64,000 nucleotides of DNA from an uncultured Actinomycetes bacterium (GTDB taxonomy: Bacteria; Actinomycetota; Humimicrobiia; Humimicrobiales; Humimicrobiaceae). A model generated the notes under the pieces. It was not told the DNA's origin, ran no database searches, and worked only from the letters and a program-made list of their open reading frames with translations. Where the stretch lies: NCBI GenBank assembly GCA_963847665.1, contig CAWKAO010000001.1, forward strand, positions 12,614-76,613. The letters run 5' to 3'. This document shows positions 1-64,000 of this stretch, piece after piece; the first letter of the stretch is position 1; every line of letters starts with the position of its first letter. Made by a program: the position numbers and the translations under genes.

Positions 1-823
1 ATGAGGAATTATCCACCCTTAAAAGATCCTATAAGCTTTTCGGCATCTCAGCGGTTCTAAACTGGGTAATCGGGCCTGCACTTATGTTTGGGCTTGCCTG
101 GCTCATGCTTTATGATCTTCCACAATACAGGGAAAGGGTAATAATCGTTGGCCTTGCAAGATGTATTGCTATGGTCCTAATATGGAACATGCTTGCAGGA
201 GGATGCAGTGAAAGATGTGCCGCACTGGTGGCTATAAATTCAATATTCCAGATTTTTTTCTTTGCTCCTCTTGCGTATTTTTATCTCACATTTTTATCCT
301 CAAAGATCGCCGGTGTACAGCAGGAGGTTATAGCTATATCAATGTGGGATATTGCTAAAAGCGTCCTGATATTTCTCGGGATCCCGCTTAGTAGCTGGCC
401 TCATTACAAGGCTTATCCTTGTCAAGAAGAAAGGTAAGTCCTGGTACGATGGCAGATTTGCTCCAAAGCTTGGGCCCTTATGCATTAATAGGTTTGATTT
501 TTACAATAGTAGTCATGTTTTCAATGAAGGGGGAATACATACTAAAACAACCTATTGATGTAGTACGGATAGCAATGCCACTTCTGGCTCTACTTTCTTC
601 ATAATGTTCTTTGTATCCTTCTTTATTGCAAGGGCTTTTAAAATTTAAATATGACCAGACTGCGACCCTCTCATTTACTGCTGCAAGTAATAATTTTGAG
701 CTTGCAATAGCTGTTGCTGTCGGTGTTTTTGGGATTTCTTCAGGACAGGCTTTTGCTACAGTAATAGGCCCGCTTATAGAAGTGCCGGTCCTTATAGCCT
801 TGTCTATGTTTCGATATGGCTAA
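1..823 (+). pseudogene. acr3: ACR3-family arsenite efflux permease, 5'-truncated by the window edge and disrupted by at least four frameshifts plus an in-frame stop at 605-607
   Basis: Translations in three frames together reconstruct ACR3 motifs ([96 protein letters not shown]). No single frame is open. Confidence 0.7.
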
Positions 824-868
824 GAAAAAAACTATTTGTTAAAAAATCCAGCTAAAAGAAGGCTAAAA

Positions 869-1160
869 ATGGAAAGTGATAAGTTAAGAACAACAACCCA
901 GATAATCAAAGCACTTGCAGATGAGACCAGGATAAGGATTGTCTGTCTTCTTAAAAATAAAAAAGACACTTTGTGTCTGTGAAATAACAGAGATAATAGG
1001 ACTAGCCCAGCCTACGGTCTCAAGCCATTTAAGACTTCTTGAAAATGCAGGGCTCATAAGCTCTTTTAAGGACGGGCTGTGGGTAAATTATAATATCAGA
1101 CAGGGCCTGGATAAATTCAGCGGTAAAATTATTGATGATCCTTTTAAAAGAACTCAGTGA
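869..1160 (+). pseudogene. arsR: ArsR-family metalloregulator, frameshifted in a poly-A run near 950-960
   Basis: The ATG at 869 gives MESDKLRTTTQIIKALADETRIRIVCLLKNK, then a stop. The +1 frame continues LCVCEITEIIGLAQPTVSSHLRLLENAGLI, which is the ArsR metal-binding CVC and HTH. The ORF at 939 is the downstream part. Confidence 0.65.
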
Positions 1161-1217
1161 TGACCGGCAGATAAATTCAGACATGAACAGAATAAAAAAT
1201 ATAAACAGGGAAGAAAT

Positions 1218-1649
1218 ATGCAGGAAAAGAGATTAAAAATACTTGTCGTATGTACGGGAAACTCTGCAAGGAGCCAGATGGCTGAGGGTTTTTTAAAAAA
1301 CTATAAAAAAGAATGGGAGATCTCAGTGCAGGAACTTCACCCAAGGAAGTAAATCCTCTGGCAGTTGAAGTAATGAAAGAAAAGGGGATAGACATATCAG
1401 GCCAAAAGTCAAAAAACATCAGTCTTTTTAAAGGCAGTAGATTTGACTACGTCATTACTGTCTGTGATAATGCGAAAGAATCTTGCCCAACATTTCCAGG
1501 TGAAACTAAACATATCCACTGGAGCTTTTCAGACCCTGCAGCGGTTACAGGATCGAACAGCTGAAAAGTTGAATGCTTTCAGGACGATAAGAGATGAGAT
1601 AGAAAGTAAAATAATATGGTTTATTCAGCAGCAGATTGAAGATAAATAG
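1218..1649 (+). pseudogene. arsC: Arsenate reductase of the LMW-PTP/thioredoxin-coupled type, split across three frames
   Basis: The N-terminus MQEKRLKILVVCTGNSARSQMAEGF carries the CTGNSxRS P-loop and stops at about 1347. Frame 2 continues GTSPKEVNPLAVEVMKEKGIDIS...YVITVCDNAKESCP...HW. Frame 3 carries the C-terminal EKLNAFRTIRDEIESKI. Confidence 0.65.
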
Positions 1650-1726
1650 ATATAGGACCATAATACCTAAAAAATTATTAATAAAGTATTTCTTAATAGT
1701 GAATGATTTAAATAAAGGATAAAAAT

Positions 1727-2023
1727 ATGAACACCAAAGAAACAGAATTAAAACCAGACAAAGAGTATCTGGGCATTCCTAGAAAAGAGATACCGTGGTT
1801 TCCTTCAATAGATCATCAAAAATGTGATGAATGTAAAAAATGTACAGCATTCTGTAAATTGAAAACATATTCTTATGATGAGAAGAGAAATATTGTCGAA
1901 GTCACAAATCCATACAATTGCGTAGTCGGCTGCAATGGCTGTGAGGGCATCTGTCCAAATGGTGCTATAAATTTTCCCTCAACATCAGTAATCGATGAAG
2001 TGAGGAAAAAATATAATGTCTAG
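1727..2023 (+). CDS. Small 2x[4Fe-4S] ferredoxin-like protein
   Basis: Two Cys clusters: CDECKKCTAFC and CVVGCNGCEGICP. The ORF is intact. Confidence 0.6.
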   Translation: MNTKETELKPDKEYLGIPRKEIPWFPSIDHQKCDECKKCTAFCKLKTYSYDEKRNIVEVTNPYNCVVGCNGCEGICPNGAINFPSTSVIDEVRKKYNV

Positions 2024-2103
2024 CCTGAATGGTCTATCCTGAATGCTCTGGACTCAAATAGGTAACGCAGACTACAAATGATTTAATTATTGGGAAAAAG
2101 AAC

Positions 2104-2457
2104 TTAGCTGAATTTTCTTTTCAGTTTTTTAAGCTTCACATTAAGGTCTTCCTGTGGCCTTCTATTGTTGTAACCCTGGCCTTCAGGTCTTCTGGAAAAA
2201 TTCTGGTTGTCTTCTCTCTGTCGAGCTTCGTTAACAAAAAGTGTTCTTTCCTTATAGGAGCTCTGATTGAATTTATCAATCGCTTTCTGAGCTTCCTCTT
2301 CGGTTTCCATTTCAACAAAACCGAAACCCCTGGATTTTCCGTCTGCCCTGGTAATCACTTTTGCGTATACCACATTACCTTCGCTTGAAAATAATTCCTC
2401 AAGGTCCTTGTCTGTGGTGGCGTATTCCAGATTACCAACATATAGTCTTTTGTTCAC
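2104..2457 (-). CDS. RRM-domain RNA-binding protein (RbpA-like)
   Basis: RNP2 motif LYVGNL and RNP1 motif RGFGFVEM, with an Arg/Gln/Asn-rich C-terminal tail. Confidence 0.85.
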   Translation of the reverse strand: MNKRLYVGNLEYATTDKDLEELFSSEGNVVYAKVITRADGKSRGFGFVEMETEEEAQKAIDKFNQSSYKERTLFVNEARQREDNQNFSRRPEGQGYNNRRPQEDLNVKLKKLKRKFS

Positions 2458-2719
2458 CTATTGTCCTTTCGTCTTTTTGTATTTTTCGCATAAGAAAAGC
2501 AAGAATAAATCTTCAATATAAAAGGGGATGCATTAATTTGATGATTATACCCGCGGAATTTAATTTTCTTCTATTATATTCTCTAATATAGCCTTACTGA
2601 TCTTATCCCATCACTAATTTTTTGTGATTGTGGTTAGTTATTATATATTATATTTATAAATATGCAATTATTTAAAAAATATTGAAACTTATTGTCAAAA
2701 TTGTCTAATAAAGATAAAT

Positions 2720-3374
2720 TTATTCCTCATAGGGCCTTATGACAGAAAGATCTCCTGTTTTTGCAGCCATAATAACAGGACTCATATATTTTTCTACCAG
2801 GGAAGAATCCAGGGCTACTGGCATATTTTTTAATTTCATTTCAAGCTGGGGGTTTTTTGCGGAACTGATAATATTCTCGATGTGTTTATTTGAAAATCCT
2901 CTTATCTGTTCCAGCTTGTATGGCAAATCTAAGTCTTTTGAAAAATCGATCATTCATTGCCAAAGCAATATATCTGACAAGCTCAAAAGGTTTTTGGGAT
3001 GAGATTTTTAAATCATTGATATCGATATCTTCATCCAGGTAGTCTTTAAAAATATCTGCAAGTCTTATAAGTTTTTCCTTTATCGCACTTGAAAAAAACA
3101 AGGTATAATATGGATTTATAATGGCGCATGCTTTTGTGTCCACAGTCTGCAATACTCTGATACTGTTTTCCTTAAGAGAATCGTTTACTTTTTCTCTTAA
3201 GCTATTTGCCCATTTTTTTTGAGAGACAATAAGAAAGGTATCGGATCCAAACTCACCGGCATATTTCCCGGTGGCGTTGGTAGCGTTTTTTCCAAAAGTA
3301 TATCTGCTTCCCTTATATTCTTTCAGTAATCTTATAGCAGTTTTTGTATTTTTATTGACAGTGTTTTCTCTCAA
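2720..3374 (-). CDS. Hypothetical protein downstream of the HNH-DGQHR gene. It is either two overlapping ORFs (162 aa and 77 aa) or one gene of about 218 aa with a frameshift.
   Basis: ORFs 2886-3374 and 2720-2953 are on the same strand and overlap by 68 nt across an A5 run. I recognise no domain. The gene lies 106 nt downstream of the HNH-DGQHR gene on the same strand. Confidence 0.4.
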
Positions 3375-3480
3375 GTCGGTACACCTCGATGACCATAATC
3401 GATCTGTTTATCAGTTTTTTATGTCTTGAATATTTTTAAAATTTTTTCCAAACTGTAATGTTTCATGGCACTTTTCTGGT

Positions 3481-4989
3481 TTAATCAATAAAATTATTGC
3501 TTGATCCGAAAATAGTGTTAATGATCCAGTTTGCATTCAAACCCCGTCTTGCAAGGTATTTCCTTACAAGATTTTCGTTACCCATGCGGAGATTGTTGTA
3601 ATTTTCCTGGGAATCGTCTGCCCAGACCCTGTGTGAAAAGAGTTTTTTTATCCCATCCTCAATTAACTGCCATTGCTCATCGGTGATCTCCCGGAGCAGT
3701 ATTTCTTTCCGTTCATTTTCATCATAAAGTTCGAGGACATTTGCAACAATATCCTTAAGCACTGCTGTCCATGCCTTAAATGAACCACCCAGAAAAATTC
3801 GCTCTGCGGTTTTATGGTTCTCATCATCCAGTTGTATGCTCCATTTTCCATCCAATGTATAGGCAGTTATAAGATTTAGGGATCTTAAAAGGTTCTGCCT
3901 TTCTATTTCACGCAACCTGTCTGACTCCTCAATATCTATGGATAATGGTTTATCCGCAATAAAACGCTTCAGGATAGACTGCTTCAACCTTAGTACGGTC
4001 AAAGGTTTTTTGAACCCATCACCATATTCTTCCAGATATTTTCTTATCCTGTTGCCACTGTCTTCGAGGATACTGTCATAAATGTTACTCTGAAGCATAT
4101 GCACAGCTTCGGATTTTTTCTTGCCTTTTGATACAAGGAAGTTTATAAATCCATCTTCCGATTTATTTCCACTGCTTTCCATATATTCGTTCCATTCCTC
4201 TGAAAATATGCTTGCCCATTTATTTATAAGCACAGAGGCAAAGAACGGCATCTGTCTTAATTTGTCATGAGCAACAAGGTTTGTTTCCTTAAGTATCTTA
4301 ATAACCGGCTCTATATATATCTTGCATTCTATGGCATTTCTTTCTGCCCAGATCTGGGCAGCAGCTTTATGCTGCCCATCAAAAAGAAATATTTTTTTGC
4401 CCACCAGCCTGCAGATGGAGGGTGTCAGTTGTGTATTTACTATAAGATGCCTGTAAAGTTCCCAGAGTCTCTTTAATTCAAGTGGCCTGGGCTGTAACTC
4501 AAGATCATTATGTATATAGTGCCTGGGTATGACAGCATAGAAAAACTTAAAACCTGTTGAAGGGCAACTATAAAGTGGGAGAACAAGCTCTTCTAATGCT
4601 TCACGGAACATGATCTTAATAATATCTTTCTCTTCATCAAGTTCAAATTCAAGTTCCTCATTTTCTTCCGCATTATTATTTTTAAACCTCAGGATATCAT
4701 CAAGTCTTTTTATCCCTCCTGATTTAAAAAAAGTCTCCATTTCTTTTAAGGCGCAATACTCATTTATCGAGAAATAACCGATCTCCCTGTGGTGTTTTTT
4801 ACAGACCACGGCGATATTTGAAATATCAAGTTTTTCCTCAAAGAGATAGGGTTTAATATGATGAAACTCGATATCTTTCTTTTTTCTGATAAGATGACCA
4901 TCGATCATACATGAAATTTTGCCATCCTTTGTATTTTTTTCAACTACTGTTTTTTTGTCTCTGGTTGTAAGATCCGGATGGGCAAGCAT
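3481..4989 (-). CDS. HNH endonuclease fused to a DGQHR (DndB-like/ParB-like) domain; candidate defence or nuclease protein
   Basis: N-terminal HNH signature C-x2-D-x(14)-HH-x(13)-N-x(7)-C-x2-HH (CMIDGH...FHHIKPY...NIAVVCKKHH; about 4780-4915). DGQHR-family motif FLFDGQHKAAAQIW at residues 201-214 (about 4348-4389). Intact 502-aa ORF flanked by AT-rich spacers. Confidence 0.6.
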   Translation of the reverse strand: MLAHPDLTTRDKKTVVEKNTKDGKISCMIDGHLIRKKKDIEFHHIKPYLFEEKLDISNIAVVCKKHHREIGYFSINEYCALKEMETFFKSGGIKRLDDILRFKNNNAEENEELEFELDEEKDIIKIMFREALEELVLPLYSCPSTGFKFFYAVIPRHYIHNDLELQPRPLELKRLWELYRHLIVNTQLTPSICRLVGKKIFLFDGQHKAAAQIWAERNAIECKIYIEPVIKILKETNLVAHDKLRQMPFFASVLINKWASIFSEEWNEYMESSGNKSEDGFINFLVSKGKKKSEAVHMLQSNIYDSILEDSGNRIRKYLEEYGDGFKKPLTVLRLKQSILKRFIADKPLSIDIEESDRLREIERQNLLRSLNLITAYTLDGKWSIQLDDENHKTAERIFLGGSFKAWTAVLKDIVANVLELYDENERKEILLREITDEQWQLIEDGIKKLFSHRVWADDSQENYNNLRMGNENLVRKYLARRGLNANWIINTIFGSSNNFID

Positions 4990-5133
4990 AAAACCTCCTG
5001 TATTTTAATAAAGACAATATTTTTTATAATATTTTAAAAATAATAAAAAAAATAAATCCATTGATAATAATAAAGCATATGATCAGATTTTATTATACAA
5101 AACATTTAATCCTAAACCCAATATAACGTTTTG

Positions 5134-6252
5134 TCAGTTATAGCCAAACACAACTGGAATCTTCTCTATCCTTTCGAATCCCCACTGTTCCGCAGGTTCC
5201 ACGGAGCTCCCTTCCTGGTGCTCATTAAAAGTTGCGATCGTAACCTGGTTTATTGTGGGGTCAATATTTACTGGATCCAGGAATTCCCTTATTATTTCAA
5301 GCTGGTATTTAAAATCTTCAGTAGAACCTGAAAGCGGAGTGATGCAGTACCGTTCTGAAGAGAGGCAGGTATCGTTATATGCAGGGATGCCTGCAGGAAT
5401 AAAATCTTTATTTGCAAGCATTGCTGCTGTCTTCCAGGCCATATATAAGAATTTTAACCTTTCTGCAAACCGGCCAGTATTATCCGGACGTCCGGCATAT
5501 GCAGAGTAACATGATATAGCATCAAATGCACTTATTGTAGAAAACCTGTAATTCCAGAAAACCACATCTCCTACAAGATAAATATCATATCCCTTCTTTT
5601 TAAGGTTATTACGTACTGTATCAATAGCTTCCTCATAGGCACCTGTAAAATCTCTTGCAATATATATCCATAGGACCGGCCTGCCACTTATTTTGAAATA
5701 GTTTTCACTTTCAAAATAAGTATCTGCCATATGTTCACAGTCATCAATAAATATCTGGGCTATTTCATTATTGTTAAAATCATATGGAGGTTCCTTATAA
5801 CCTATGTTTTCAAAACGAAGCAGGGGATCGTACATAAGGCATAATCTCGTATCTTTTAGATCATGATTCAGAATACCATCTTTGATAGTATCATCAAACT
5901 GGGGGATATACTCGATTTTTAATACATCTATACCATAAAAGTCTGTCCAATCGATGTGCTGGTCCATTACAGCTGGATCGGTGCTGTTGTAAAATCCAAG
6001 AAGCGGGATGTCTGAGTAACCTCTCTTCCAGTGTTGCTCATCATGCCATGTATAATAATCACAGTATACTATAGTATCCTTGATCCCGGGCTTATTTTTC
6101 CTGATAAGGTCCGATGCTCTGCTGATCGTTGTATAGGCAGGAAAAACCGCTTTTCCTATGAGAAACAACCTGCTTTCTGCAAGGTAAAGGATCCCTGTGA
6201 TGAATATTAATCCTGCCAGGACCGGGATGATTATTTTTAGAAGAATCCTCAT
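5134..6252 (-). CDS. Membrane-anchored glycoside hydrolase family 99-like (WbsX-like) protein
   Basis: N-terminal TM helix. YYTWHD and TFNEHQEGSSVEP resemble the GH99 motifs HYYTW and NEWHEGTQIE. Confidence 0.45.
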   Translation of the reverse strand: MRILLKIIIPVLAGLIFITGILYLAESRLFLIGKAVFPAYTTISRASDLIRKNKPGIKDTIVYCDYYTWHDEQHWKRGYSDIPLLGFYNSTDPAVMDQHIDWTDFYGIDVLKIEYIPQFDDTIKDGILNHDLKDTRLCLMYDPLLRFENIGYKEPPYDFNNNEIAQIFIDDCEHMADTYFESENYFKISGRPVLWIYIARDFTGAYEEAIDTVRNNLKKKGYDIYLVGDVVFWNYRFSTISAFDAISCYSAYAGRPDNTGRFAERLKFLYMAWKTAAMLANKDFIPAGIPAYNDTCLSSERYCITPLSGSTEDFKYQLEIIREFLDPVNIDPTINQVTIATFNEHQEGSSVEPAEQWGFERIEKIPVVFGYN

Positions 6253-6302
6253 AAGAGTTATAAGAAGTGCAGAAAATCCCTTTTTTTTAATATATGTTTT
6301 AA

Positions 6303-6719
6303 TTACCTGAGATTTCTTATATTTATTATTGTGATCTCGCCCGTGATCTCACGCTCTACACCCTGCTCGTCCTGATATTTAACACTTGTCGCAGTTTTAG
6401 AGATTATTTTTTTTGGGAAGATAAGGTTAAGTATTCCGTTATTTTTGACTATTATTAGATTCTCGTCTTTGTTTTTTAGGGCTGTTATGGTTATATAATC
6501 GCCAGTGAGATATTGTTCCCTGTCGTTTTCATCAATAAACTGAACGCTCTTTTCATCATTTGTGGTGACAGATTTTGCAAAACTGATCTGTTCTGCACTG
6601 CCTTTTTCAACTATTATCAGATACTTTTTATTATCGCTGCAGCCCGTCACTGATGCGGCTAGAAATATTAATATCACAAGGATGACTGTGATCAATGATT
6701 TTGGCCAGTGTCTATTCAT
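6303..6719 (-). CDS. Lipoprotein of unknown function
   Basis: Signal peptide with a lipobox-like AASVTGC. Confidence 0.5.
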   Translation of the reverse strand: MNRHWPKSLITVILVILIFLAASVTGCSDNKKYLIIVEKGSAEQISFAKSVTTNDEKSVQFIDENDREQYLTGDYITITALKNKDENLIIVKNNGILNLIFPKKIISKTATSVKYQDEQGVEREITGEITIINIRNLR

Positions 6720-6795
6720 TGTTGTTCCTTTTTAGTCTTTAAAAATATTTTATTTTTATTTCAATCTGCTCTTATTTCAAGCAATTGTCAATAAT

Positions 6796-7806
6796 TTAAA
6801 TGAAACCCCTTGACTTGTAAAATATATTTTTAAAAAAATATACTATACCTCCAAGTGATGCAGTAAAAAGGTGCTCAAATAATATCAGGAATGAAAAAAC
6901 AACTGCCTGTTCATTTGAGACCCCAAAATTAGTCAGCAAAAATACTATTGTGTTTTCCCTTACCCCCAGCCCACCGATAGATATTGGAATACCCGTCAGG
7001 ACAAAGATTATGGGTACCACAAAGACAAAAGTCATAAAGTTGAGGTTAAGCCCAAGTGAAAGGGAGACAAAATAAAAAAGGACCATAAACAGGCTCTGAG
7101 AAATAAAATTTATGGTCAGACCCAATGCAAGATAGGGCCATTTGTTCTTATAAGCATTTATCGCATCATTAAAAGAGATTATTTTTTTCTCGACTTTCTC
7201 AAGCCTTTTAAATCTTCTAAACAACCTGTCTATCCTGAAAAACTTTGGCCGGATTATTATCGAAAAAAGCAGAAAAGCTATAGCTAAAAAAATCGATATT
7301 AATACGATAGACTGCCTGAGAATACTATAGAGTGAAAAAGCTGTTATTATGAAATAAACAGTAATGCATATCAGGCCAAAAAATCTTTCTATTATTACTG
7401 TCGACAGGCTTTTACTCAAAGGGACATCTTTATTCTTATGGACATCATAGATCCTGTAAAAATCACCGCCGATGTTTGAAGGAAGAAGATTATTATAAAA
7501 ATATCCGATAAATGTAGACTGGTATAAAAATCCTGTACTGATCCTTATACCCTGTGCCCTCAGGAGTATGTTCCATCTTAGTGAGTCCGTGAATATATTA
7601 AATAAATGGGTAAATATTGCAAAGAGAATAAATAAAAGATTTATTTCTAAAAGAGCGCTGAATATATCCTGGAAATTTCTATAATTCTTAAGGACTATTA
7701 AAAGTAACAGTAAGATACTTATTAGTATCCTGACAAAGGTAAAGACCCTGTCCTTTTTTGAAGGCTCTAAAACTTCTTTTGATATCGTTTCGCTCATAAG
7801 GATCAA
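6796..7806 (-). CDS. Flippase-like (lysylphosphatidylglycerol synthase TM-region, UPF0104) integral membrane protein
   Basis: Multi-TM protein with the typical architecture of this family. Its stop overlaps the upstream TPM gene by 4 nt (ATGA). Confidence 0.4.
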   Translation of the reverse strand: MILMSETISKEVLEPSKKDRVFTFVRILISILLLLLIVLKNYRNFQDIFSALLEINLLFILFAIFTHLFNIFTDSLRWNILLRAQGIRISTGFLYQSTFIGYFYNNLLPSNIGGDFYRIYDVHKNKDVPLSKSLSTVIIERFFGLICITVYFIITAFSLYSILRQSIVLISIFLAIAFLLFSIIIRPKFFRIDRLFRRFKRLEKVEKKIISFNDAINAYKNKWPYLALGLTINFISQSLFMVLFYFVSLSLGLNLNFMTFVFVVPIIFVLTGIPISIGGLGVRENTIVFLLTNFGVSNEQAVVFSFLILFEHLFTASLGGIVYFFKNIFYKSRGFI

Positions 7807-8648
7807 GACGATAATTTTAAAGAAATATTTTTTATTATCTGGATTATGCCCTGTCCGAATCTGTTAGCCTTGAAGTTTGGCAATGCATATTGGCTGTAGA
7901 TCGTATTTATGAATTCATGATCTATCACTTCCTCAAGACCCAGGCCCACTTCTAACCTGTACATGTTGGTTTCTGTATCTATCAGAAACATTATTCCGTT
8001 GTTTTTATCTTCTTTGCCGACTCCCCATTCATTAAAAAGGTTATTTGTATAGCTCTCTATAGTCTCACCCTCGAGTGAGTAGACCGTCACTACTGTTATT
8101 TCAACCGAGGTATTCCTTTCGAGCCTGTCTATAAGCGCAGTTATGATCTTGATATCCTGTGATTTTAATATTCTGGAAAAATCATTTACAGGTTTAGTCT
8201 GTGTATCTAGTTCAACAGTCACTATTTCGTCTTCATCGTCAAGTCTTATAACTATTGTGTTTTTGTATCTTTTGCTCCATTCAAATGCTGTTGCTTCAAA
8301 ACATACTCTAACAGGCATTTTTTCAGCTTGATCTTTAAAAAGTGGTTCGTAACTGGTAATTTTTACAAACGGATAAGCATCGACGACAAAAAGTTCCATT
8401 TCCTTAAAAGGGCCGCCGATATTTCTTACAATAAAGCTGCTCTTCTTGATCTGGCCTTTTTTAAGATCATTGAATTCTAAGTTATCAATATCTGCAACAG
8501 GATGAGGTATTGAGTTACTTATTTCAGATGCGTTCCTGTATTCCGGGTCATTTTCATTTATATATTTTTGTTTTTCTGCCATAGATAAAAAACCATGTAA
8601 GAAATTCGTATTAGACAGTATTATTGCAAAATATATATATTGAATCAA
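7803..8648 (-). CDS. TPM-domain (TLP18.3/Psb32/MOLO-1) protein with an extra N-terminal domain
   Basis: The C-terminal EWGVGKEDKNNGIMFLIDTETNMYRLEVGLGLEEVID matches the TPM consensus WGIGKK..NGVLLL...R.EVGYGLEG. The true start may be the internal ATG of MAEKQKY at about 8582. Confidence 0.5.
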   Translation of the reverse strand: MIQYIYFAIILSNTNFLHGFLSMAEKQKYINENDPEYRNASEISNSIPHPVADIDNLEFNDLKKGQIKKSSFIVRNIGGPFKEMELFVVDAYPFVKITSYEPLFKDQAEKMPVRVCFEATAFEWSKRYKNTIVIRLDDEDEIVTVELDTQTKPVNDFSRILKSQDIKIITALIDRLERNTSVEITVVTVYSLEGETIESYTNNLFNEWGVGKEDKNNGIMFLIDTETNMYRLEVGLGLEEVIDHEFINTIYSQYALPNFKANRFGQGIIQIIKNISLKLSS

Positions 8649-8724
8649 TTAAAATACTTTTTTTAGTCAGGGATTTATTCTATAATCACAGGAACTGAAA
8701 TCAAATTTTTGTACCAGATTCCCT

Positions 8725-9489
8725 ATGTCCATGGAAAAAACAATTTATTACATGCTGCTGATCTTTATATTTGCCGTGTCAATACTTGTCTTTCTTGCCC
8801 TTATCTTTATCTCTGCTCCCTACGGAAGATTTACAAGAAAGGGATGGGGGCTGAGGATAAATCCAATGTTAGCCTGGTTTATAATGGAGTTACCGGCTGT
8901 TATTGTAATATTTTTATGTTATGTCATTGGAAACAGGCAGGGTAACTTTGTTGCAAATATATTTCTAATTATCTGGATGCTTCATTATGTCCAGAGGACT
9001 TTTATTTATCCTTTTTTCCAGCGGAATACAAAAAATACTTTTCCGGTGCTATTGATTGTTTTTTCGATCCTGTTTAATGGCCTGAACGGATACTTAAACG
9101 GAAGGTATCTTTTTTATTTTTCAGCTCCATATAGTTTAAGCTGGCTGCATGATCCAAGATTTATTATTGGCACTGTGATGTTTTTAACAGGTTATATAAT
9201 CAATCTGAATTCTGATCACATATTAAGGAATTTAAGAGACCCGGGCGAGGAAGACTATAAAATACCTTTTGGAGGGTTTTTCAGGTATATCTCGAGTCCT
9301 AATTATTTTGGTGAGATGATAGAATGGATAGGTTGGGCTATACTTACCTGGAGTCTTGCAGGAGCTGCATTTGCAGTTTTTACGATAGCAAATCTTGCGC
9401 CAAGAGCAATTTCAAACCATAAATGGTATTTAAAAAACTTTCCCGAATATCCAAAAAAAAGGAAATCTATAATCCCTTTTATTTTTTAA
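8725..9489 (+). CDS. Steroid 5-alpha reductase family (3-oxo-5-alpha-steroid 4-dehydrogenase-like) membrane protein
   Basis: C-terminal FRYISSPNYFGEMIEWIGWAI...NHKWYLKNFPEYPKK is the family signature. Confidence 0.65.
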   Translation: MSMEKTIYYMLLIFIFAVSILVFLALIFISAPYGRFTRKGWGLRINPMLAWFIMELPAVIVIFLCYVIGNRQGNFVANIFLIIWMLHYVQRTFIYPFFQRNTKNTFPVLLIVFSILFNGLNGYLNGRYLFYFSAPYSLSWLHDPRFIIGTVMFLTGYIINLNSDHILRNLRDPGEEDYKIPFGGFFRYISSPNYFGEMIEWIGWAILTWSLAGAAFAVFTIANLAPRAISNHKWYLKNFPEYPKKRKSIIPFIF

Positions 9490-9584
9490 ACAAATTATTA
9501 ATTTTTTTATATAAACAAGGTATTCTTATAAATCATTGATTTATTTGAGTTTCCGGTTATAATTCTTACGATATTTATTATTTA

Positions 9585-10562
9585 TTGAAAATACCTTTCT
9601 ATAGAATGCCTATGAGTTTAAATAAGAAAGATAGATATTTCACGATTCTTGTACTATCTAATGCAGAATCAAAGGTAAAAAAATTTAAAATACATCATAA
9701 CTGGTTACGGTTCTCCTTTATATTTGCCGGGATCGTAGTCTTGTTGATGGTCACACTGGTTACAAATATATCACTTGTACGAAACCAGCTTGATAATAAA
9801 GTAGCCGAACTGGACAGGTTAAAGGAAGTCATCAGCTATAAGGAAATAGAGATAGCCAACCTCGACTCAAAGTCAAATGAGATAAAAGCAAAAGCAAAAA
9901 TTCTTGAGGATTACCTTGCACAGGTAGAAGATCTTGACAAGATGGTAAGGGATATAACCGGCAAAGGCGGTTATGAGACCCAGGTAGCCATATATAATTC
10001 GGACCTCAATGCAGGGATAGATATGGCAAGTGATACCGGAGAGATCTTCTATTATGATTTTACAGAAGCGGAAGACCTCGACAATATCAATAAGATCCTT
10101 GATGACCTCATTGCTAAAGCACCTGAAATGGGGGTAAAGCTTTCTCAGGATAAGCAGCATATGGAGGACCATATCTATCTTATAGAGCACACTCCATCGA
10201 TCTGGCCCACCTCTGGAGTAATAAGCAGTACCTTCAATGAATACAGGGGAGGGGGTCATCACCATGGTGGTGTCGATATTGCAAATAATGTTGGAACACC
10301 TGTCGATGCTTCTGCAGCCGGAGTTGTAATATTTGCCGGCAGGAACCAGGGCTTTGGTAATGAAGTCATAATCTTCCATGGATTCGGGTTCATGACTGTT
10401 TATGGCCATCTTAACAAGATATTCGTAAATGTCGGTGATGAAGTGACCAAGGACCAGAAGATAGGTGAGATGGGTAACACAGGATACTCAACGGGTCCCC
10501 ACCTTCATTATGAAGTGATATTAAATAATGTTCAGGTAGACCCTGTAGAATATCTGCCTTAG
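9585..10562 (+). CDS. M23 family metallopeptidase with N-terminal TM helix and coiled-coil
   Basis: HHGGVDIA...GTPV.A...G.V.FAG and GNTGYSTGPHLHYEV are M23/LytM motifs. Confidence 0.85.
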   Translation: MKIPFYRMPMSLNKKDRYFTILVLSNAESKVKKFKIHHNWLRFSFIFAGIVVLLMVTLVTNISLVRNQLDNKVAELDRLKEVISYKEIEIANLDSKSNEIKAKAKILEDYLAQVEDLDKMVRDITGKGGYETQVAIYNSDLNAGIDMASDTGEIFYYDFTEAEDLDNINKILDDLIAKAPEMGVKLSQDKQHMEDHIYLIEHTPSIWPTSGVISSTFNEYRGGGHHHGGVDIANNVGTPVDASAAGVVIFAGRNQGFGNEVIIFHGFGFMTVYGHLNKIFVNVGDEVTKDQKIGEMGNTGYSTGPHLHYEVILNNVQVDPVEYLP

Positions 10563-10616
10563 AGATACTTATGGAACACCATACAACATAAGTTATTTGA
10601 ATTCAGCCAGTCGTCT

Positions 10617-10976
10617 TCAATGAGTTATTGTTATCTCACCGCCAAAAATAAAAAGTATCCTCACCGGGATCTCCCTTGATATTATCTGATGGTCAGTTTC
10701 TTTCGGGATAAATATAAAATCTCCTTTTTTTATATCTTCGATCCTGTCTGCTATCTTTATCTGGCCTTTTCCGGAAAGGACATATAATGCTTCCTCGACA
10801 TCATGGCTGTGATTAAGGGATATCTTGTCTTTAGAGAAATGCACTATACCAAGATTTAAAGACTTACTGTCTATATATCCCTGCGGACCAAAAGCAAATT
10901 TTACCCATCTGTCATCAAATATCTTTGGGGCGATATCCTTAATATCAAAAATAGTATTTTTTACCTTTTTTTGCAT
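10617..10976 (-). CDS. Cupin-domain protein
   Basis: HSHDVEEALYVLSGKG...GDFIFIPKETDHQI is a cupin fold signature. The start was moved to the ATG at 10974-10976, which follows AAGGAAGGA. Confidence 0.6.
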   Translation of the reverse strand: MQKKVKNTIFDIKDIAPKIFDDRWVKFAFGPQGYIDSKSLNLGIVHFSKDKISLNHSHDVEEALYVLSGKGQIKIADRIEDIKKGDFIFIPKETDHQIISREIPVRILFIFGGEITITH

Positions 10977-11140
10977 GTATCCTTCCTTTTTGGTAATGAT
11001 CATTTTAAAAATTTTCCGATACCTTCCTCTTATTGTTCTGTTTATCCCATCAAACATATATTAATAAAGATTGATTTGATTTTAAATATCAACAGTAATA
11101 TTATTTAGATGATATGATTTTAGAGAACGGATGTGTCGAT

Positions 11141-11302
11141 AATGGAAGAAAACCAGTATGAAAGAAAAGAACCTGATGCAACTCAGAATGCAGGTTGTTT
11201 TCAGTGCGAAAAAACTTCATGTGATTGTGGGAATAATGATGATTATATAAATAAGCTAGTCAGTTGCATAACAAAAGAAGTCATGGACAGGCTGGGTAAT
11301 TA
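11141..11302 (+). CDS. Small Cys-rich protein of 53 aa, missing from the ORF track because it is under 60 aa
   Basis: Translation is MEENQYERKEPDATQNAGCFQCEKTSCDCGNNDDYINKLVSCITKEVMDRLGN, with a CxxC-x4-CxC motif. It sits between two minus-strand genes. Confidence 0.25.
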
Positions 11303-11321
11303 AAGCATAAAACAAAAAGTC

Positions 11322-11975
11322 TTATATAATAAAAAAGTCAATTATAAATCTTACTCCAAGATAGATCAGGAACGCACTGCACGCCAGTAATATTGTTATA
11401 TAGATCTTCTGGTTAAAAAATTTCCTTCCTGTACTGATTATAAACCCTATGAACAGGTACCAAATAAAGTCTGCCAGTATATGTCCGGTATAAAACAGGG
11501 AAACACCTCCAATGCCGTAGGCAACACTCTTAACCATAAATGCAGCCCCCACAGTCAACCACCAGATATACCAGTATGGGTTTGCAAGACTTATCAGTAT
11601 ACCTTTGCCTACTATGATAAATGTGTTTTTTGTCCCGAGTTCATTTCTTAAATTTTTTGTGCCAAGCTCCAGTTTTACTTTTTTTCTGAGTACGGAGACT
11701 ATAATACTTATTGCCATATAAAGAAGGAAAAATCCCCCTGTAATACTGATTATCTTTACTGTAAGCGGGTTATCCAGGTATTTTAAGATACCGAGATAAA
11801 AACTGATAACGATCAGAAGTTCAAGGATAGAATGTCCTACAACAATAAAAAATGATGACCAGAACCCTTTTTCAGCAACACTTTTGATGACCAGGGTAAA
11901 CATAGGGCCCGGAACCAGGGCACCACTGAACGCTACGATCAGTGATCCAAAAAAGATTTCAGTTATCAAATTCAT
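11322..11975 (-). CDS. LysE/RhtB-type exporter family membrane protein
   Basis: N-terminal ALVPGPMF and mid-protein SLANPYWYIWW (NP..W) resemble LysE motifs. There are 6 predicted TM segments and an internal short tandem ELGTKN x2. Confidence 0.45.
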   Translation of the reverse strand: MNLITEIFFGSLIVAFSGALVPGPMFTLVIKSVAEKGFWSSFFIVVGHSILELLIVISFYLGILKYLDNPLTVKIISITGGFFLLYMAISIIVSVLRKKVKLELGTKNLRNELGTKNTFIIVGKGILISLANPYWYIWWLTVGAAFMVKSVAYGIGGVSLFYTGHILADFIWYLFIGFIISTGRKFFNQKIYITILLACSAFLIYLGVRFIIDFFII

Positions 11976-12634
11976 CTGACCCTATTGGTAAGTCTGCCTA
12001 TGCCTTCTATTTCACATACCACTACATCACCCGGTTGCAGGAATTTTTTCCCTTCTGTAAAAAGACCCACACCTGCAGGTGTACCAGTGGCCACCAGGTC
12101 CCCGGCTTCAAGGGTCATGGATCCAGATATAAAGGATATAAGCTCAAATATCTTGAATATCATCTCGCCAGTATTTGAGTCCTGCCTTTTTTCTCCATTT
12201 ACAAAAGACTTCAGGTCCAGGTCTTGGGGGTCGGATATTATTTCTTTTTTGACTATGACCGGCCCGATGGGAGCAAAGGTATCGAAACTTTTTCCCCGGA
12301 ACCACTGGTCCTCTCCCTTCTGGATGTCCCTGGCAGTCACATCGTTTATTATTGTATAACCGTATATATGGTCCAGTACTTCTTCAGCTTTCAGGTCCTT
12401 GGCATTTCTTCCTATTATTATTGCAAGCTCGACTTCATAATCAAGCTGCCTGGTCTGGTCCGGATAAATGATATCTTCGCCGTCTTTTATAATTGCAGTG
12501 CTTGCTTTACAGAATAAGACCGGCCTGGATGGGAATCGACCATCCTGTTCCTTTATATGTGATCTGTAATTCATCCCAATGCATACGATCTTTCCCGGCC
12601 TGTAAGACTCTACCTTAAAATTTTTGTCTTCCAT
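11972..12634 (-). CDS. Fumarylacetoacetate hydrolase (FAH) family protein
   Basis: KIVCIGMNYRSH, DYEVELAIIIG and INDVTARDIQ are present. The start was moved to the MEDKNF ATG, which follows GGAGGA. Confidence 0.8.
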   Translation of the reverse strand: MEDKNFKVESYRPGKIVCIGMNYRSHIKEQDGRFPSRPVLFCKASTAIIKDGEDIIYPDQTRQLDYEVELAIIIGRNAKDLKAEEVLDHIYGYTIINDVTARDIQKGEDQWFRGKSFDTFAPIGPVIVKKEIISDPQDLDLKSFVNGEKRQDSNTGEMIFKIFELISFISGSMTLEAGDLVATGTPAGVGLFTEGKKFLQPGDVVVCEIEGIGRLTNRVR

Positions 12635-12872
12635 TTGTCCTCCATTATTTTTATATTTCATTTTAACAATAAAATGAAATGACTTATTATTGTAATATAA
12701 TGGTACATTGCTTTTCAAATCTTATTCCAGGATATTCTTGAAAATGCTGGTTTATTTTGATTATCGGTAATATTTATTTTTTTATACTTTTTTGCTTGAA
12801 TTAGATTATTTTACTGTTATAATAACTCAATAATTCGTGTCTGAATAATTAATTACATACCTATAGAGGGCA

Positions 12873-13244
12873 ATGCAAGAACAGTATATAGTAAATTATT
12901 TTACACTCGGCCTTTTCTTTATATTCAGTATAATCTTTGTACCACTGATAGTTTTTATTACAAAATTCCTTGCACCAAATAATCCGACCGAGGAAAAACT
13001 CCTGACATATGAATGCGGTGTCCCAGCGCGCGCAGGCATTTTTGCCCACTTCTATGTAAGGTATTATATATTTGCCTTTCTTTTCGTTATCTTTGACGTG
13101 GAGGCAGTATTCTTATTCCCCTGGGCTGTAAATTTCAGGGCCCTGGGTGTAGCTGGCCTGGTCTCTGTCTTTATTTTTATAATCATACTTATACTCGGGC
13201 TCGCCTATGCCTGGAAAAAGGGAATATTAAAATGGGTTTCTTAG
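12873..13244 (+). CDS. nuoA: NADH-quinone oxidoreductase subunit A
   Basis: YECG...FLFPWA motif, three TM helices, first gene of the operon. Confidence 0.9.
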
Positions 13245-13714
13245 AGGACCGTTACCAAAAACCAAATATTATAACGCTCACTTATGACAAACTGATGAAT
13301 GCTGCAAGGAGCCGGTCACTCTGGTACCTGACATTCGGAGTAGCCTGCTGTGCTATTGAGTTTATGGCAGCTGCAGCATCGCATTATGATTTTGAAAGAT
13401 ATGGGATGTTTTTCCGCGCTTCACCAAGACAGGTGGATATGATAATCATCTCCGGGACAATAACGAGAAAATATGCTCCGGTCGTCAAAAGATTATACGA
13501 ACAGATGGCTGAGCCTAAATATGTTGTGGCCATGGGCTCCTGTGCAATAACAGGCGGCCCATTTTATGATTCATACAGTGTCGTCCAGGGTGTCGATAGG
13601 ATAATACCTGTAGATGTTTATGTCCAGGGATGCCCTCCCAGGCCGGAAGCACTTTTTAAGGGTTTGTTGAAATTAAAAGATGTAGTAAACAGGCAAACGA
13701 TAGTCGTTAAGTAA
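13232..13714 (+). CDS. nuoB: NADH-quinone oxidoreductase subunit B
   Basis: CCAIE...GSCAITGG...GCPPRPE are the N2 cluster ligand motifs. Confidence 0.95.
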
Positions 13715-13736
13715 AATTATTTAAAAGTAGATCAAG

Positions 13737-14255
13737 ATGGAAATATTCGAATATAAATATAGAGAAACAGACAATACAGAAATAATCACTGCAATAGAAA
13801 AGCGTGCAAAAGATGCAAATATCCAGGTAGAGTTTATGGAGACCTCAGGACAGCTGTTCTGCCAGGTAGAAGCTTCTGACATCATCGGTTGCTGCAGAAT
13901 ACTGAACAGTGATGGGGAATTGAGTTTTGAATATTTAAAATGTCTGACTGCTGTAGACTATATAGAATATCTTGAAATGGTCTACTGCCTCTATTCCTTT
14001 AAGAATAACTGGTCCATAAATATTAAAGCCAGGCTGGATGCAGTAAAGCCAAAAATAGATTCTATTACAGGAATATACAGGGGAGCAGACTGGCCGGAAA
14101 GAGAGACTGCAGAAATGTTTGGAATAGATATTACCGGACATCCGGATAAGAGGCCTCTACTTCTTGCTGGAGATGAAGAAATACCACCACTGAGAAAAAG
14201 TTTTGAAATAAATTGGGAACATAGAGAATATATACCACCTGCAAAATTTGAGTAG
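13737..14255 (+). CDS. nuoC: NADH-quinone oxidoreductase subunit C (30 kDa)
   Basis: Position in the operon and ERE...FGI....HPD motif. Confidence 0.85.
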   Translation: MEIFEYKYRETDNTEIITAIEKRAKDANIQVEFMETSGQLFCQVEASDIIGCCRILNSDGELSFEYLKCLTAVDYIEYLEMVYCLYSFKNNWSINIKARLDAVKPKIDSITGIYRGADWPERETAEMFGIDITGHPDKRPLLLAGDEEIPPLRKSFEINWEHREYIPPAKFE

Positions 14256-14299
14256 CCTTTAAAGGGACAGGATTTATTTAAGGACTGATTTTAGTAAAG

Positions 14300-15427
14300 A
14301 TGTACGAAGAAAAAGAAATGTTAATAGAAGATCTTCCGAAGGACTATATGGAAGTCAACTTCGGGCCTCACCATCCTTCCACCCATGGTGTTTTCAGGTT
14401 TATTGCAAATGTGGATGGCGAGAAAATAGTATCTGTAGATCCTGTTATCGGTTATCTTCACAGAGGTATTGAAAAACTTGCAGAAAACCGGACATATGTC
14501 CAGTTTAAACCCCTGGTGGACAGGCTTGATTATACAGGTGCTTTAAATAATGAACTCTGTTATTGCCAGGCAGTAGAAAAACTTGCCGAGATAGAGGTCC
14601 CAGAAAAAGCCCAGGCAATAAGGGTACTGGTCGCCGAGCTTAACAGAATAGCCGCACATCTTATATTTTTCAGTGCCATGGGACTTGAGACAGGAGCTTT
14701 TTCACCCCTTTTGTTTGGATTTATCGACAGGGAACTTATCTTAAACCTGCTGGAGATGCTTGCTGGAGGCAGGTTGACTTTCAATTATATATCTATAGGC
14801 GGCGTAAGGCAGGATATACCCGAAGGCTTTGAAAAAAAGCTGGATGCTTTTCTAAAACAATTTCCCAAAAAGATGAAAAGATTTGAGGAACTTCTTACAG
14901 GAAATGAGATATTTATAAACAGGGTAAAAAATATTGGAATATTAAAAAAAGAAGATCTCATGAACTGGGGTGCAAGCGGCCCTGTCCTCAGGGGCTCCGG
15001 TGTGAGATTTGATATAAGAAAAGTGGAACCATACAGCGGTTACGAGAAATATGATTTTGAAATACCTGTCGGTACAAACGGAGATGTCCTTGACAGGTAT
15101 ATGGTCAGGATGGCAGAAATAACGCAATCAGTAAGGATAGTCGAGCAGGCAATGTCGGGTATGCCTTCAGGCGATTTCAATGCAAATGTCCCAAGAGTAT
15201 TAAAACCGCCAGAGGGAGAGCTTTATTACAGAAATGAAGGGACCAAGGGTGAGCTTGGTTTTTATATAGTCAGCAGGGGTGATAAAAATCCTTACAGGCT
15301 TAAAATAAGGACTCCGTCCTTTACCCATATAAATATGCTTGACTTTGCATTGAGCGGCAATTATATCGCTGATGCAATAGTCATCCTTGGAAGTTTTGAT
15401 ACCGTGATGGGAAGCTGTGACAGGTAA
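14300..15427 (+). CDS. nuoD: NADH-quinone oxidoreductase subunit D (49 kDa)
   Basis: NFGPHHPSTHGVFR, LHRGIEKL and R.DY motifs. Confidence 0.95.
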   Translation: MYEEKEMLIEDLPKDYMEVNFGPHHPSTHGVFRFIANVDGEKIVSVDPVIGYLHRGIEKLAENRTYVQFKPLVDRLDYTGALNNELCYCQAVEKLAEIEVPEKAQAIRVLVAELNRIAAHLIFFSAMGLETGAFSPLLFGFIDRELILNLLEMLAGGRLTFNYISIGGVRQDIPEGFEKKLDAFLKQFPKKMKRFEELLTGNEIFINRVKNIGILKKEDLMNWGASGPVLRGSGVRFDIRKVEPYSGYEKYDFEIPVGTNGDVLDRYMVRMAEITQSVRIVEQAMSGMPSGDFNANVPRVLKPPEGELYYRNEGTKGELGFYIVSRGDKNPYRLKIRTPSFTHINMLDFALSGNYIADAIVILGSFDTVMGSCDR

Positions 15428-15459
15428 TGGATATTATGGAATAAAAAACGGGAGAGTTA

Positions 15460-16446
15460 ATGGTCTGGTGGATTGAGCTTCTATGGGCTCTTCTAAAACT
15501 TGTGATAGCAGTTATGTTTATATTTATAACTGCGCTGGTACTCATCTGGATGCTCAGGAAGGTCATGGGTCATATGCAGTACAGAAGGGGTCCGCGCCAC
15601 CATGGGCCGCATGGAATTTTCCAGACCATATTTGATGCAGTAAAACTTCTTGGCAAGGAAGACATAGTCCCCAAAGGTGTTGACAGATGGACATATGTCT
15701 GGGCACCCATAATAATATTCATACCGTCACTTACAGCATTTGCATTCCTGCCTTTTGCAGAAAAAATAGTTGCGACAAATATTGAGGTCAGCCTCTTTTT
15801 TGTCCTTGCCATAATGGGTCTTTCTATAATCGCACTTGTGATGGCAGGGTGGGGTTCAAACAATAAATATGCTTTGCTCGGTGGGCTTAGAAGTGCTGCG
15901 CAGATGATGTCCTATGAGATACCACTTATAATCGCTTCGATGGGTGTCGTGGTCATGGCGGGCAGTATGAACCTGACCGAGATCGTCAGGGCCCAGAATA
16001 ATATATGGTATATAGTCCCGCAGATAGTCGGGTTTTTTATTTTCTTTGTTGCTTCCCTGGCCGAGATCAACAGTACTCCTTTTGATATTCCCGAGGCTGA
16101 ATCAGAAATAGTCTCAGGTTTTAATATAGAGTACAGCGGCTTTCGGTTTGCTGCATTTTTTCTTGCTGAATTTGTCAATCTCTTTATAGTCTGTGCCCTG
16201 GCGACACTTCTGTTCCTGGGCGGATGGCAGCCATTTACAAATCCTGTATACGGGACGATATTCTTTCTGGTAAAGACATATGTACTGATATTTATTGCTA
16301 TGTGGATCAGGTCGACTTTTCCAAGATTAAGGATAGACCAGTTTATGAATTTTGGCTGGAAGGTCCTGCTGCCGTTATCACTTGCAAACCTTGTTGTCAC
16401 GGCTGTTGTAGTACTTGTAGTCGATAATTTCAGGGGAGGGGTCTAA
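15460..16446 (+). CDS. nuoH: NADH-quinone oxidoreductase subunit H. It follows nuoD directly, with no nuoEFG in between.
   Basis: MQYRRGP and the multi-TM ND1 architecture. Confidence 0.95.
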   Translation: MVWWIELLWALLKLVIAVMFIFITALVLIWMLRKVMGHMQYRRGPRHHGPHGIFQTIFDAVKLLGKEDIVPKGVDRWTYVWAPIIIFIPSLTAFAFLPFAEKIVATNIEVSLFFVLAIMGLSIIALVMAGWGSNNKYALLGGLRSAAQMMSYEIPLIIASMGVVVMAGSMNLTEIVRAQNNIWYIVPQIVGFFIFFVASLAEINSTPFDIPEAESEIVSGFNIEYSGFRFAAFFLAEFVNLFIVCALATLLFLGGWQPFTNPVYGTIFFLVKTYVLIFIAMWIRSTFPRLRIDQFMNFGWKVLLPLSLANLVVTAVVVLVVDNFRGGV

Positions 16447-16447
16447 A

Positions 16448-16882
16448 GTGTACGGAACAGGCCTTATTAAAGGATTAAAGACTACACTTAGGGCTTTCTT
16501 CTCCAAGCCTGTGACCATTATGTGGCCTTACGAAAAGGTGGAGATAGCAGACCGCGGCCAGGGCCTTATAAGGTTGAGGGTCACAAATAAAGATCCTGTG
16601 GTCTATAAGTGTACAGGTTGCGGGATATGTGCAAAAAACTGTCCGCAGCACTGTATTACTGTCGTCAAGAAAGAAAATGAAAAACAGCCTGAAGAATACA
16701 CTGTAAATTATGGTCTCTGTATGTTCTGCAGGATCTGTATTGATACCTGTCCTTTTAATGCTCTGGAGCAGACCCAGGAACATGAGTTCATAGGGGAATC
16801 CCGGGAGGATTTTGTCAGGACAAAAGAAGAACTTATGATGGAGACGATTTATATAGAAGAAGATAAAGATGAAAAGGAGTAA
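16448..16882 (+). CDS. nuoI: NADH-quinone oxidoreductase subunit I (2x[4Fe-4S])
   Basis: CTGCGICAKNCP and CMFCRICIDTCP. GTG start. Confidence 0.9.
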   Translation: MYGTGLIKGLKTTLRAFFSKPVTIMWPYEKVEIADRGQGLIRLRVTNKDPVVYKCTGCGICAKNCPQHCITVVKKENEKQPEEYTVNYGLCMFCRICIDTCPFNALEQTQEHEFIGESREDFVRTKEELMMETIYIEEDKDEKE

Positions 16883-16906
16883 ACTATCTTAGCTTTTATT
16901 TTATTT

Positions 16907-17401
16907 TTGATCATAAGTTTTATATTGATATTTTCGGCAATAATGGTGATCACCGGAAAACATATACTCCATTCGGCATTTTATCTTGCTGCCACACTTC
17001 TGTGTGTGGCGATGTATTTTATACTGCTGAGAGCAGAATACCTTGCAGCAGTGCAGGTGCTTGTATATATCGGTTCTGTCATCGTCATGATCCTTTTTGC
17101 CCTCATGCTTACAAGGACCAAAGTTGGGGAAGAGACAAATATATCCAATAACCAGAAAGTATTTGCTGCCCTGATCTCAATGATACTATTTGCAAGCCTT
17201 GCATTTGTCTTTGGCTATACAAAAATAAATGCAGTTGCAGAAAATGCGACTGCTTTAAAAATAATATCCATAAAAGACTTTGCCTCAATACTCTTCTCAA
17301 AATATGCACTTCCCTTTGAAATAGCATCTGTACTCCTTCTTGCAGCACTTGTAGGTTCTGTAGTAATTGCCCTGAAAGAAAAAAAGGAAGGTGAGAAATA
17401 A
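16907..17401 (+). CDS. nuoJ: NADH-quinone oxidoreductase subunit J
   Basis: ND6-like TM protein with VQVLVYIGSV. Confidence 0.85.
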   Translation: MIISFILIFSAIMVITGKHILHSAFYLAATLLCVAMYFILLRAEYLAAVQVLVYIGSVIVMILFALMLTRTKVGEETNISNNQKVFAALISMILFASLAFVFGYTKINAVAENATALKIISIKDFASILFSKYALPFEIASVLLLAALVGSVVIALKEKKEGEK

Positions 17402-17730
17402 TGCAACCACAGCTGGGGCTTGACCTTAAATTGATCTATTTCCTAATAATATCAGCACTCCTTTTTGTTATAGGTCTTTATGGCGTAATAACAAGGAGGC
17501 ATCTGGTACATATACTTCTTTCAATCGAACTGATGCTTAATGCTGTACTTATCAACCTGGTGGCCTTTTCTTCCTTTACAACACCAGAGCAGCTGACAGG
17601 GCAGATGTTTGCGGTATTTGTAATAGTGGTTGCAGCCTGTGAGGTCGGAGTCGGACTTGCAATAATATTGTCGGTATACAGGAAGCGAAAATCAGTGGAT
17701 GTAGACAATATGAATATTCTTAAGTGGTAA
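17401..17730 (+). CDS. nuoK: NADH-quinone oxidoreductase subunit K
   Basis: ND4L-like, SIELMLNAV motif. The start overlaps the nuoJ stop (TAATG). Confidence 0.9.
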   Translation: MQPQLGLDLKLIYFLIISALLFVIGLYGVITRRHLVHILLSIELMLNAVLINLVAFSSFTTPEQLTGQMFAVFVIVVAACEVGVGLAIILSVYRKRKSVDVDNMNILKW

Positions 17731-17780
17731 AAAACTTTGAAGAATTTCGATATGAAAAAAAGATATCAGGAAGGTAAGAA

Positions 17781-19719
17781 TTGACTCAGTTAGTTTGGAT
17801 TATCCCATTACTGCCTTTTATAGGATTTGTGATAGCGCTGCTTCTGCGTAAAAGATATGGCGGTTTTAGTTCAAAGCTATCCACCATAATACTCGGAATC
17901 TGCATCCTGTTATCCTTTTACACCGTATATCTTGTCTATACAAAGGGTTCTTTTTCGATCGGTATGTCCTGGTACATAACAGATAAGTTTTCCATGTCCA
18001 TGGGCATGCTCGCTGACGGGTTAGCAGCGATGATGCTTGTCGTAGTCAGCATAGTAAGCTTCCTGGTACACCTGTACTCGATGGGTTATATGCATGGAGA
18101 TTCAAGGTTCAGTCTTTTCTTTACATTCCTGCAACTTTTCAGTGCATCGATGTTCGGCTTGGTTCTTGCAAACAACTACCTCCAGATGTATATATTCTGG
18201 GAACTTGTAGGGTTATGTTCATACCTGCTTATCGGGTTCTGGTATGAAAAACAATCTGCAAGTGATGCTGCCAAGAAAGCATTCCTGACTACCAGGGTTG
18301 GTGATGTAGGTATGATGATAGGTATGCTGCTTATATTTTTTACGACAGGCTCTTTTGCTTTTGGAGACATATTCGGGATGGTGGAAGCCGGTACGATACC
18401 GGCAACAATATTGACAGCATCATCAATTCTGCTTTTCTGTGGGGCTGTCGGAAAATCGGCACAGTTTCCTCTTCATGTATGGTTGCCTGATGCAATGGAA
18501 GGCCCGACACCGGTGAGTGCACTGATACATGCTGCAACGATGGTCGCTGCAGGTGTTTACCTTGTCGGCAGGAGTTTTCCGCTGTTTTCTGCTTCACCGC
18601 AGGCTATGATGACTGTAGCAATAATAGGGGTGTTTACTGCAATATTTGCTGCAACAATTGCTGTCGTCCAGACTGATATAAAAAAGATACTTGCATATTC
18701 TACAATAAGCCAGCTCGGTTATATGATATTTGCCCTTGGTATGGGAGCATATGTTGCAGGACTCTTCCACCTTATGACTCATGCTTTCTTTAAAGCTCTT
18801 CTATTCCTTGGTGCCGGAAGTGTCATCCATGCTACCGGGACGCAGGAAATAAGTGAGATGGGAGGACTTGCCAAGAAGATGAAGGTCACCACATGGACCT
18901 TTGTCATAGGATCCCTTTCACTTTCAGGTTTTCCAATTTTTGCAGGTTTCTGGAGCAAGGACGAAATACTTGGTTTTGCATTCGATACTGGAAGATATGT
19001 ATTTTTTGCTATAGGTGCTTTTACTGCATTTCTAACAGCATTTTATATGTTCAGGCTTATCTTTGTGGTATTTGCCGGCAAACAAAGCCATGCATCAGAA
19101 CATGCCCATGAATCGCCAAAGACAATGACAATTCCACTTGTGATACTTTCAGTGCTTGCTGTGATCGCAGGATATATCGGTGCACCTTTTGTAAGCGGAG
19201 ATTATCAGTATTGGAGAATTTATAAAAAGCGGGATGCATGTGGAGCATGTGGAATTTAATTTTATCCCGATGGCAATATCTGTCGTGGTCGCGCTTCTCG
19301 GTATACTACTGGCATATCTGATGTATGGCAAAAAAGTCATACGGACAGACTGGTTCTACAGGTTTGTAAAACCATATTATAGGGTCCTGAAAAATAAGTA
19401 TTATATGGATGAATTCTATTCCCGTGCTGTTATCAGACCAGGTATAAAGTTTGCTAATATGGTCAACTGGTTTGATAAGCATATAATAGACGGCTTTGTA
19501 AATGGAGTAAGTAAAATAACAATTCTCATATCAAAGGGAGTTCATTTCTTTGATCTTGGGGTTATTGACGGAATGGTAAACTGGACAGCTAATGAGACTT
19601 TTAACAGCGGTAAGAGACTCAGATTACTGCAGACCGGAAATATCAGCGGATATGCAATTGTCATGTTCGGAGTTCTTGCTGTTTATGTTATTTATTTAAT
19701 AATCAGGACTGGTTTTTAA
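17781..19719 (+). CDS. nuoL: NADH-quinone oxidoreductase subunit L, carrying a single frameshift near 19225-19240 in an A5 run
   Basis: The 492-aa ORF carries the ND5 core (WLPDAMEGPTPVSALIHAATMV). The overlapping 161-aa ORF at 19234-19719 is the NuoL C-terminal extension. The combined length of about 650 aa is typical. Confidence 0.85.
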
Positions 19720-19739
19720 AAGAGAGGCAGGAGGCATGA

Positions 19740-21206
19740 ATGGGCTTTAATATACTATCACTTATAACTTTTATTCCTATAGTAGGCGTACTGGTCATTG
19801 CACTTGTCCCAAACAGGGGAGAAAGAAGTGCCAAATGGATAGCGCTTATAACATCGATTATCATCCTGGGACTGGCGATATTTTTATGGATCAGCTTTAA
19901 TCCGGCGCAGGGGACAATGCAGTTTGAAGAGAAATACCAGTGGATCCCCGGGGTAAATATATATTACCACCTTGGAATCGATGGCATATCTCTGCCGATG
20001 GTATTTCTGACATGCCTGCTTACTGCTCTTGGTATCCTGGTCTCATGGAATATCACCAATAAACCCAAAGTATTCTTTGCCCTGATACTTCTGCTTGCGA
20101 CAGGTATGCTAGGTGTTTTTGTCTCGCTTGATTTTATTCTTTTCTATATTTTCTGGGAGCTGGTGCTGCTGCCTATGTACTTCCTGATAGCTATCTGGGG
20201 AAGTTCAAACAGGATGTATGCTTCCATGAAGTTTTTTATTTACACTCTTCTGGGCAGTGTCCTGATGCTTGTCGGTATTCTTGTAATATACTTCAATTCC
20301 GGTCTTAATACATTTGATATACTTGAGCTGACAAAAGCTAATCTTGCTCCAAATCTGCAGAACTGGGTATTTTTCCTCCTGTTTATGGGGTTTGCCATAA
20401 AGGTGCCGATGTTTCCGTTCCATACATGGTTGCCCGATGCCCACACCGAAGCGCCTACTGCAGGAAGCGTACTGCTTGCCGGTGTACTTCTAAAGATGGG
20501 TGCATACGGATTTATAAGGATAAGTATACCCGTACTGCCGGAAGCTGCAAAAGCATGGGCGCCGGCTATTGCAATACTTTCGGTCATCGGAATCATATAT
20601 GGTGCGCTTGCAAGCCTTATCCAGAAGGACTTAAAAAGACTTGTGGCATTTTCATCAGTTTCTCACATGGGGTTTGTGATGTTAGGCATATCATCACTAA
20701 CCCCGACTGCTATAAATGGGGCAGTCATCCAGATGTTTAATCACGGTTGCATCACAGGTATGCTGTTCCTTCTGGTAGGTATGATATATGAAAGGACCCA
20801 TACAAGGATGATCCAGGATATGGGCGGGCTTGCAAACAAAACGCCACTCTGGTCAGGAATACTTGCATTTACTGCATTTGCGTCTCTGGGACTTCCAGGG
20901 CTCTCAGGTTTCTGGGGAGAATTTCTGGTGCTCTTCGGTACATTTACCAAGGGCAACCAGTTCTCAAAAGTAATGGTATATCTTGCAGTTATCGGCATTG
21001 TACTTGGGGCAGCATATCTTTTGTGGATGCTGCAGAGAGTGATATTTGGAAAATATAATGAGAAGCTTGGAGAGTTGAAAAGATTACATGGCTCGAGTTC
21101 ATAACTCTTGCGCCACTGATCGTGCTTATTATTTTAATAGGTGTTTATCCGGCACCTCTGTTAAATATCATCAATGCATCAGTGGTCAACTTACTTGGGA
21201 TGTAAT
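19740..21206 (+). CDS. nuoM: NADH-quinone oxidoreductase subunit M, with a frameshift near 21075-21085 in an AAAAG run
   Basis: ND4 core WLPDAHTEAPTAGSVLLAG. After the frameshift the conserved C-terminus ITWLEFITLAPLIVLIILIGVYPAPLLNIINASVVNLLGM continues to the TAA at 21204-21206. Confidence 0.85.
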
Positions 21207-21306
21207 GTTGTTCATGCAGGTTAATATGTTTCAAGGCGATTTAGGGAAGGCAGTTAGTAAAAAAAGCAATTATAAGAAATTTACTGTAAAGTTAGGGTCA
21301 TAAAAA

Positions 21307-22769
21307 ATGAGTATAGATATTGTTTCAATAGTGCCGGAGATAATTGTCGTAGTAACCGGTTTAATGGTGCTGCTGTTGTCTGTCTTTATTGGTAAAAAGT
21401 TTGACAGGGCCATAGCTCCTGTGACCGCTGCAGGACTTATAATAGCACTTGCAGCGATATTTATTTTTAATTTTTACAACCGATCCTCAGTTTTTAATAA
21501 TTCTTTCGTTGCAGATAATTTCTCAAACTTTTTCAGGATCTTTACAATAATCACCACGCTAATAATAGTCGCGCTTTCCTATAATTATGTAAAAGAAAGC
21601 GTTATCATAAAGCGGAACATGGGAGAGTTTTATTTCCTTATCCTGATGGTCACCACAGGGACAATGCTCATGAGTGCCTCCGGGGACCTTATCATGCTTT
21701 TTATTTCCCTTGAGCTTGTCAGTATACCCACATATATACTTGCCGGGTATGAAAAGACCAATGAAAGGTCAAATGAAGCGGCCCTTAAATATTTTATACT
21801 GGGGTGCTTGCTTCCACTATCATGGCCTATGGTTTTTCACTGGTCTATGGTGCGACCGGCGTTATTAACCTGAGGGAGATCTCAAGGGTTATAATCAACC
21901 AGGATCTTCTTGGAAGCAGTTACATGCTGATAGTAGGAGTCATAATGGCGCTTATAGGATTTGGGTTTAAAATCGGGGCTGCACCATTTCACTGGTGGGC
22001 TCCGGATACATATGAAGGCTCACCGACCATAGTCACGACAATAATAACTACGATTGCAAAACTTGCAGGATTTGCCGGACTTATAAGGTTTTTATATGTC
22101 GGCATATCAGGTTTTGGTTCTTCTGTATGGATAATACTTTTTATTATAGTACTGTCCCTTCTCAGCATGATACTGGGCAATTTTATGGCCCTGCCTCAGA
22201 AGAATTTCAAGAGGCTTATGGCTTATTCCAGCATTTCTCATGGTGGCTATATGCTTGTAGGTTTTGCAGCTGCTACAATCGATGCACAGTGGGCAGTTTT
22301 TATTTATCTCATGGCATATATAACTATGAACCTTGGTGCTTTTGCTGTAGCGATGCTTGTCGAGAGGACCAGAAAGTCAGAAGCCCTGAGTGGTTTTGCA
22401 GGCATAGGATATACCAATCCGTTTATTTCCATCTGTATGATCATCTTTATGATATCAATGGTAGGCCTTCCACCTTTTGCCGGTTTTCTGGGAAAATTAT
22501 TTGTGTTTAAATCAGGTGTTGAATCAAATCTTACATGGCTGGTCATAATAGCAGTACTGACAAGTGTCATTTCGCTCTGGTATTATGTAAATGTCATAAG
22601 ACAGATGTATTTTACAAAATATGAAGGTGATGCGAGCTTTGCAAAGATAAGGACCCCAAAACTTCATATATTCATAATCGCTGTTCTTGCCCTCTTTACG
22701 ATCTTTATGGTCGTTCTTCCATCTCTGTTTATAATGATAGGAAAAGATGCAGTTACACTATTTCTATAA
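21307..22769 (+). CDS. nuoN: NADH-quinone oxidoreductase subunit N, with a frameshift near 21800 in a G4 run where G5 is expected
   Basis: ORFs 21307-21873 and 21804-22769 are contiguous parts of ND2: ...AALKYFILG / VLASTIMAYGFSLVYG...WWAPDTYEGSPT. Confidence 0.85.
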
Positions 22770-23027
22770 GAAATTTTTCAGCGGTTGATTAGGATCCTCA
22801 ACTTTCTAAGTTCTTCTACGGTATCTATGTTTTTAAATACGCCTTCTTTACAAAATTTTTTACTTAAAGACATCAATTTCTCGAGAAATTATAAAATCCC
22901 TGGGAACCTGATATACAATTTCATTTTTAATTTTAGATATGATAGATTTATTTTAATCGAGTACTCAGAAGGAAGATATTTTAGAGTCTTGTAATTTTAT
23001 AAAAAATTAAAATAATGGATTTTAATT

Positions 23028-25658
23028 ATGACAGCTTTTGATAAGATCAATTCCGGGATAGAAGGGCTAGATAAAACCTTCGATTTTATACGCCTTGGTG
23101 ATAATGTAGTCTGGCAGGTCGCTGATATAGAAGAGTATATTTTTTTTGTCGGGCCATTTGCAAAGCAGGCTATTGGTGAAAAGCGTAATCTCGTGTATAT
23201 CAGGTTTGCCCAGCACAAACCACTTCTCAAACCTCAGAAGGGATTAAAGATAATCGAGTTAGATGCAGATGCAGGTTTTGAAAGTTTTACTGTAGCTGTC
23301 CATGACGTGATCGAGAATGAGGGCCCGGAAACATTTTATGTATTTGATAGCATCTCTGAGCTGCAGGTCGCATGGTCAGCAGATCTTATGATGGGGAATT
23401 TTTTTGTTGTCACCTGCCCTTATCTATTTGAGCTTGATACTGTTGCATATTTTGGGATCATAAGGGGCCGGCATTCTTTTGACACAATAGCAAGGATCAG
23501 GGAGACCACACAGATCCTGGTCGATGTTTATTCAGAAGGGGATGATATGTATGTCCATCCTCTAAAAGTCTGGAAAAGATATTCTAACAGTATGTTTTTG
23601 CCCCATCAATTCCAGAAAAATTCCTTAAATGATTTTACTACACTTACAGGTGGTCTGAGTGTAAGCAAGTTTTATGCTCTCCTTGAAAAAAGGGCTGTTG
23701 ATTTAGATGACCAGGATCTGGATAACTGGGACAGGTTTTTTCTTTATGCCAGGATGAATCTAAATAATGCTGGCCAGGATGTCACAAATGGTGTATGTGA
23801 AAGACTCATCGGTAAGGAAAAAAATCTTGCCGATCTTATCTGTACAAACTTTACCATAAAAGATCTTATAGCTATCAAAGACAGGATGATAGGTTCCGGT
23901 AAGATCGGGGGGAAAGCTACAGGTATGTTGCTTTCCAGAAAGATCATTGAAAATAATGCCCCAGAGATTTTTTTGCGGCTTGAACCACATGATTCATTTT
24001 ATATTGGTTCTGATGTCTACTATACATACATCGTACAGAATGGCTGCTGGAATCTGAGGCTTTCCCAGAAAAGGGATGAGGAATACTTTTCAACAGCTAA
24101 AAAGCTTAAACAAAAAATACTGGCAGGGATCTTTCCTGATTCCACAAAAGAGCAATTCAGGCGTATGTTACAGTATTACGGACAGAACCCTATTATTGTA
24201 CGGTCAAGCAGCCTGCTGGAGGATAGTTTTGAAAACGCATTTGCCGGAAAATATGAATCGGTATTTTGTGTGAACAATGGCAATCTTGAAAAAAGGTTAA
24301 ATGATTTTGAAAAAGCCATAAAACAAGTCTATGCCAGTACCATGGATGAGTCTGCTCTTGAATACCGCCTACAGCGAGGATTAAATAAGAGTGATGAACA
24401 GATGGCCGTACTTGTCCAAAGAGTCTCAGGCTTGAAATTCGACACTGTTTTTATGCCATGCGCTGCAGGAGTCGGCTATTCCTATAATTCTTATCGCTGG
24501 CATAAAGATATCGATCCTGATGATGGTATGATAAGGCTTGTAATAGGACTTGGGACAAGGGCAGTAGACAGGACCGAAGAAGACTATCCAAGAATAGCGA
24601 GCCTCAGTAAGCCGGGACTGACACCGCTGACTAGTATAATAGAAAAAAACCAGTACTCACAGCATAAAGTCGACATTCTTGATCTAAAAGAAAATAATTT
24701 TTCAACGGTCAATTTATCTGACCTATTTCCAAAACTGCCAGACTGGTATAAAAAAATAATGCTTGAACATGATTATGAAGCTGAAAGACTTTTAGAAGAA
24801 AAAGGGATGCCAAAGGAAGTCCTGTTTTCCACCTGTGAGGGCCTCATCAGGATGGAAAATTTTATTTATACAATAAAGCAACTATTGGCAGTGATCCAAA
24901 ACTGGTATAAATTTCCAGTTGACATCGAGTTTACGTGTAATTTTACAGAACAGGGAGATTTTTTGATCAATCTGCTCCAATGCAGGCCCCTGCAGGTAGG
25001 TGGAATAGGGGCGAAGGTAAAAATCCCGGACATCAGTCAGAAAAATATTTTTTTTGAGCTTGCTGGCAGTACAATGGGGGGTGCAGTTTCACGCAAGATA
25101 GATATAATCATTCAGGTGGACCCTGCTGGTTATTACAAGCTTCCCTACAAACAAAAATATAATATTGCCAGAGCTATCGGAAAGTTGAACCGGCATTTTA
25201 AGGGTAAGGAAAAAACTATTATGTTAATGGTACCTGGCAGGATAGGGACTACTTCTCCGGAATTAGGAGTGACCGTGACATTTGCTGAGATAAGTAATAT
25301 AAGGGTCATTTGTGAGGTCTCATATAAGGAAGCAGGTTATATGCCTGAATTATCCTTTGGAAGTCATTTTTTTCACGATATGGTTGAAACAGGTATTTTC
25401 TATGCTGCTATTTTTGGTGATGATAATACAAAAATATTTAATGCAGGCTTTTTCAAAGATACAAAAAACATATTATCAGATATCTGCCCTGATTGTACTG
25501 AAGTCTCAGATATTATCAAGGTATATGATTACTCGGCTAAAGATCTGTTTATTTTTTCAGATATAATCAGCGGTAAGACTATCTGTGGAGTAACAGGAAA
25601 TACTGATAAATTTAAAAAAGTGCCAAAAGATTTAAAGGTTGAGGAGAAGAATGAATGA
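23028..25658 (+). CDS. PEP/pyruvate-binding (PPDK N-terminal ATP-grasp-like) domain protein with a degenerate KaiC/RecA-like N-terminal domain
   Basis: The mid-region RSSSLLEDSFENAFAGKYESV resembles the PEP-utilising enzyme nucleotide-binding motif. The N-terminal SGIEGLDKTF...GDNVVWQV resembles the KaiC start but has no Walker A GxxGxGKT motif. Confidence 0.55.
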   Translation: MTAFDKINSGIEGLDKTFDFIRLGDNVVWQVADIEEYIFFVGPFAKQAIGEKRNLVYIRFAQHKPLLKPQKGLKIIELDADAGFESFTVAVHDVIENEGPETFYVFDSISELQVAWSADLMMGNFFVVTCPYLFELDTVAYFGIIRGRHSFDTIARIRETTQILVDVYSEGDDMYVHPLKVWKRYSNSMFLPHQFQKNSLNDFTTLTGGLSVSKFYALLEKRAVDLDDQDLDNWDRFFLYARMNLNNAGQDVTNGVCERLIGKEKNLADLICTNFTIKDLIAIKDRMIGSGKIGGKATGMLLSRKIIENNAPEIFLRLEPHDSFYIGSDVYYTYIVQNGCWNLRLSQKRDEEYFSTAKKLKQKILAGIFPDSTKEQFRRMLQYYGQNPIIVRSSSLLEDSFENAFAGKYESVFCVNNGNLEKRLNDFEKAIKQVYASTMDESALEYRLQRGLNKSDEQMAVLVQRVSGLKFDTVFMPCAAGVGYSYNSYRWHKDIDPDDGMIRLVIGLGTRAVDRTEEDYPRIASLSKPGLTPLTSIIEKNQYSQHKVDILDLKENNFSTVNLSDLFPKLPDWYKKIMLEHDYEAERLLEEKGMPKEVLFSTCEGLIRMENFIYTIKQLLAVIQNWYKFPVDIEFTCNFTEQGDFLINLLQCRPLQVGGIGAKVKIPDISQKNIFFELAGSTMGGAVSRKIDIIIQVDPAGYYKLPYKQKYNIARAIGKLNRHFKGKEKTIMLMVPGRIGTTSPELGVTVTFAEISNIRVICEVSYKEAGYMPELSFGSHFFHDMVETGIFYAAIFGDDNTKIFNAGFFKDTKNILSDICPDCTEVSDIIKVYDYSAKDLFIFSDIISGKTICGVTGNTDKFKKVPKDLKVEEKNE

Positions 25659-26818
25659 TGAATGGTAAACACAGAGTGGCTGAAGCAATAGCGCACAGGA
25701 AAACCGGCAGGTTTCCCTGCTCTTACGAGGCTACCTATGAAGTATCTGAAGCTCTTATAGAAAGACTGGGTTTGGATGTTATTGGCTCCGGGAAAGCTGC
25801 AAAATCAGGTTCCAACCAGCCTGCAGCATCTAAGGAACGAAAATATGGGATGGAACATGAGATCGCACTTCAGAAAAGGCTTGGAATAGATCAATCTATT
25901 GTGATCTGTCCGACTTCATCAAAGACTGTCGGAAACTGGTGGGGACTTCCTCTCCTTTCACACCAGGAGGACAATAAAATGCTTGGGGCCTGGGGTATTA
26001 TGTTTAGAGAATTTGAATATCCTTTTGGCACTTACATAGAGATAGACAGCTCTCCACTGTCAGTAGTAGACGACATTGCTGTCTTGAAAAATCATCCGAC
26101 ACCCTCTCTTGATCTCTGGGATTTTGATGCCTATCGGGAAGTCTTGAAAAAGTATCAGGATTTCTTTGTATGGATGAATATGAACGGTTGCTTTGATTTT
26201 GCCAGGTTTATCAGGGGTCCAGAACAGTTTTTTATTGATATGGCCTACGAACCTATAAAAGCAGAAATACTCCTTGATAAGGTAAATGACCTTGCCATGA
26301 GCTTTTTCGGTAAATGCATGGAAACAATCGGGGACCTGGTTGACGGTGTTTTCCTTGGGGATGACTGGGGCACACAGCAGGGCCTTGCTATAAGCCCGGA
26401 TATGTGGAGAAAATATATCAAGCCGAGATATAAGAAACTTGTGACTATGATAAAAAGCAAGGGCCTGAAGTACTGCCATCATTCCTGTGGAGGAGTATAT
26501 CCGATAATCGGGGATATGATAGAACTGGGTTTTGATGTGCTGAATCCTATCCAGCCTCTTGCCAGGGACATGGAGCCTGAAAAGCTCAGTAGGGAATTTG
26601 GGACAGACATTACCTTTTATGGAGGGATCGATGAACAGAAGACATTACCTTGCGGGACAGTAAAAGATGTTAAGAATGAAGTGTTTCACAGGATGAAGAC
26701 TCTTGGCAGGTATGGAGGTTATATAGTCGCACCTTCGCATGCTTTCCAACCGGATACTCCTATTGAAAATGTGCTTGCTGTATATGAAGCAGTTCACGGC
26801 GATGGTAGGTTTGACTGA
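25655..26818 (+). CDS. Uroporphyrinogen decarboxylase (URO-D) family protein of the MtaA/CmuA-like methyltransferase type
   Basis: C-terminal GGYIVAPSHAFQPDTPIENVLAVYEAV and ITFYGGID resemble URO-D family motifs. Start codon is coupled to the upstream stop. Confidence 0.55.
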   Translation: MMNGKHRVAEAIAHRKTGRFPCSYEATYEVSEALIERLGLDVIGSGKAAKSGSNQPAASKERKYGMEHEIALQKRLGIDQSIVICPTSSKTVGNWWGLPLLSHQEDNKMLGAWGIMFREFEYPFGTYIEIDSSPLSVVDDIAVLKNHPTPSLDLWDFDAYREVLKKYQDFFVWMNMNGCFDFARFIRGPEQFFIDMAYEPIKAEILLDKVNDLAMSFFGKCMETIGDLVDGVFLGDDWGTQQGLAISPDMWRKYIKPRYKKLVTMIKSKGLKYCHHSCGGVYPIIGDMIELGFDVLNPIQPLARDMEPEKLSREFGTDITFYGGIDEQKTLPCGTVKDVKNEVFHRMKTLGRYGGYIVAPSHAFQPDTPIENVLAVYEAVHGDGRFD

Positions 26819-26929
26819 ATAATATAAACAGTGAAGCTATAATATATATTGACATATTGTCAGGAATCTTTATCATAGATTTTTAATGTAGCTTCTTTAA
26901 AACCAACAAACAAGAAGGCTAAATTATCG

Positions 26930-27799
26930 ATGTGTGACCTCTGCATGAAACATGGTGCCGGCGGAAAGTGGTATCTGAATTCAGAGCACTATTCTGATGA
27001 AGTTGTAAAGAAGCACGGCCTTCGAGATTATCTCCTTGAGCAATACAAGAACTTTGAGCAGGTCTCCGTCAGGAAGGTATATGGTTTTTCGGGCGTTGGC
27101 CTGGGCTACAAGCTCCGTATCCCGATAATCGGCAGGATAATAAAGAACACTGCTGAGAAGATGCTTCATAGCGAAAAACCCCCGACAAATCCCCTAAGGG
27201 CAGAAAGCCATATCGGACAGGTCGTGCCTCTTGAGGATGCCATAGCCATAATAGAAAATTGTGCTGCTGAGCCCCTTATTGAAAAGAATTGCATGTGCCG
27301 GTATATGAGCCGGGGCATAAAGGAAGCCTGCTGTATTAACTTCGGTGTTATGTCTGAGATAATCGAAAAACTCCCGAGGTTCATACCTGATAAAGATAAG
27401 TTTCATATAACCAGAAGTGAAGCTGTAAAACGGTTTACGGAGCATAATATGAAAGGCTATATAGGCACCATCTGGTTCGGGCCGTTTCCATATATAAATA
27501 ATCTATGTTCCTGTGAAAATCCTGAGTGCGCGGGTATCAGGCCACGTGTAGATTTTGGCATCAATTCGATCTATAAGGCTGAATACGTAATACAGCTTGA
27601 AGAAGATAAATGCAGTTACTGCGGACACTGTGTAAAGCAATGCCCTTTTGATGCCATTTATGTTGATAAGGTCAATAAAACCGTGAGGATAAACCTGGAA
27701 AAATGTTTTGGCTGCGGCGTATGCAGGCATGTCTGTCACAGTGATGCACTTTACCTGTCTCCAAGAGATCTGATCCCTGAAGTCTGCGGCAAATATTAG
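26930..27799 (+). CDS. Cys-rich Fe-S protein with a C-terminal 2x[4Fe-4S] ferredoxin domain
   Basis: CSYCGHCVKQCP and CFGCGVCRHVC. Extra N-terminal Cys pairs (CDLC, CMC, CC, CSCENPEC). Confidence 0.55.
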   Translation: MCDLCMKHGAGGKWYLNSEHYSDEVVKKHGLRDYLLEQYKNFEQVSVRKVYGFSGVGLGYKLRIPIIGRIIKNTAEKMLHSEKPPTNPLRAESHIGQVVPLEDAIAIIENCAAEPLIEKNCMCRYMSRGIKEACCINFGVMSEIIEKLPRFIPDKDKFHITRSEAVKRFTEHNMKGYIGTIWFGPFPYINNLCSCENPECAGIRPRVDFGINSIYKAEYVIQLEEDKCSYCGHCVKQCPFDAIYVDKVNKTVRINLEKCFGCGVCRHVCHSDALYLSPRDLIPEVCGKY

Positions 27800-27821
27800 T
27801 ATATCTGGCATTCTTTTTACT

Positions 27822-28076
27822 ATGGTCAAAAAGAATAAAATCAAGATCGATTATTCTATCTGCGGGGATGGCAATAAGGTCGATCCCAGGGAATGTGTCA
27901 AGTGTATGCAGGTATGTAAACCGGCAGTTTTTTTACTCCACCAGCCTATCGGTGCAACAGAAGAGGATCCACTGGATCCAAAAAAATGGAGGATAACACC
28001 TCTCTGGCCTTCTTTATGCAAGAGATGTATGGAATGTGTAAAAATATGTCCTGAAAATGCCATTACGATCAAATAA
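27822..28076 (+). CDS. Small 4Fe-4S ferredoxin-like protein
   Basis: CVKCMQVCKP and CKRCMECVKICP. Confidence 0.5.
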   Translation: MVKKNKIKIDYSICGDGNKVDPRECVKCMQVCKPAVFLLHQPIGATEEDPLDPKKWRITPLWPSLCKRCMECVKICPENAITIK

Positions 28077-28085
28077 GCAGGAAAA

Positions 28086-29087
28086 ATGGAATCTGATTTT
28101 AATAACTGTCTGGTAATAGGTGGCTCAGGTCTTCTCGGGTATGAAATCGCTGACCAGCTTTACAGGCAGGGTAAAAATGTAAGGATACTCGATCTTGTCC
28201 CGGTTAGCGATACCCGCTTTGAAGTACAGGTCGGAGATATAAGAACCATCAAAGATGTCAGCAGGGCATGCATGGATATTGATGTTATTTTTCAAACTGC
28301 AGCTGCTGTCTGGGATCCAAAAACTCCGCAAAGGTTTTATGACGAGGTCAATGTCGGCGGCAATGCCAATGTCATTGAAGCCAGTATCAAAACGGGAGTA
28401 AAAAAGCTGGTGTATACCAGCACAATGGATGTGGTTGTAGATGGTAAAAAGCCAATAACAGATGGTGACGAGTCCCTGCCATATCCAAAAAAATTGCCCG
28501 ATGATCCTTATTGCAGGACCAAGATAATCGCAGAGCAAATGGTCCTGGAAGCTAATAGTACAGATCTTCTTACCTGTGCATTAAGGCCGGTAGGTATGTA
28601 TGGCCCCAGAGATAAATATCATCTCGCAAATATCATCAAAGCGGTCCGGAGTGGTTCAAATTTCAGGATAGGAGATGGAAGTGCAAAATTCAGCCATGTA
28701 TATTCCGAAAATGCCGCACATGCGCACATACTTGCCGCCAGGCACCTTTCGGCAGGAAGCCCTGTAGCGGGGAATTTTTATTTTATTACCGATGATTATC
28801 CCGCTGAAAACTTATTTGACTTTATGGCGCCCTTCCTTATCGGGCTGGGGTTAAAACCGCCTGAAAGGTCCATTCCCTATCTACTGGCATATTTATTTGC
28901 TCTTATTAATGAAAAGTTCAATCCTTCTTCAAACTTCAACAGGTTTGCAGTCATCCAGACATGCATAGACCATACATTTATTAGTATCAGGGCAGAAAAA
29001 GACCTGGAATACAAACCGATAATATCCAGAGAAGAAGCTTTTAAAAAAACGCTTGACTGGTTTTCAGAAAATATTGATAGGATTTAA
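28086..29087 (+). CDS. NAD(P)-dependent epimerase/dehydratase, 3-beta-hydroxysteroid dehydrogenase/isomerase-like SDR
   Basis: Rossmann GGSGLLG, YxxxK in YCRTKIIAEQ, extended-SDR architecture. Confidence 0.7.
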   Translation: MESDFNNCLVIGGSGLLGYEIADQLYRQGKNVRILDLVPVSDTRFEVQVGDIRTIKDVSRACMDIDVIFQTAAAVWDPKTPQRFYDEVNVGGNANVIEASIKTGVKKLVYTSTMDVVVDGKKPITDGDESLPYPKKLPDDPYCRTKIIAEQMVLEANSTDLLTCALRPVGMYGPRDKYHLANIIKAVRSGSNFRIGDGSAKFSHVYSENAAHAHILAARHLSAGSPVAGNFYFITDDYPAENLFDFMAPFLIGLGLKPPERSIPYLLAYLFALINEKFNPSSNFNRFAVIQTCIDHTFISIRAEKDLEYKPIISREEAFKKTLDWFSENIDRI

Positions 29088-29101
29088 AATCCATGAAAAG
29101 T

Positions 29102-29854
29102 TCACTCAATTGCTAATCTGTCAATTGCTTCAAGCACTATCTCGATCGGTGTATATTCGCCATCTTTTTTTATCATTATACCCACAACATGGCACTTTGA
29201 ATTTATCACAGGACTGCCGCTTTCTCCCTGACGGGCATCCTTATATCTTTTTACCAGATTGATATTTTTTTTAAGATTGCCAAGTACATATTGTGGGGTG
29301 TTATCCTCATCTTCTCCTGCAGGGTAAAGTCCAGTCCTTATAATATGTGGATCATAAAATATTGCATAGTCTACATTATTTGAGTAGTCACTACAGTATT
29401 CTATAAGCGGAGGTGTAATAAAGTTGTTTTTATTGTTTGCTTTAAACTTAAAGTTCTTATATTTCAGCCCGTCCATCTCAACAGAATGGCCTGCTGTAAT
29501 AATATAATATTTATCCTTATACATTATAGAGAATGCAGTAAAATCCCTTGTTTCTTCACTAGTATCAGAATCAGCGGTCCCAAAGTAAACAGTAGAAAGA
29601 ATAAGATTTGTATTATTCATAAGCAGTTCTGCTGTGGATCTCTGTGCCAATCTTGATACTATGTCTGCGTTTATTATATTTACGGTATCTGAAATATTTC
29701 TGGTGTCACTGATCAGTATATCAATTTTTCTGTTTATATCCCGTATCTGGAAAACTGTTAAAATTATTGCAGAGATGATCAAAATTGCGATGATATATAT
29801 AGTTATAAAGCCCGGTCTTAAGAGATATTTTTTATTAAAAGGCATAATGGTCAC
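29102..29854 (-). CDS. Membrane-anchored trypsin-like (S1) serine protease
   Basis: N-terminal TM helix; His in ITAGHSV and Ser in GESGSPV. Confidence 0.6.
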   Translation of the reverse strand: MTIMPFNKKYLLRPGFITIYIIAILIISAIILTVFQIRDINRKIDILISDTRNISDTVNIINADIVSRLAQRSTAELLMNNTNLILSTVYFGTADSDTSEETRDFTAFSIMYKDKYYIITAGHSVEMDGLKYKNFKFKANNKNNFITPPLIEYCSDYSNNVDYAIFYDPHIIRTGLYPAGEDEDNTPQYVLGNLKKNINLVKRYKDARQGESGSPVINSKCHVVGIMIKKDGEYTPIEIVLEAIDRLAIE

Positions 29855-30086
29855 AAAATAATATTTTTTCTAAGTCTTGATCCAGATGATTATACCATAG
29901 ATAAGTTTCCAGGTTTTAAAAATCAGTAAGATAAAAGCAGCATATCATTTGCAAAAAATGATAAAATATTGTGATCTATATAATAATATAATGATATAGA
30001 TATATTGATTTAAGTAAAAATTTGTTTATAATTATTTAAGTCAAAAAAAAGCTGAAAACATATATTTGTAAAGGTGGTAGGAAAGA

Positions 30087-30335
30087 GTGCGATTTGTAGA
30101 TTATAAATGTAATGATTGTGGTGATGTAAGTGAAATAGTGATCATAAATGATAACGGTACAGAGATCAAATGCGGCAGCTGCGGCAGCCCTGATATGATA
30201 AGAGTTTTTGCTCCTGTCGGGTTTAGGTCAAACCCATCAAACGGAGATACTTCATCATGTTCAGACTCCGGGAGCTGCTCCAGCCCGGGTGGTTGTTCAG
30301 GGGGGTCCTGCAGTAGTTGTTCAGGGTGTGGATAA
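30087..30335 (+). CDS. FmdB-family zinc-ribbon protein with a Cys/Ser/Gly-rich C-terminal tail
   Basis: CNDCG...x17...CGSCGS is the FmdB ribbon. The tail is SSCSDSGSCSSPGGCSGGSCSSCSGCG. Confidence 0.7.
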   Translation: MRFVDYKCNDCGDVSEIVIINDNGTEIKCGSCGSPDMIRVFAPVGFRSNPSNGDTSSCSDSGSCSSPGGCSGGSCSSCSGCG

Positions 30336-30450
30336 ATTAAAACTATAAAGCAAACTGAAAATATCAGAGTAATAGGACAAAATCAAAAAAAAGAATATAT
30401 AAAAATAACCGCAATTGAAAAATTGTGGTTATTTCTTTAATATCATTGTT

Positions 30451-31671
30451 ATGTACTTAAAAGAACTAAGCCTAATAAATTTTCGTAATTATAACAGCCT
30501 TCAGCTGCATTTAGATAAAAAAATATCCCTTATGGCAGGAGACAATGGACAGGGTAAGACAAACCTTCTCGAATCCATCTATTATGTCTCAACAGGAAAA
30601 TCCCATCGGACAAATACACAGGAAGATTTGATAAAATGGGGCAGTGATTTTGCAGTTATAAGGGCAACTTTTGCCGGAGAAAGTCCTGGAGCTAAAGAGG
30701 AAAAAGAAAGTATTATTGAGCTTGAACTTAATAGAAGAAATATCTTACGGATAAGGATCGATAAAGTACCTTATAAAAAAAAATCTGATTTCATTTCGAT
30801 ACTGCCTTCCGTTATCTTTTCTCCAGACGACCTGGTCATAGTCAAGGGCACCCCTCTGTTCAGAAGAGATTTTCTTGATAATATGATCGAAAAGTTTGAG
30901 AGAGGTTATGCAGCAGAAAAAAATAAATACCAGAAAATACTGAACCAGAGAAACAGCCTCCTCAAGAGCCTCTCAAATGAGCGCACTTCAAGGATAAATG
31001 ACACAATGGAGACATGGAACGATAACCTCATAAGATATGGAAGCAGTATTATAAAAAAGAGGATAGGATTGCTTATCGATATAGAAGATATGCTCATACC
31101 GCTGATCAAAAAGTTTTTTCCCGGTATGGGCACTGAGCTATATTATGAATTCAGCTGGGAAAGACAAATAAACGGCAGTGGCAGCGAAAATGGTGATTTT
31201 ATTAAGAACCCGGAAAACACCGGAAAAGGTAGCTTCAGGGAGCTTCGCATTGACGAGATCAAAGACAGATTTTCAAAATATCTTGCAATGAATTTTACGC
31301 GAGAGCTCAACTATAAGACAACACTGACAGGTCCGCACCGCGATGATATAGTGGTGCTCCTTAATGGACGGGACGTCCGGTCATTTGGTTCGCAGGGTCA
31401 GCAAAGGATAGTTGCACTATGTTTGAAATTATGTGAGTTAAATATTCTTGAAAAAAAACTGGGCAAAAAACCTGTGCTGCTTTTGGATGATGTGTTGTCT
31501 GAACTTGACGAAACGAGGGAAAATATTTTACTTGAAATAATCAGAAAGAGTAACCAGACTTTTATAACTACGACAGATTCCGGATTACCTGAAGCCTTAG
31601 ATCTTAAAAATCACTCTGGTGAGATAGTAAGTTATTATATAAAGGAAAATAACGCTTATAAACAGGATTAA
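30451..31671 (+). CDS. recF: DNA replication and repair protein RecF
   Basis: LKELSLINFRNY...GDNGQGKTNLLESIYY Walker A; C-terminal LLLDDV..ELD. Start taken at the ATG of MYLKEL. A TTG at 30415 is an alternative. Confidence 0.9.
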   Translation: MYLKELSLINFRNYNSLQLHLDKKISLMAGDNGQGKTNLLESIYYVSTGKSHRTNTQEDLIKWGSDFAVIRATFAGESPGAKEEKESIIELELNRRNILRIRIDKVPYKKKSDFISILPSVIFSPDDLVIVKGTPLFRRDFLDNMIEKFERGYAAEKNKYQKILNQRNSLLKSLSNERTSRINDTMETWNDNLIRYGSSIIKKRIGLLIDIEDMLIPLIKKFFPGMGTELYYEFSWERQINGSGSENGDFIKNPENTGKGSFRELRIDEIKDRFSKYLAMNFTRELNYKTTLTGPHRDDIVVLLNGRDVRSFGSQGQQRIVALCLKLCELNILEKKLGKKPVLLLDDVLSELDETRENILLEIIRKSNQTFITTTDSGLPEALDLKNHSGEIVSYYIKENNAYKQD

Positions 31672-31759
31672 TCCCTTTTAAAATAACCCCTTTGTGATAT
31701 CATATACTGGCAAATTATTTGTAACTTTTATGTAACTTTTGATCTTGATAGGAGAGTAA

Positions 31760-32632
31760 ATGGTTTTTAATAGTGCATATTTGTGGTCAATATTCGGTTT
31801 TTCACTTTTCGTTTTTTTTACCGGGTTTTTCTACAGGGTCAGTATCTGGCTCAAAGGTGCTGCAGGAGAGTCAGAAGAAAACAATATGCAAAACAATGGG
31901 CCGGTACGCGTAAGATCTTTCAGGTATTTATCCAAATATCTCAGGTTGATCTTCAGCCGTGATTTTTTCAGGATACTAAAAAGTTTTATACTTGATGGGA
32001 TAATCCATGTCAATCTTTTTAAAGACAGTAAATTAAAATGGTTTATCCATATTTTTATGTTCTGGGGACTTCTTTCATTTACTGTTTTATCAGTATTTCA
32101 TATGATTTCTGTTGCTTCAGTCGGAAGTTTTATACCTCCGGTTGAGTCTTCAGGATTTATCAGGGTGTTCGGGTCATTGCCGAACAGTTTTACAGCGGTA
32201 GCGATGGAGTTAACAAAACTCTCCATACTTTTTGGCGCATTTCTTGCAGTAGTAAGATTTTTATTTCTTAGAAAAAAAATGAGATCGGTTGAATTTAAGG
32301 ACAAATCAGCCGGGGTGATCATATCGATTATTATTGTTTTGGCGTTCCTGTATGAAGCTGCACTGTTTTCAGCAGCAAATGTTCCTTTAGAAAGGAGTCT
32401 TTTTGCACCTGGAGGATTTGTCCTAACTTACTTATTTAAGATCATAGAAATAAAATGGTGGATGTCTGCAACGATTTATTTTAAATGGGCCATTGTAAAA
32501 TTTTTATTTTACTCCTATATTACAGGACTGCTTTTATTTGTAGCTTTTATTCCATGGGGTAAGTATTCTCACATGGTCTTCGGCCCTTTTGTAGCTATGT
32601 ATAACAAATATAGCTCAACTAAAAAACATTGA
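31760..32632 (+). CDS. NarI/DsrM/HdrE-like membrane b-type cytochrome subunit (putative)
   Basis: Five or six TM helices with His residues spaced as in NarI-like proteins. Immediately upstream of a CCG-domain protein. Confidence 0.4.
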   Translation: MVFNSAYLWSIFGFSLFVFFTGFFYRVSIWLKGAAGESEENNMQNNGPVRVRSFRYLSKYLRLIFSRDFFRILKSFILDGIIHVNLFKDSKLKWFIHIFMFWGLLSFTVLSVFHMISVASVGSFIPPVESSGFIRVFGSLPNSFTAVAMELTKLSILFGAFLAVVRFLFLRKKMRSVEFKDKSAGVIISIIIVLAFLYEAALFSAANVPLERSLFAPGGFVLTYLFKIIEIKWWMSATIYFKWAIVKFLFYSYITGLLLFVAFIPWGKYSHMVFGPFVAMYNKYSSTKKH

Positions 32633-32675
32633 TGTAGAAGAAATTTGAATTAATATCCAGATAGGAGTTTAAAAA

Positions 32676-33881
32676 ATGAAACTGAATAAATTTACAGTTA
32701 AACAACTGGCAGAGATCGATGCATGCACCAGGTGTGGAAACTGCCTTGATCTTTGTTCTGCATATAATGGAAATCAGGATCTATCCATATCCCCAAAGAA
32801 AAAAATGGAAAAACTTAAAAAATTGATAGATACAGAATATGGATTGATGTCAAGATTGCTGGGAAGAAACAAGATATCCAGGAAAGATATAGATATGATC
32901 TCTAAAGCAGCATATGCCTGCACGATGTGCTCGAGGTGTGAGGTAGATTGTCATATTGCGATAAAGCTGCAGGACATCTGGCTGAAGCTAAGGGAGATCC
33001 TGGTAGAGGACGGCACTTATCCTGAAGTGCTGGACCTGATGAGGGACAGGATAAATACAGGGAAGAACGTATCTTTTGATTCCAATGAAGGAAGGGCAAA
33101 CTGGATAGCCCAGGTTCCGGAAATGCCTGAAGATAACTATGTCAGGCAAAAAGCAGATGTCATCTATTTTGTGGGTTGTGTCTCCTCTTTTTCTCCGAGG
33201 GTATTTAAGATCCCGAGATCGATTGTGACGATATTAAGATCTGCAGATGTAGATTTTGCATTACTTGGTGATGAAGAATGGTGCTGCGGGTTCCCACTTC
33301 TTTCTTCAGGTTTTAAAGAGGATTTTAAAGAATTTGCATTCCATAATATTGAGAGGGTAAATAATACCGGGGCAAAGTTTCTGGTCACCTCCTGTCCATC
33401 ATGCTTCCATATGTGGCAGCACATATATAAAGAGCAGGTCAAGCTCGATATGGATTTTGAAGTGCTGCATATTGTCCAGTATCTATACAGGCTGGTAATC
33501 GATGGGACACTGAAGTTAAAACCTCTTGATCTTACAGTTACTTACCATGATCCCTGTGACCTAGGAAGAAACTCAGGTATCTATGATGAACCGAGGGACC
33601 TGATAAAAGCCATACCGGGAGTGAAGTTTGTGGAAATGGAGAACAACAGAAACAGGGCCGTATGCTGCGGTGGAGGGGGAAATGTCGAGGCGGTCGACAG
33701 CGGACTTTCTGCAGATATTGCTAAATTAAAAGCTGAAGAAATAATCGGTACAGGTGCAGATATTGTAGCGACTGCCTGTCAGCAGTGTGTCAGGACCATT
33801 CAGCAGGCTTTAAAAAAAGAAAAATCTCAGATAAAGACAATGGATATTTCAGAGCTTCTACTGATGAGTATCCAGGGTTAA
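32676..33881 (+). CDS. HdrD/DsrK/GlpC-like Fe-S oxidoreductase with two CCG domains
   Basis: CTRCGNCLDLC and CTMCSRCEVDC ferredoxin motifs. EWCCGFP and AVCCGGGG CCG motifs. Confidence 0.75.
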   Translation: MKLNKFTVKQLAEIDACTRCGNCLDLCSAYNGNQDLSISPKKKMEKLKKLIDTEYGLMSRLLGRNKISRKDIDMISKAAYACTMCSRCEVDCHIAIKLQDIWLKLREILVEDGTYPEVLDLMRDRINTGKNVSFDSNEGRANWIAQVPEMPEDNYVRQKADVIYFVGCVSSFSPRVFKIPRSIVTILRSADVDFALLGDEEWCCGFPLLSSGFKEDFKEFAFHNIERVNNTGAKFLVTSCPSCFHMWQHIYKEQVKLDMDFEVLHIVQYLYRLVIDGTLKLKPLDLTVTYHDPCDLGRNSGIYDEPRDLIKAIPGVKFVEMENNRNRAVCCGGGGNVEAVDSGLSADIAKLKAEEIIGTGADIVATACQQCVRTIQQALKKEKSQIKTMDISELLLMSIQG

Positions 33882-33922
33882 AAATTTTAATATAATACCG
33901 CTCAAGTGACCGGTAATGAGTT

Positions 33923-34258
33923 ATGTATTCAAAAAAAACACCTGAGTTTAGGAAAAAAAGGGATGTTACACCCCTGGAAGGTATCTCCGGTATACTTGAT
34001 ACGTATATAAAAAACTCCGAGATGGGCCATAAGCTTAGAAGATTTAGCCTTTTTAATCACTGGCCCGAGATCGTGGGAAAAGAGATCAGTGACAAGACAA
34101 AACCTGAAAAAATATTTAAGGGCATCCTTTATATTTCAGTAGAAAATCCCACATGGGCCAGTGAGCTCACTATGATGTCAGGGACCCTGATAGCGAAAAT
34201 AAACACATATATCGGAGAAGAAATCATAAATCAATTAAGGTTTAAAATCGAAAGATAA
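33923..34258 (+). CDS. DUF721 (DciA-like) protein found between recF and gyrB
   Basis: Conserved synteny and a DUF721-like sequence (WPEIVG...). Confidence 0.65.
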   Translation: MYSKKTPEFRKKRDVTPLEGISGILDTYIKNSEMGHKLRRFSLFNHWPEIVGKEISDKTKPEKIFKGILYISVENPTWASELTMMSGTLIAKINTYIGEEIINQLRFKIER

Positions 34259-34481
34259 CAATTTTATATTCTTCTTAAAACATCAGTTATTTTCTCTAAA
34301 TTTTAACCCAAAAATATATCAAACTATGATATAATATCCCTATATTTTTAATATTTTTTTAGTAAGGTAAAAAAACAATTAATTTTAATTTTTTAAGGGG
34401 TAGTAGGTAGTTTTTCAGATTATTTTGCTTATTGCTTATTGCTCCTTATTTATGTAAGAATATCATTTTTTTATAAGGTAG

Positions 34482-36401
<1,920 letters not shown>

Positions 36402-36448
36402 TCACTTAAAAACTAAAGTCATTTTTTGAAAGAGCTGGTCTTAATAAT

Positions 36449-38881
36449 ATGGTATTTGAACTCAGAGGAAAAATAAAGAATGTCGAAATAGAATCCGAAA
36501 TGCAGGAATCATACCTCAGTTATGCGATGAGTGTCATAATAGGCAGGGCGCTTCCTGATTCAAGGGATGGACTAAAGCCTGTCCACAGAAGGATACTTTA
36601 TGCGATGCACGATATGGGTATGAGGCATACCACCCCGCATAAAAAATGTGCAAGAATAGTCGGAGAGGTACTCGGTAAATACCATCCTCATGGAGATACA
36701 GCAGTCTATGAATCACTGGTCAGGATGGCACAGGATTTTTCAATGCGTTATCCGCTGATTGATGGTCATGGTAACTTTGGTTCTGTCGATGGTGACAGCG
36801 CAGCTGCAATGCGTTATACAGAAGCAAGACTGGCAAGGATAGCAGAAGAACTTCTGGTCGATATTGATAAGGAAACAATACTGTTTGTCGACAATTTTGA
36901 CAGTTCACTTAAAGAACCTTCAATACTTCCAGCAAAGATACCAAATCTTCTGGTGAACGGTTCTTCCGGAATCGCGGTAGGGATGGCAACCAATATACCT
37001 CCACATAATCTGGGTGAGATAATCGAAGGGACGATCCTATGTATAGATAAACCCGAAGTCACGACCAAAGAGCTTATGAAAAAGATCAAGGGCCCTGATT
37101 TCCCGACCGGTGGGACGATCATGGGTATTGAAGGCATCAGGGAAGCTTATGATACAGGCAGGGGCAGGATAAAAGTCAGGGGACGCGTACACATCGAGCA
37201 ATCCAATAAGGGCAAGACCCAGATCATAGTAGATGAACTTCCATATGAAGTCAAAAAATCTAACCTCATCATCCAGATCGCCGACCTGGTCAGGAATAAG
37301 AAGCTCGAAGGGATCAATGATCTCCGGGATGAATCTGATAAAAGCGGAATGCGTATATCAATAGACTTAAAAAGGGATGCAATTCCTGATATTGTGATCA
37401 ATTTCCTTTATAAGAACACCCAGCTGGAGACTACTTTTGGAATAATCATGCTTTCGCTTGTTGATGGGGTCCCAAAGACTTTAAGTCTAAAACAGCTGAT
37501 AGAAGAATATGTGAAGCACAGGTTTATCGTTATTGTAAACAGGACTAAATATGAATTAAAGGTAGCAGAAGACAGACTCCATATTGTCGAAGGGCTTCTC
37601 ATTGCACTAGATAATCTGGATGAGGTAATAAGCACCATCAGGTCTTCAAAAGATGTGCCTACAGCAAAGACCAGATTGATGAAAAAATTTAAGCTTTCAG
37701 AGATCCAGTCACAGGCCATCCTGGACATGCGCCTCCAGAGGCTGACAGGTCTTGAGCGGGAAAAAGTAAAAAAAGAATATGAAGAACTTGTGGAGAGAAT
37801 AAAACAGCTTAAAAAACTTCTTGGGAGCGATGAGCTGATCTATGGTGTAATAAAAGAAGAATTGCTGGAGATGAAGAAGAAGTATGCCGATGAAAGAAGG
37901 ACTGAGATAACAGCAAGTTCAGCGGACTTGGATATAGAGGACCTGATAGCCGAAGAAGAGAATGTCATATCCTTTACGCATTCCGGGTACATCAAGAGGG
38001 TCCCTTTGACGACCTACAGGAAACAGAGAAGGGGTGGGAAAGGTGTGACCAGTCTGAACCTGAAGACAGATGATTTTGTAGAACATCTTTTTATATCTTC
38101 CACCCACCATTATATAATGTTCTTTTCAAATCTGGGCAAGGTCTATAGACTAAAGGTGCACGAACTTCCGGAAGGCAGCAGGACATCCAAAGGCAAAGCG
38201 ATCATAAACTTTTTACCCTTTAAGAGCGGTGAACGGGTAGCAGCGATAATAGCTATAAAAGAATACAGTAAAGATGACTATCTTGTAATGGGTACCAAAA
38301 AAGGTATGGTCAAGAAAACTCCTATAACAGATTACGATACCTCAAGGAGGGACGGCATCGCCGCAATAAACCTGATGGAGAAGGACGAGCTGATAGGTGT
38401 AGAGAAATCGAATGGAAACAATGAGGTCCTGATGGTGACAAAGAATGGCCAGGCGATTAAATTTTCTGAAAAAGATTGCAGGCCAATGGGCAGGACGACC
38501 CAGGGGGTCAGGGGTATGAGGCTTTCAAAGGACGATCAGGTCATCACTATGATGGTATCAAAAGATGTAGGGGAAGACCTATTTGTCCTTACACAAAACG
38601 GTTTTGCAAAGAGAACGCCTGTTTCTTCATATAACAAACAGCGTAGAGGTGGTCTTGGAGTAAAGACCATTCAGCTGACAGAAAAAAAGGGTAAACTTGC
38701 AGGTGCAGGGATCATAAGGGATGAGCATGATATAATAATCGTCACTACAAATGCCATACTTATTAGGGTGCCCGCAAAATCAGTCAGGAGAACCGGCAGG
38801 GCGACCCAGGGTGTAAAAATGATGAGGCTTGCAGACGGTGACCTGGTAGCTTCTTTTGAACTTGTCTATCCTGAAAACTAA
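36449..38881 (+). CDS. gyrA: DNA gyrase subunit A
   Basis: [17 protein letters not shown], the [13 protein letters not shown], and C-terminal beta-pinwheel repeats. Confidence 0.97.
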
Positions 38882-38950
38882 AAAATAAAATAATATAAAT
38901 AAATTGTAATATAATGATTTTTTGTTAATCTATTGAAATAGTGATTTTTC

Positions 38951-38976
38951 AAATATTATTCATTTGAATAATATTT
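38951..38976. promoter_or_regulatory. Perfect 12-bp inverted repeat AAATATTATTCA-TT-TGAATAATATTT upstream of the DUF4870 gene
   Basis: Read directly from the sequence. It lies about 80 nt upstream of the start at 39057. Confidence 0.3.
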
Positions 38977-39056
38977 TTTTAAATAAATATTTTATATAAT
39001 TACTTTATATGATCAGTAATTATTATAATTGGATAAACTATTAAGGGAGGTAAAAA

Positions 39057-39452
39057 ATGGCAGAAAAAAGTGCTCCGATGAATTATGATGAAGATATAAA
39101 CAAGAAGAGTTCTACAGGAATGGACCCAAAAGTCGCAAACCTGCTGGCATATCTTTTCAGCTGGCTGGGTGGACTGATAATCTGGTTGATGGAAAAAGAA
39201 AACAGATTCGTAAAATGGAATGCTCTCCAGGCTTTAATACTGGGGATAATAGAGGTCGCATGCATAGTAGTCATCTCTGTAATACTCGGTCTAATACCAT
39301 ATATAGGATGGTTTTTCTTTTCATGGCTGGGTTATGTTCTTGCAGGTGTTGCATGGATAATGGCTATTATCTGTATAATCATGGGATTTTCAGGTAAGAC
39401 TTTCAGGATTCCTGGCATTGCTAAACTTACAGATAAATATTTCAAGATGTAG
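39057..39452 (+). CDS. DUF4870-like small membrane protein
   Basis: Strong RBS AAGGGAGGT; KVANLLAYLFSWLGGLIIWL motif. Confidence 0.55.
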   Translation: MAEKSAPMNYDEDINKKSSTGMDPKVANLLAYLFSWLGGLIIWLMEKENRFVKWNALQALILGIIEVACIVVISVILGLIPYIGWFFFSWLGYVLAGVAWIMAIICIIMGFSGKTFRIPGIAKLTDKYFKM

Positions 39453-39513
39453 TTAAAGCGGATAATAAGGAATTTGTCTACTACTATAATAAAATCCTTT
39501 TAAAGGAGAAAAA

Positions 39514-39942
39514 ATGAGAGTAGATAGAAGAGTGCTAAAAAGTGTAAGTGAGTTCTCGGTATTTAAATATGTACTTGTCGCATATCTTATTTTTTTTATA
39601 CTGTATGTAATAATCTTTGCGGTTGTCGGACTGGTCGGGTGGGCTATTCTTGCTTCTTCAGGTGTTACCTTCAATGAAGCACTTGGGAGCCTTATGCCTG
39701 GCATGAATATTGATCAGATGCTTGGCAGCGTGGGCCTGAATTTTGGCGGCGGAGTGATCGGTATAATCATTTTTGTAATTATCGGACTTATAGCGTCGAT
39801 ATTTGCAGCGGCTCTTGCAGCCTTAACAGCCTGGATATTTAATATCGTACTTCGAATTGTAGGTGGTATAGAACTGAGGTTTGCCCCTGAAAGAAGAGAA
39901 GTAGCTGGGGTTTTTCCAGAGCCGGATGATAAGACAGAATAA
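39514..39942 (+). CDS. Hypothetical membrane protein
   Basis: RBS AAAGGAGAAAAAATG; two hydrophobic segments. Probably an operon with the gene at 39057. Confidence 0.45.
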   Translation: MRVDRRVLKSVSEFSVFKYVLVAYLIFFILYVIIFAVVGLVGWAILASSGVTFNEALGSLMPGMNIDQMLGSVGLNFGGGVIGIIIFVIIGLIASIFAAALAALTAWIFNIVLRIVGGIELRFAPERREVAGVFPEPDDKTE

Positions 39943-40005
39943 TAAAATTCAGGATTGAATCGACAGGTATTTACAGGCGCTATTAAAAACCGGTATTTAA
40001 TATCC

Positions 40006-40034
40006 TTGACAAATGATGCCATAGTTGGTATTTT
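40006..40034 (+). promoter_or_regulatory. Putative sigma70-type promoter for the tRNA cluster (TTGACA-17-TATTTT)
   Basis: TTGACA at 40006-40011, a 17-nt spacer, then TATTTT at 40029-40034. This is about 50 nt upstream of tRNA-Ile. Confidence 0.35.
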
Positions 40035-40085
40035 TTGTTGGCTAAATCTGTTTGAACACTGGTTTTTAAATATCTGGTAGTGCCG

Positions 40086-40162
40086 GGGCATATAGCTCAG
40101 TTGGTTAGAGCGCGTCCCTGATAAGGACGAGGTCTCTGGTTCGAATCCAGATATGCCCACCA
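40086..40162 (+). tRNA. tRNA-Ile (anticodon GAT)
   Basis: Cloverleaf GGGCATA/TATGCCC acceptor, D-loop AGTTGGTTAGAGC, anticodon loop CTGATAA, T-loop GGTTCGAATCC, encoded CCA. Confidence 0.9.
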
Positions 40163-40172
40163 GTAGACACGT

Positions 40173-40248
40173 GGGGGTGTAGCTCAGCTGGGAGAGCGCC
40201 TGCCTTGCAAGCAGGAGGCCAGCGGTTCGATCCCGCTCATCTCCACCA
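40173..40248 (+). tRNA. tRNA-Ala (anticodon TGC)
   Basis: G3:U70 identity pair, anticodon loop CTTGCAA, T-loop GGTTCGATCC, encoded CCA. Confidence 0.9.
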
Positions 40249-40255
40249 CTTTTTT

Positions 40256-40330
40256 GGGGATGTAGTTCAGTGGGAGAACGCTTGTCTGGCAGACAAGAGG
40301 GCGGCGGTTCAAATCCGCTCATCTCCACCA
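40256..40330 (+). tRNA. tRNA-Ala (anticodon GGC)
   Basis: GGGGATG acceptor with G3:U70, anticodon loop CTGGCAG, T-loop GGTTCAAATCC, encoded CCA. Confidence 0.85.
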
Positions 40331-40347
40331 ATTAAGCCGGAGTATTT

Positions 40348-40824
40348 ATGATAAGTGTTTGGCTCGAAGTCTTTCTGGGTAAAATCGGAAAATATATTAT
40401 TAGATTTATAGATAGTTATTATTATTATTTTATTCCCCTGGTACTCGCCTACGGAATATTTCTTACCCTTGCTTCTTATAACCTGAGAAGGTTAGAAAAA
40501 AGAGTTTCAGTCGAAATAGTGAGACAGGCAAGAGAATCAATAAAAGAAAACCCATCTATCAATTATTCGGATCTTATTGAAAGAGTTACCATTGATTGGG
40601 AGACTCTCATAAAAAAATATTCTTTTTTTCCATTTGTTTCTATTGAATCGGGATTATGGGTAAACAGGACAAATCTTTCAAGCGTGAGGGATATAATAAT
40701 GCAAAACGAGAGAAAGATACACCTGACCCTTGAGAGGCATGGGATCATTCTTCTTGGTGAAAGCAGGCCAATGAGGCAGAACCTCTATCTTGAATATATA
40801 CACAGGATAACAAGAAAGCAATGA
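40348..40824 (+). CDS. Hypothetical membrane-anchored protein
   Basis: 158-aa ORF immediately downstream of the tRNAs. One N-terminal TM segment. Confidence 0.4.
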   Translation: MISVWLEVFLGKIGKYIIRFIDSYYYYFIPLVLAYGIFLTLASYNLRRLEKRVSVEIVRQARESIKENPSINYSDLIERVTIDWETLIKKYSFFPFVSIESGLWVNRTNLSSVRDIIMQNERKIHLTLERHGIILLGESRPMRQNLYLEYIHRITRKQ

Positions 40825-40842
40825 TCTTTATCGGTCTGCCCA

Positions 40843-42144
40843 CTAAGTAAAGAGGTTGAGTATAGGTTTTATTATCTGAAGAAGTATCCAGAAAAGCCAG
40901 TTTGAACCCCCACCGTAACTTGTCACCCTGGTAACACCTTCTGTGATCTCTATATTGTATTTCTGTAGAAAACTACTAAAGAGAGCTCCCATATCGCTTG
41001 TTATCCAGAGAGTCAGAGGGACTATCACCATGGCTGATATAAAACTCCTGAAAATATCCCCCCTGGATGGTGCGATTGTCCAGACGAGAATAAAGGCAAT
41101 GATGATTATATCTGCACCCGGGATCATATGATTGCCGGGAAGTATGGTAGCAATATAAACAGAAAGTGGTATCACGACTATGGAAAGACCGATTACAGAA
41201 GGATGTCCTGCAAAAATTAAGGCATCTACTCCAATATAGATTTCCCTTTTAGTGATCTTTCTGTTTAAAAAACTGATTATATCAGAGATAGCAGGCGCAA
41301 GACCCTTATAGAGTAGATTAAACAGCCTTGGTAGAAGTATCATTATAATAGAAAGTTCCAGACCCTTACCAAGTGCGTACATGATGTTTGGACCTGGCGC
41401 TGAAATTATTAATCTGGCTTTTGTTATAACTCCTGTAATAAAACCTATAATAAACCCCATTATCATTGGTTCCGAAAAGAATCCCAGTTTATATTGTATC
41501 TCTCCATAAAAAAGGTGGACCCTTCTTATCCCTGGTATTTTGTTCAGGATAAAATTAATGAGATGAGAAATGGGGGCCCAGGCTATATACTGCGCCTGCG
41601 GGTTTGACACTCCTTTGATACCGAAATAATTTTCGATATTTGGAGCATATATATCAGCTATGACTAGGGTTATCACATATATGATTATTGATATCAAAAC
41701 ACCCAGCCATTTTATTTCAGTGATAGTAAAAATAAGGGAACCGGTCATGAGGAATATCCACCAGTTCCAGAGGTCTATGTTAATTGTCCTCGTGAATCTA
41801 AGAAACAGCATAATAAGGTTTACAGCAGCAAGGGCTATTATGATATAGAGATTGATGGGAGAATTTAGTATTATCTGCTTTGAAGCAAGCCATCCCACAT
41901 CTAATATCTCAAATTCTTTAAATGAGTTAGCGATGATAAAATCATTAAGCGGCTTTAAAAAGTTTACAAGCAGGGTAAGCATTAAGGCGATCCCAAACAT
42001 ACCGATAAAAACGTATAAGCTGTTTAAAAAGACCTTCAACGGTTTCCTTGATGCTATAAGCCCTATTATTAAGAGAATACACGGGATTATAAGGACCGGC
42101 CCGATCTCAATAATTTTTTGTAACACAGTATTTCCAGTAGGCAT
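40843..42144 (-). CDS. Polytopic membrane permease, possibly a PTS EIIC-like sugar transporter
   Basis: 433 aa with at least 10 TM helices. Divergent from the SorC regulator gene. Family assignment is tentative. Confidence 0.35.
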   Translation of the reverse strand: MPTGNTVLQKIIEIGPVLIIPCILLIIGLIASRKPLKVFLNSLYVFIGMFGIALMLTLLVNFLKPLNDFIIANSFKEFEILDVGWLASKQIILNSPINLYIIIALAAVNLIMLFLRFTRTINIDLWNWWIFLMTGSLIFTITEIKWLGVLISIIIYVITLVIADIYAPNIENYFGIKGVSNPQAQYIAWAPISHLINFILNKIPGIRRVHLFYGEIQYKLGFFSEPMIMGFIIGFITGVITKARLIISAPGPNIMYALGKGLELSIIMILLPRLFNLLYKGLAPAISDIISFLNRKITKREIYIGVDALIFAGHPSVIGLSIVVIPLSVYIATILPGNHMIPGADIIIIAFILVWTIAPSRGDIFRSFISAMVIVPLTLWITSDMGALFSSFLQKYNIEITEGVTRVTSYGGGSNWLFWILLQIIKPILNLFT

Positions 42145-42416
42145 AGATAATCAAAATATTTAAAAGTTAAAAAGTTGAAAATTTCTAAATCATTTTATAA
42201 GTATATTTTGTTATTTGCAATTTTTTTGCCCGACATATACAGATAACATCACATCTAAAAAAACTCGAAAAAGCCCGAATATCATTTGCGGAGTCCTATC
42301 AGTATAGAGTACTTTAGAAACTTGCAACCTACCGGCTCTTTTAAAAAAATATCTTAAAAGGGTAATTGAAAAAATATTTATATTAAGTATAATAATATTG
42401 AAATTATTTGCAGACA

Positions 42417-42432
42417 CTGCACATTTGTGCAG
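42417..42432. promoter_or_regulatory. Candidate operator: perfect inverted repeat CTGCACA-TT-TGTGCAG
   Basis: Read directly. It lies about 40 nt upstream of the SorC gene start, in the divergent intergenic region. Confidence 0.35.
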
Positions 42433-42470
42433 AATGTTATTCTCACAAATACAGAAAATAATTATTCCAG

Positions 42471-43412
42471 ATGAAAAACAGTGAACAGCTAAAATTGCTT
42501 ATGAAGATATCAAGGTTGTATTACCTTGAAAATAAAAACCAGAACGAGATATCTGACAGGCTTAATATATCGAGGACTAAAGTATCAAGATATCTTTCAA
42601 AGGCAAAAAAAGAAAAGATCGTAGAAATTAAAATAAATTCTCCGAGAGAAAGATTTGACGAACTTGAAGATAGAATAGAAAAGCTCTTTAATCTGAAGGA
42701 ATGTATAATCGTTCCTTCAGATGATGATAAAAGAGAAGTCTACCTAAATATGGCGTCCTCACTTGCAGGACTTTTGGACAGGATATTAAAAGAGGGGGAG
42801 CTGCTTGGTGTCGGTTGGGGCAATACGTTAAAGTCTGTTGCAAGTTTTATTGAACCTGAAAGAAGGATCAATATAAAGGTCATACCGCTTCTTGGTGGCC
42901 TTGGTAAAACTGGTATTGAGATCCATACAAACTCTGTTGCAAAGACTCTGGCAGACAAATATGGCGGACAGAGCTTTGTAATCCATTCACCTGCAGTAGT
43001 TGACAGTGAAGAGGCAAAAGAAGTACTGATGAAAGATTCCAGCGTTAGCGAGATCTTTGAGATGTTTGACGGTATCAGTACTGCAATAATTGGTATGAGT
43101 GATATAGGACAGGACTCGACAATGATCAAGACCGGTAATTTTAAACAGAACGATTTCAAATATCTCTCAGGTCTCGGTGTTGCTGGAGATATAAACCTTA
43201 TTTTTATTGATAATGAAGGCAACCCGATAAAAAGCGAGCTTGATGATAGGATCGTAAGGGCACCATTGGAAAAAATAAAAAGAATAAAAAATGTTATAGG
43301 GGTTTCTTTTGGATTAAATAAAACCGGTGTTATAACAGGTGCATTAAAAGGCAAAATAATAAATATCCTGATAACAGATGAATCAACTGCAAATGAGATA
43401 TTAAAAAACTGA
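42471..43412 (+). CDS. SorC/DeoR-family sugar-binding transcriptional regulator
   Basis: N-terminal HTH (ISDRLNISRTKVSRYL) and a C-terminal sugar-binding CggR/SorC domain. Confidence 0.8.
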   Translation: MKNSEQLKLLMKISRLYYLENKNQNEISDRLNISRTKVSRYLSKAKKEKIVEIKINSPRERFDELEDRIEKLFNLKECIIVPSDDDKREVYLNMASSLAGLLDRILKEGELLGVGWGNTLKSVASFIEPERRINIKVIPLLGGLGKTGIEIHTNSVAKTLADKYGGQSFVIHSPAVVDSEEAKEVLMKDSSVSEIFEMFDGISTAIIGMSDIGQDSTMIKTGNFKQNDFKYLSGLGVAGDINLIFIDNEGNPIKSELDDRIVRAPLEKIKRIKNVIGVSFGLNKTGVITGALKGKIINILITDESTANEILKN

Positions 43413-43431
43413 TAAAAAGGAGTGATAACAA

Positions 43432-44442
43432 TTGGCTGAAAAAAAGCTCGTGATCGACGGGCACAAAATAGAGGATAGTTTTAAAGACCTTGATAAAAAT
43501 ATAAAGATCGAAATGCTTAAAAAAATGTATGAGATAAGGCATTTTGAAGCGGCGACAGAACAGTTTATCATCAGGGGTAAGATACACGGGACCTGTCATC
43601 TTTATGTAGGTGAAGAAGCAACTGCAGTGGGCACTATTTATGCTATTGAAAAAACAGATTACATTACCTCCACCCATAGGGGACATGGCCACTGTATTGC
43701 CAAAGGTGCAAGCCTCGACCTTATGATGGCAGAACTGCTGGGAAAAGAGACAGGCTATTGCAAGGGAAAAGGTGGATCGATGCATATTGCGGATGTCACA
43801 ACCGGGAATCTGGGGGCAAACGGAATCGTCGGAGGGAGTATCGATATCGCCACTGGTGCTGCACTCACATGCAAGATGAAAGAGAAAGAAAAAATAGTGG
43901 CATGTTTTTTCGGAGATGGTGCGGCAAACCGCGGTAATTTTCACGGTGCCTTAAACATGTCGTCTATCTGGGATCTTCCTATCATATATGTATGTGAAAA
44001 TAATCAGTATGGTATGTCGATGCCTGTAAAAGAAGCTTTTAATATAAAAAGAATATCTGACAGGAAGTGTGCCTATAATATTGAGGGACTGACAATAGAT
44101 GGAAATAATATAGTTGAAGTGTATAACACTATAAGACATTTCAGTGATTATTGCAGGAACGGAAATGGACCTGTAATCGTAGAATGCCTGACATATAGAT
44201 GGAAAGGTCATTCGAAAAGTGATGCACAGGTCTACAGGTCAAAAGAAGAGGTCAGGGAATGGGTAGAAAAGGACCCAATACCTCGGTTCAAAAAAGTGCT
44301 TTTGGATGAAGGCATAATAACTGATAAAGACGATAAAGACATCGAGGAGGCTGTAAAGACAGAAATCGAAAATGCTTCCAGATTTGCAGATGAAAGTCCT
44401 TTCCCTGAGGCTTCTGAAGTAGAGGAGGATGTATATGCGTGA
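43432..44442 (+). CDS. TPP-dependent 2-oxoacid (acetoin/pyruvate) dehydrogenase E1 alpha subunit
   Basis: GDGA.N.G TPP motif in FFGDGAANRGNF; YR..GHS. Confidence 0.85.
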   Translation: MAEKKLVIDGHKIEDSFKDLDKNIKIEMLKKMYEIRHFEAATEQFIIRGKIHGTCHLYVGEEATAVGTIYAIEKTDYITSTHRGHGHCIAKGASLDLMMAELLGKETGYCKGKGGSMHIADVTTGNLGANGIVGGSIDIATGAALTCKMKEKEKIVACFFGDGAANRGNFHGALNMSSIWDLPIIYVCENNQYGMSMPVKEAFNIKRISDRKCAYNIEGLTIDGNNIVEVYNTIRHFSDYCRNGNGPVIVECLTYRWKGHSKSDAQVYRSKEEVREWVEKDPIPRFKKVLLDEGIITDKDDKDIEEAVKTEIENASRFADESPFPEASEVEEDVYA

Positions 44443-45424
44443 ATTGACTTACCTTGAAGCAATAAGGGAAACTATGTTGCAGATGATGAGGAAAGATCCT
44501 GACGTCTTTCTTATAGGGGAAGATGTGGCAGAATATGGAGGAGCTTTTGGTGTTTCTGTCGGAATGCTTGAAGAATTTGGGAAAGAAAGGATAATAAACA
44601 GTCCAATATCGGAAGATGCTCTTATAGGTGTAGCAACAGGTTGCGCCGTTACAGGTATGCGACCGATAGTTGAAATAATGTTTTCTGATTTCCTGACCAT
44701 ATCTATGGATGAGATCGCTAATCAGGCAGCAAAAATACGGTATATGTTCGGTGGCAAAGCGGCGGTGCCAATGGTGTTAAGGACAGCCGGAGGAGGCGGC
44801 ACCGGTGCAGCTGGACAGCATTCACAGAGCCTGGAAGCCCTTGTTGCGCATATTCCCGGGCTTAAAGTAGTAATGCCTTCATGTCCTTATGATGCAAAGG
44901 GCCTTCTTGTCTCGTCGATAAAAGACAATAATCCTGTTATTTTCATCGAGCATAAACTGCTCTATAAAAATAAAAAATATGTACAAGACGTTCCTGAGGA
45001 ACTTTATGAAATACCTCTCGGATCTGCAGATATAAAAAGAAAAGGCAGCAACGTAACTGTTGTTGCAGCATCCTTTATGGTCAAGAAAGCTCTTGAAGTG
45101 GCGGATATTTTAAGCAGTGAAGAAGGTATTGAATGCGAAGTCGTGGACCTGAGGACCTTAAAACCACTTGATATCGGTCCTGTGCTGGACTCTGTCAAGA
45201 AAACTAGCAGGCTTCTCTGTGTAGAAGAAGCATGCGGGTTTGGAGGGTTCATGGGCGAAGTAGTTTCACAGGTAGTTGAAAAAGGATTTGACTTGTTAGA
45301 CGGTCCTATCCTAAGGGTCTCAGGCAGAAACTGCCCGGTCCCGTACAGCCTTAACCTGGAAAATGAGATGATACCCAGCCATGACAGGATAAAACAGGGC
45401 ATTATGGATGTTTTAAATTCGTGA
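44429..45424 (+). CDS. 2-oxoacid dehydrogenase E1 beta subunit
   Basis: Transketolase-like Pyr and C domains; overlaps E1 alpha by 14 nt. Confidence 0.85.
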   Translation: MYMRELTYLEAIRETMLQMMRKDPDVFLIGEDVAEYGGAFGVSVGMLEEFGKERIINSPISEDALIGVATGCAVTGMRPIVEIMFSDFLTISMDEIANQAAKIRYMFGGKAAVPMVLRTAGGGGTGAAGQHSQSLEALVAHIPGLKVVMPSCPYDAKGLLVSSIKDNNPVIFIEHKLLYKNKKYVQDVPEELYEIPLGSADIKRKGSNVTVVAASFMVKKALEVADILSSEEGIECEVVDLRTLKPLDIGPVLDSVKKTSRLLCVEEACGFGGFMGEVVSQVVEKGFDLLDGPILRVSGRNCPVPYSLNLENEMIPSHDRIKQGIMDVLNS

Positions 45425-45541
45425 TCTTTAAGCTTTATAGCCCTAAAAATACTGGTAATAATGAAGTCTATTTATTATAGTTATAGAATATTTTATTTTT
45501 TACCATACATAAGATTTTACTGATTTTTATTAGGAGACAGG

Positions 45542-47566
45542 ATGCCTGTAATAGATTCTGCTTCTGGTGCAGTTTTAAATGATCCCCGTATAGAGGAACT
45601 GCAGCAAATAGCAAAAAAAATAAGATGGTATTCAATGATAGCTATCAGTGCTGCAGGCTCCGGACACACAGGTGGCACCATGTCTGTTATCGACATAGCA
45701 GCGGCTCTTTATTTTAAGAAAATAAATCATGACCCGAAGAATCCTGAATGGGAAAAAAGGGACCGGGTATTCTGGTCAGCTGGCCACAAGGCGCCAGCGC
45801 TCTATGCTTCACTCGGGCTTTCAGGGTATTTTGAAATCGATGAAATAGTAAATCTGAGGCGCCTGTTTTCAGGATTTGAAGGACATCCAAACAGGTTTAA
45901 ATTGCCTGGTATAGAAGCCTCCTCGGGCTCGCTCGGGCAGGGGCTCGGTATTGCAGTCGGATCTGCATTAAATGCCAAGCTTGATGGGATGGTCTACAGG
46001 GTCTTTTGCATTCTGGGTGACGGTGAACTTGATGAAGGCAGCGTATGGGAAGCTGCAATGTCTGCGTCCCATTACAGGCTGGATAATCTGTTTGCCATAG
46101 TCGATAGAAATAATCTACAGATCGATGGTTTTACAAGTGAAGTCATGGAAATAGAACCCATAGCAAAAAAATGGCAGTCTTTTGGCTGGAATGTTGCAGA
46201 ATGTGATGGCCACAATATCGAAGACATTTTAAAAGAACTGGACAAGTTTGAAAAAATAAAAGGGAAGCCCAGCATCCTCATCGCAAAAACAGTCAAGGGA
46301 AAGTGCGTTTCTTTTGCAGAAAATGTCTGTGCATATCACGGGATGCCCCCAAAGGACGGCAAGAGCGGCGAAGAATCTTTAGAAAAAGCCCTCCAGGATA
46401 TTGCTTGCAGGGAAATGACTACAGAAAAACTGGAGGAACTGTTGGAAAGAAACAGGAAATACCAGGATAAGATAGATAAAAAAATAATTGGCCTGGTACC
46501 GGTGTTTTCAGAAGATTATTTCTGGAACGTCCAGGATAATATGAAAGTAGAAATGATCCCAAACCGTTCGGGATTTGGAACAACTCTTGAAGAAATAGGA
46601 GATGATCCAAGAGTGGTGGCACTTGGTGCTGATATAACTGATTCTATAAAAATGAGTTCCTTTTATTTAGGTCATCCTGAGAGAAAACCGAGGTTTTTTT
46701 CAATGGGGATTGCTGAACAGAACATGACTGCTGTAGCAGCAGGTCTAGCAAAAGAAGGTAAGATACCATTTATCGGGTCCTATGGCGTATTTATAACCGG
46801 CAGGAACTGGGATCAATTAAGGACCACTGTCTGCTATAACAATTATAATGTCAAAATAGTCGATGCTCATGGGGGAATTTCAGTCGGGCCCGACGGCGCC
46901 ACTCATCAGGCGCTCGAAGATATATCAAACCTCTACTACCTGCCAAATATGCATATTGTTGTACCATGTGATAGTATTGAGGCACAAAAAGCGACAAAGG
47001 CTATTGCTGCGATCACAGGTCCTGCTGCAATAAGGCTTGCAAGGGAAGCTACACCAGTTGTGACAAAAAACGGCACCCCCTTTGAATTCGGAAAAGCAAA
47101 TATTATCAGATACAGAAAAAAGTCTGAAAATTTTAAGGATGGATTTGAGATGATTGTTTCAGATAAGTATAGATCGGAGAATGAGGACCTTTCAATAATA
47201 GCATGCGGACCGGTAGTTGCAGAAGCTATGAGGGCAGCGTATATCTTAAGGGAAGAGGAAGGATTTGAAGTAAGGGTAATAAATGTCCACACTGTTAAAC
47301 CAATCGACAGGGCAGCAGTCATCAATGCTGCTAAACAGACCAGGCTCGTAATAACGGTGGAAGAACATCAAAAGGGTGGTTTCGGAAACATAGTAGCAGG
47401 GATCTTGATGGAGGGAAAAGCTTTAGATCAGCCTGTAAAAATGAAGATGATGGGAGTTGATGACAGGTTTGGTGAATCTGGACAGCCTTGGGAACTCATG
47501 AAGTTGTTTGGATTGACTGCTGAATTTATTGTAAAAAATGCATTGGGACTTTTAGGTAGACCCTGA
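45542..47566 (+). CDS. tkt: Transketolase (full-length, 674 aa)
   Basis: GSGHTGG..S, GDGELDEG TPP motif, GPDGATHQ Pyr domain, and a C-terminal domain. Confidence 0.8.
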   Translation: MPVIDSASGAVLNDPRIEELQQIAKKIRWYSMIAISAAGSGHTGGTMSVIDIAAALYFKKINHDPKNPEWEKRDRVFWSAGHKAPALYASLGLSGYFEIDEIVNLRRLFSGFEGHPNRFKLPGIEASSGSLGQGLGIAVGSALNAKLDGMVYRVFCILGDGELDEGSVWEAAMSASHYRLDNLFAIVDRNNLQIDGFTSEVMEIEPIAKKWQSFGWNVAECDGHNIEDILKELDKFEKIKGKPSILIAKTVKGKCVSFAENVCAYHGMPPKDGKSGEESLEKALQDIACREMTTEKLEELLERNRKYQDKIDKKIIGLVPVFSEDYFWNVQDNMKVEMIPNRSGFGTTLEEIGDDPRVVALGADITDSIKMSSFYLGHPERKPRFFSMGIAEQNMTAVAAGLAKEGKIPFIGSYGVFITGRNWDQLRTTVCYNNYNVKIVDAHGGISVGPDGATHQALEDISNLYYLPNMHIVVPCDSIEAQKATKAIAAITGPAAIRLAREATPVVTKNGTPFEFGKANIIRYRKKSENFKDGFEMIVSDKYRSENEDLSIIACGPVVAEAMRAAYILREEEGFEVRVINVHTVKPIDRAAVINAAKQTRLVITVEEHQKGGFGNIVAGILMEGKALDQPVKMKMMGVDDRFGESGQPWELMKLFGLTAEFIVKNALGLLGRP

Positions 47567-47698
47567 AGCCAGATCAAAAAAGACCTGAGACAAAAATATT
47601 GATTATAAATGATAAATAAATTAATATTAAAACTGCAATAAAATAAATACTATGCAATTTTTTTCAGTATTAGTATTATCAAGAAAGGATATATAAAT

Positions 47699-49141
47699 AT
47701 GCATGAGGTAATAATGCCCAAACTCGGTCTTACCATGGAAACAGGGACAATAGAGAAATGGCATAAAAAAGAAGGCGACAGCGTAAGTGAAGGCGAGGTC
47801 CTTTTTGAAGTCATGACAGATAAGGTGAGCCTTGAGGTAGAATCTTATAATGCAGGCACTCTATTAAAGATATTAAGAAAAGAAGGGGACGAGGTGCCCG
47901 TGACAGAAGTAATAGCTTATATAGGTAAAGCGGATGAAAAAATACCTGGAGCAACCGGTCCAGAGCCTGACCAGCCTGAAAAAGTTCCTGAAAAGGTATC
48001 TGCGGAACCAGCTAAAGAACAGACTGGAAGCGGACAAGCAGGCGCTACTTCTGATACAATCCCAAAAAAAGATCGGAGGGATATAAAAATATCACCTCTG
48101 GCCAGAAGGCTTGCTGAATCAAAAGGTATAGATATATCGCAGGTCACAGGAACCGGTCCCGGTGGAAGGATAGTCCGTGAAGATATTGAAAATTATAAAG
48201 GAAATGCTTCAATAGTAAGCGAACAGGGAACATCCGGAAGAATAAAAATATCTCCTCTTGCAAAAAGGCTCGCATCTGAGTTATCAGTAGATATAACATC
48301 TGTCACAGGGACGGGTCCAGGTGGAAGAATAGTAAAGGAAGATATTGAAAAAGCAGCAGTTGAAAAACCCGCTGCCTCACAGGCAACTGCTTCAACAGAA
48401 GCAGCAATAAAAGAACCTGTTACCATATCAATTCCAAAAGCTGCCGCCAAGATCCTGTCAAGTGTGCCGCTTAAAGGTATAAGAAAAGTAATAGCTGATC
48501 GCCTTACATATTCTAAGCAGAATATACCCCATATTATTTCGACAGTTATCATAGATGTAGGATCGCTTGTAGATATAAGGGAGAAGATAAAGGAAAGAGT
48601 CTTAAATGTCTATAAAGTCAAGCTGACTGTGACCGACTTTATAATAAAAGCAGTTTCAATGGTACTTTCTGAACAAAAAGTCATAAATGCATCCCTTCTT
48701 GATGGCGAACATATAATATACGACGACGTAAACGTAGGTCTTGCGGTCGCAACAGATGCCGGTCTAATCGTCCCTACAATATACGGAGCTGACAGGCTAT
48801 CCCTTTTTGACATTGCCAGGATGAGAGCGGAACTTGTCGAAAAAACAAAAAGTTCAAAACTTAAAATGGAAGAGATCTCAAATGGGACCTTTACAATATC
48901 AAACCTCGGGATGTTTGGAGTAAGAAACTTTACAGCTATTATAAATCCACCACAGGGTGCTATCCTGATGGTCGGGGAAATATATAAAGACCCCTGTGTA
49001 AAGGATGACAGGATAACTGTGGGCACTTTCATGCAGATCTCGCTTGCCGTTGACCACAGGATAATAGATGGCGCAGACGGGGCAAAATATCTTGCAAGGT
49101 TAAAAGAACTCCTCCAGAGTCCGGAATTGCTATTGATATAG
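47699..49141 (+). CDS. Dihydrolipoamide acyltransferase E2 with one lipoyl domain, two peripheral-subunit-binding domains and a catalytic domain
   Basis: Lipoyl EVMTDKV; two PSBD copies ISPLARRLA...GTGPGGRIV; catalytic DHRIIDGA. Confidence 0.85.
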   Translation: MHEVIMPKLGLTMETGTIEKWHKKEGDSVSEGEVLFEVMTDKVSLEVESYNAGTLLKILRKEGDEVPVTEVIAYIGKADEKIPGATGPEPDQPEKVPEKVSAEPAKEQTGSGQAGATSDTIPKKDRRDIKISPLARRLAESKGIDISQVTGTGPGGRIVREDIENYKGNASIVSEQGTSGRIKISPLAKRLASELSVDITSVTGTGPGGRIVKEDIEKAAVEKPAASQATASTEAAIKEPVTISIPKAAAKILSSVPLKGIRKVIADRLTYSKQNIPHIISTVIIDVGSLVDIREKIKERVLNVYKVKLTVTDFIIKAVSMVLSEQKVINASLLDGEHIIYDDVNVGLAVATDAGLIVPTIYGADRLSLFDIARMRAELVEKTKSSKLKMEEISNGTFTISNLGMFGVRNFTAIINPPQGAILMVGEIYKDPCVKDDRITVGTFMQISLAVDHRIIDGADGAKYLARLKELLQSPELLLI

Positions 49142-49211
49142 AAATAAAGTAATAATATTCTAAAAATCAAATATATCACATGTAATGATCTGAAACTTAA
49201 GAGTTATTATT

Positions 49212-49562
49212 ATGAAGGATGAAATAACAAAAATAACGTTGTTCTGTGTAAACTGTAATGAGGAAACTAACCATACAGTCCAATATATAGGAAGCTATTT
49301 AAGGAGTATTTCTTGTGACGAATGCAGCAAAAAAGTCGAGATAGATAGAAGGCATCTAAGGACTGTTTTTGCAGAGGATTTTATTGACAGGATTCTTACC
49401 AAACCACACAGGGTAAATGAGGATATGAAAAAAGCATTTGCAACGCTTGTACCATTTTTCCCCAAGCGTCTTATCCGAGAACCCCTGCAGGTTTTAAGGG
49501 AGATCTATTCAATATTGAAAAAGGATACAGATAAGAACAATAAAAAAAGTAATAAAAATTAG
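49212..49562 (+). CDS. Zinc-ribbon protein of unknown function
   Basis: CVNCN...x19...CDECS. The 116-aa ORF has a Lys-rich tail. Confidence 0.4.
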   Translation: MKDEITKITLFCVNCNEETNHTVQYIGSYLRSISCDECSKKVEIDRRHLRTVFAEDFIDRILTKPHRVNEDMKKAFATLVPFFPKRLIREPLQVLREIYSILKKDTDKNNKKSNKN

Positions 49563-49588
49563 CGGCCCTTAAAACCCTGGTTAGATAC

Positions 49589-50290
49589 TTACAGGGTTCT
49601 AATATCCAGGAGCTCTATATTAAAAATATTTCTAAACTTTTTTAAGACAAGTTCTTTGACATCTGAAACAGGCACTTCATTACCTGTGATTTTTTTTAAG
49701 GAAGTCTGCTCATGTTCCTTTAATCCGCACGCGACAATGTTGCTGAAATAATCCAGGGATACGTTAATATTGAGTGAAAAACCGTGCATGGTGATCCATT
49801 TTTTTACATGCAGACCGACAGATGCTATTTTGTTGTTCCCTACAAAAACACCGCGTATTTTGTCGATACGGTTTCCTTCGATTCCATATTCTTCGAGTGT
49901 ATCAATTATCACCTGTTCAAGGTTAAAGACAAAGGTACTGAGATCTTTTCCAAATCTTGTAAGGTCAAATATTGGATAACAGACAAGCTGCCCTGGCCCA
50001 TGGAAAGTTATATCTCCACCCCTGTTTGATTCGATCAGTTTGATATTATTTTCTGCCAGTGTCTTGTCATCTGATAAAAGGTTTTTCCTGTTCTTATTGT
50101 TACCTATAGTTATAACCGGAAGATGTTCAAGCAGTAGTATCACTCCCGGAACACATTCACCTCTGACAAGCTCAAAGAGCTTTAACTGTAGTTCATAAGC
50201 ATTGCTGTAACTTATTTTTCCAGTATCATAAAATATGATTTTGGAGGTGCCCCTGTTTTTTTCAATACTTCTGATTAACCTGCTGTGCAT
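49589..50290 (-). CDS. lipB: Octanoyltransferase LipB
   Basis: LLLEHLPVITIG, RGGDITFHGPGQLV and KIASVG motifs. Confidence 0.85.
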   Translation of the reverse strand: MHSRLIRSIEKNRGTSKIIFYDTGKISYSNAYELQLKLFELVRGECVPGVILLLEHLPVITIGNNKNRKNLLSDDKTLAENNIKLIESNRGGDITFHGPGQLVCYPIFDLTRFGKDLSTFVFNLEQVIIDTLEEYGIEGNRIDKIRGVFVGNNKIASVGLHVKKWITMHGFSLNINVSLDYFSNIVACGLKEHEQTSLKKITGNEVPVSDVKELVLKKFRNIFNIELLDIRTL

Positions 50291-50408
50291 AAATAATAAT
50301 ATCAGTTAAAATATTTGAGTTTTATAGTATTTTAATTAAAATTACTTCAAAATTATAGGATTAAATATCATATTTACAATCTTTAAAACCAGATCTTTAT
50401 TTTAAGGA

Positions 50409-51812
50409 GTGAACCAAATGGAAACAAAAACAGCTAAACTTGCAGTACTGGGCGGGGGACCAGGTGGTTATGTCGCAGCGATCAGGGCCTCAAAATTGGG
50501 AATAAATACAATTGTGATAGAAAAAGAAAACCTTGGCGGCACCTGCCTTAACTGGGGATGCATACCGACAAAAGCTCTTTTTCATGCTGCAGAAAAAATA
50601 GAGGATATTAAGAAATCAGATATCTTTGGGATAATTGTGCCTGATTTTTCTTTTGACTTTAAAAAGATCATGGAAAGAAAGGATAAGGTAGTAACTGCCC
50701 AGAGACAGGGTCTTGGTTTTCATTTCAAGAAAAATCAGATCGAGTTGATAAACGGAACGGGAAGGCTCATATCTAAAAATCAGATCGAAGTAGATACTGC
50801 AGAAGGTACAAAAATAGAAGTCAGTGCTGACAACATAATTATTGCAACTGGATCAGTTGCAGGAAGTGTTCCTCCATTTATCCTTGATGGTGATGGGATC
50901 ATCGATAATGTTGGAATATTATCTCTAACCAGCGTTCCCGAATCGCTTCTGATCGTTGGCGGTGGAGTCATCGGTTCTGAATTTGCAAATATCTTCAGTT
51001 CCTTTGGGAGCAAAGTAACGATGGTAGAAATACTGCCAAGAATACTATCGACTGAAGACGAGGATGTTTCGAAAGTCATCGAAAAATCATTAAAGAAAAA
51101 AGGTGTAAAGATACTTACAGATACAGTAGCTGAAAAAGTAAGCAAGAAAGACGGAAAGTTTGTATGCACGCTGAAAGGTGGCGAAGAAATCATATGCGAT
51201 AAGATACTTATATCAGTCGGAAGGAAACCGCTGTCATCCGGGATAGGTCTTGAGGCTGCAGGTGTCCAGACAACAGAAAAGGGCTTTATAAAAGTCGATG
51301 CTGGTCTAAGGACTAATATAGATAATATTTTTGCTGTAGGAGATATTACAGGTGGATTACAACTTGCCCATGTTGCTTCAGAGGAAGGCAAGATTGCTGC
51401 AGAAATAATATCAGGAAAAAATAAAGTGATGGATTACAGAGTAATACCATGGGCAGTGTTTACTTCTCCAGAGATCGGGACGGTAGGGTTAAACGAAGCT
51501 CAGGCAAAGCAAAAAGGATATAATGTATGCCATGGTATATTTCCATTTTCAAACAGCGGAAAAGCCTTTATCACAGGGGAGACTGAAGGATTTATCAAGA
51601 TCGTCAATGACAAGGATACGGGGGAGATACTAGGTGCCCAGATGGTCGGCCCAAGGTGCTCGGATCTTGTCCATGAGGTTGCAGTAGCAATGAAGGGTGA
51701 AATGTTGGTCGACGACCTTGCAGAAACAGTCCATTCCCACCCTACCCTTTCTGAAGCCGTGATGGAAGCAGCTGAAGACTGTTTTGGAATAGCTACCCAC
51801 ATAAGCAGATGA
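50409..51812 (+). CDS. lpdA: Dihydrolipoyl dehydrogenase (E3)
   Basis: GGGPGGY, redox-active GGTCLNWGCIPTK disulfide, C-terminal HPTLSE. Confidence 0.92.
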   Translation: MNQMETKTAKLAVLGGGPGGYVAAIRASKLGINTIVIEKENLGGTCLNWGCIPTKALFHAAEKIEDIKKSDIFGIIVPDFSFDFKKIMERKDKVVTAQRQGLGFHFKKNQIELINGTGRLISKNQIEVDTAEGTKIEVSADNIIIATGSVAGSVPPFILDGDGIIDNVGILSLTSVPESLLIVGGGVIGSEFANIFSSFGSKVTMVEILPRILSTEDEDVSKVIEKSLKKKGVKILTDTVAEKVSKKDGKFVCTLKGGEEIICDKILISVGRKPLSSGIGLEAAGVQTTEKGFIKVDAGLRTNIDNIFAVGDITGGLQLAHVASEEGKIAAEIISGKNKVMDYRVIPWAVFTSPEIGTVGLNEAQAKQKGYNVCHGIFPFSNSGKAFITGETEGFIKIVNDKDTGEILGAQMVGPRCSDLVHEVAVAMKGEMLVDDLAETVHSHPTLSEAVMEAAEDCFGIATHISR

Positions 51813-52595
51813 TTAAATTACTTGTTACGGATGTCGATGGCACACTTCTTGACGATAATTCTGAGATCACCACATTAAATAAGCAGGCGCTGTTTGATTG
51901 CCAGAAAAAAGGGATACAGATAATTCTTGCAACCGGAAAATCAATAGGTGCCGTATTGCCGATAATTGAGTTATTCGGGCTTAAGTTACCCCAGATCACT
52001 CTTAATGGCTCTGTAACTGTAGACGATTCTTTAAATGTTATAAACGCAGTTACGATCAATCCAGTATATTATTATACCCTGGTGCAGACTATAAAAGCTA
52101 AGGGTTATATACCGTTAGTCGCAAGGCCTGATGGAAAGATATTTTATGAGAAATATGATACCGTACTTGGATGTTTTTAAAAAAATAAATGAACCGATCT
52201 TCAAGATTGAAAATATCGAGACAGAAGAATTTGCCCGGAATTGTGTTGCTGTAAGTGTTCCAGTAAAAGAAGACGACCCGCTTGATAGTTATCTTAGGGC
52301 TAAATTCTCTGATTTAATGCAGATTGTAAGATCAGGTGAGTATTTTTTTGATATTCTGGATAAAAAAGCTACAAAGGGTAATGCACTGCAACTCATATGT
52401 GAAAAATTTGGTTATAAGAAAGAAGATGTAGTTGTTTTCGGAGACAGCTACAATGATCTAAGTATGTTTGAATTTGCCGGGTTTACAGTGGCAGTTAAAA
52501 ATTCTTACACGGAAGTCCTAAAAAGAGCTGACCATATCACAGATTCAAATAATGAGAGTGGCCTTGCCAAAGCCATATACAGATATATTTTATGA
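51809..52595 (+). CDS. Cof-type HAD-IIB hydrolase, frameshifted near 52140-52180 in an A/T-rich run
   Basis: DVDGTLL in the N-terminal ORF; GDSYNDLSMF in the C-terminal ORF (52131-52595). Confidence 0.7.
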
Positions 52596-52730
52596 AGCGC
52601 ATCAGGTTTGAAGTCAATTCTTCTATTTTGTCTTTAAAACTTAATATTTCTTCAAAAATAAAGAGTTCGAAATGCATTTACTAGGAGTGGGCCAGCCAGT
52701 TTTCTCAAAATAAGAACTTATTAATAATAT

Positions 52731-53105
52731 TTATCTGTCGCACTTTAATATCACTTCAAATTTTTTCCTGGTTCTACCGACAATCTCTAATGCAGCGGTA
52801 AGTTTTGATGCAGCATCCATAAAGACCTTCATTTTTTCATTATCATCAAGAGCAAGCAGATTTCCTCCTTCAAATATTTTAGTCTGGCATACCACTTTTG
52901 TCCTGGGATTAAAATCCTTGTCATACACACACTCTATGAATTTTGTATCATCATTTGACTCTATATAATTACAGGGCGCATCAATTGTTACTTTTATTCT
53001 GTCTTTATTGCCGCAGTGCGCTATCTCTTCAATCATAAAAGTCGTTAATTTTCCACCTGGGTGAGTAGTAATAAAAGCAACAGGATATTTAGTTTTTTCA
53101 TTCAT
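52731..53105 (-). CDS. Hypothetical protein
   Basis: Start moved to the ATG of MNEKTKY, which follows AAGGAGGA. Last gene of the FNT-VOC operon. Confidence 0.45.
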   Translation of the reverse strand: MNEKTKYPVAFITTHPGGKLTTFMIEEIAHCGNKDRIKVTIDAPCNYIESNDDTKFIECVYDKDFNPRTKVVCQTKIFEGGNLLALDDNEKMKVFMDAASKLTAALEIVGRTRKKFEVILKCDR

Positions 53106-53143
53106 TAAATCCTCCTTTATCTTACTTTTTAAATTAATAAAAT

Positions 53144-53533
53144 TTACTGGGCAAAAACAATAATATACCCGTTGCAATCTTTGATGAAAAATTCTTTTCT
53201 TCCCCATGGTGTATCATGTAGTTCTTTTATTACTTCTACATTGTCTTTAACCCAATCATAGTGTGCTTCAACATTTTCAGCTTCAATATAAGTAACTGAT
53301 GTACCTCCTATTTCTGCATTTTTTAATTCCGGTACCTTTTCTGAAAGGCTTTCCCTAGATTGAAACATAATCTCTACGTTTTCACACTTCATCAATGCCC
53401 AGTCAAATTTTCCTTCTTTCGGATCTGTTAGAACAAGTTCAAAACAACCAAGTGTATCCTGATAAAAATGAATTGTTTTATTTACATCTTCTACCATCAA
53501 AATAGGAATCAGTCTTTTTAACAATATTATCAA
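53144..53533 (-). CDS. VOC/glyoxalase-family protein
   Basis: Paired beta-alpha-beta-beta-beta modules. TTG start with an AAAGGAGA RBS. Overlaps the FNT stop by 4 nt. Confidence 0.6.
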   Translation of the reverse strand: MIILLKRLIPILMVEDVNKTIHFYQDTLGCFELVLTDPKEGKFDWALMKCENVEIMFQSRESLSEKVPELKNAEIGGTSVTYIEAENVEAHYDWVKDNVEVIKELHDTPWGRKEFFIKDCNGYIIVFAQ

Positions 53534-54444
53534 TCTCCTTTTAAAATATTATAATTTTTAAACTTTAAACTTAAAATCTTATTTTTATCTCTTTTAAGTC
53601 TTATTGGCAGGACTATTATCAGCCAGTATACAATACCGACCATGATTGCACCGCCAATTATATTTCCTATTGTCACAGAAAGTAAATTTCCAAGAAAACC
53701 AAATATATTTAAATTAGAAAGATTTATATCAGGTTTTATTTTCAGTACTGCATTAAGAACACTTTGATTATTTTTTAAAAGAATTCCCATTGGAATAAAA
53801 TACATATTTGCAATACTGTGTTCAAAACCTGAAGCTACAAATGCAGTTATAGGAAAAATGATTGCCGCTATTTTGCCCATAACTGATCTTGCACTAAAAC
53901 AGAGCCAGACCGCTAAACAAACAAGGGCATTACAGAGTATTCCTCTTGTCAATCCTTCTACAAAGGTAAGATTTACTTTACTTGTCGCAATTATAACTGA
54001 GCTTGCTCCTAGTAAGTTTTCTTTCATCTTCCACAAGTTAGTAAAATACATAAGAAACACTACACTGATAGAGCCTATAAAATTTCCTAGATAGCTTACA
54101 GACCAGTTTTTTAGAACTTGTTTATAAGTTACAGCTCCAGAAGCTAATCCCATCATAAGAAGATTATTACCAGTGAAAAGCTCTGCTCCTGCGACTATTA
54201 CAAGAATCAGTCCAAGGGAAAATGTAACTCCTCCAATAAGTCTTGTAAATCCTATACTTAAGTTAGAGTCAAAAGTAGAGATTGTAAAAAATTCTGCACC
54301 AAGTGCAATAAAACTGCCTGCCAAAATTGCGAGCATTAAAAGGCTTAAGAAATTAAGTTTTGACTTACTTTTGCTTGCAGTCTCTACTCTTTTTTCCATA
54401 TCTACGGGGGAGTAGTCATCCAGTTGAAAAATTTGTGGGCTCAT
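53530..54444 (-). CDS. Formate/nitrite transporter (FNT) family channel
   Basis: FNT signature-like LFTGNNL and six TM helices. Confidence 0.8.
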   Translation of the reverse strand: MSPQIFQLDDYSPVDMEKRVETASKSKSKLNFLSLLMLAILAGSFIALGAEFFTISTFDSNLSIGFTRLIGGVTFSLGLILVIVAGAELFTGNNLLMMGLASGAVTYKQVLKNWSVSYLGNFIGSISVVFLMYFTNLWKMKENLLGASSVIIATSKVNLTFVEGLTRGILCNALVCLAVWLCFSARSVMGKIAAIIFPITAFVASGFEHSIANMYFIPMGILLKNNQSVLNAVLKIKPDINLSNLNIFGFLGNLLSVTIGNIIGGAIMVGIVYWLIIVLPIRLKRDKNKILSLKFKNYNILKGD

Positions 54445-54839
54445 TAGATTACCCCATCTTTAAAAATAAATATAAATCGTTCGAAAGGGTTAAATGCAAC
54501 TGATAATCACTATTAATAAGTATAATACTTTTAGTGTCGAAAGTAAATTTAAAGCAAGTTTCATCAAAATATTAAAAAATTAGTTTAAGGCGTAAAAATA
54601 ACTTCAGTTCATATCTTTATTCCAGGATAAAATTTGTGTAGCTGTTTAAATTTAATTAACTTCTCCAAAAAATGGTTCGAAATTTATCAATTTTAGAGTT
54701 TAAATTCGCTAATATTATTTTTTAATACTTTTCGTTATAATTTATTATGAGTGTCGGGGATGGAGCTCTCTTTCTATTGATTTAAAATTTCAACATTTTG
54801 CAGGTGTAAGTGGAGAGATAAGTCAAAGCTCCGAATCAG

Positions 54840-55070
54840 AAGAAGAATGACAAAATGATACCACAAATGAAGACGAGTCTGAGTTTAACCTGATATATAA
54901 CCCCCCTGAAGGGGGAAGTCCTGAAAATATCGGAAAAATCATATTCTGTTCAGAATCTGAAGAAACAGAAGAAAGTGGGGATTTTTATCTGTATATGATA
55001 AATACAGATGGAACATATATTACAAATATAACTGATTTTACTGCAGATGGTTGTGAATGGCCTGATTGGT
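54840..55070 (+). pseudogene. Remnant C-terminal fragment of a TolB/PD40-like beta-propeller protein
   Basis: The open frame has no start codon: ...ESGDFYLYMINTDGTYITNITDFTADGCEWPDW, which is a PD40 repeat. It begins right after a TGA. Confidence 0.35.
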
Positions 55071-55097
55071 AAAAATTACATTATGGAGAAAGGAAAA

Positions 55098-56267
55098 ATG
55101 CGTGTGATCAATACAAAAAAAATTATTTCTCTGGCTGTTTTCATCATTTTTGCAATAATCATTATATTATCTTCAGCATCATGCAATATAAATTCAGACA
55201 ACAATGCCATAAAAGAGAGTGGTGGCGTCATTTCACTTTTTGACAGCCTGGATGTTGGAGATGTGCCTTCATTTCCTGGCTCTAGTCTTGATGTGGATTT
55301 ATACAGAAGTATTGACAGCGTGCTGGGAGAGCTTCCTGAACTGCCTGAACTGTTCTCAGACTCTGGTTTCTTTACTTATGTCACCAAAAGCTCACCAGAA
55401 GATGTTATGGCTTATTATACTGAGCAGATGAAAAGTCTTGGCTGGCAATTTGTCGATACTTATGATTATGGAGAACGGGGCAGTTTCATCACCTGGCAGA
55501 AAATGGCAAACACAGGAAAATATATAACATATGGAATTTTTGCTGGAAATTATTTAAAAAATGATAAAACCGTGACACTTATCTTAAATGGATTTATTAT
55601 CCCTGAGAATGAAAGAGACATGGATGACTCAAGCAGCAATCAAAAAGAAGAAATTAAGCCTGAAGGAATGATATATTTTGAAAATCCCACACCACCTGAA
55701 GGGCAGGGACTACTTCTTACAAAGTCCGTTTCAATGGGTATTGAGGATTGGAAAACATGGTTGCAGGAAGGTAGCAGAGAAAAAGGAACGAATGAGATAA
55801 ACCTTGTTGATGATAACCAATTTGATAAGGTTGTTAAACTTCAAAGGTCTTCAGACCCTGATGATGGTGGAGCCGCAGGAATATATCAGGAAACTGATAT
55901 TTCAGTTTCGCAGTTTAAAAGTCTATATGTCTGGTTGATAGGAAAGATCGATAATGAAAATGGGGGTAATATTGCAAATACATCCCCAGAATGGTTTCCT
56001 GAAGGAGCGATTCAGGTAAAGATTAAATACCTTGATAATACTGGTAATGAACAGCAATGGTTTCATGGGTTTTATTATTCTCGTATAAAAAATCCTGATA
56101 GCCTGCATTTTAACAAAATCAATAAAGGAGATTACTTCTGGTATATCAGCCCTGATCTTATGATATTTGAAAATAAACCTTCAATTATTAAAGAGGTAAG
56201 AGTATATGGTTTTGGATGGGATTTTTCCAGCAGTTTGGCTGAGATTAATTTGATAGGCCAGTGGTAA
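55098..56267 (+). CDS. Secreted lipoprotein of unknown function
   Basis: Signal peptide with lipobox LSSASC and RBS GGAGAAAGGA. The alternative in-frame start is at 55047. Confidence 0.5.
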   Translation: MRVINTKKIISLAVFIIFAIIIILSSASCNINSDNNAIKESGGVISLFDSLDVGDVPSFPGSSLDVDLYRSIDSVLGELPELPELFSDSGFFTYVTKSSPEDVMAYYTEQMKSLGWQFVDTYDYGERGSFITWQKMANTGKYITYGIFAGNYLKNDKTVTLILNGFIIPENERDMDDSSSNQKEEIKPEGMIYFENPTPPEGQGLLLTKSVSMGIEDWKTWLQEGSREKGTNEINLVDDNQFDKVVKLQRSSDPDDGGAAGIYQETDISVSQFKSLYVWLIGKIDNENGGNIANTSPEWFPEGAIQVKIKYLDNTGNEQQWFHGFYYSRIKNPDSLHFNKINKGDYFWYISPDLMIFENKPSIIKEVRVYGFGWDFSSSLAEINLIGQW

Positions 56268-56533
56268 ATAACATGGTAGGTTAACCGGTAACCCCGGCTA
56301 TAAACTTTAGAGTTGGAGATCACAGGGGTATAATGGATATTGATAACAAAAACCTTCTGGTACTTATTATTAAGGTCGGCCATAGAAAAAACATATATAA
56401 TATTTAAATTCCTAATATATCCTCCAGTTTACTTAATTCCTTATTAAATAAATCTCAATTGTTTATTTATAAGATATTTACATTCAGTTATAATCTATAA
56501 AAATTTTATAAAAAGACTTTCATAACGAAAATA

Positions 56534-56986
56534 ATGAGTAACAATAAATTACCTCATAATAGATTAAAGTATGAGACAGAGTATCTGAGCTGTATAAAAA
56601 AATATCCTGATCAGGTATTTATGGCACATAAAGACTCGGTACAGGAAGGCTTTGAATATTTTGCATCTGATGAGTACTTAACGCAACAGGAAATGGACAA
56701 AGAAAAGATAGACCTTGCTCCAGACCTAAGAGCTGGGGAGGAAGTAATGAAAGTTTATAATACTTTAGGGCTTGCAGTAAACGATATTGCAAGGTGGCTG
56801 CGAGATAAGCATGATATAAGGTGCCAAAGCAATCATCCTCTTGGAGGATTGGTGAACACCATCAATCAGACAATTACCTGTATTGACCGTATAAAGTGTT
56901 TTCCACAATTTAGTAAAACTCTTGGTTGCAGTATTTGTATTAAAGTTTGTCCTTTTTCGAAGGTGATGGCAGCTACTCTAAAATAA
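56534..56986 (+). CDS. Hypothetical protein with a C-terminal partial Fe-S-like Cys motif
   Basis: CIDRIKC...GCSICIKVCPF. Confidence 0.35.
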   Translation: MSNNKLPHNRLKYETEYLSCIKKYPDQVFMAHKDSVQEGFEYFASDEYLTQQEMDKEKIDLAPDLRAGEEVMKVYNTLGLAVNDIARWLRDKHDIRCQSNHPLGGLVNTINQTITCIDRIKCFPQFSKTLGCSICIKVCPFSKVMAATLK

Positions 56987-57037
56987 AGAGTTCCTTCAAT
57001 GTGTAAGGTCAGTATTTAAAAAATTTTAAAAGGCACA

Positions 57038-57538
57038 ATGGGAAATTACATTTTTAATGGAGCTATATATCTAATAGCTATAATATTTTTGATCATCTCT
57101 TTTATAAAAAGCAGGGAAAAAACAAAAAAAGCCTTAATCAAGGCATGGAACTCTTTTAAAAACCTGCTACCCTTATTGCTGGGTGTTATTCTTCTTGTAG
57201 GTCTTATGCTCTCACTGCTTGATACAGAGCTAATCAGCAGAATAATTGGTAAAAAGTCTGGAGTATTAGGTGTTTTACTGGCTTCAGTAGTAGGGTCTGT
57301 CACTTTAATCCCGGGCTTCATTGCTTTTCCTACTGCAGCGTTGCTTCTTGAAGGTGGAGCTGGATATATTCAAATTGCAGCATTTGTACAGACTCTAATG
57401 ATGGTCGGAATCGTTACTCTTCCTATGGAAATGAAATATTTTAATAAGAAAGTAGCAATACTTAGAAATGTCCTGTCATTTATTTTATCAATCGGGGTTG
57501 CTTACTTGATCGGATTTGTACTAAGAATATGGGATTAG
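57038..57538 (+). CDS. Permease, N-terminal half of a two-gene UPF0718/DUF318-like membrane permease
   Basis: Four TM helices. Paired with the next gene, 4 nt apart. Confidence 0.45.
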   Translation: MGNYIFNGAIYLIAIIFLIISFIKSREKTKKALIKAWNSFKNLLPLLLGVILLVGLMLSLLDTELISRIIGKKSGVLGVLLASVVGSVTLIPGFIAFPTAALLLEGGAGYIQIAAFVQTLMMVGIVTLPMEMKYFNKKVAILRNVLSFILSIGVAYLIGFVLRIWD

Positions 57539-57542
57539 TCTT

Positions 57543-58106
57543 ATGAATCAAAAAAACAAAAAGATCTTTAATCTAAAAAGTATCTTAAAAAAATACCTTT
57601 TCTTTATAATAACGCTTTTACTTCTGGGGATGCTTTTTATCTTTAAATTTGATGCTGGACTTAAAGCAACTGATGTTATCGTTTTTAGCTTTAAGGAAAT
57701 CCTTCTGGTGCTGCCTCCTATATTTATATTGATCGGTCTTCTGGATGTATGGATACCAAAAGAAATCATGATAAAACATCTCGGTGAGGAATCAGGTTTT
57801 AAGGGTATTGTCCTTTCATTTTTGCTTGGTATATTTGCAGCTGGTCCTTTATATGCAGCATTTCCAATTGCAGCGGTTTTTATGAAAAAACATGTAAAGT
57901 TTTCAAATATTATAATCTTTATAGGGGCCTGGTCCACAACAAAAATTCCAATGTTTTTATTTGAAATATCTGCCCTTGGATTTAAATTTGCCCTAACAAG
58001 GTTTGTTATTAATATACTTGTGATAACAATAATTGCATATATTATGGGAATTTTGATAAAGAAGGAAGAGATCAATACGATTTATAAAAAAGCTGAGAAC
58101 TTATGA
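57543..58106 (+). CDS. Permease, second subunit of the two-gene membrane permease
   Basis: Four or five TM helices. Confidence 0.45.
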   Translation: MNQKNKKIFNLKSILKKYLFFIITLLLLGMLFIFKFDAGLKATDVIVFSFKEILLVLPPIFILIGLLDVWIPKEIMIKHLGEESGFKGIVLSFLLGIFAAGPLYAAFPIAAVFMKKHVKFSNIIIFIGAWSTTKIPMFLFEISALGFKFALTRFVINILVITIIAYIMGILIKKEEINTIYKKAENL

Positions 58107-58165
58107 TTCATTTTATCAGCTGATATTATTGATTAAAGATTTTAAAAAATACTCAGGAATACGGA

Positions 58166-58657
58166 ATGAAAAAAGAATTAAAAAAAAAGATAATAAAAAA
58201 AATGATCACCTATTTTGATTTTAATAATGATCATATCAATCATGCATATAGAGTCCTTGATTACGCAGAAGAGATATCTGAAATTGAAAAAGGGGAACCT
58301 GATATTGTATTTATTTCAGCCATTTTACATGATATAGGAATACCAAACTGCCAGAAGAAATATAAATCTTCTGATGGTAAACTGCAGGAAATAGAGGGCC
58401 CGCCTGTTGCAAGGGAGATTCTTGAAAGCCTTGATATAAATGAAGAAAAAATAAAAGAAGTCATTGAGATTATTGGTTGCCATCATAGTCCTGGTCAGGT
58501 CGAGAGCATTAATTTTAAGATATTATGGGATGCTGACTGTCTTGTGAATTTGCCTGATATTTATGATGTTAAGGATAAGTCAAAGCTGACTGAGATTATA
58601 AATAAGACTTTCATGACTACATCAGGTCTCGAAAAAGCAAGAGAAATATATCTGTAG
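58166..58657 (+). CDS. HD-domain phosphohydrolase
   Basis: H...HDIG...D motif: AILHDIGIP, GCHH. Confidence 0.7.
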   Translation: MKKELKKKIIKKMITYFDFNNDHINHAYRVLDYAEEISEIEKGEPDIVFISAILHDIGIPNCQKKYKSSDGKLQEIEGPPVAREILESLDINEEKIKEVIEIIGCHHSPGQVESINFKILWDADCLVNLPDIYDVKDKSKLTEIINKTFMTTSGLEKAREIYL

Positions 58658-58853
58658 TCATTAGAAAAAGAAAATTTTCAGTATTCCTTTAATAATAAGC
58701 CGGTGGGTAGCAATGTGTACAGGTGTGCAGATTGGAACACTTTTTAATTTTTAAATCTTATATTTAAAGTAGTATAATTACTTCATCAATGAAACGGGCA
58801 GTGATTGATTTGAGTAAAACTGGAAGATTTAAAGGGGGATAAAAATAATAATA

Positions 58854-59237
58854 GTGAAGGATCTTGAAATAGCTGTTAGAGATTATGTGGATGCATTAGA
58901 AAAAAATGATATGGAAAGAGCTCTTTCTTTTTTTACGGAAGATGCCATCTGGTACAATCCTAAGGGCATCTATAATGGTAAAAAAGAGATAAAAGAATAC
59001 TTGACCTGGTTGTTTAAAGTTGTCCTGGAAATGCAGTTTATCCATGATGGAGTCGGGATCATAGTACAGAAAGATAAAGGGGTGTTCCAGCACATCCTTT
59101 CTTGTACGGTTAAAGGGTCTAAAATGAAAGTCCCAACATTTTGTACCTATTTATTTGACGGTAAGCAATGCAGAGTTCACAAGACGATCAAGACATTCGA
59201 ACTTGCCCTGTCAGCAAAAGGGAAGTCTGGGTCATGA
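58854..59237 (+). CDS. SnoaL-like/NTF2-like domain protein
   Basis: DYVDALEKNDMERALSFFTEDAIWYNPKG is the SnoaL-fold signature. Confidence 0.6.
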   Translation: MKDLEIAVRDYVDALEKNDMERALSFFTEDAIWYNPKGIYNGKKEIKEYLTWLFKVVLEMQFIHDGVGIIVQKDKGVFQHILSCTVKGSKMKVPTFCTYLFDGKQCRVHKTIKTFELALSAKGKSGS

Positions 59238-60037
59238 AGTTTTTTTACAGGTTTATGGACGTGTGCATTGACCTGATGAGGTCTTTAAAAATATACAAAT
59301 CTATCTATAATGCTTCTCTGTTTTTAATAAATACTGTCAATAAAAGAAAATTATTAAAATTTTATTCCCAGTTTATTAAGAAAGATGACCTTTGTTTTGA
59401 TATAGGTGCCAATTATGGTTCAAGGACCGGGATCTTCTTAAAGCTTGGTGCCAAAGTGGTTGCAGTTGAACCTCAGGAGGTTTGCATCAAAGAGCTGAAA
59501 AAAAAATATGGCAATAACAAAAATGTGGTCCTTGTAAAAAAGGCGATCAGTGATAACACTGGAGAAGAAGAGCTTATGATAAGTGATTCACATACTCTTT
59601 CATCAATGTCAAGAGAGTGGATGGACAGTATCAAATCCAGTGATATGTTTTTTGTTTCAACCACAGCCTTTAACTGGCAAAAGAAAACCAAAGTCCAGGT
59701 CACCACTTTAGAACAACTGATCAAAGAATATGGAAATCCTGCCTTCTGTAAGATCGATGTGGAAGGATATGAATACAAGGTGCTAAAAAATATATCGAAA
59801 CCCATGGAGGCTGTTTCCTTTGAATTTACACCAACACAAGAATTCATTCCAGTAGCCAAAAAAATAGTCAGACACCTTTCTTCTATTGGTAAAGTCAAGT
59901 TTAATTATTCTTTTGGGGAATCAGTTTCATTAGTTTTAAATAAATGGATCGGACCCAGCCAGATTTTAGGAATTCTTTCCAGACTACCTAAAAAAACTTC
60001 AATTTCAGGTGATATATACGTCAGGTTTATCCATTAA
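59234..60037 (+). CDS. FkbM-family methyltransferase
   Basis: DIGANYGSRTGIFLKLGAKVVAVEP SAM-binding motif. The ATGA start/stop overlaps the SnoaL-like gene. Confidence 0.7.
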   Translation: MKFFYRFMDVCIDLMRSLKIYKSIYNASLFLINTVNKRKLLKFYSQFIKKDDLCFDIGANYGSRTGIFLKLGAKVVAVEPQEVCIKELKKKYGNNKNVVLVKKAISDNTGEEELMISDSHTLSSMSREWMDSIKSSDMFFVSTTAFNWQKKTKVQVTTLEQLIKEYGNPAFCKIDVEGYEYKVLKNISKPMEAVSFEFTPTQEFIPVAKKIVRHLSSIGKVKFNYSFGESVSLVLNKWIGPSQILGILSRLPKKTSISGDIYVRFIH

Positions 60038-60060
60038 AAAATCAAAATGAAAGGAATGCA

Positions 60061-60918
60061 ATGAAAAAGAAACTATCCATAGGGGATTTTTATGAGATGA
60101 GAGACAGGGGAGAAAAGATCTCCTGGATAACTGCCTATGATTACCCGATTGCAAATCTCTCAGAATCTGCAGGAATCGATATGATACTTGTTGGGGATTC
60201 ACTCGGTATGGTCGTCTATGGTTATGATGGCACGGTGCCGGTCACTATGGATGAATGTATAATTCATTGCAAGGCTGTCAGAAGAGGTGCCCCGAATGTG
60301 TTTGTGATCGGTGACATGCCGTTTGGAAGCTATCACATCAGTGACGGGGATGCGGTCTCAAATGCAGTGAGGTTTATAAAAGAAGCAAACATGGATGCAA
60401 TAAAACTGGAAGGTGGAGACAGGGTCGCATCAAAAATACGGGCAATAACCGATGCCGGGATCGTTGTGATAGGACATATAGGCCTTACTCCCCAATCTTC
60501 TGCTGCACTTGGTGGCTTTAAAGCACAGGGTAGGACGGCACAATCTGCAGAGACGATTATAAAGGATGCGATTGCAGTAGAAGAGGCAGGGGCAAGGCTC
60601 CTGCTTGTAGAAGCAATACCTCCCGAACTTGCTGCTGCAATAACAAAGATCGTCAAGATCCCTGTTCTGGGCATCGGGGCAGGCCCTGATGTGGATGGAC
60701 AGGTAATGATATGCGGTGACATACTGGGGTATTTCCAGGCATTTACTCCAAAGTTTGTTAAAAAATATGCGGAACTTGGCAGGACCATAACGGATGCCAT
60801 AAAGGAATATATCGATGATGTTAAAAATGTGAGTTTCCCTGCACCAGAGCATACATACAGCATGCTTGCTGAAGAAAAGGAAAAATTCGAGAAGATGATA
60901 AAAAAATATATAAAATAA
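60061..60918 (+). CDS. panB: 3-methyl-2-oxobutanoate hydroxymethyltransferase
   Basis: ITAYDYP, ILVGDSLGMV, and the GDMPFGSY, LEGG and HIGLTPQS motifs. Confidence 0.92.
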   Translation: MKKKLSIGDFYEMRDRGEKISWITAYDYPIANLSESAGIDMILVGDSLGMVVYGYDGTVPVTMDECIIHCKAVRRGAPNVFVIGDMPFGSYHISDGDAVSNAVRFIKEANMDAIKLEGGDRVASKIRAITDAGIVVIGHIGLTPQSSAALGGFKAQGRTAQSAETIIKDAIAVEEAGARLLLVEAIPPELAAAITKIVKIPVLGIGAGPDVDGQVMICGDILGYFQAFTPKFVKKYAELGRTITDAIKEYIDDVKNVSFPAPEHTYSMLAEEKEKFEKMIKKYIK

Positions 60919-60967
60919 AAGTTTATTAAATAGCTCTGACAAAAATAAGACAGCAGAATAAAAAATT

Positions 60968-62308
60968 ATGGACAGGATCTGTGAAAATAAAATCCCTGAA
61001 ATAAATAAGAAGGCTGCTTGTTTTCTTCAAAAATATTCTATGTATTACGGGGATGTAGATCTACAGAAGCATATAGACCATTTCCTTGAAGAAATGAGAA
61101 GGGGGCTTTCAGGTAAGCAAAGTTCGCTCAAATGTTATCCCACTTATATAGATTTTAAAAAAACACTTCCAAAAAACAAACCTGTAATAGTCCTTGATGC
61201 TGGAGGAACAAACTTAAGATCTGCTATTGTTCATTTTGATGAAAAAAACACTCCTGTTATATCCAAACTAAAACAATGTTCTATGCCGGGGATAAAAAAA
61301 GAGCTTGATCTTGAAGAGTTTTTCCATTCAATAGCAATGAGCATCGACCATGTGCTGGATGATTCTACAGACATCGGTTTTGTCTTCTCATATGCAATAG
61401 AGATGTATCCTGATAAGGATGGCAAACTTGATCACTGGACAAAAGAGATAAAAGCTAAAGAGGTGGTAGGACAGTTTATAGGTAAAAACCTTATAAGTGC
61501 TATCAATAAGATAAAAAATACAAAAATATCCAAAAGAACAGTTCTCTTAAATGATACGGTGGCTTCACTTCTTTCAGGTATTTCAGCTTTTCAGGGCCGG
61601 ACATTTGAGAGCTATGCAGGTTTCATACTCGGTACCGGAATGAATGCAGCTTATATCGAAAAGAATTCCAATATAAAAAAAGTAATGGAAGAAGGGTTTG
61701 GGGCTGATGGTTACCAGATCATTAATCTTGAAGCAGGTAATTACTATCCAGGGCCCCTTGGTAAAATAGACATTTCTTTTGATAAAAAAACACTAAAGCC
61801 TGATTCAGCTACTTACGAAAAGATGATATCTGGCGCCTATCTCGGTGGGCTGGCTTTTGAGACACTAAAATACGCTATAAACGATGGATTGTTCTCGAAA
61901 GAATTTTCATCGGCTTGTTCCAGCATTAAGGGATTGGATTCTCGGGATATAGATGATTACCTGGCTTTTCCTCCTAAAAACGAACCTTTTTCTACCCTTA
62001 CCAGTATTATGTCTACCTCAGATCGCATCATACTTTATATTTTATTTGATTCTCTAATAGAAAGAGCAGCTATGCTTGCTGCAATAGTCCTTAGTTCAGT
62101 GATCCTGAAATCCGGAAGGGGGCTTGATCCCTGCAAACCTTTCTGTATCGTCGCAGAAGGAAGCAGTTTTTATAAGATGAAAAACTTCTATTGCAGGGTA
62201 GATTCTTATATTAAAGATAGCCTTTTAAATAGGGGCAATTATTATTTCGAGATCCACAAAGTTGAAAATGCGATACTTCTTGGTGCAGCAGCTGCAGCAT
62301 TAATTTAA
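60968..62308 (+). CDS. Hexokinase-family sugar kinase of the eukaryote type
   Basis: LDAGGTNLR phosphate-1, LNDTVASL, GTGMNAAY and EAGNY motifs. Confidence 0.8.
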   Translation: MDRICENKIPEINKKAACFLQKYSMYYGDVDLQKHIDHFLEEMRRGLSGKQSSLKCYPTYIDFKKTLPKNKPVIVLDAGGTNLRSAIVHFDEKNTPVISKLKQCSMPGIKKELDLEEFFHSIAMSIDHVLDDSTDIGFVFSYAIEMYPDKDGKLDHWTKEIKAKEVVGQFIGKNLISAINKIKNTKISKRTVLLNDTVASLLSGISAFQGRTFESYAGFILGTGMNAAYIEKNSNIKKVMEEGFGADGYQIINLEAGNYYPGPLGKIDISFDKKTLKPDSATYEKMISGAYLGGLAFETLKYAINDGLFSKEFSSACSSIKGLDSRDIDDYLAFPPKNEPFSTLTSIMSTSDRIILYILFDSLIERAAMLAAIVLSSVILKSGRGLDPCKPFCIVAEGSSFYKMKNFYCRVDSYIKDSLLNRGNYYFEIHKVENAILLGAAAAALI

Positions 62309-62310
62309 AA

Positions 62311-62337
62311 CAGGAGCCCTTAAGGCTCCTGTTTTTC
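62311..62337 (+). terminator. Rho-independent terminator
   Basis: CAGGAGCC-cttaa-GGCTCCTG followed by TTTTT, 3 nt after the hexokinase stop. Confidence 0.75.
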
Positions 62338-62508
62338 CTAGAAAGGCCCTTTAAAATAAAAAGTCAATTAGAAAAAGAGCTTTTTATAAAAAAAACGACT
62401 ATTTTGGAAAAAATGGGTTTTTTTTGACAAGTTGTTTAACTATGATAAAATTAAAATCCTGTGAAATATAATAAATAACAATTTTTCATTATATTATAAT
62501 CTCAAAAA

Positions 62509-62877
62509 ATGTCTGGTAACAATTCTATAATCCTGAACAAGAATATTATGTTTTCTTTTCCAAGCCCAGTCAGCAAGGAAGATTTTATTCGTAAGATCAA
62601 GGAAGCTGCTTCAAATGTCGTGGAGTTCCTTAAGAGTAATGGGTGTGACCATCTGGGCCATATTAAGTTTATTTCAACAACAAATGGTGAGGATTATCTT
62701 CAACTTAGCGTTCTTGATATGGACCAGCTCCCAAAAGTCGAAGGCGTGCTCAAGAAGACTTTTGATAAAATAAAGCTGACTCTGAATGTAATCGTCTTTG
62801 GAGTAAATAAGGAAGAGATCAGCGATAAAATAAGTGAAGAACTGACAAACATTGAAAATTATTTTCAGGCGTCCTGA
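62509..62877 (+). CDS. Hypothetical protein
   Basis: 122-aa ORF with no recognisable domain. Confidence 0.35.
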   Translation: MSGNNSIILNKNIMFSFPSPVSKEDFIRKIKEAASNVVEFLKSNGCDHLGHIKFISTTNGEDYLQLSVLDMDQLPKVEGVLKKTFDKIKLTLNVIVFGVNKEEISDKISEELTNIENYFQAS

Positions 62878-62901
62878 ATTCTCCCATACTGCTTCTTTTC
62901 T

Positions 62902-63483
62902 TTAATTTATTACCAGTTTAAAATCTGATTCAACATATTTTAAAGATACAAATCTTGAAATACTCTTATAATCGATTTCAAAGATGTTTTCAGGATCAAT
63001 ATATTTACCATCATAGATTATCCCAAAATGCAGATGCGTCCGATCACTGGAAGGGTCATCATCTGCTCCAATGGTTGCAATGCTTTGGCCCTGTAGAATA
63101 TTCTGGCCGAACAGGACTTGAATGTTTAAAAGGTTAAGATATGTGGTCCTTATTTTCTCGTTATGTCTTATTACTACGGTCCTTCCACCGATGGGGGAAA
63201 ACCCTATATAACTCACTACTCCATTTCCAGCTGCTCTTACACTTTCTCCAGGTTTTCCTTCAATATCCAGGCCGGTATGCTTTCTTTCCACCATTTTTTC
63301 CTCATCCAGGTATACCTCCCTGAACCTTACTATATTTTCACCCTCCAGCGGTTTAATAAAAGGAACTTTATACAGAGGATTTGCCTCGATTATGCTTGTA
63401 AAAGAAATTACAAGAAGCAGTGTAGCCAGGCAAGCACAGAAAGTAAGAAAACCCCTTCTAAATGCTGTATTTTTAAAAAACAC
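62902..63483 (-). CDS. M23 family metallopeptidase (second copy)
   Basis: HTGLDIEG...G.V..IG and HLHFGI motifs. N-terminal signal/TM segment. Confidence 0.8.
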   Translation of the reverse strand: MFFKNTAFRRGFLTFCACLATLLLVISFTSIIEANPLYKVPFIKPLEGENIVRFREVYLDEEKMVERKHTGLDIEGKPGESVRAAGNGVVSYIGFSPIGGRTVVIRHNEKIRTTYLNLLNIQVLFGQNILQGQSIATIGADDDPSSDRTHLHFGIIYDGKYIDPENIFEIDYKSISRFVSLKYVESDFKLVIN

Positions 63484-63525
63484 AGACTAATATTAGCATA
63501 AATACATAAATATGTAAATATAATA

Positions 63526-64000
63526 TTACTGCTCTATGGGTTTTAATTGGAAGGGTATACCCAATCTCCGACCATTTTGCATAAGTTCATCTATGACAGG
63601 TTTTATTACCGGTACGCCATGTTTTTTATTATATTCTGCAGTATCAAACTCCTTTTCTCCTGCAATATAGATCCTGTCTTTCCCCTCGGCTTTTGGGGAA
63701 TCTTTCAGCATTTTTATAATATCATCAAGCTGTTTTTTAAAATCTATTACCGGCCGGAAAGCATCTATATTTATTGCCATAAAAAAGTGGCTCACGTCAC
63801 ATTTTTTCGGCTCATGGGGAAATCCCACGTCTGTAAGATGGGAAGCACCTGAAAGAGCTGCGCATAGTATTTCCACCATTATAGCAAGTCCATAACCTTT
63901 ATATCCCCTCATGATATCGATGCCTCCAAGAGGCAGAAGAGCACCAGGGCCGCCACTCTGGATCTTTACAGGATCGTCTGTAAGATTACCCGTATCATCA
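63526..64000 (-). CDS. Malate/L-lactate dehydrogenase family (Ldh_2) protein, 5' part beyond the window
   Basis: GGIDIMRGYKGYGLAIMVEIL. The frame stays open to the window edge. Confidence 0.6.
   Translation of the reverse strand, partial: DDTGNLTDDPVKIQSGGPGALLPLGGIDIMRGYKGYGLAIMVEILCAALSGASHLTDVGFPHEPKKCDVSHFFMAINIDAFRPVIDFKKQLDDIIKMLKDSPKAEGKDRIYIAGEKEFDTAEYNKKHGVPVIKPVIDELMQNGRRLGIPFQLKPIEQ

Follow-up and report, generated by a model that had tools for sequence, protein, structure and literature searches.

A widespread, unnamed protein family joining an HNH domain to a ParB/sulfiredoxin-like domain, and its candidate role as an NTP-gated endonuclease

The locus

The window analyzed here, 64,000 nucleotides from an uncultured Actinomycetes bacterium (GCA_963847665.1, contig CAWKAO010000001.1, positions 12,614 to 76,613), carries on its minus strand a 502-residue ORF at 3481..4989, stop codon included. 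A Shine-Dalgarno-like AGGAGG (4994..4999, minus strand) precedes the ATG at 4989 by 5 nt. The ORF is a real gene; its composition is ordinary, and a GC scan revealed no anomaly. On the same strand, at 2720..3374, lies the remnant of an iron-containing alcohol dehydrogenase (Fe-ADH) gene, which is outside the system and is taken up last.

The original prediction, which read these features as a pair of genes, correctly placed them between chromosomal genes: an RRM gene at 2104..2457 and a GH99-like gene at 5134..6252. With a GC content of about 0.29-0.30, the AT-rich spacers are ordinary intergenic DNA for a genome whose overall GC is about 35%. No repeats marking an insertion were found at the flanks, only AT-rich chance repeats; no tRNA lies near the 502-residue gene, and no Rfam family was found in window positions 1-9000.

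Domain architecture of the 502-residue protein

The protein begins with an HNH domain, continues with a central ParB/sulfiredoxin-like domain and ends in a family-specific helical domain of 250 residues. The claim that an HNH motif is fused to a ParB/Srx-fold domain bearing DGQH(K) stands. The AlphaFold2 (AF2) model of the protein has a mean pLDDT of 84.2.

The HNH core spans residues 27-69 (4783..4911, minus strand). It had been described as complete, and this is borne out by the residues present (C27-x2-D30, H43-H44, N58 and C63-x2-H66-H67) and by a Pfam HNH (PF01844) score of 23.1 bits (E 8.3e-5), above the gathering threshold of 21.4. The same model matched 42/45 and 74/88 members in the two sets of relatives that we scanned. 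The zinc ligands in the focal protein are C27, C63 and H66; the second ligand is Asp30, for which distant members have Cys. The catalytic pattern H/D-H...N...H/N is conserved in the family and corresponds here to H43-H44, N58 and H67. In structure, the domain matches Cap5, the HNH domain of Cas9 and McrA, and a search of PDB sequences with the full family profile returned only weak matches to the HNH domain of IscB. Cap5 (SAVED-HNH), McrA and TagI differ from the protein in their sensors, which are SAVED or SRA/N-terminal readers, whereas a ParB/Srx-like domain is found here. The N-terminal domain is predicted to be an HNH (beta-beta-alpha-metal) DNA endonuclease, with metal-dependent cleavage. 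His44 is lost in 13/40 close homologues, 6 of which have Lys at position 67, so the putative nuclease activity may not be universal across the family.

The central domain covers residues from about 140 to 250 (4240..4572, minus strand). Structure prediction had been proposed as the check for a ParB/Srx fold, and in the model the domain does have this three-dimensional fold: the top Foldseek matches were all ParB, PadC, Noc, Srx or KorB, most of them at probability 1.0. The best structural matches, ParB, Noc, KorB and PadC, share with the protein a layout in which a Box I-like QPR (Q166-P-R168; 4486..4494, minus strand) is followed by a Box II-like GxxK. The latter lies in D204-G-Q-H-K208 (4366..4380, minus strand), the equivalent of the P-motif, which is GxxR in ParB; its codons, GAT GGG CAG CAT AAA, run from 4380 to 4366. 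The surrounding residues 201-214, which include FDGQHK, read FLFDGQHKAAAQIW. The protein is set apart from ParB-type proteins in that it lacks an HTH/parS-binding domain, a ParA-interaction motif and a C-terminal dimerization domain and has Lys in place of the Box II Arg.

QPR and DGQHK are invariant across family members of 29-70% identity. At 18-30% identity H207 is still invariant; of the 88 distant members, at least 96% retain P167 and R168. Position 208 is invariantly K in closer members; in the distant set it is K in 81/88 and R in 4/88. Box III is loosely recognizable as E/D-T-N in the close clade and is lost in distant clades. To judge from these alignments, the putative nucleotide-pocket and catalytic residues are conserved in the family.

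Profile searches recognize the domain poorly. Pfam ParBc misses the protein and matched none of the family members scanned (45 + 88). DUF6551 gave weak matches in 7/45 members (best E 0.021) and 3/88 (best E 5.3e-5). An hhalign comparison of the family profile with an approximate B. subtilis ParB sequence placed QPR on QPR and DGQHK on GERRF; at E 0.17 this alignment is not significant, and we treat it as a lead only.

The C-terminal region, residues 251-502 (3484..4239, minus strand), is all-helical and contains the invariant residues E278 and R360. A structural search found no solved relative of this domain, and the non-HNH family profile had no match among PDB sequences.

Family size and spread

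The protein has at least 481 homologues, and the 120 listed are mostly full-length. Its non-HNH part is matched by 416 representatives clustered at 50% identity, and nearly all full-length representatives among these carry an N-terminal domain of roughly 110 residues. Among 185,579 GTDB species genomes there are 372 relatives, spread over many bacterial phyla and archaea. Mean column identity across phyla is 42%, which is unusually high for an immune gene.

The original prediction recognized no named system in the protein. This agrees with PADLOC, NCBIfam and Pfam, where the protein matched none and HNH was the sole domain recognized; in the literature we found no named HNH-ParB, HNH-DndB or HNH-DUF262 system. 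A 2025 survey flagged bacterial ParB-CTPase-HNH (PF01844) fusions as novel and uncharacterized (PMC12704722). We conclude that the family is a widespread, unnamed fusion of HNH and ParB/sulfiredoxin-like domains.

Genomic context inside and outside the Humimicrobiia-like lineage

Members from outside the lineage have restriction-modification and other defence genes in their vicinity. As a raw count, an RM-like gene lies within two genes of the family member at 15/45 such loci. The neighbours include HsdM, HsdR, an N6_N4 methyltransferase, DUF1156 and SNF2 and SF1 helicases; the commonest Pfam families are ResIII, N6_Mtase, N6_N4_Mtase, UPF0020 and Eco57I, and PADLOC calls mad2, MTase_I, REase_I and IIG. 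In Methermicoccus, the gene adjoins MNT/HepT and Cmr/Cas3.

Within the lineage the setting is different. About 25 related genomes share a recurring housekeeping neighbourhood in three variants, and seven of the loci have the upstream genes of the window. The neighbours are GH99-like, TPM, steroid dehydrogenase-like, thymidylate synthase and RRM genes; downstream of the gene, close relatives have RRM, thymidylate synthase, NosD-like or Na/Pi-transporter genes. No defence genes occur in these neighbourhoods. Between lineage genomes the focal protein is 58-67% identical and the flanking genes 48-74%. The gene thus looks vertically inherited in the Humimicrobiia-like lineage, an old chromosomal resident and not a recent insertion. 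The suggestion that the locus is a small inserted defence island is not supported, given the recurring neighbourhood and these matching identities.

Eight related genomes have a thymidylate synthase gene downstream. We considered a functional link to it, but the genes in between are not constant and the window lacks it, so we take the arrangement to be lineage synteny.

A candidate NTP-gated HNH endonuclease

What might such a protein do? The closest analogy is offered by GmrSD, BrxU and SspE (COG1479; DUF262 + DUF1524), single-protein type IV restriction and PT-sensing nucleases. These provide precedent for a ParB-like NTPase that controls an HNH-type nuclease (PMC4619093, PMC12065111, PMC13251355), and their cleavage is under the control of NTP binding or hydrolysis (PMC4619093, PMC12065111, PMC13251355, PMC3632139). 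As in the focal protein, one polypeptide holds a ParB/Srx-fold domain, a His-Me-finger (HNH-type) nuclease and an intervening or flanking helical domain; the ParB/Srx domain carries a DGQxR-type phosphate-binding motif, of which the focal protein has a variant with Lys for Arg. Their genes stand alone in defence islands and beside type I R-M and BREX loci, a setting that the present family has at about a third of the loci outside the lineage and in Methermicoccus, but not within the lineage. There are also differences. The domain order is reversed here, with the nuclease N-terminal; the nuclease is a classical PF01844 HNH, nearest to Cas9, IscB, McrA and Cap5, and not DUF1524; the motif is DGQHK where theirs is DGQQR; and no structural relative was detected for the helical domain. 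DUF262 and DUF1524 (Pfam) and GmrSD/BrxU/SspE (PADLOC) matched neither the focal protein nor the family members scanned.

We favor the reading that the protein is a stand-alone, three-part NTP-gated HNH endonuclease, a permuted analogue of GmrSD/BrxU/SspE, with a probability of roughly 0.55. The ParB-like domain would bind, and perhaps hydrolyze, NTP, as in GmrSD/BrxU/SspE and in ParB clamps. A change in the protein's oligomeric state or in its state on DNA, brought about by NTP, would then permit DNA cleavage by the HNH domain, and the C-terminal helical region would provide recognition of a target or signal. An adjacent methyltransferase is lacking at two thirds of non-lineage loci, at all Humimicrobiia loci and in the window; that most copies, this one included, lack one would point to an enzyme that most likely attacks modified or non-self DNA in the manner of type IV restriction, or that is held off until triggered.

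Several observations sit uneasily with an NTP-gated defence nuclease. The housekeeping context and vertical inheritance in the lineage are unusual for a defence gene, as is the level of conservation across phyla. The Arg of the P-motif is replaced by Lys. His44 is missing from about a third of the close homologues, and SspE and BrxU are absent among the structural matches listed.

A more specific version is possible, and we put it forward only tentatively: the family, of about 400 clusters, may be an undescribed single-protein immune or genome-guarding nuclease in which a ParB-CTPase switch with a Lys P-motif and a new helical sensor gate an N-terminal Cas9/IscB-like HNH domain, and which has been domesticated and is stably inherited in Humimicrobiia. 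Such domestication would make a non-immune role in DNA maintenance possible there.

If the NTP-gated nuclease reading is true, the family would represent a permuted form of the GmrSD/BrxU/SspE design that was apparently assembled independently, and ParB-type switches would have been coupled to HNH cutters more than once. It would also supply a concrete family for the recently noted ParB-CTPase-HNH fusions. The family is compact and extremely conserved and has a new C-terminal domain, and its nucleotide specificity and trigger could be worked out; its stable vertical inheritance in one actinobacterial class offers a natural case for asking whether such nucleases can turn to housekeeping.

Alternative readings

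Could the role in this lineage be a housekeeping one? The protein might be a nuclease with which Humimicrobiia-like Actinomycetota maintain the chromosome or repair DNA, or a factor that processes DNA in a nucleotide-dependent way, and the copies elsewhere would be transfers of that function and not of immunity. The recurring neighbourhood in about 25 related genomes, free of defence genes, is consistent with this, as are the similar identities of the focal protein and its flanks, the very strong conservation of the central domain and the survival of an intact gene next to decayed ones. However, the family is patchily distributed over the tree (372 relatives in 185,579 species genomes), its genes in other phyla and archaea stand beside RM systems, MADS, TA modules and Cas genes, and we saw nothing that tied it to replication or repair operons. 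We consider this account doubtful.

Less probable is that the protein serves as the restriction component of an R-M system, cutting unmodified DNA, with a methyltransferase that is unlinked or sometimes linked. Methyltransferases (type I HsdM, N6_N4, IIG/Eco57I-like and DUF1156) are indeed the commonest non-lineage neighbours, at about 15/45 loci. Yet they come from several unrelated families and usually bring their own HsdR and HsdS; with R and S subunits of their own, these are complete systems in themselves. The many loci with no adjacent methyltransferase, the window among them, also argue against this role.

A third reading, that of a DndB-type regulator or accessory of a phosphorothioation (Dnd/Ssp) or 7-deazaguanine (Dpd) system, we find very unlikely. 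The original prediction had assigned the central domain to the DndB-like/DGQHR group. DndB/DGQHR proteins (TIGR03187, PF14072) do share the ParB/Srx fold, a DGQH that comes after a beta-strand and, upstream of it, a Q(x)R pair, and the weak TIGR03187 alignment is in the correct register (residues 198-252 on profile positions 97-144, E 0.063). DndB-like proteins bind ATP/GTP (PMC12704722). But with TIGR03187, whose cut-off is 58.85 bits, the 502-residue protein scores 13 bits, only 4/45 members match at E<=1 (best 0.022), and Pfam DndB (PF14072) matched 0 of the 133 members scanned (45 + 88), so the assignment is not supported. The family pentapeptide is DGQHK instead of DGQHR. DndB is described as a transcriptional regulator with a C-terminal HEPN-like or 8-helix domain (PMC3632139, PMC12065111); no such domain was detected in the 502-residue protein, which differs further in its HNH fusion, its own C-terminal domain and the lack of dndCDE beside the gene. 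The reported absence of dndACDE was confirmed: no dnd, ssp or dpd genes were found in the window or at 14 loci with called genes and Pfam families, and a Pfam scan of the 145 proteins that lie at most two genes away from the family member at 45 non-lineage loci likewise gave no DndC/D/E, Ssp or Dpd. At the remaining loci of the 95, neighbours were clustered by BLAST only. The possibility that dndCDE-like genes accompany the gene at every locus, which would make it an ordinary DndB variant, was checked, and none were found in the annotated loci.

Equally unlikely is a selfish homing-type HNH endonuclease or a mobile-element gene. HNH domains are common in homing endonucleases, and the phyletic distribution is patchy. 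The gene, however, has no intron or intein context, flanking repeats or nearby tRNA, and its synteny is stable within the lineage. Neither 72,556 plasmids nor 50,697 phage genomes gave a tblastn match, and IMG/VR has only 3 relatives in 2.9 million viral contigs.

A dead alcohol dehydrogenase gene downstream

Least probable of all is a two-gene defence or nuclease module composed of the HNH-DGQHK protein and a downstream protein of 160-220 residues, as the original prediction proposed. The co-oriented follower is there, after a spacer of 106 nt (3375-3480), and GAGGTG precedes its TTG start. It is not, however, a gene without a recognizable domain. The region consists of two overlapping ORFs, 2886..3374 (162 residues) and 2720..2953, which give weak matches to Fe-ADH N-terminal and glycerol dehydrogenase C-terminal profiles. 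Absence of the pair from other genomes, which the original prediction itself named as refuting the module, is what we observed: the downstream ORF forms a singleton cluster, with no homologue at the other 94 of the 95 family loci, and relatives have other genes downstream. A Fe-ADH remnant with no homologue beside other family members leaves no two-gene module. All-versus-all clustering of neighbours across the 95 loci revealed no conserved partner gene, and the ORFs of roughly 200-230 residues that often lie downstream in other phyla are mutually unrelated, even at E 0.01.

Once the two ORFs are joined across a frameshift near a T5 run (about 2945-2950), the alignment to Fe-ADH is continuous: residues 81-214 of the corrected 2720-3374 translation match residues 153-279 of the Fe-ADH P0123 with 45% identity (E 3e-38). 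The aligned part is the C-terminal domain of Fe-ADH. An internal deletion of at least 150 residues has removed the catalytic middle, and the region is for this reason a pseudogene: a dead alcohol dehydrogenase gene, unrelated to the HNH protein gene. For annotation of the window, a false two-gene system is removed and a pseudogene is identified.

An HNH protein with a ParB/sulfiredoxin-like domain outside the DndB family

The focal gene in the ORF list (3481..4989, minus strand) encodes 502 residues, and direct reading of the sequence places an AGGAGG 5 nt before its ATG. The spacer, the co-oriented downstream ORF, and the flanking RRM (2104..2457) and GH99/WbsX-like (5134..6252) genes were all present as the original prediction had described. 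So was the complete N-terminal HNH motif: C27-x2-D30, H43-H44, N58 and C63-x2-H66-H67 are all in the sequence, and residues 27-69 match Pfam HNH (PF01844) at 23.1 bits, narrowly above the 21.4-bit cut-off. Despite this marginal score, the HNH assignment is secure at the family level, since the same model matched 42 of 45 relatives (best E 3.9e-8) and 74 of 88 more distant ones (best E 1.3e-11). Distant members, at 18-30% identity, carry a canonical C-x2-C ... D-H ... N ... H-x2-C-N arrangement.

Among the 40 close homologues in alignment A1, a sub-clade of 13 (including P0093, P0096, P0099, P0108, P0111 and P0113) has N, F, Y or L in place of the canonical catalytic His44; in 6 of these, metal-binding position 67 is also Lys and a C-x2-C zinc pair has been restored. 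The focal protein, unlike this sub-clade, retains the full HNH residue set. Since the ParB-like and helical domains remain highly conserved in the His44-less proteins, they may serve a function separate from the nuclease.

Is the central domain that of DndB, as had been proposed from its DGQHR-type motif? The AlphaFold2 model, with 40 homologues in the alignment, was confident (mean pLDDT 84.2), and residues ~140-250 are predicted to adopt a ParB/sulfiredoxin fold; the leading Foldseek matches were nucleotide-bound ParB, PadC, Noc, sulfiredoxin and KorB. The motif lies within FLFDGQHKAAAQIW (residues 201-214; codons GAT GGG CAG CAT AAA at 4380-4366), where the model shows two strands, then DGQHK, a helix and a further strand, the order of ParB Box II. 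At the place of the Box I QPR of ParB lies Q166-P-R168, which is invariant. An hhalign comparison with a Bacillus subtilis ParB sequence gave the same Box I/Box II register, but at an insignificant E of 0.17, and counts here as no more than a lead. Whereas the ParB P-motif is GxxR (PMC12704722), the family has GxxK as its equivalent: among the 88 distant members, 81 carry Lys and 4 Arg at this position. H207, E278 and R360 are invariant even at 18-30% identity.

TIGR03187, the DGQHR model, aligned residues 198-252 with profile positions 97-144 in the correct register, but scored just 13 bits where the cut-off is 58.85, and only 4 of 45 members reached E<=1. The Pfam models DndB, ParBc and DUF262 matched none of the 133 members scanned, in which DUF6551 was the only such match, and a weak one; PADLOC had no model matching the focal protein. 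No annotated neighbourhood of the family contained dnd, ssp or dpd genes, in agreement with the proposal that the protein is an orphan of the Dnd system. The protein thus shares the DndB superfamily by fold but falls outside the DndB family by that family's own models. We conclude that the family forms a ParB/Srx-superfamily branch of its own, which lacks annotation and shares the DGQH signature. Its domain architecture is nearly certain.

Family size and spread

Hundreds of full-length relatives (490-550 aa) exist, and for the 481 hits of a first search annotation went no further than "HNH endonuclease" or "hypothetical". A family profile of the non-HNH part (residues 105-502), searched against 1.84 billion representatives, matched 416 proteins at E<=1e-3, 278 at 1e-10 and 108 at 1e-30. 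Nearly every full-length hit begins to match at about residue 105-160, which makes the N-terminal domain a constant of the family. In GTDB species genomes, a pattern scan picked up 372 relatives, spread over many phyla: Actinomycetota, Chloroflexota, Acidobacteriota, Bacillota, Planctomycetota, Bacteroidota, Pseudomonadota, Spirochaetota and others among bacteria, and Methanothrix, Methanosarcinales and Thermoplasmatota among archaea, to which other searches added Methermicoccus. No member occurred in 72,556 plasmids or in 50,697 phage genomes, and the family was nearly absent from IMG/VR (3 relatives). One MAG, FK_Sedi_B_Bin.138 (JAMDDL01), has two copies on separate contigs, L021 and L028, each following the same 768-aa gene, which is encoded on the opposite strand; either the gene is truly duplicated or the bin is mixed.

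The downstream partner is a dehydrogenase remnant

The original prediction had joined the HNH gene to its downstream neighbour as a two-gene module. The interval between the focal and RRM genes contains a pair of minus-strand ORFs that overlap in different frames, 2886..3374 (162 aa) and 2720..2953 (77 aa). The former weakly matches the N-terminus of iron-containing alcohol dehydrogenase (PF00465 positions 2-55, E 2e-4), and the latter the C-terminus of glycerol dehydrogenase (positions 296-352 of 367). We fused the frames at a T5 run near 2945-2950 and used the translation as a query. Besides the ORF itself, it matched three proteins, of which two have Fe-ADH Pfam domains (PF25137, one also PF00465) and one is named iron-containing alcohol dehydrogenase. 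Residues 81-214 aligned with 153-279 of one intact enzyme, P0123 (45% identity, E 3e-38), unbroken across the frameshift. The stretch of ~150 or more residues found ahead of it in P0123 and a second intact enzyme, P0122, is missing. The partner locus (2720-3374, minus strand) is therefore an internally deleted, frameshifted Fe-ADH remnant, retaining ~80 N-terminal and ~135 C-terminal residues without the catalytic middle. ORF clustering over 95 loci left the partner a singleton, with no homologue beside any other family member, which refutes the module by the criterion that the original prediction itself had set.

An arsenic-resistance cluster at 1-1650 (plus strand) also looks disrupted. Its ACR3/SBF-family transporter is broken into two or more ORFs, among them 84-437 (profile positions 45-144) and 419-604 (153-190); its ArsR is only 73 aa, and its LMW-phosphatase-type ArsC spans only profile positions 36-104. 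Several genes in the first 3.4 kb, this cluster and the Fe-ADH remnant, are thus disrupted, through either local gene decay or assembly indel errors.

A possible NTP-gated nuclease

An unregulated sequence-specific HNH nuclease without its cognate methyltransferase would be lethal, and most family loci lack a methyltransferase. Hence, the most economical reading is an enzyme that depends on DNA modification (type IV-like) or on a trigger. By analogy with GmrSD/BrxU/SspE and ParB clamps, the QPR/DGQHK pocket would bind NTP, nucleotide-dependent self-association or DNA clamping would set the N-terminal HNH in place to cut, and the new helical domain would give specificity. In GmrSD, BrxU and SspE, a ParB-like DUF262 NTPase senses the state of the DNA and licenses an HNH-type nuclease (PMC4619093, PMC12065111, PMC13251355); ParB clamps serve as the analogy for the nucleotide switch (PMC12704722). 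We give this overall reading, an NTP-gated defence HNH nuclease, a probability of roughly 0.55; a defence function as such is moderately likely.

The design principle, a ParB/Srx switch and an HNH-type cutter in one protein, is already known from the GmrSD family. The present family differs in its reversed domain order, a classical PF01844 HNH rather than DUF1524, the Lys of the P-motif, its escape from the DUF262, DndB and ParBc models, and a C-terminal domain for which we found no known relative. ParB-like COG1479 domains fused to various nucleases were described by Makarova et al. (PMC3632139), and ParB-CTPase-HNH fusions figure as novel and untested in a survey of December 2025 (PMC12704722). 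Our literature search found no paper naming the family.

Genomic neighbourhoods

Outside the Humimicrobiia-like lineage, all-ORF clustering of the loci found no widely shared single neighbour family. We scanned 145 proteins within two genes of the family gene at 45 such loci with Pfam and PADLOC. The most frequent Pfam families were ResIII, N6_Mtase, N6_N4_Mtase, UPF0020, SWI2_SNF2 and Eco57I, and the most frequent PADLOC models mad2, type I methyltransferase, type I REase and type IIG. A restriction-modification-like neighbour occurred at 15 of the 45 loci, a raw count rather than an enrichment over genomic background. HsdM, HsdR, N6_N4 and DUF1156 methyltransferases, and SNF2 and SF1 helicases were among the neighbours. 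In Methermicoccus the gene adjoins an MNT/HepT toxin-antitoxin pair, with Cmr and Cas3 genes near. At the M. shengliensis loci (L003/L004, 8001-9470) it directly follows this pair, overlapping the HepT stop by 4 nt, and Cmr5, a RAMP protein and Cas3 lie a few kb away, the clearest defence-island context of the loci seen. At two Chloroflexota loci (L066, L067) it is embedded in a molybdoenzyme cluster of the xanthine-dehydrogenase type, where it either separates the FAD-binding subunit from the 2Fe-2S and MoCo subunits or comes immediately before all three; this metabolic context agrees with neither defence nor the Humimicrobiia picture.

In that lineage (MAGs labelled Actinomycetota, Humimicrobiaceae, Humimicrobiales or Candidatus Humimicrobium), the gene occupies a recurring housekeeping neighbourhood, of which there are three variants. 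The upstream block of the window (GH99-like, TPM, steroid-dehydrogenase-like/DUF1295) recurs in seven loci, and the other two variants have different upstream genes; downstream lies either thymidylate synthase, in eight loci, or an RRM gene, in the window and four other loci. Between lineage genomes the focal protein is 58-67% identical and flanking orthologues 48-74%, the matching divergence that vertical descent leaves. Neither a GC anomaly of the gene nor bounding repeats were found in the window. The locus is therefore not a recently inserted island here, contrary to the small inserted defence island first proposed. Could the protein have a housekeeping DNA-maintenance role in Humimicrobiia? 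Vertical inheritance and the unusually strong sequence conservation both point to such a role, the main rival to an NTP-gated defence nuclease, although we consider it the less likely of the two.

The thymidylate synthase gene (PF00303) lies one or two genes downstream at L001, L006, L009, L015, L018, L026, L027 and L030, with varying intervening genes, and is missing from the corresponding position in the window. PF00303 also includes pyrimidine hydroxymethylases; we read the arrangement as lineage synteny, with a functional link to DNA base metabolism possible. About 35 kb from the focal gene, tRNA genes for Ile-GAT, Ala-TGC and Ala-GGC stand in a row (40086-40330, plus strand). Since the first two are the tRNAs usually found in rRNA spacers, an rRNA operon may be near.
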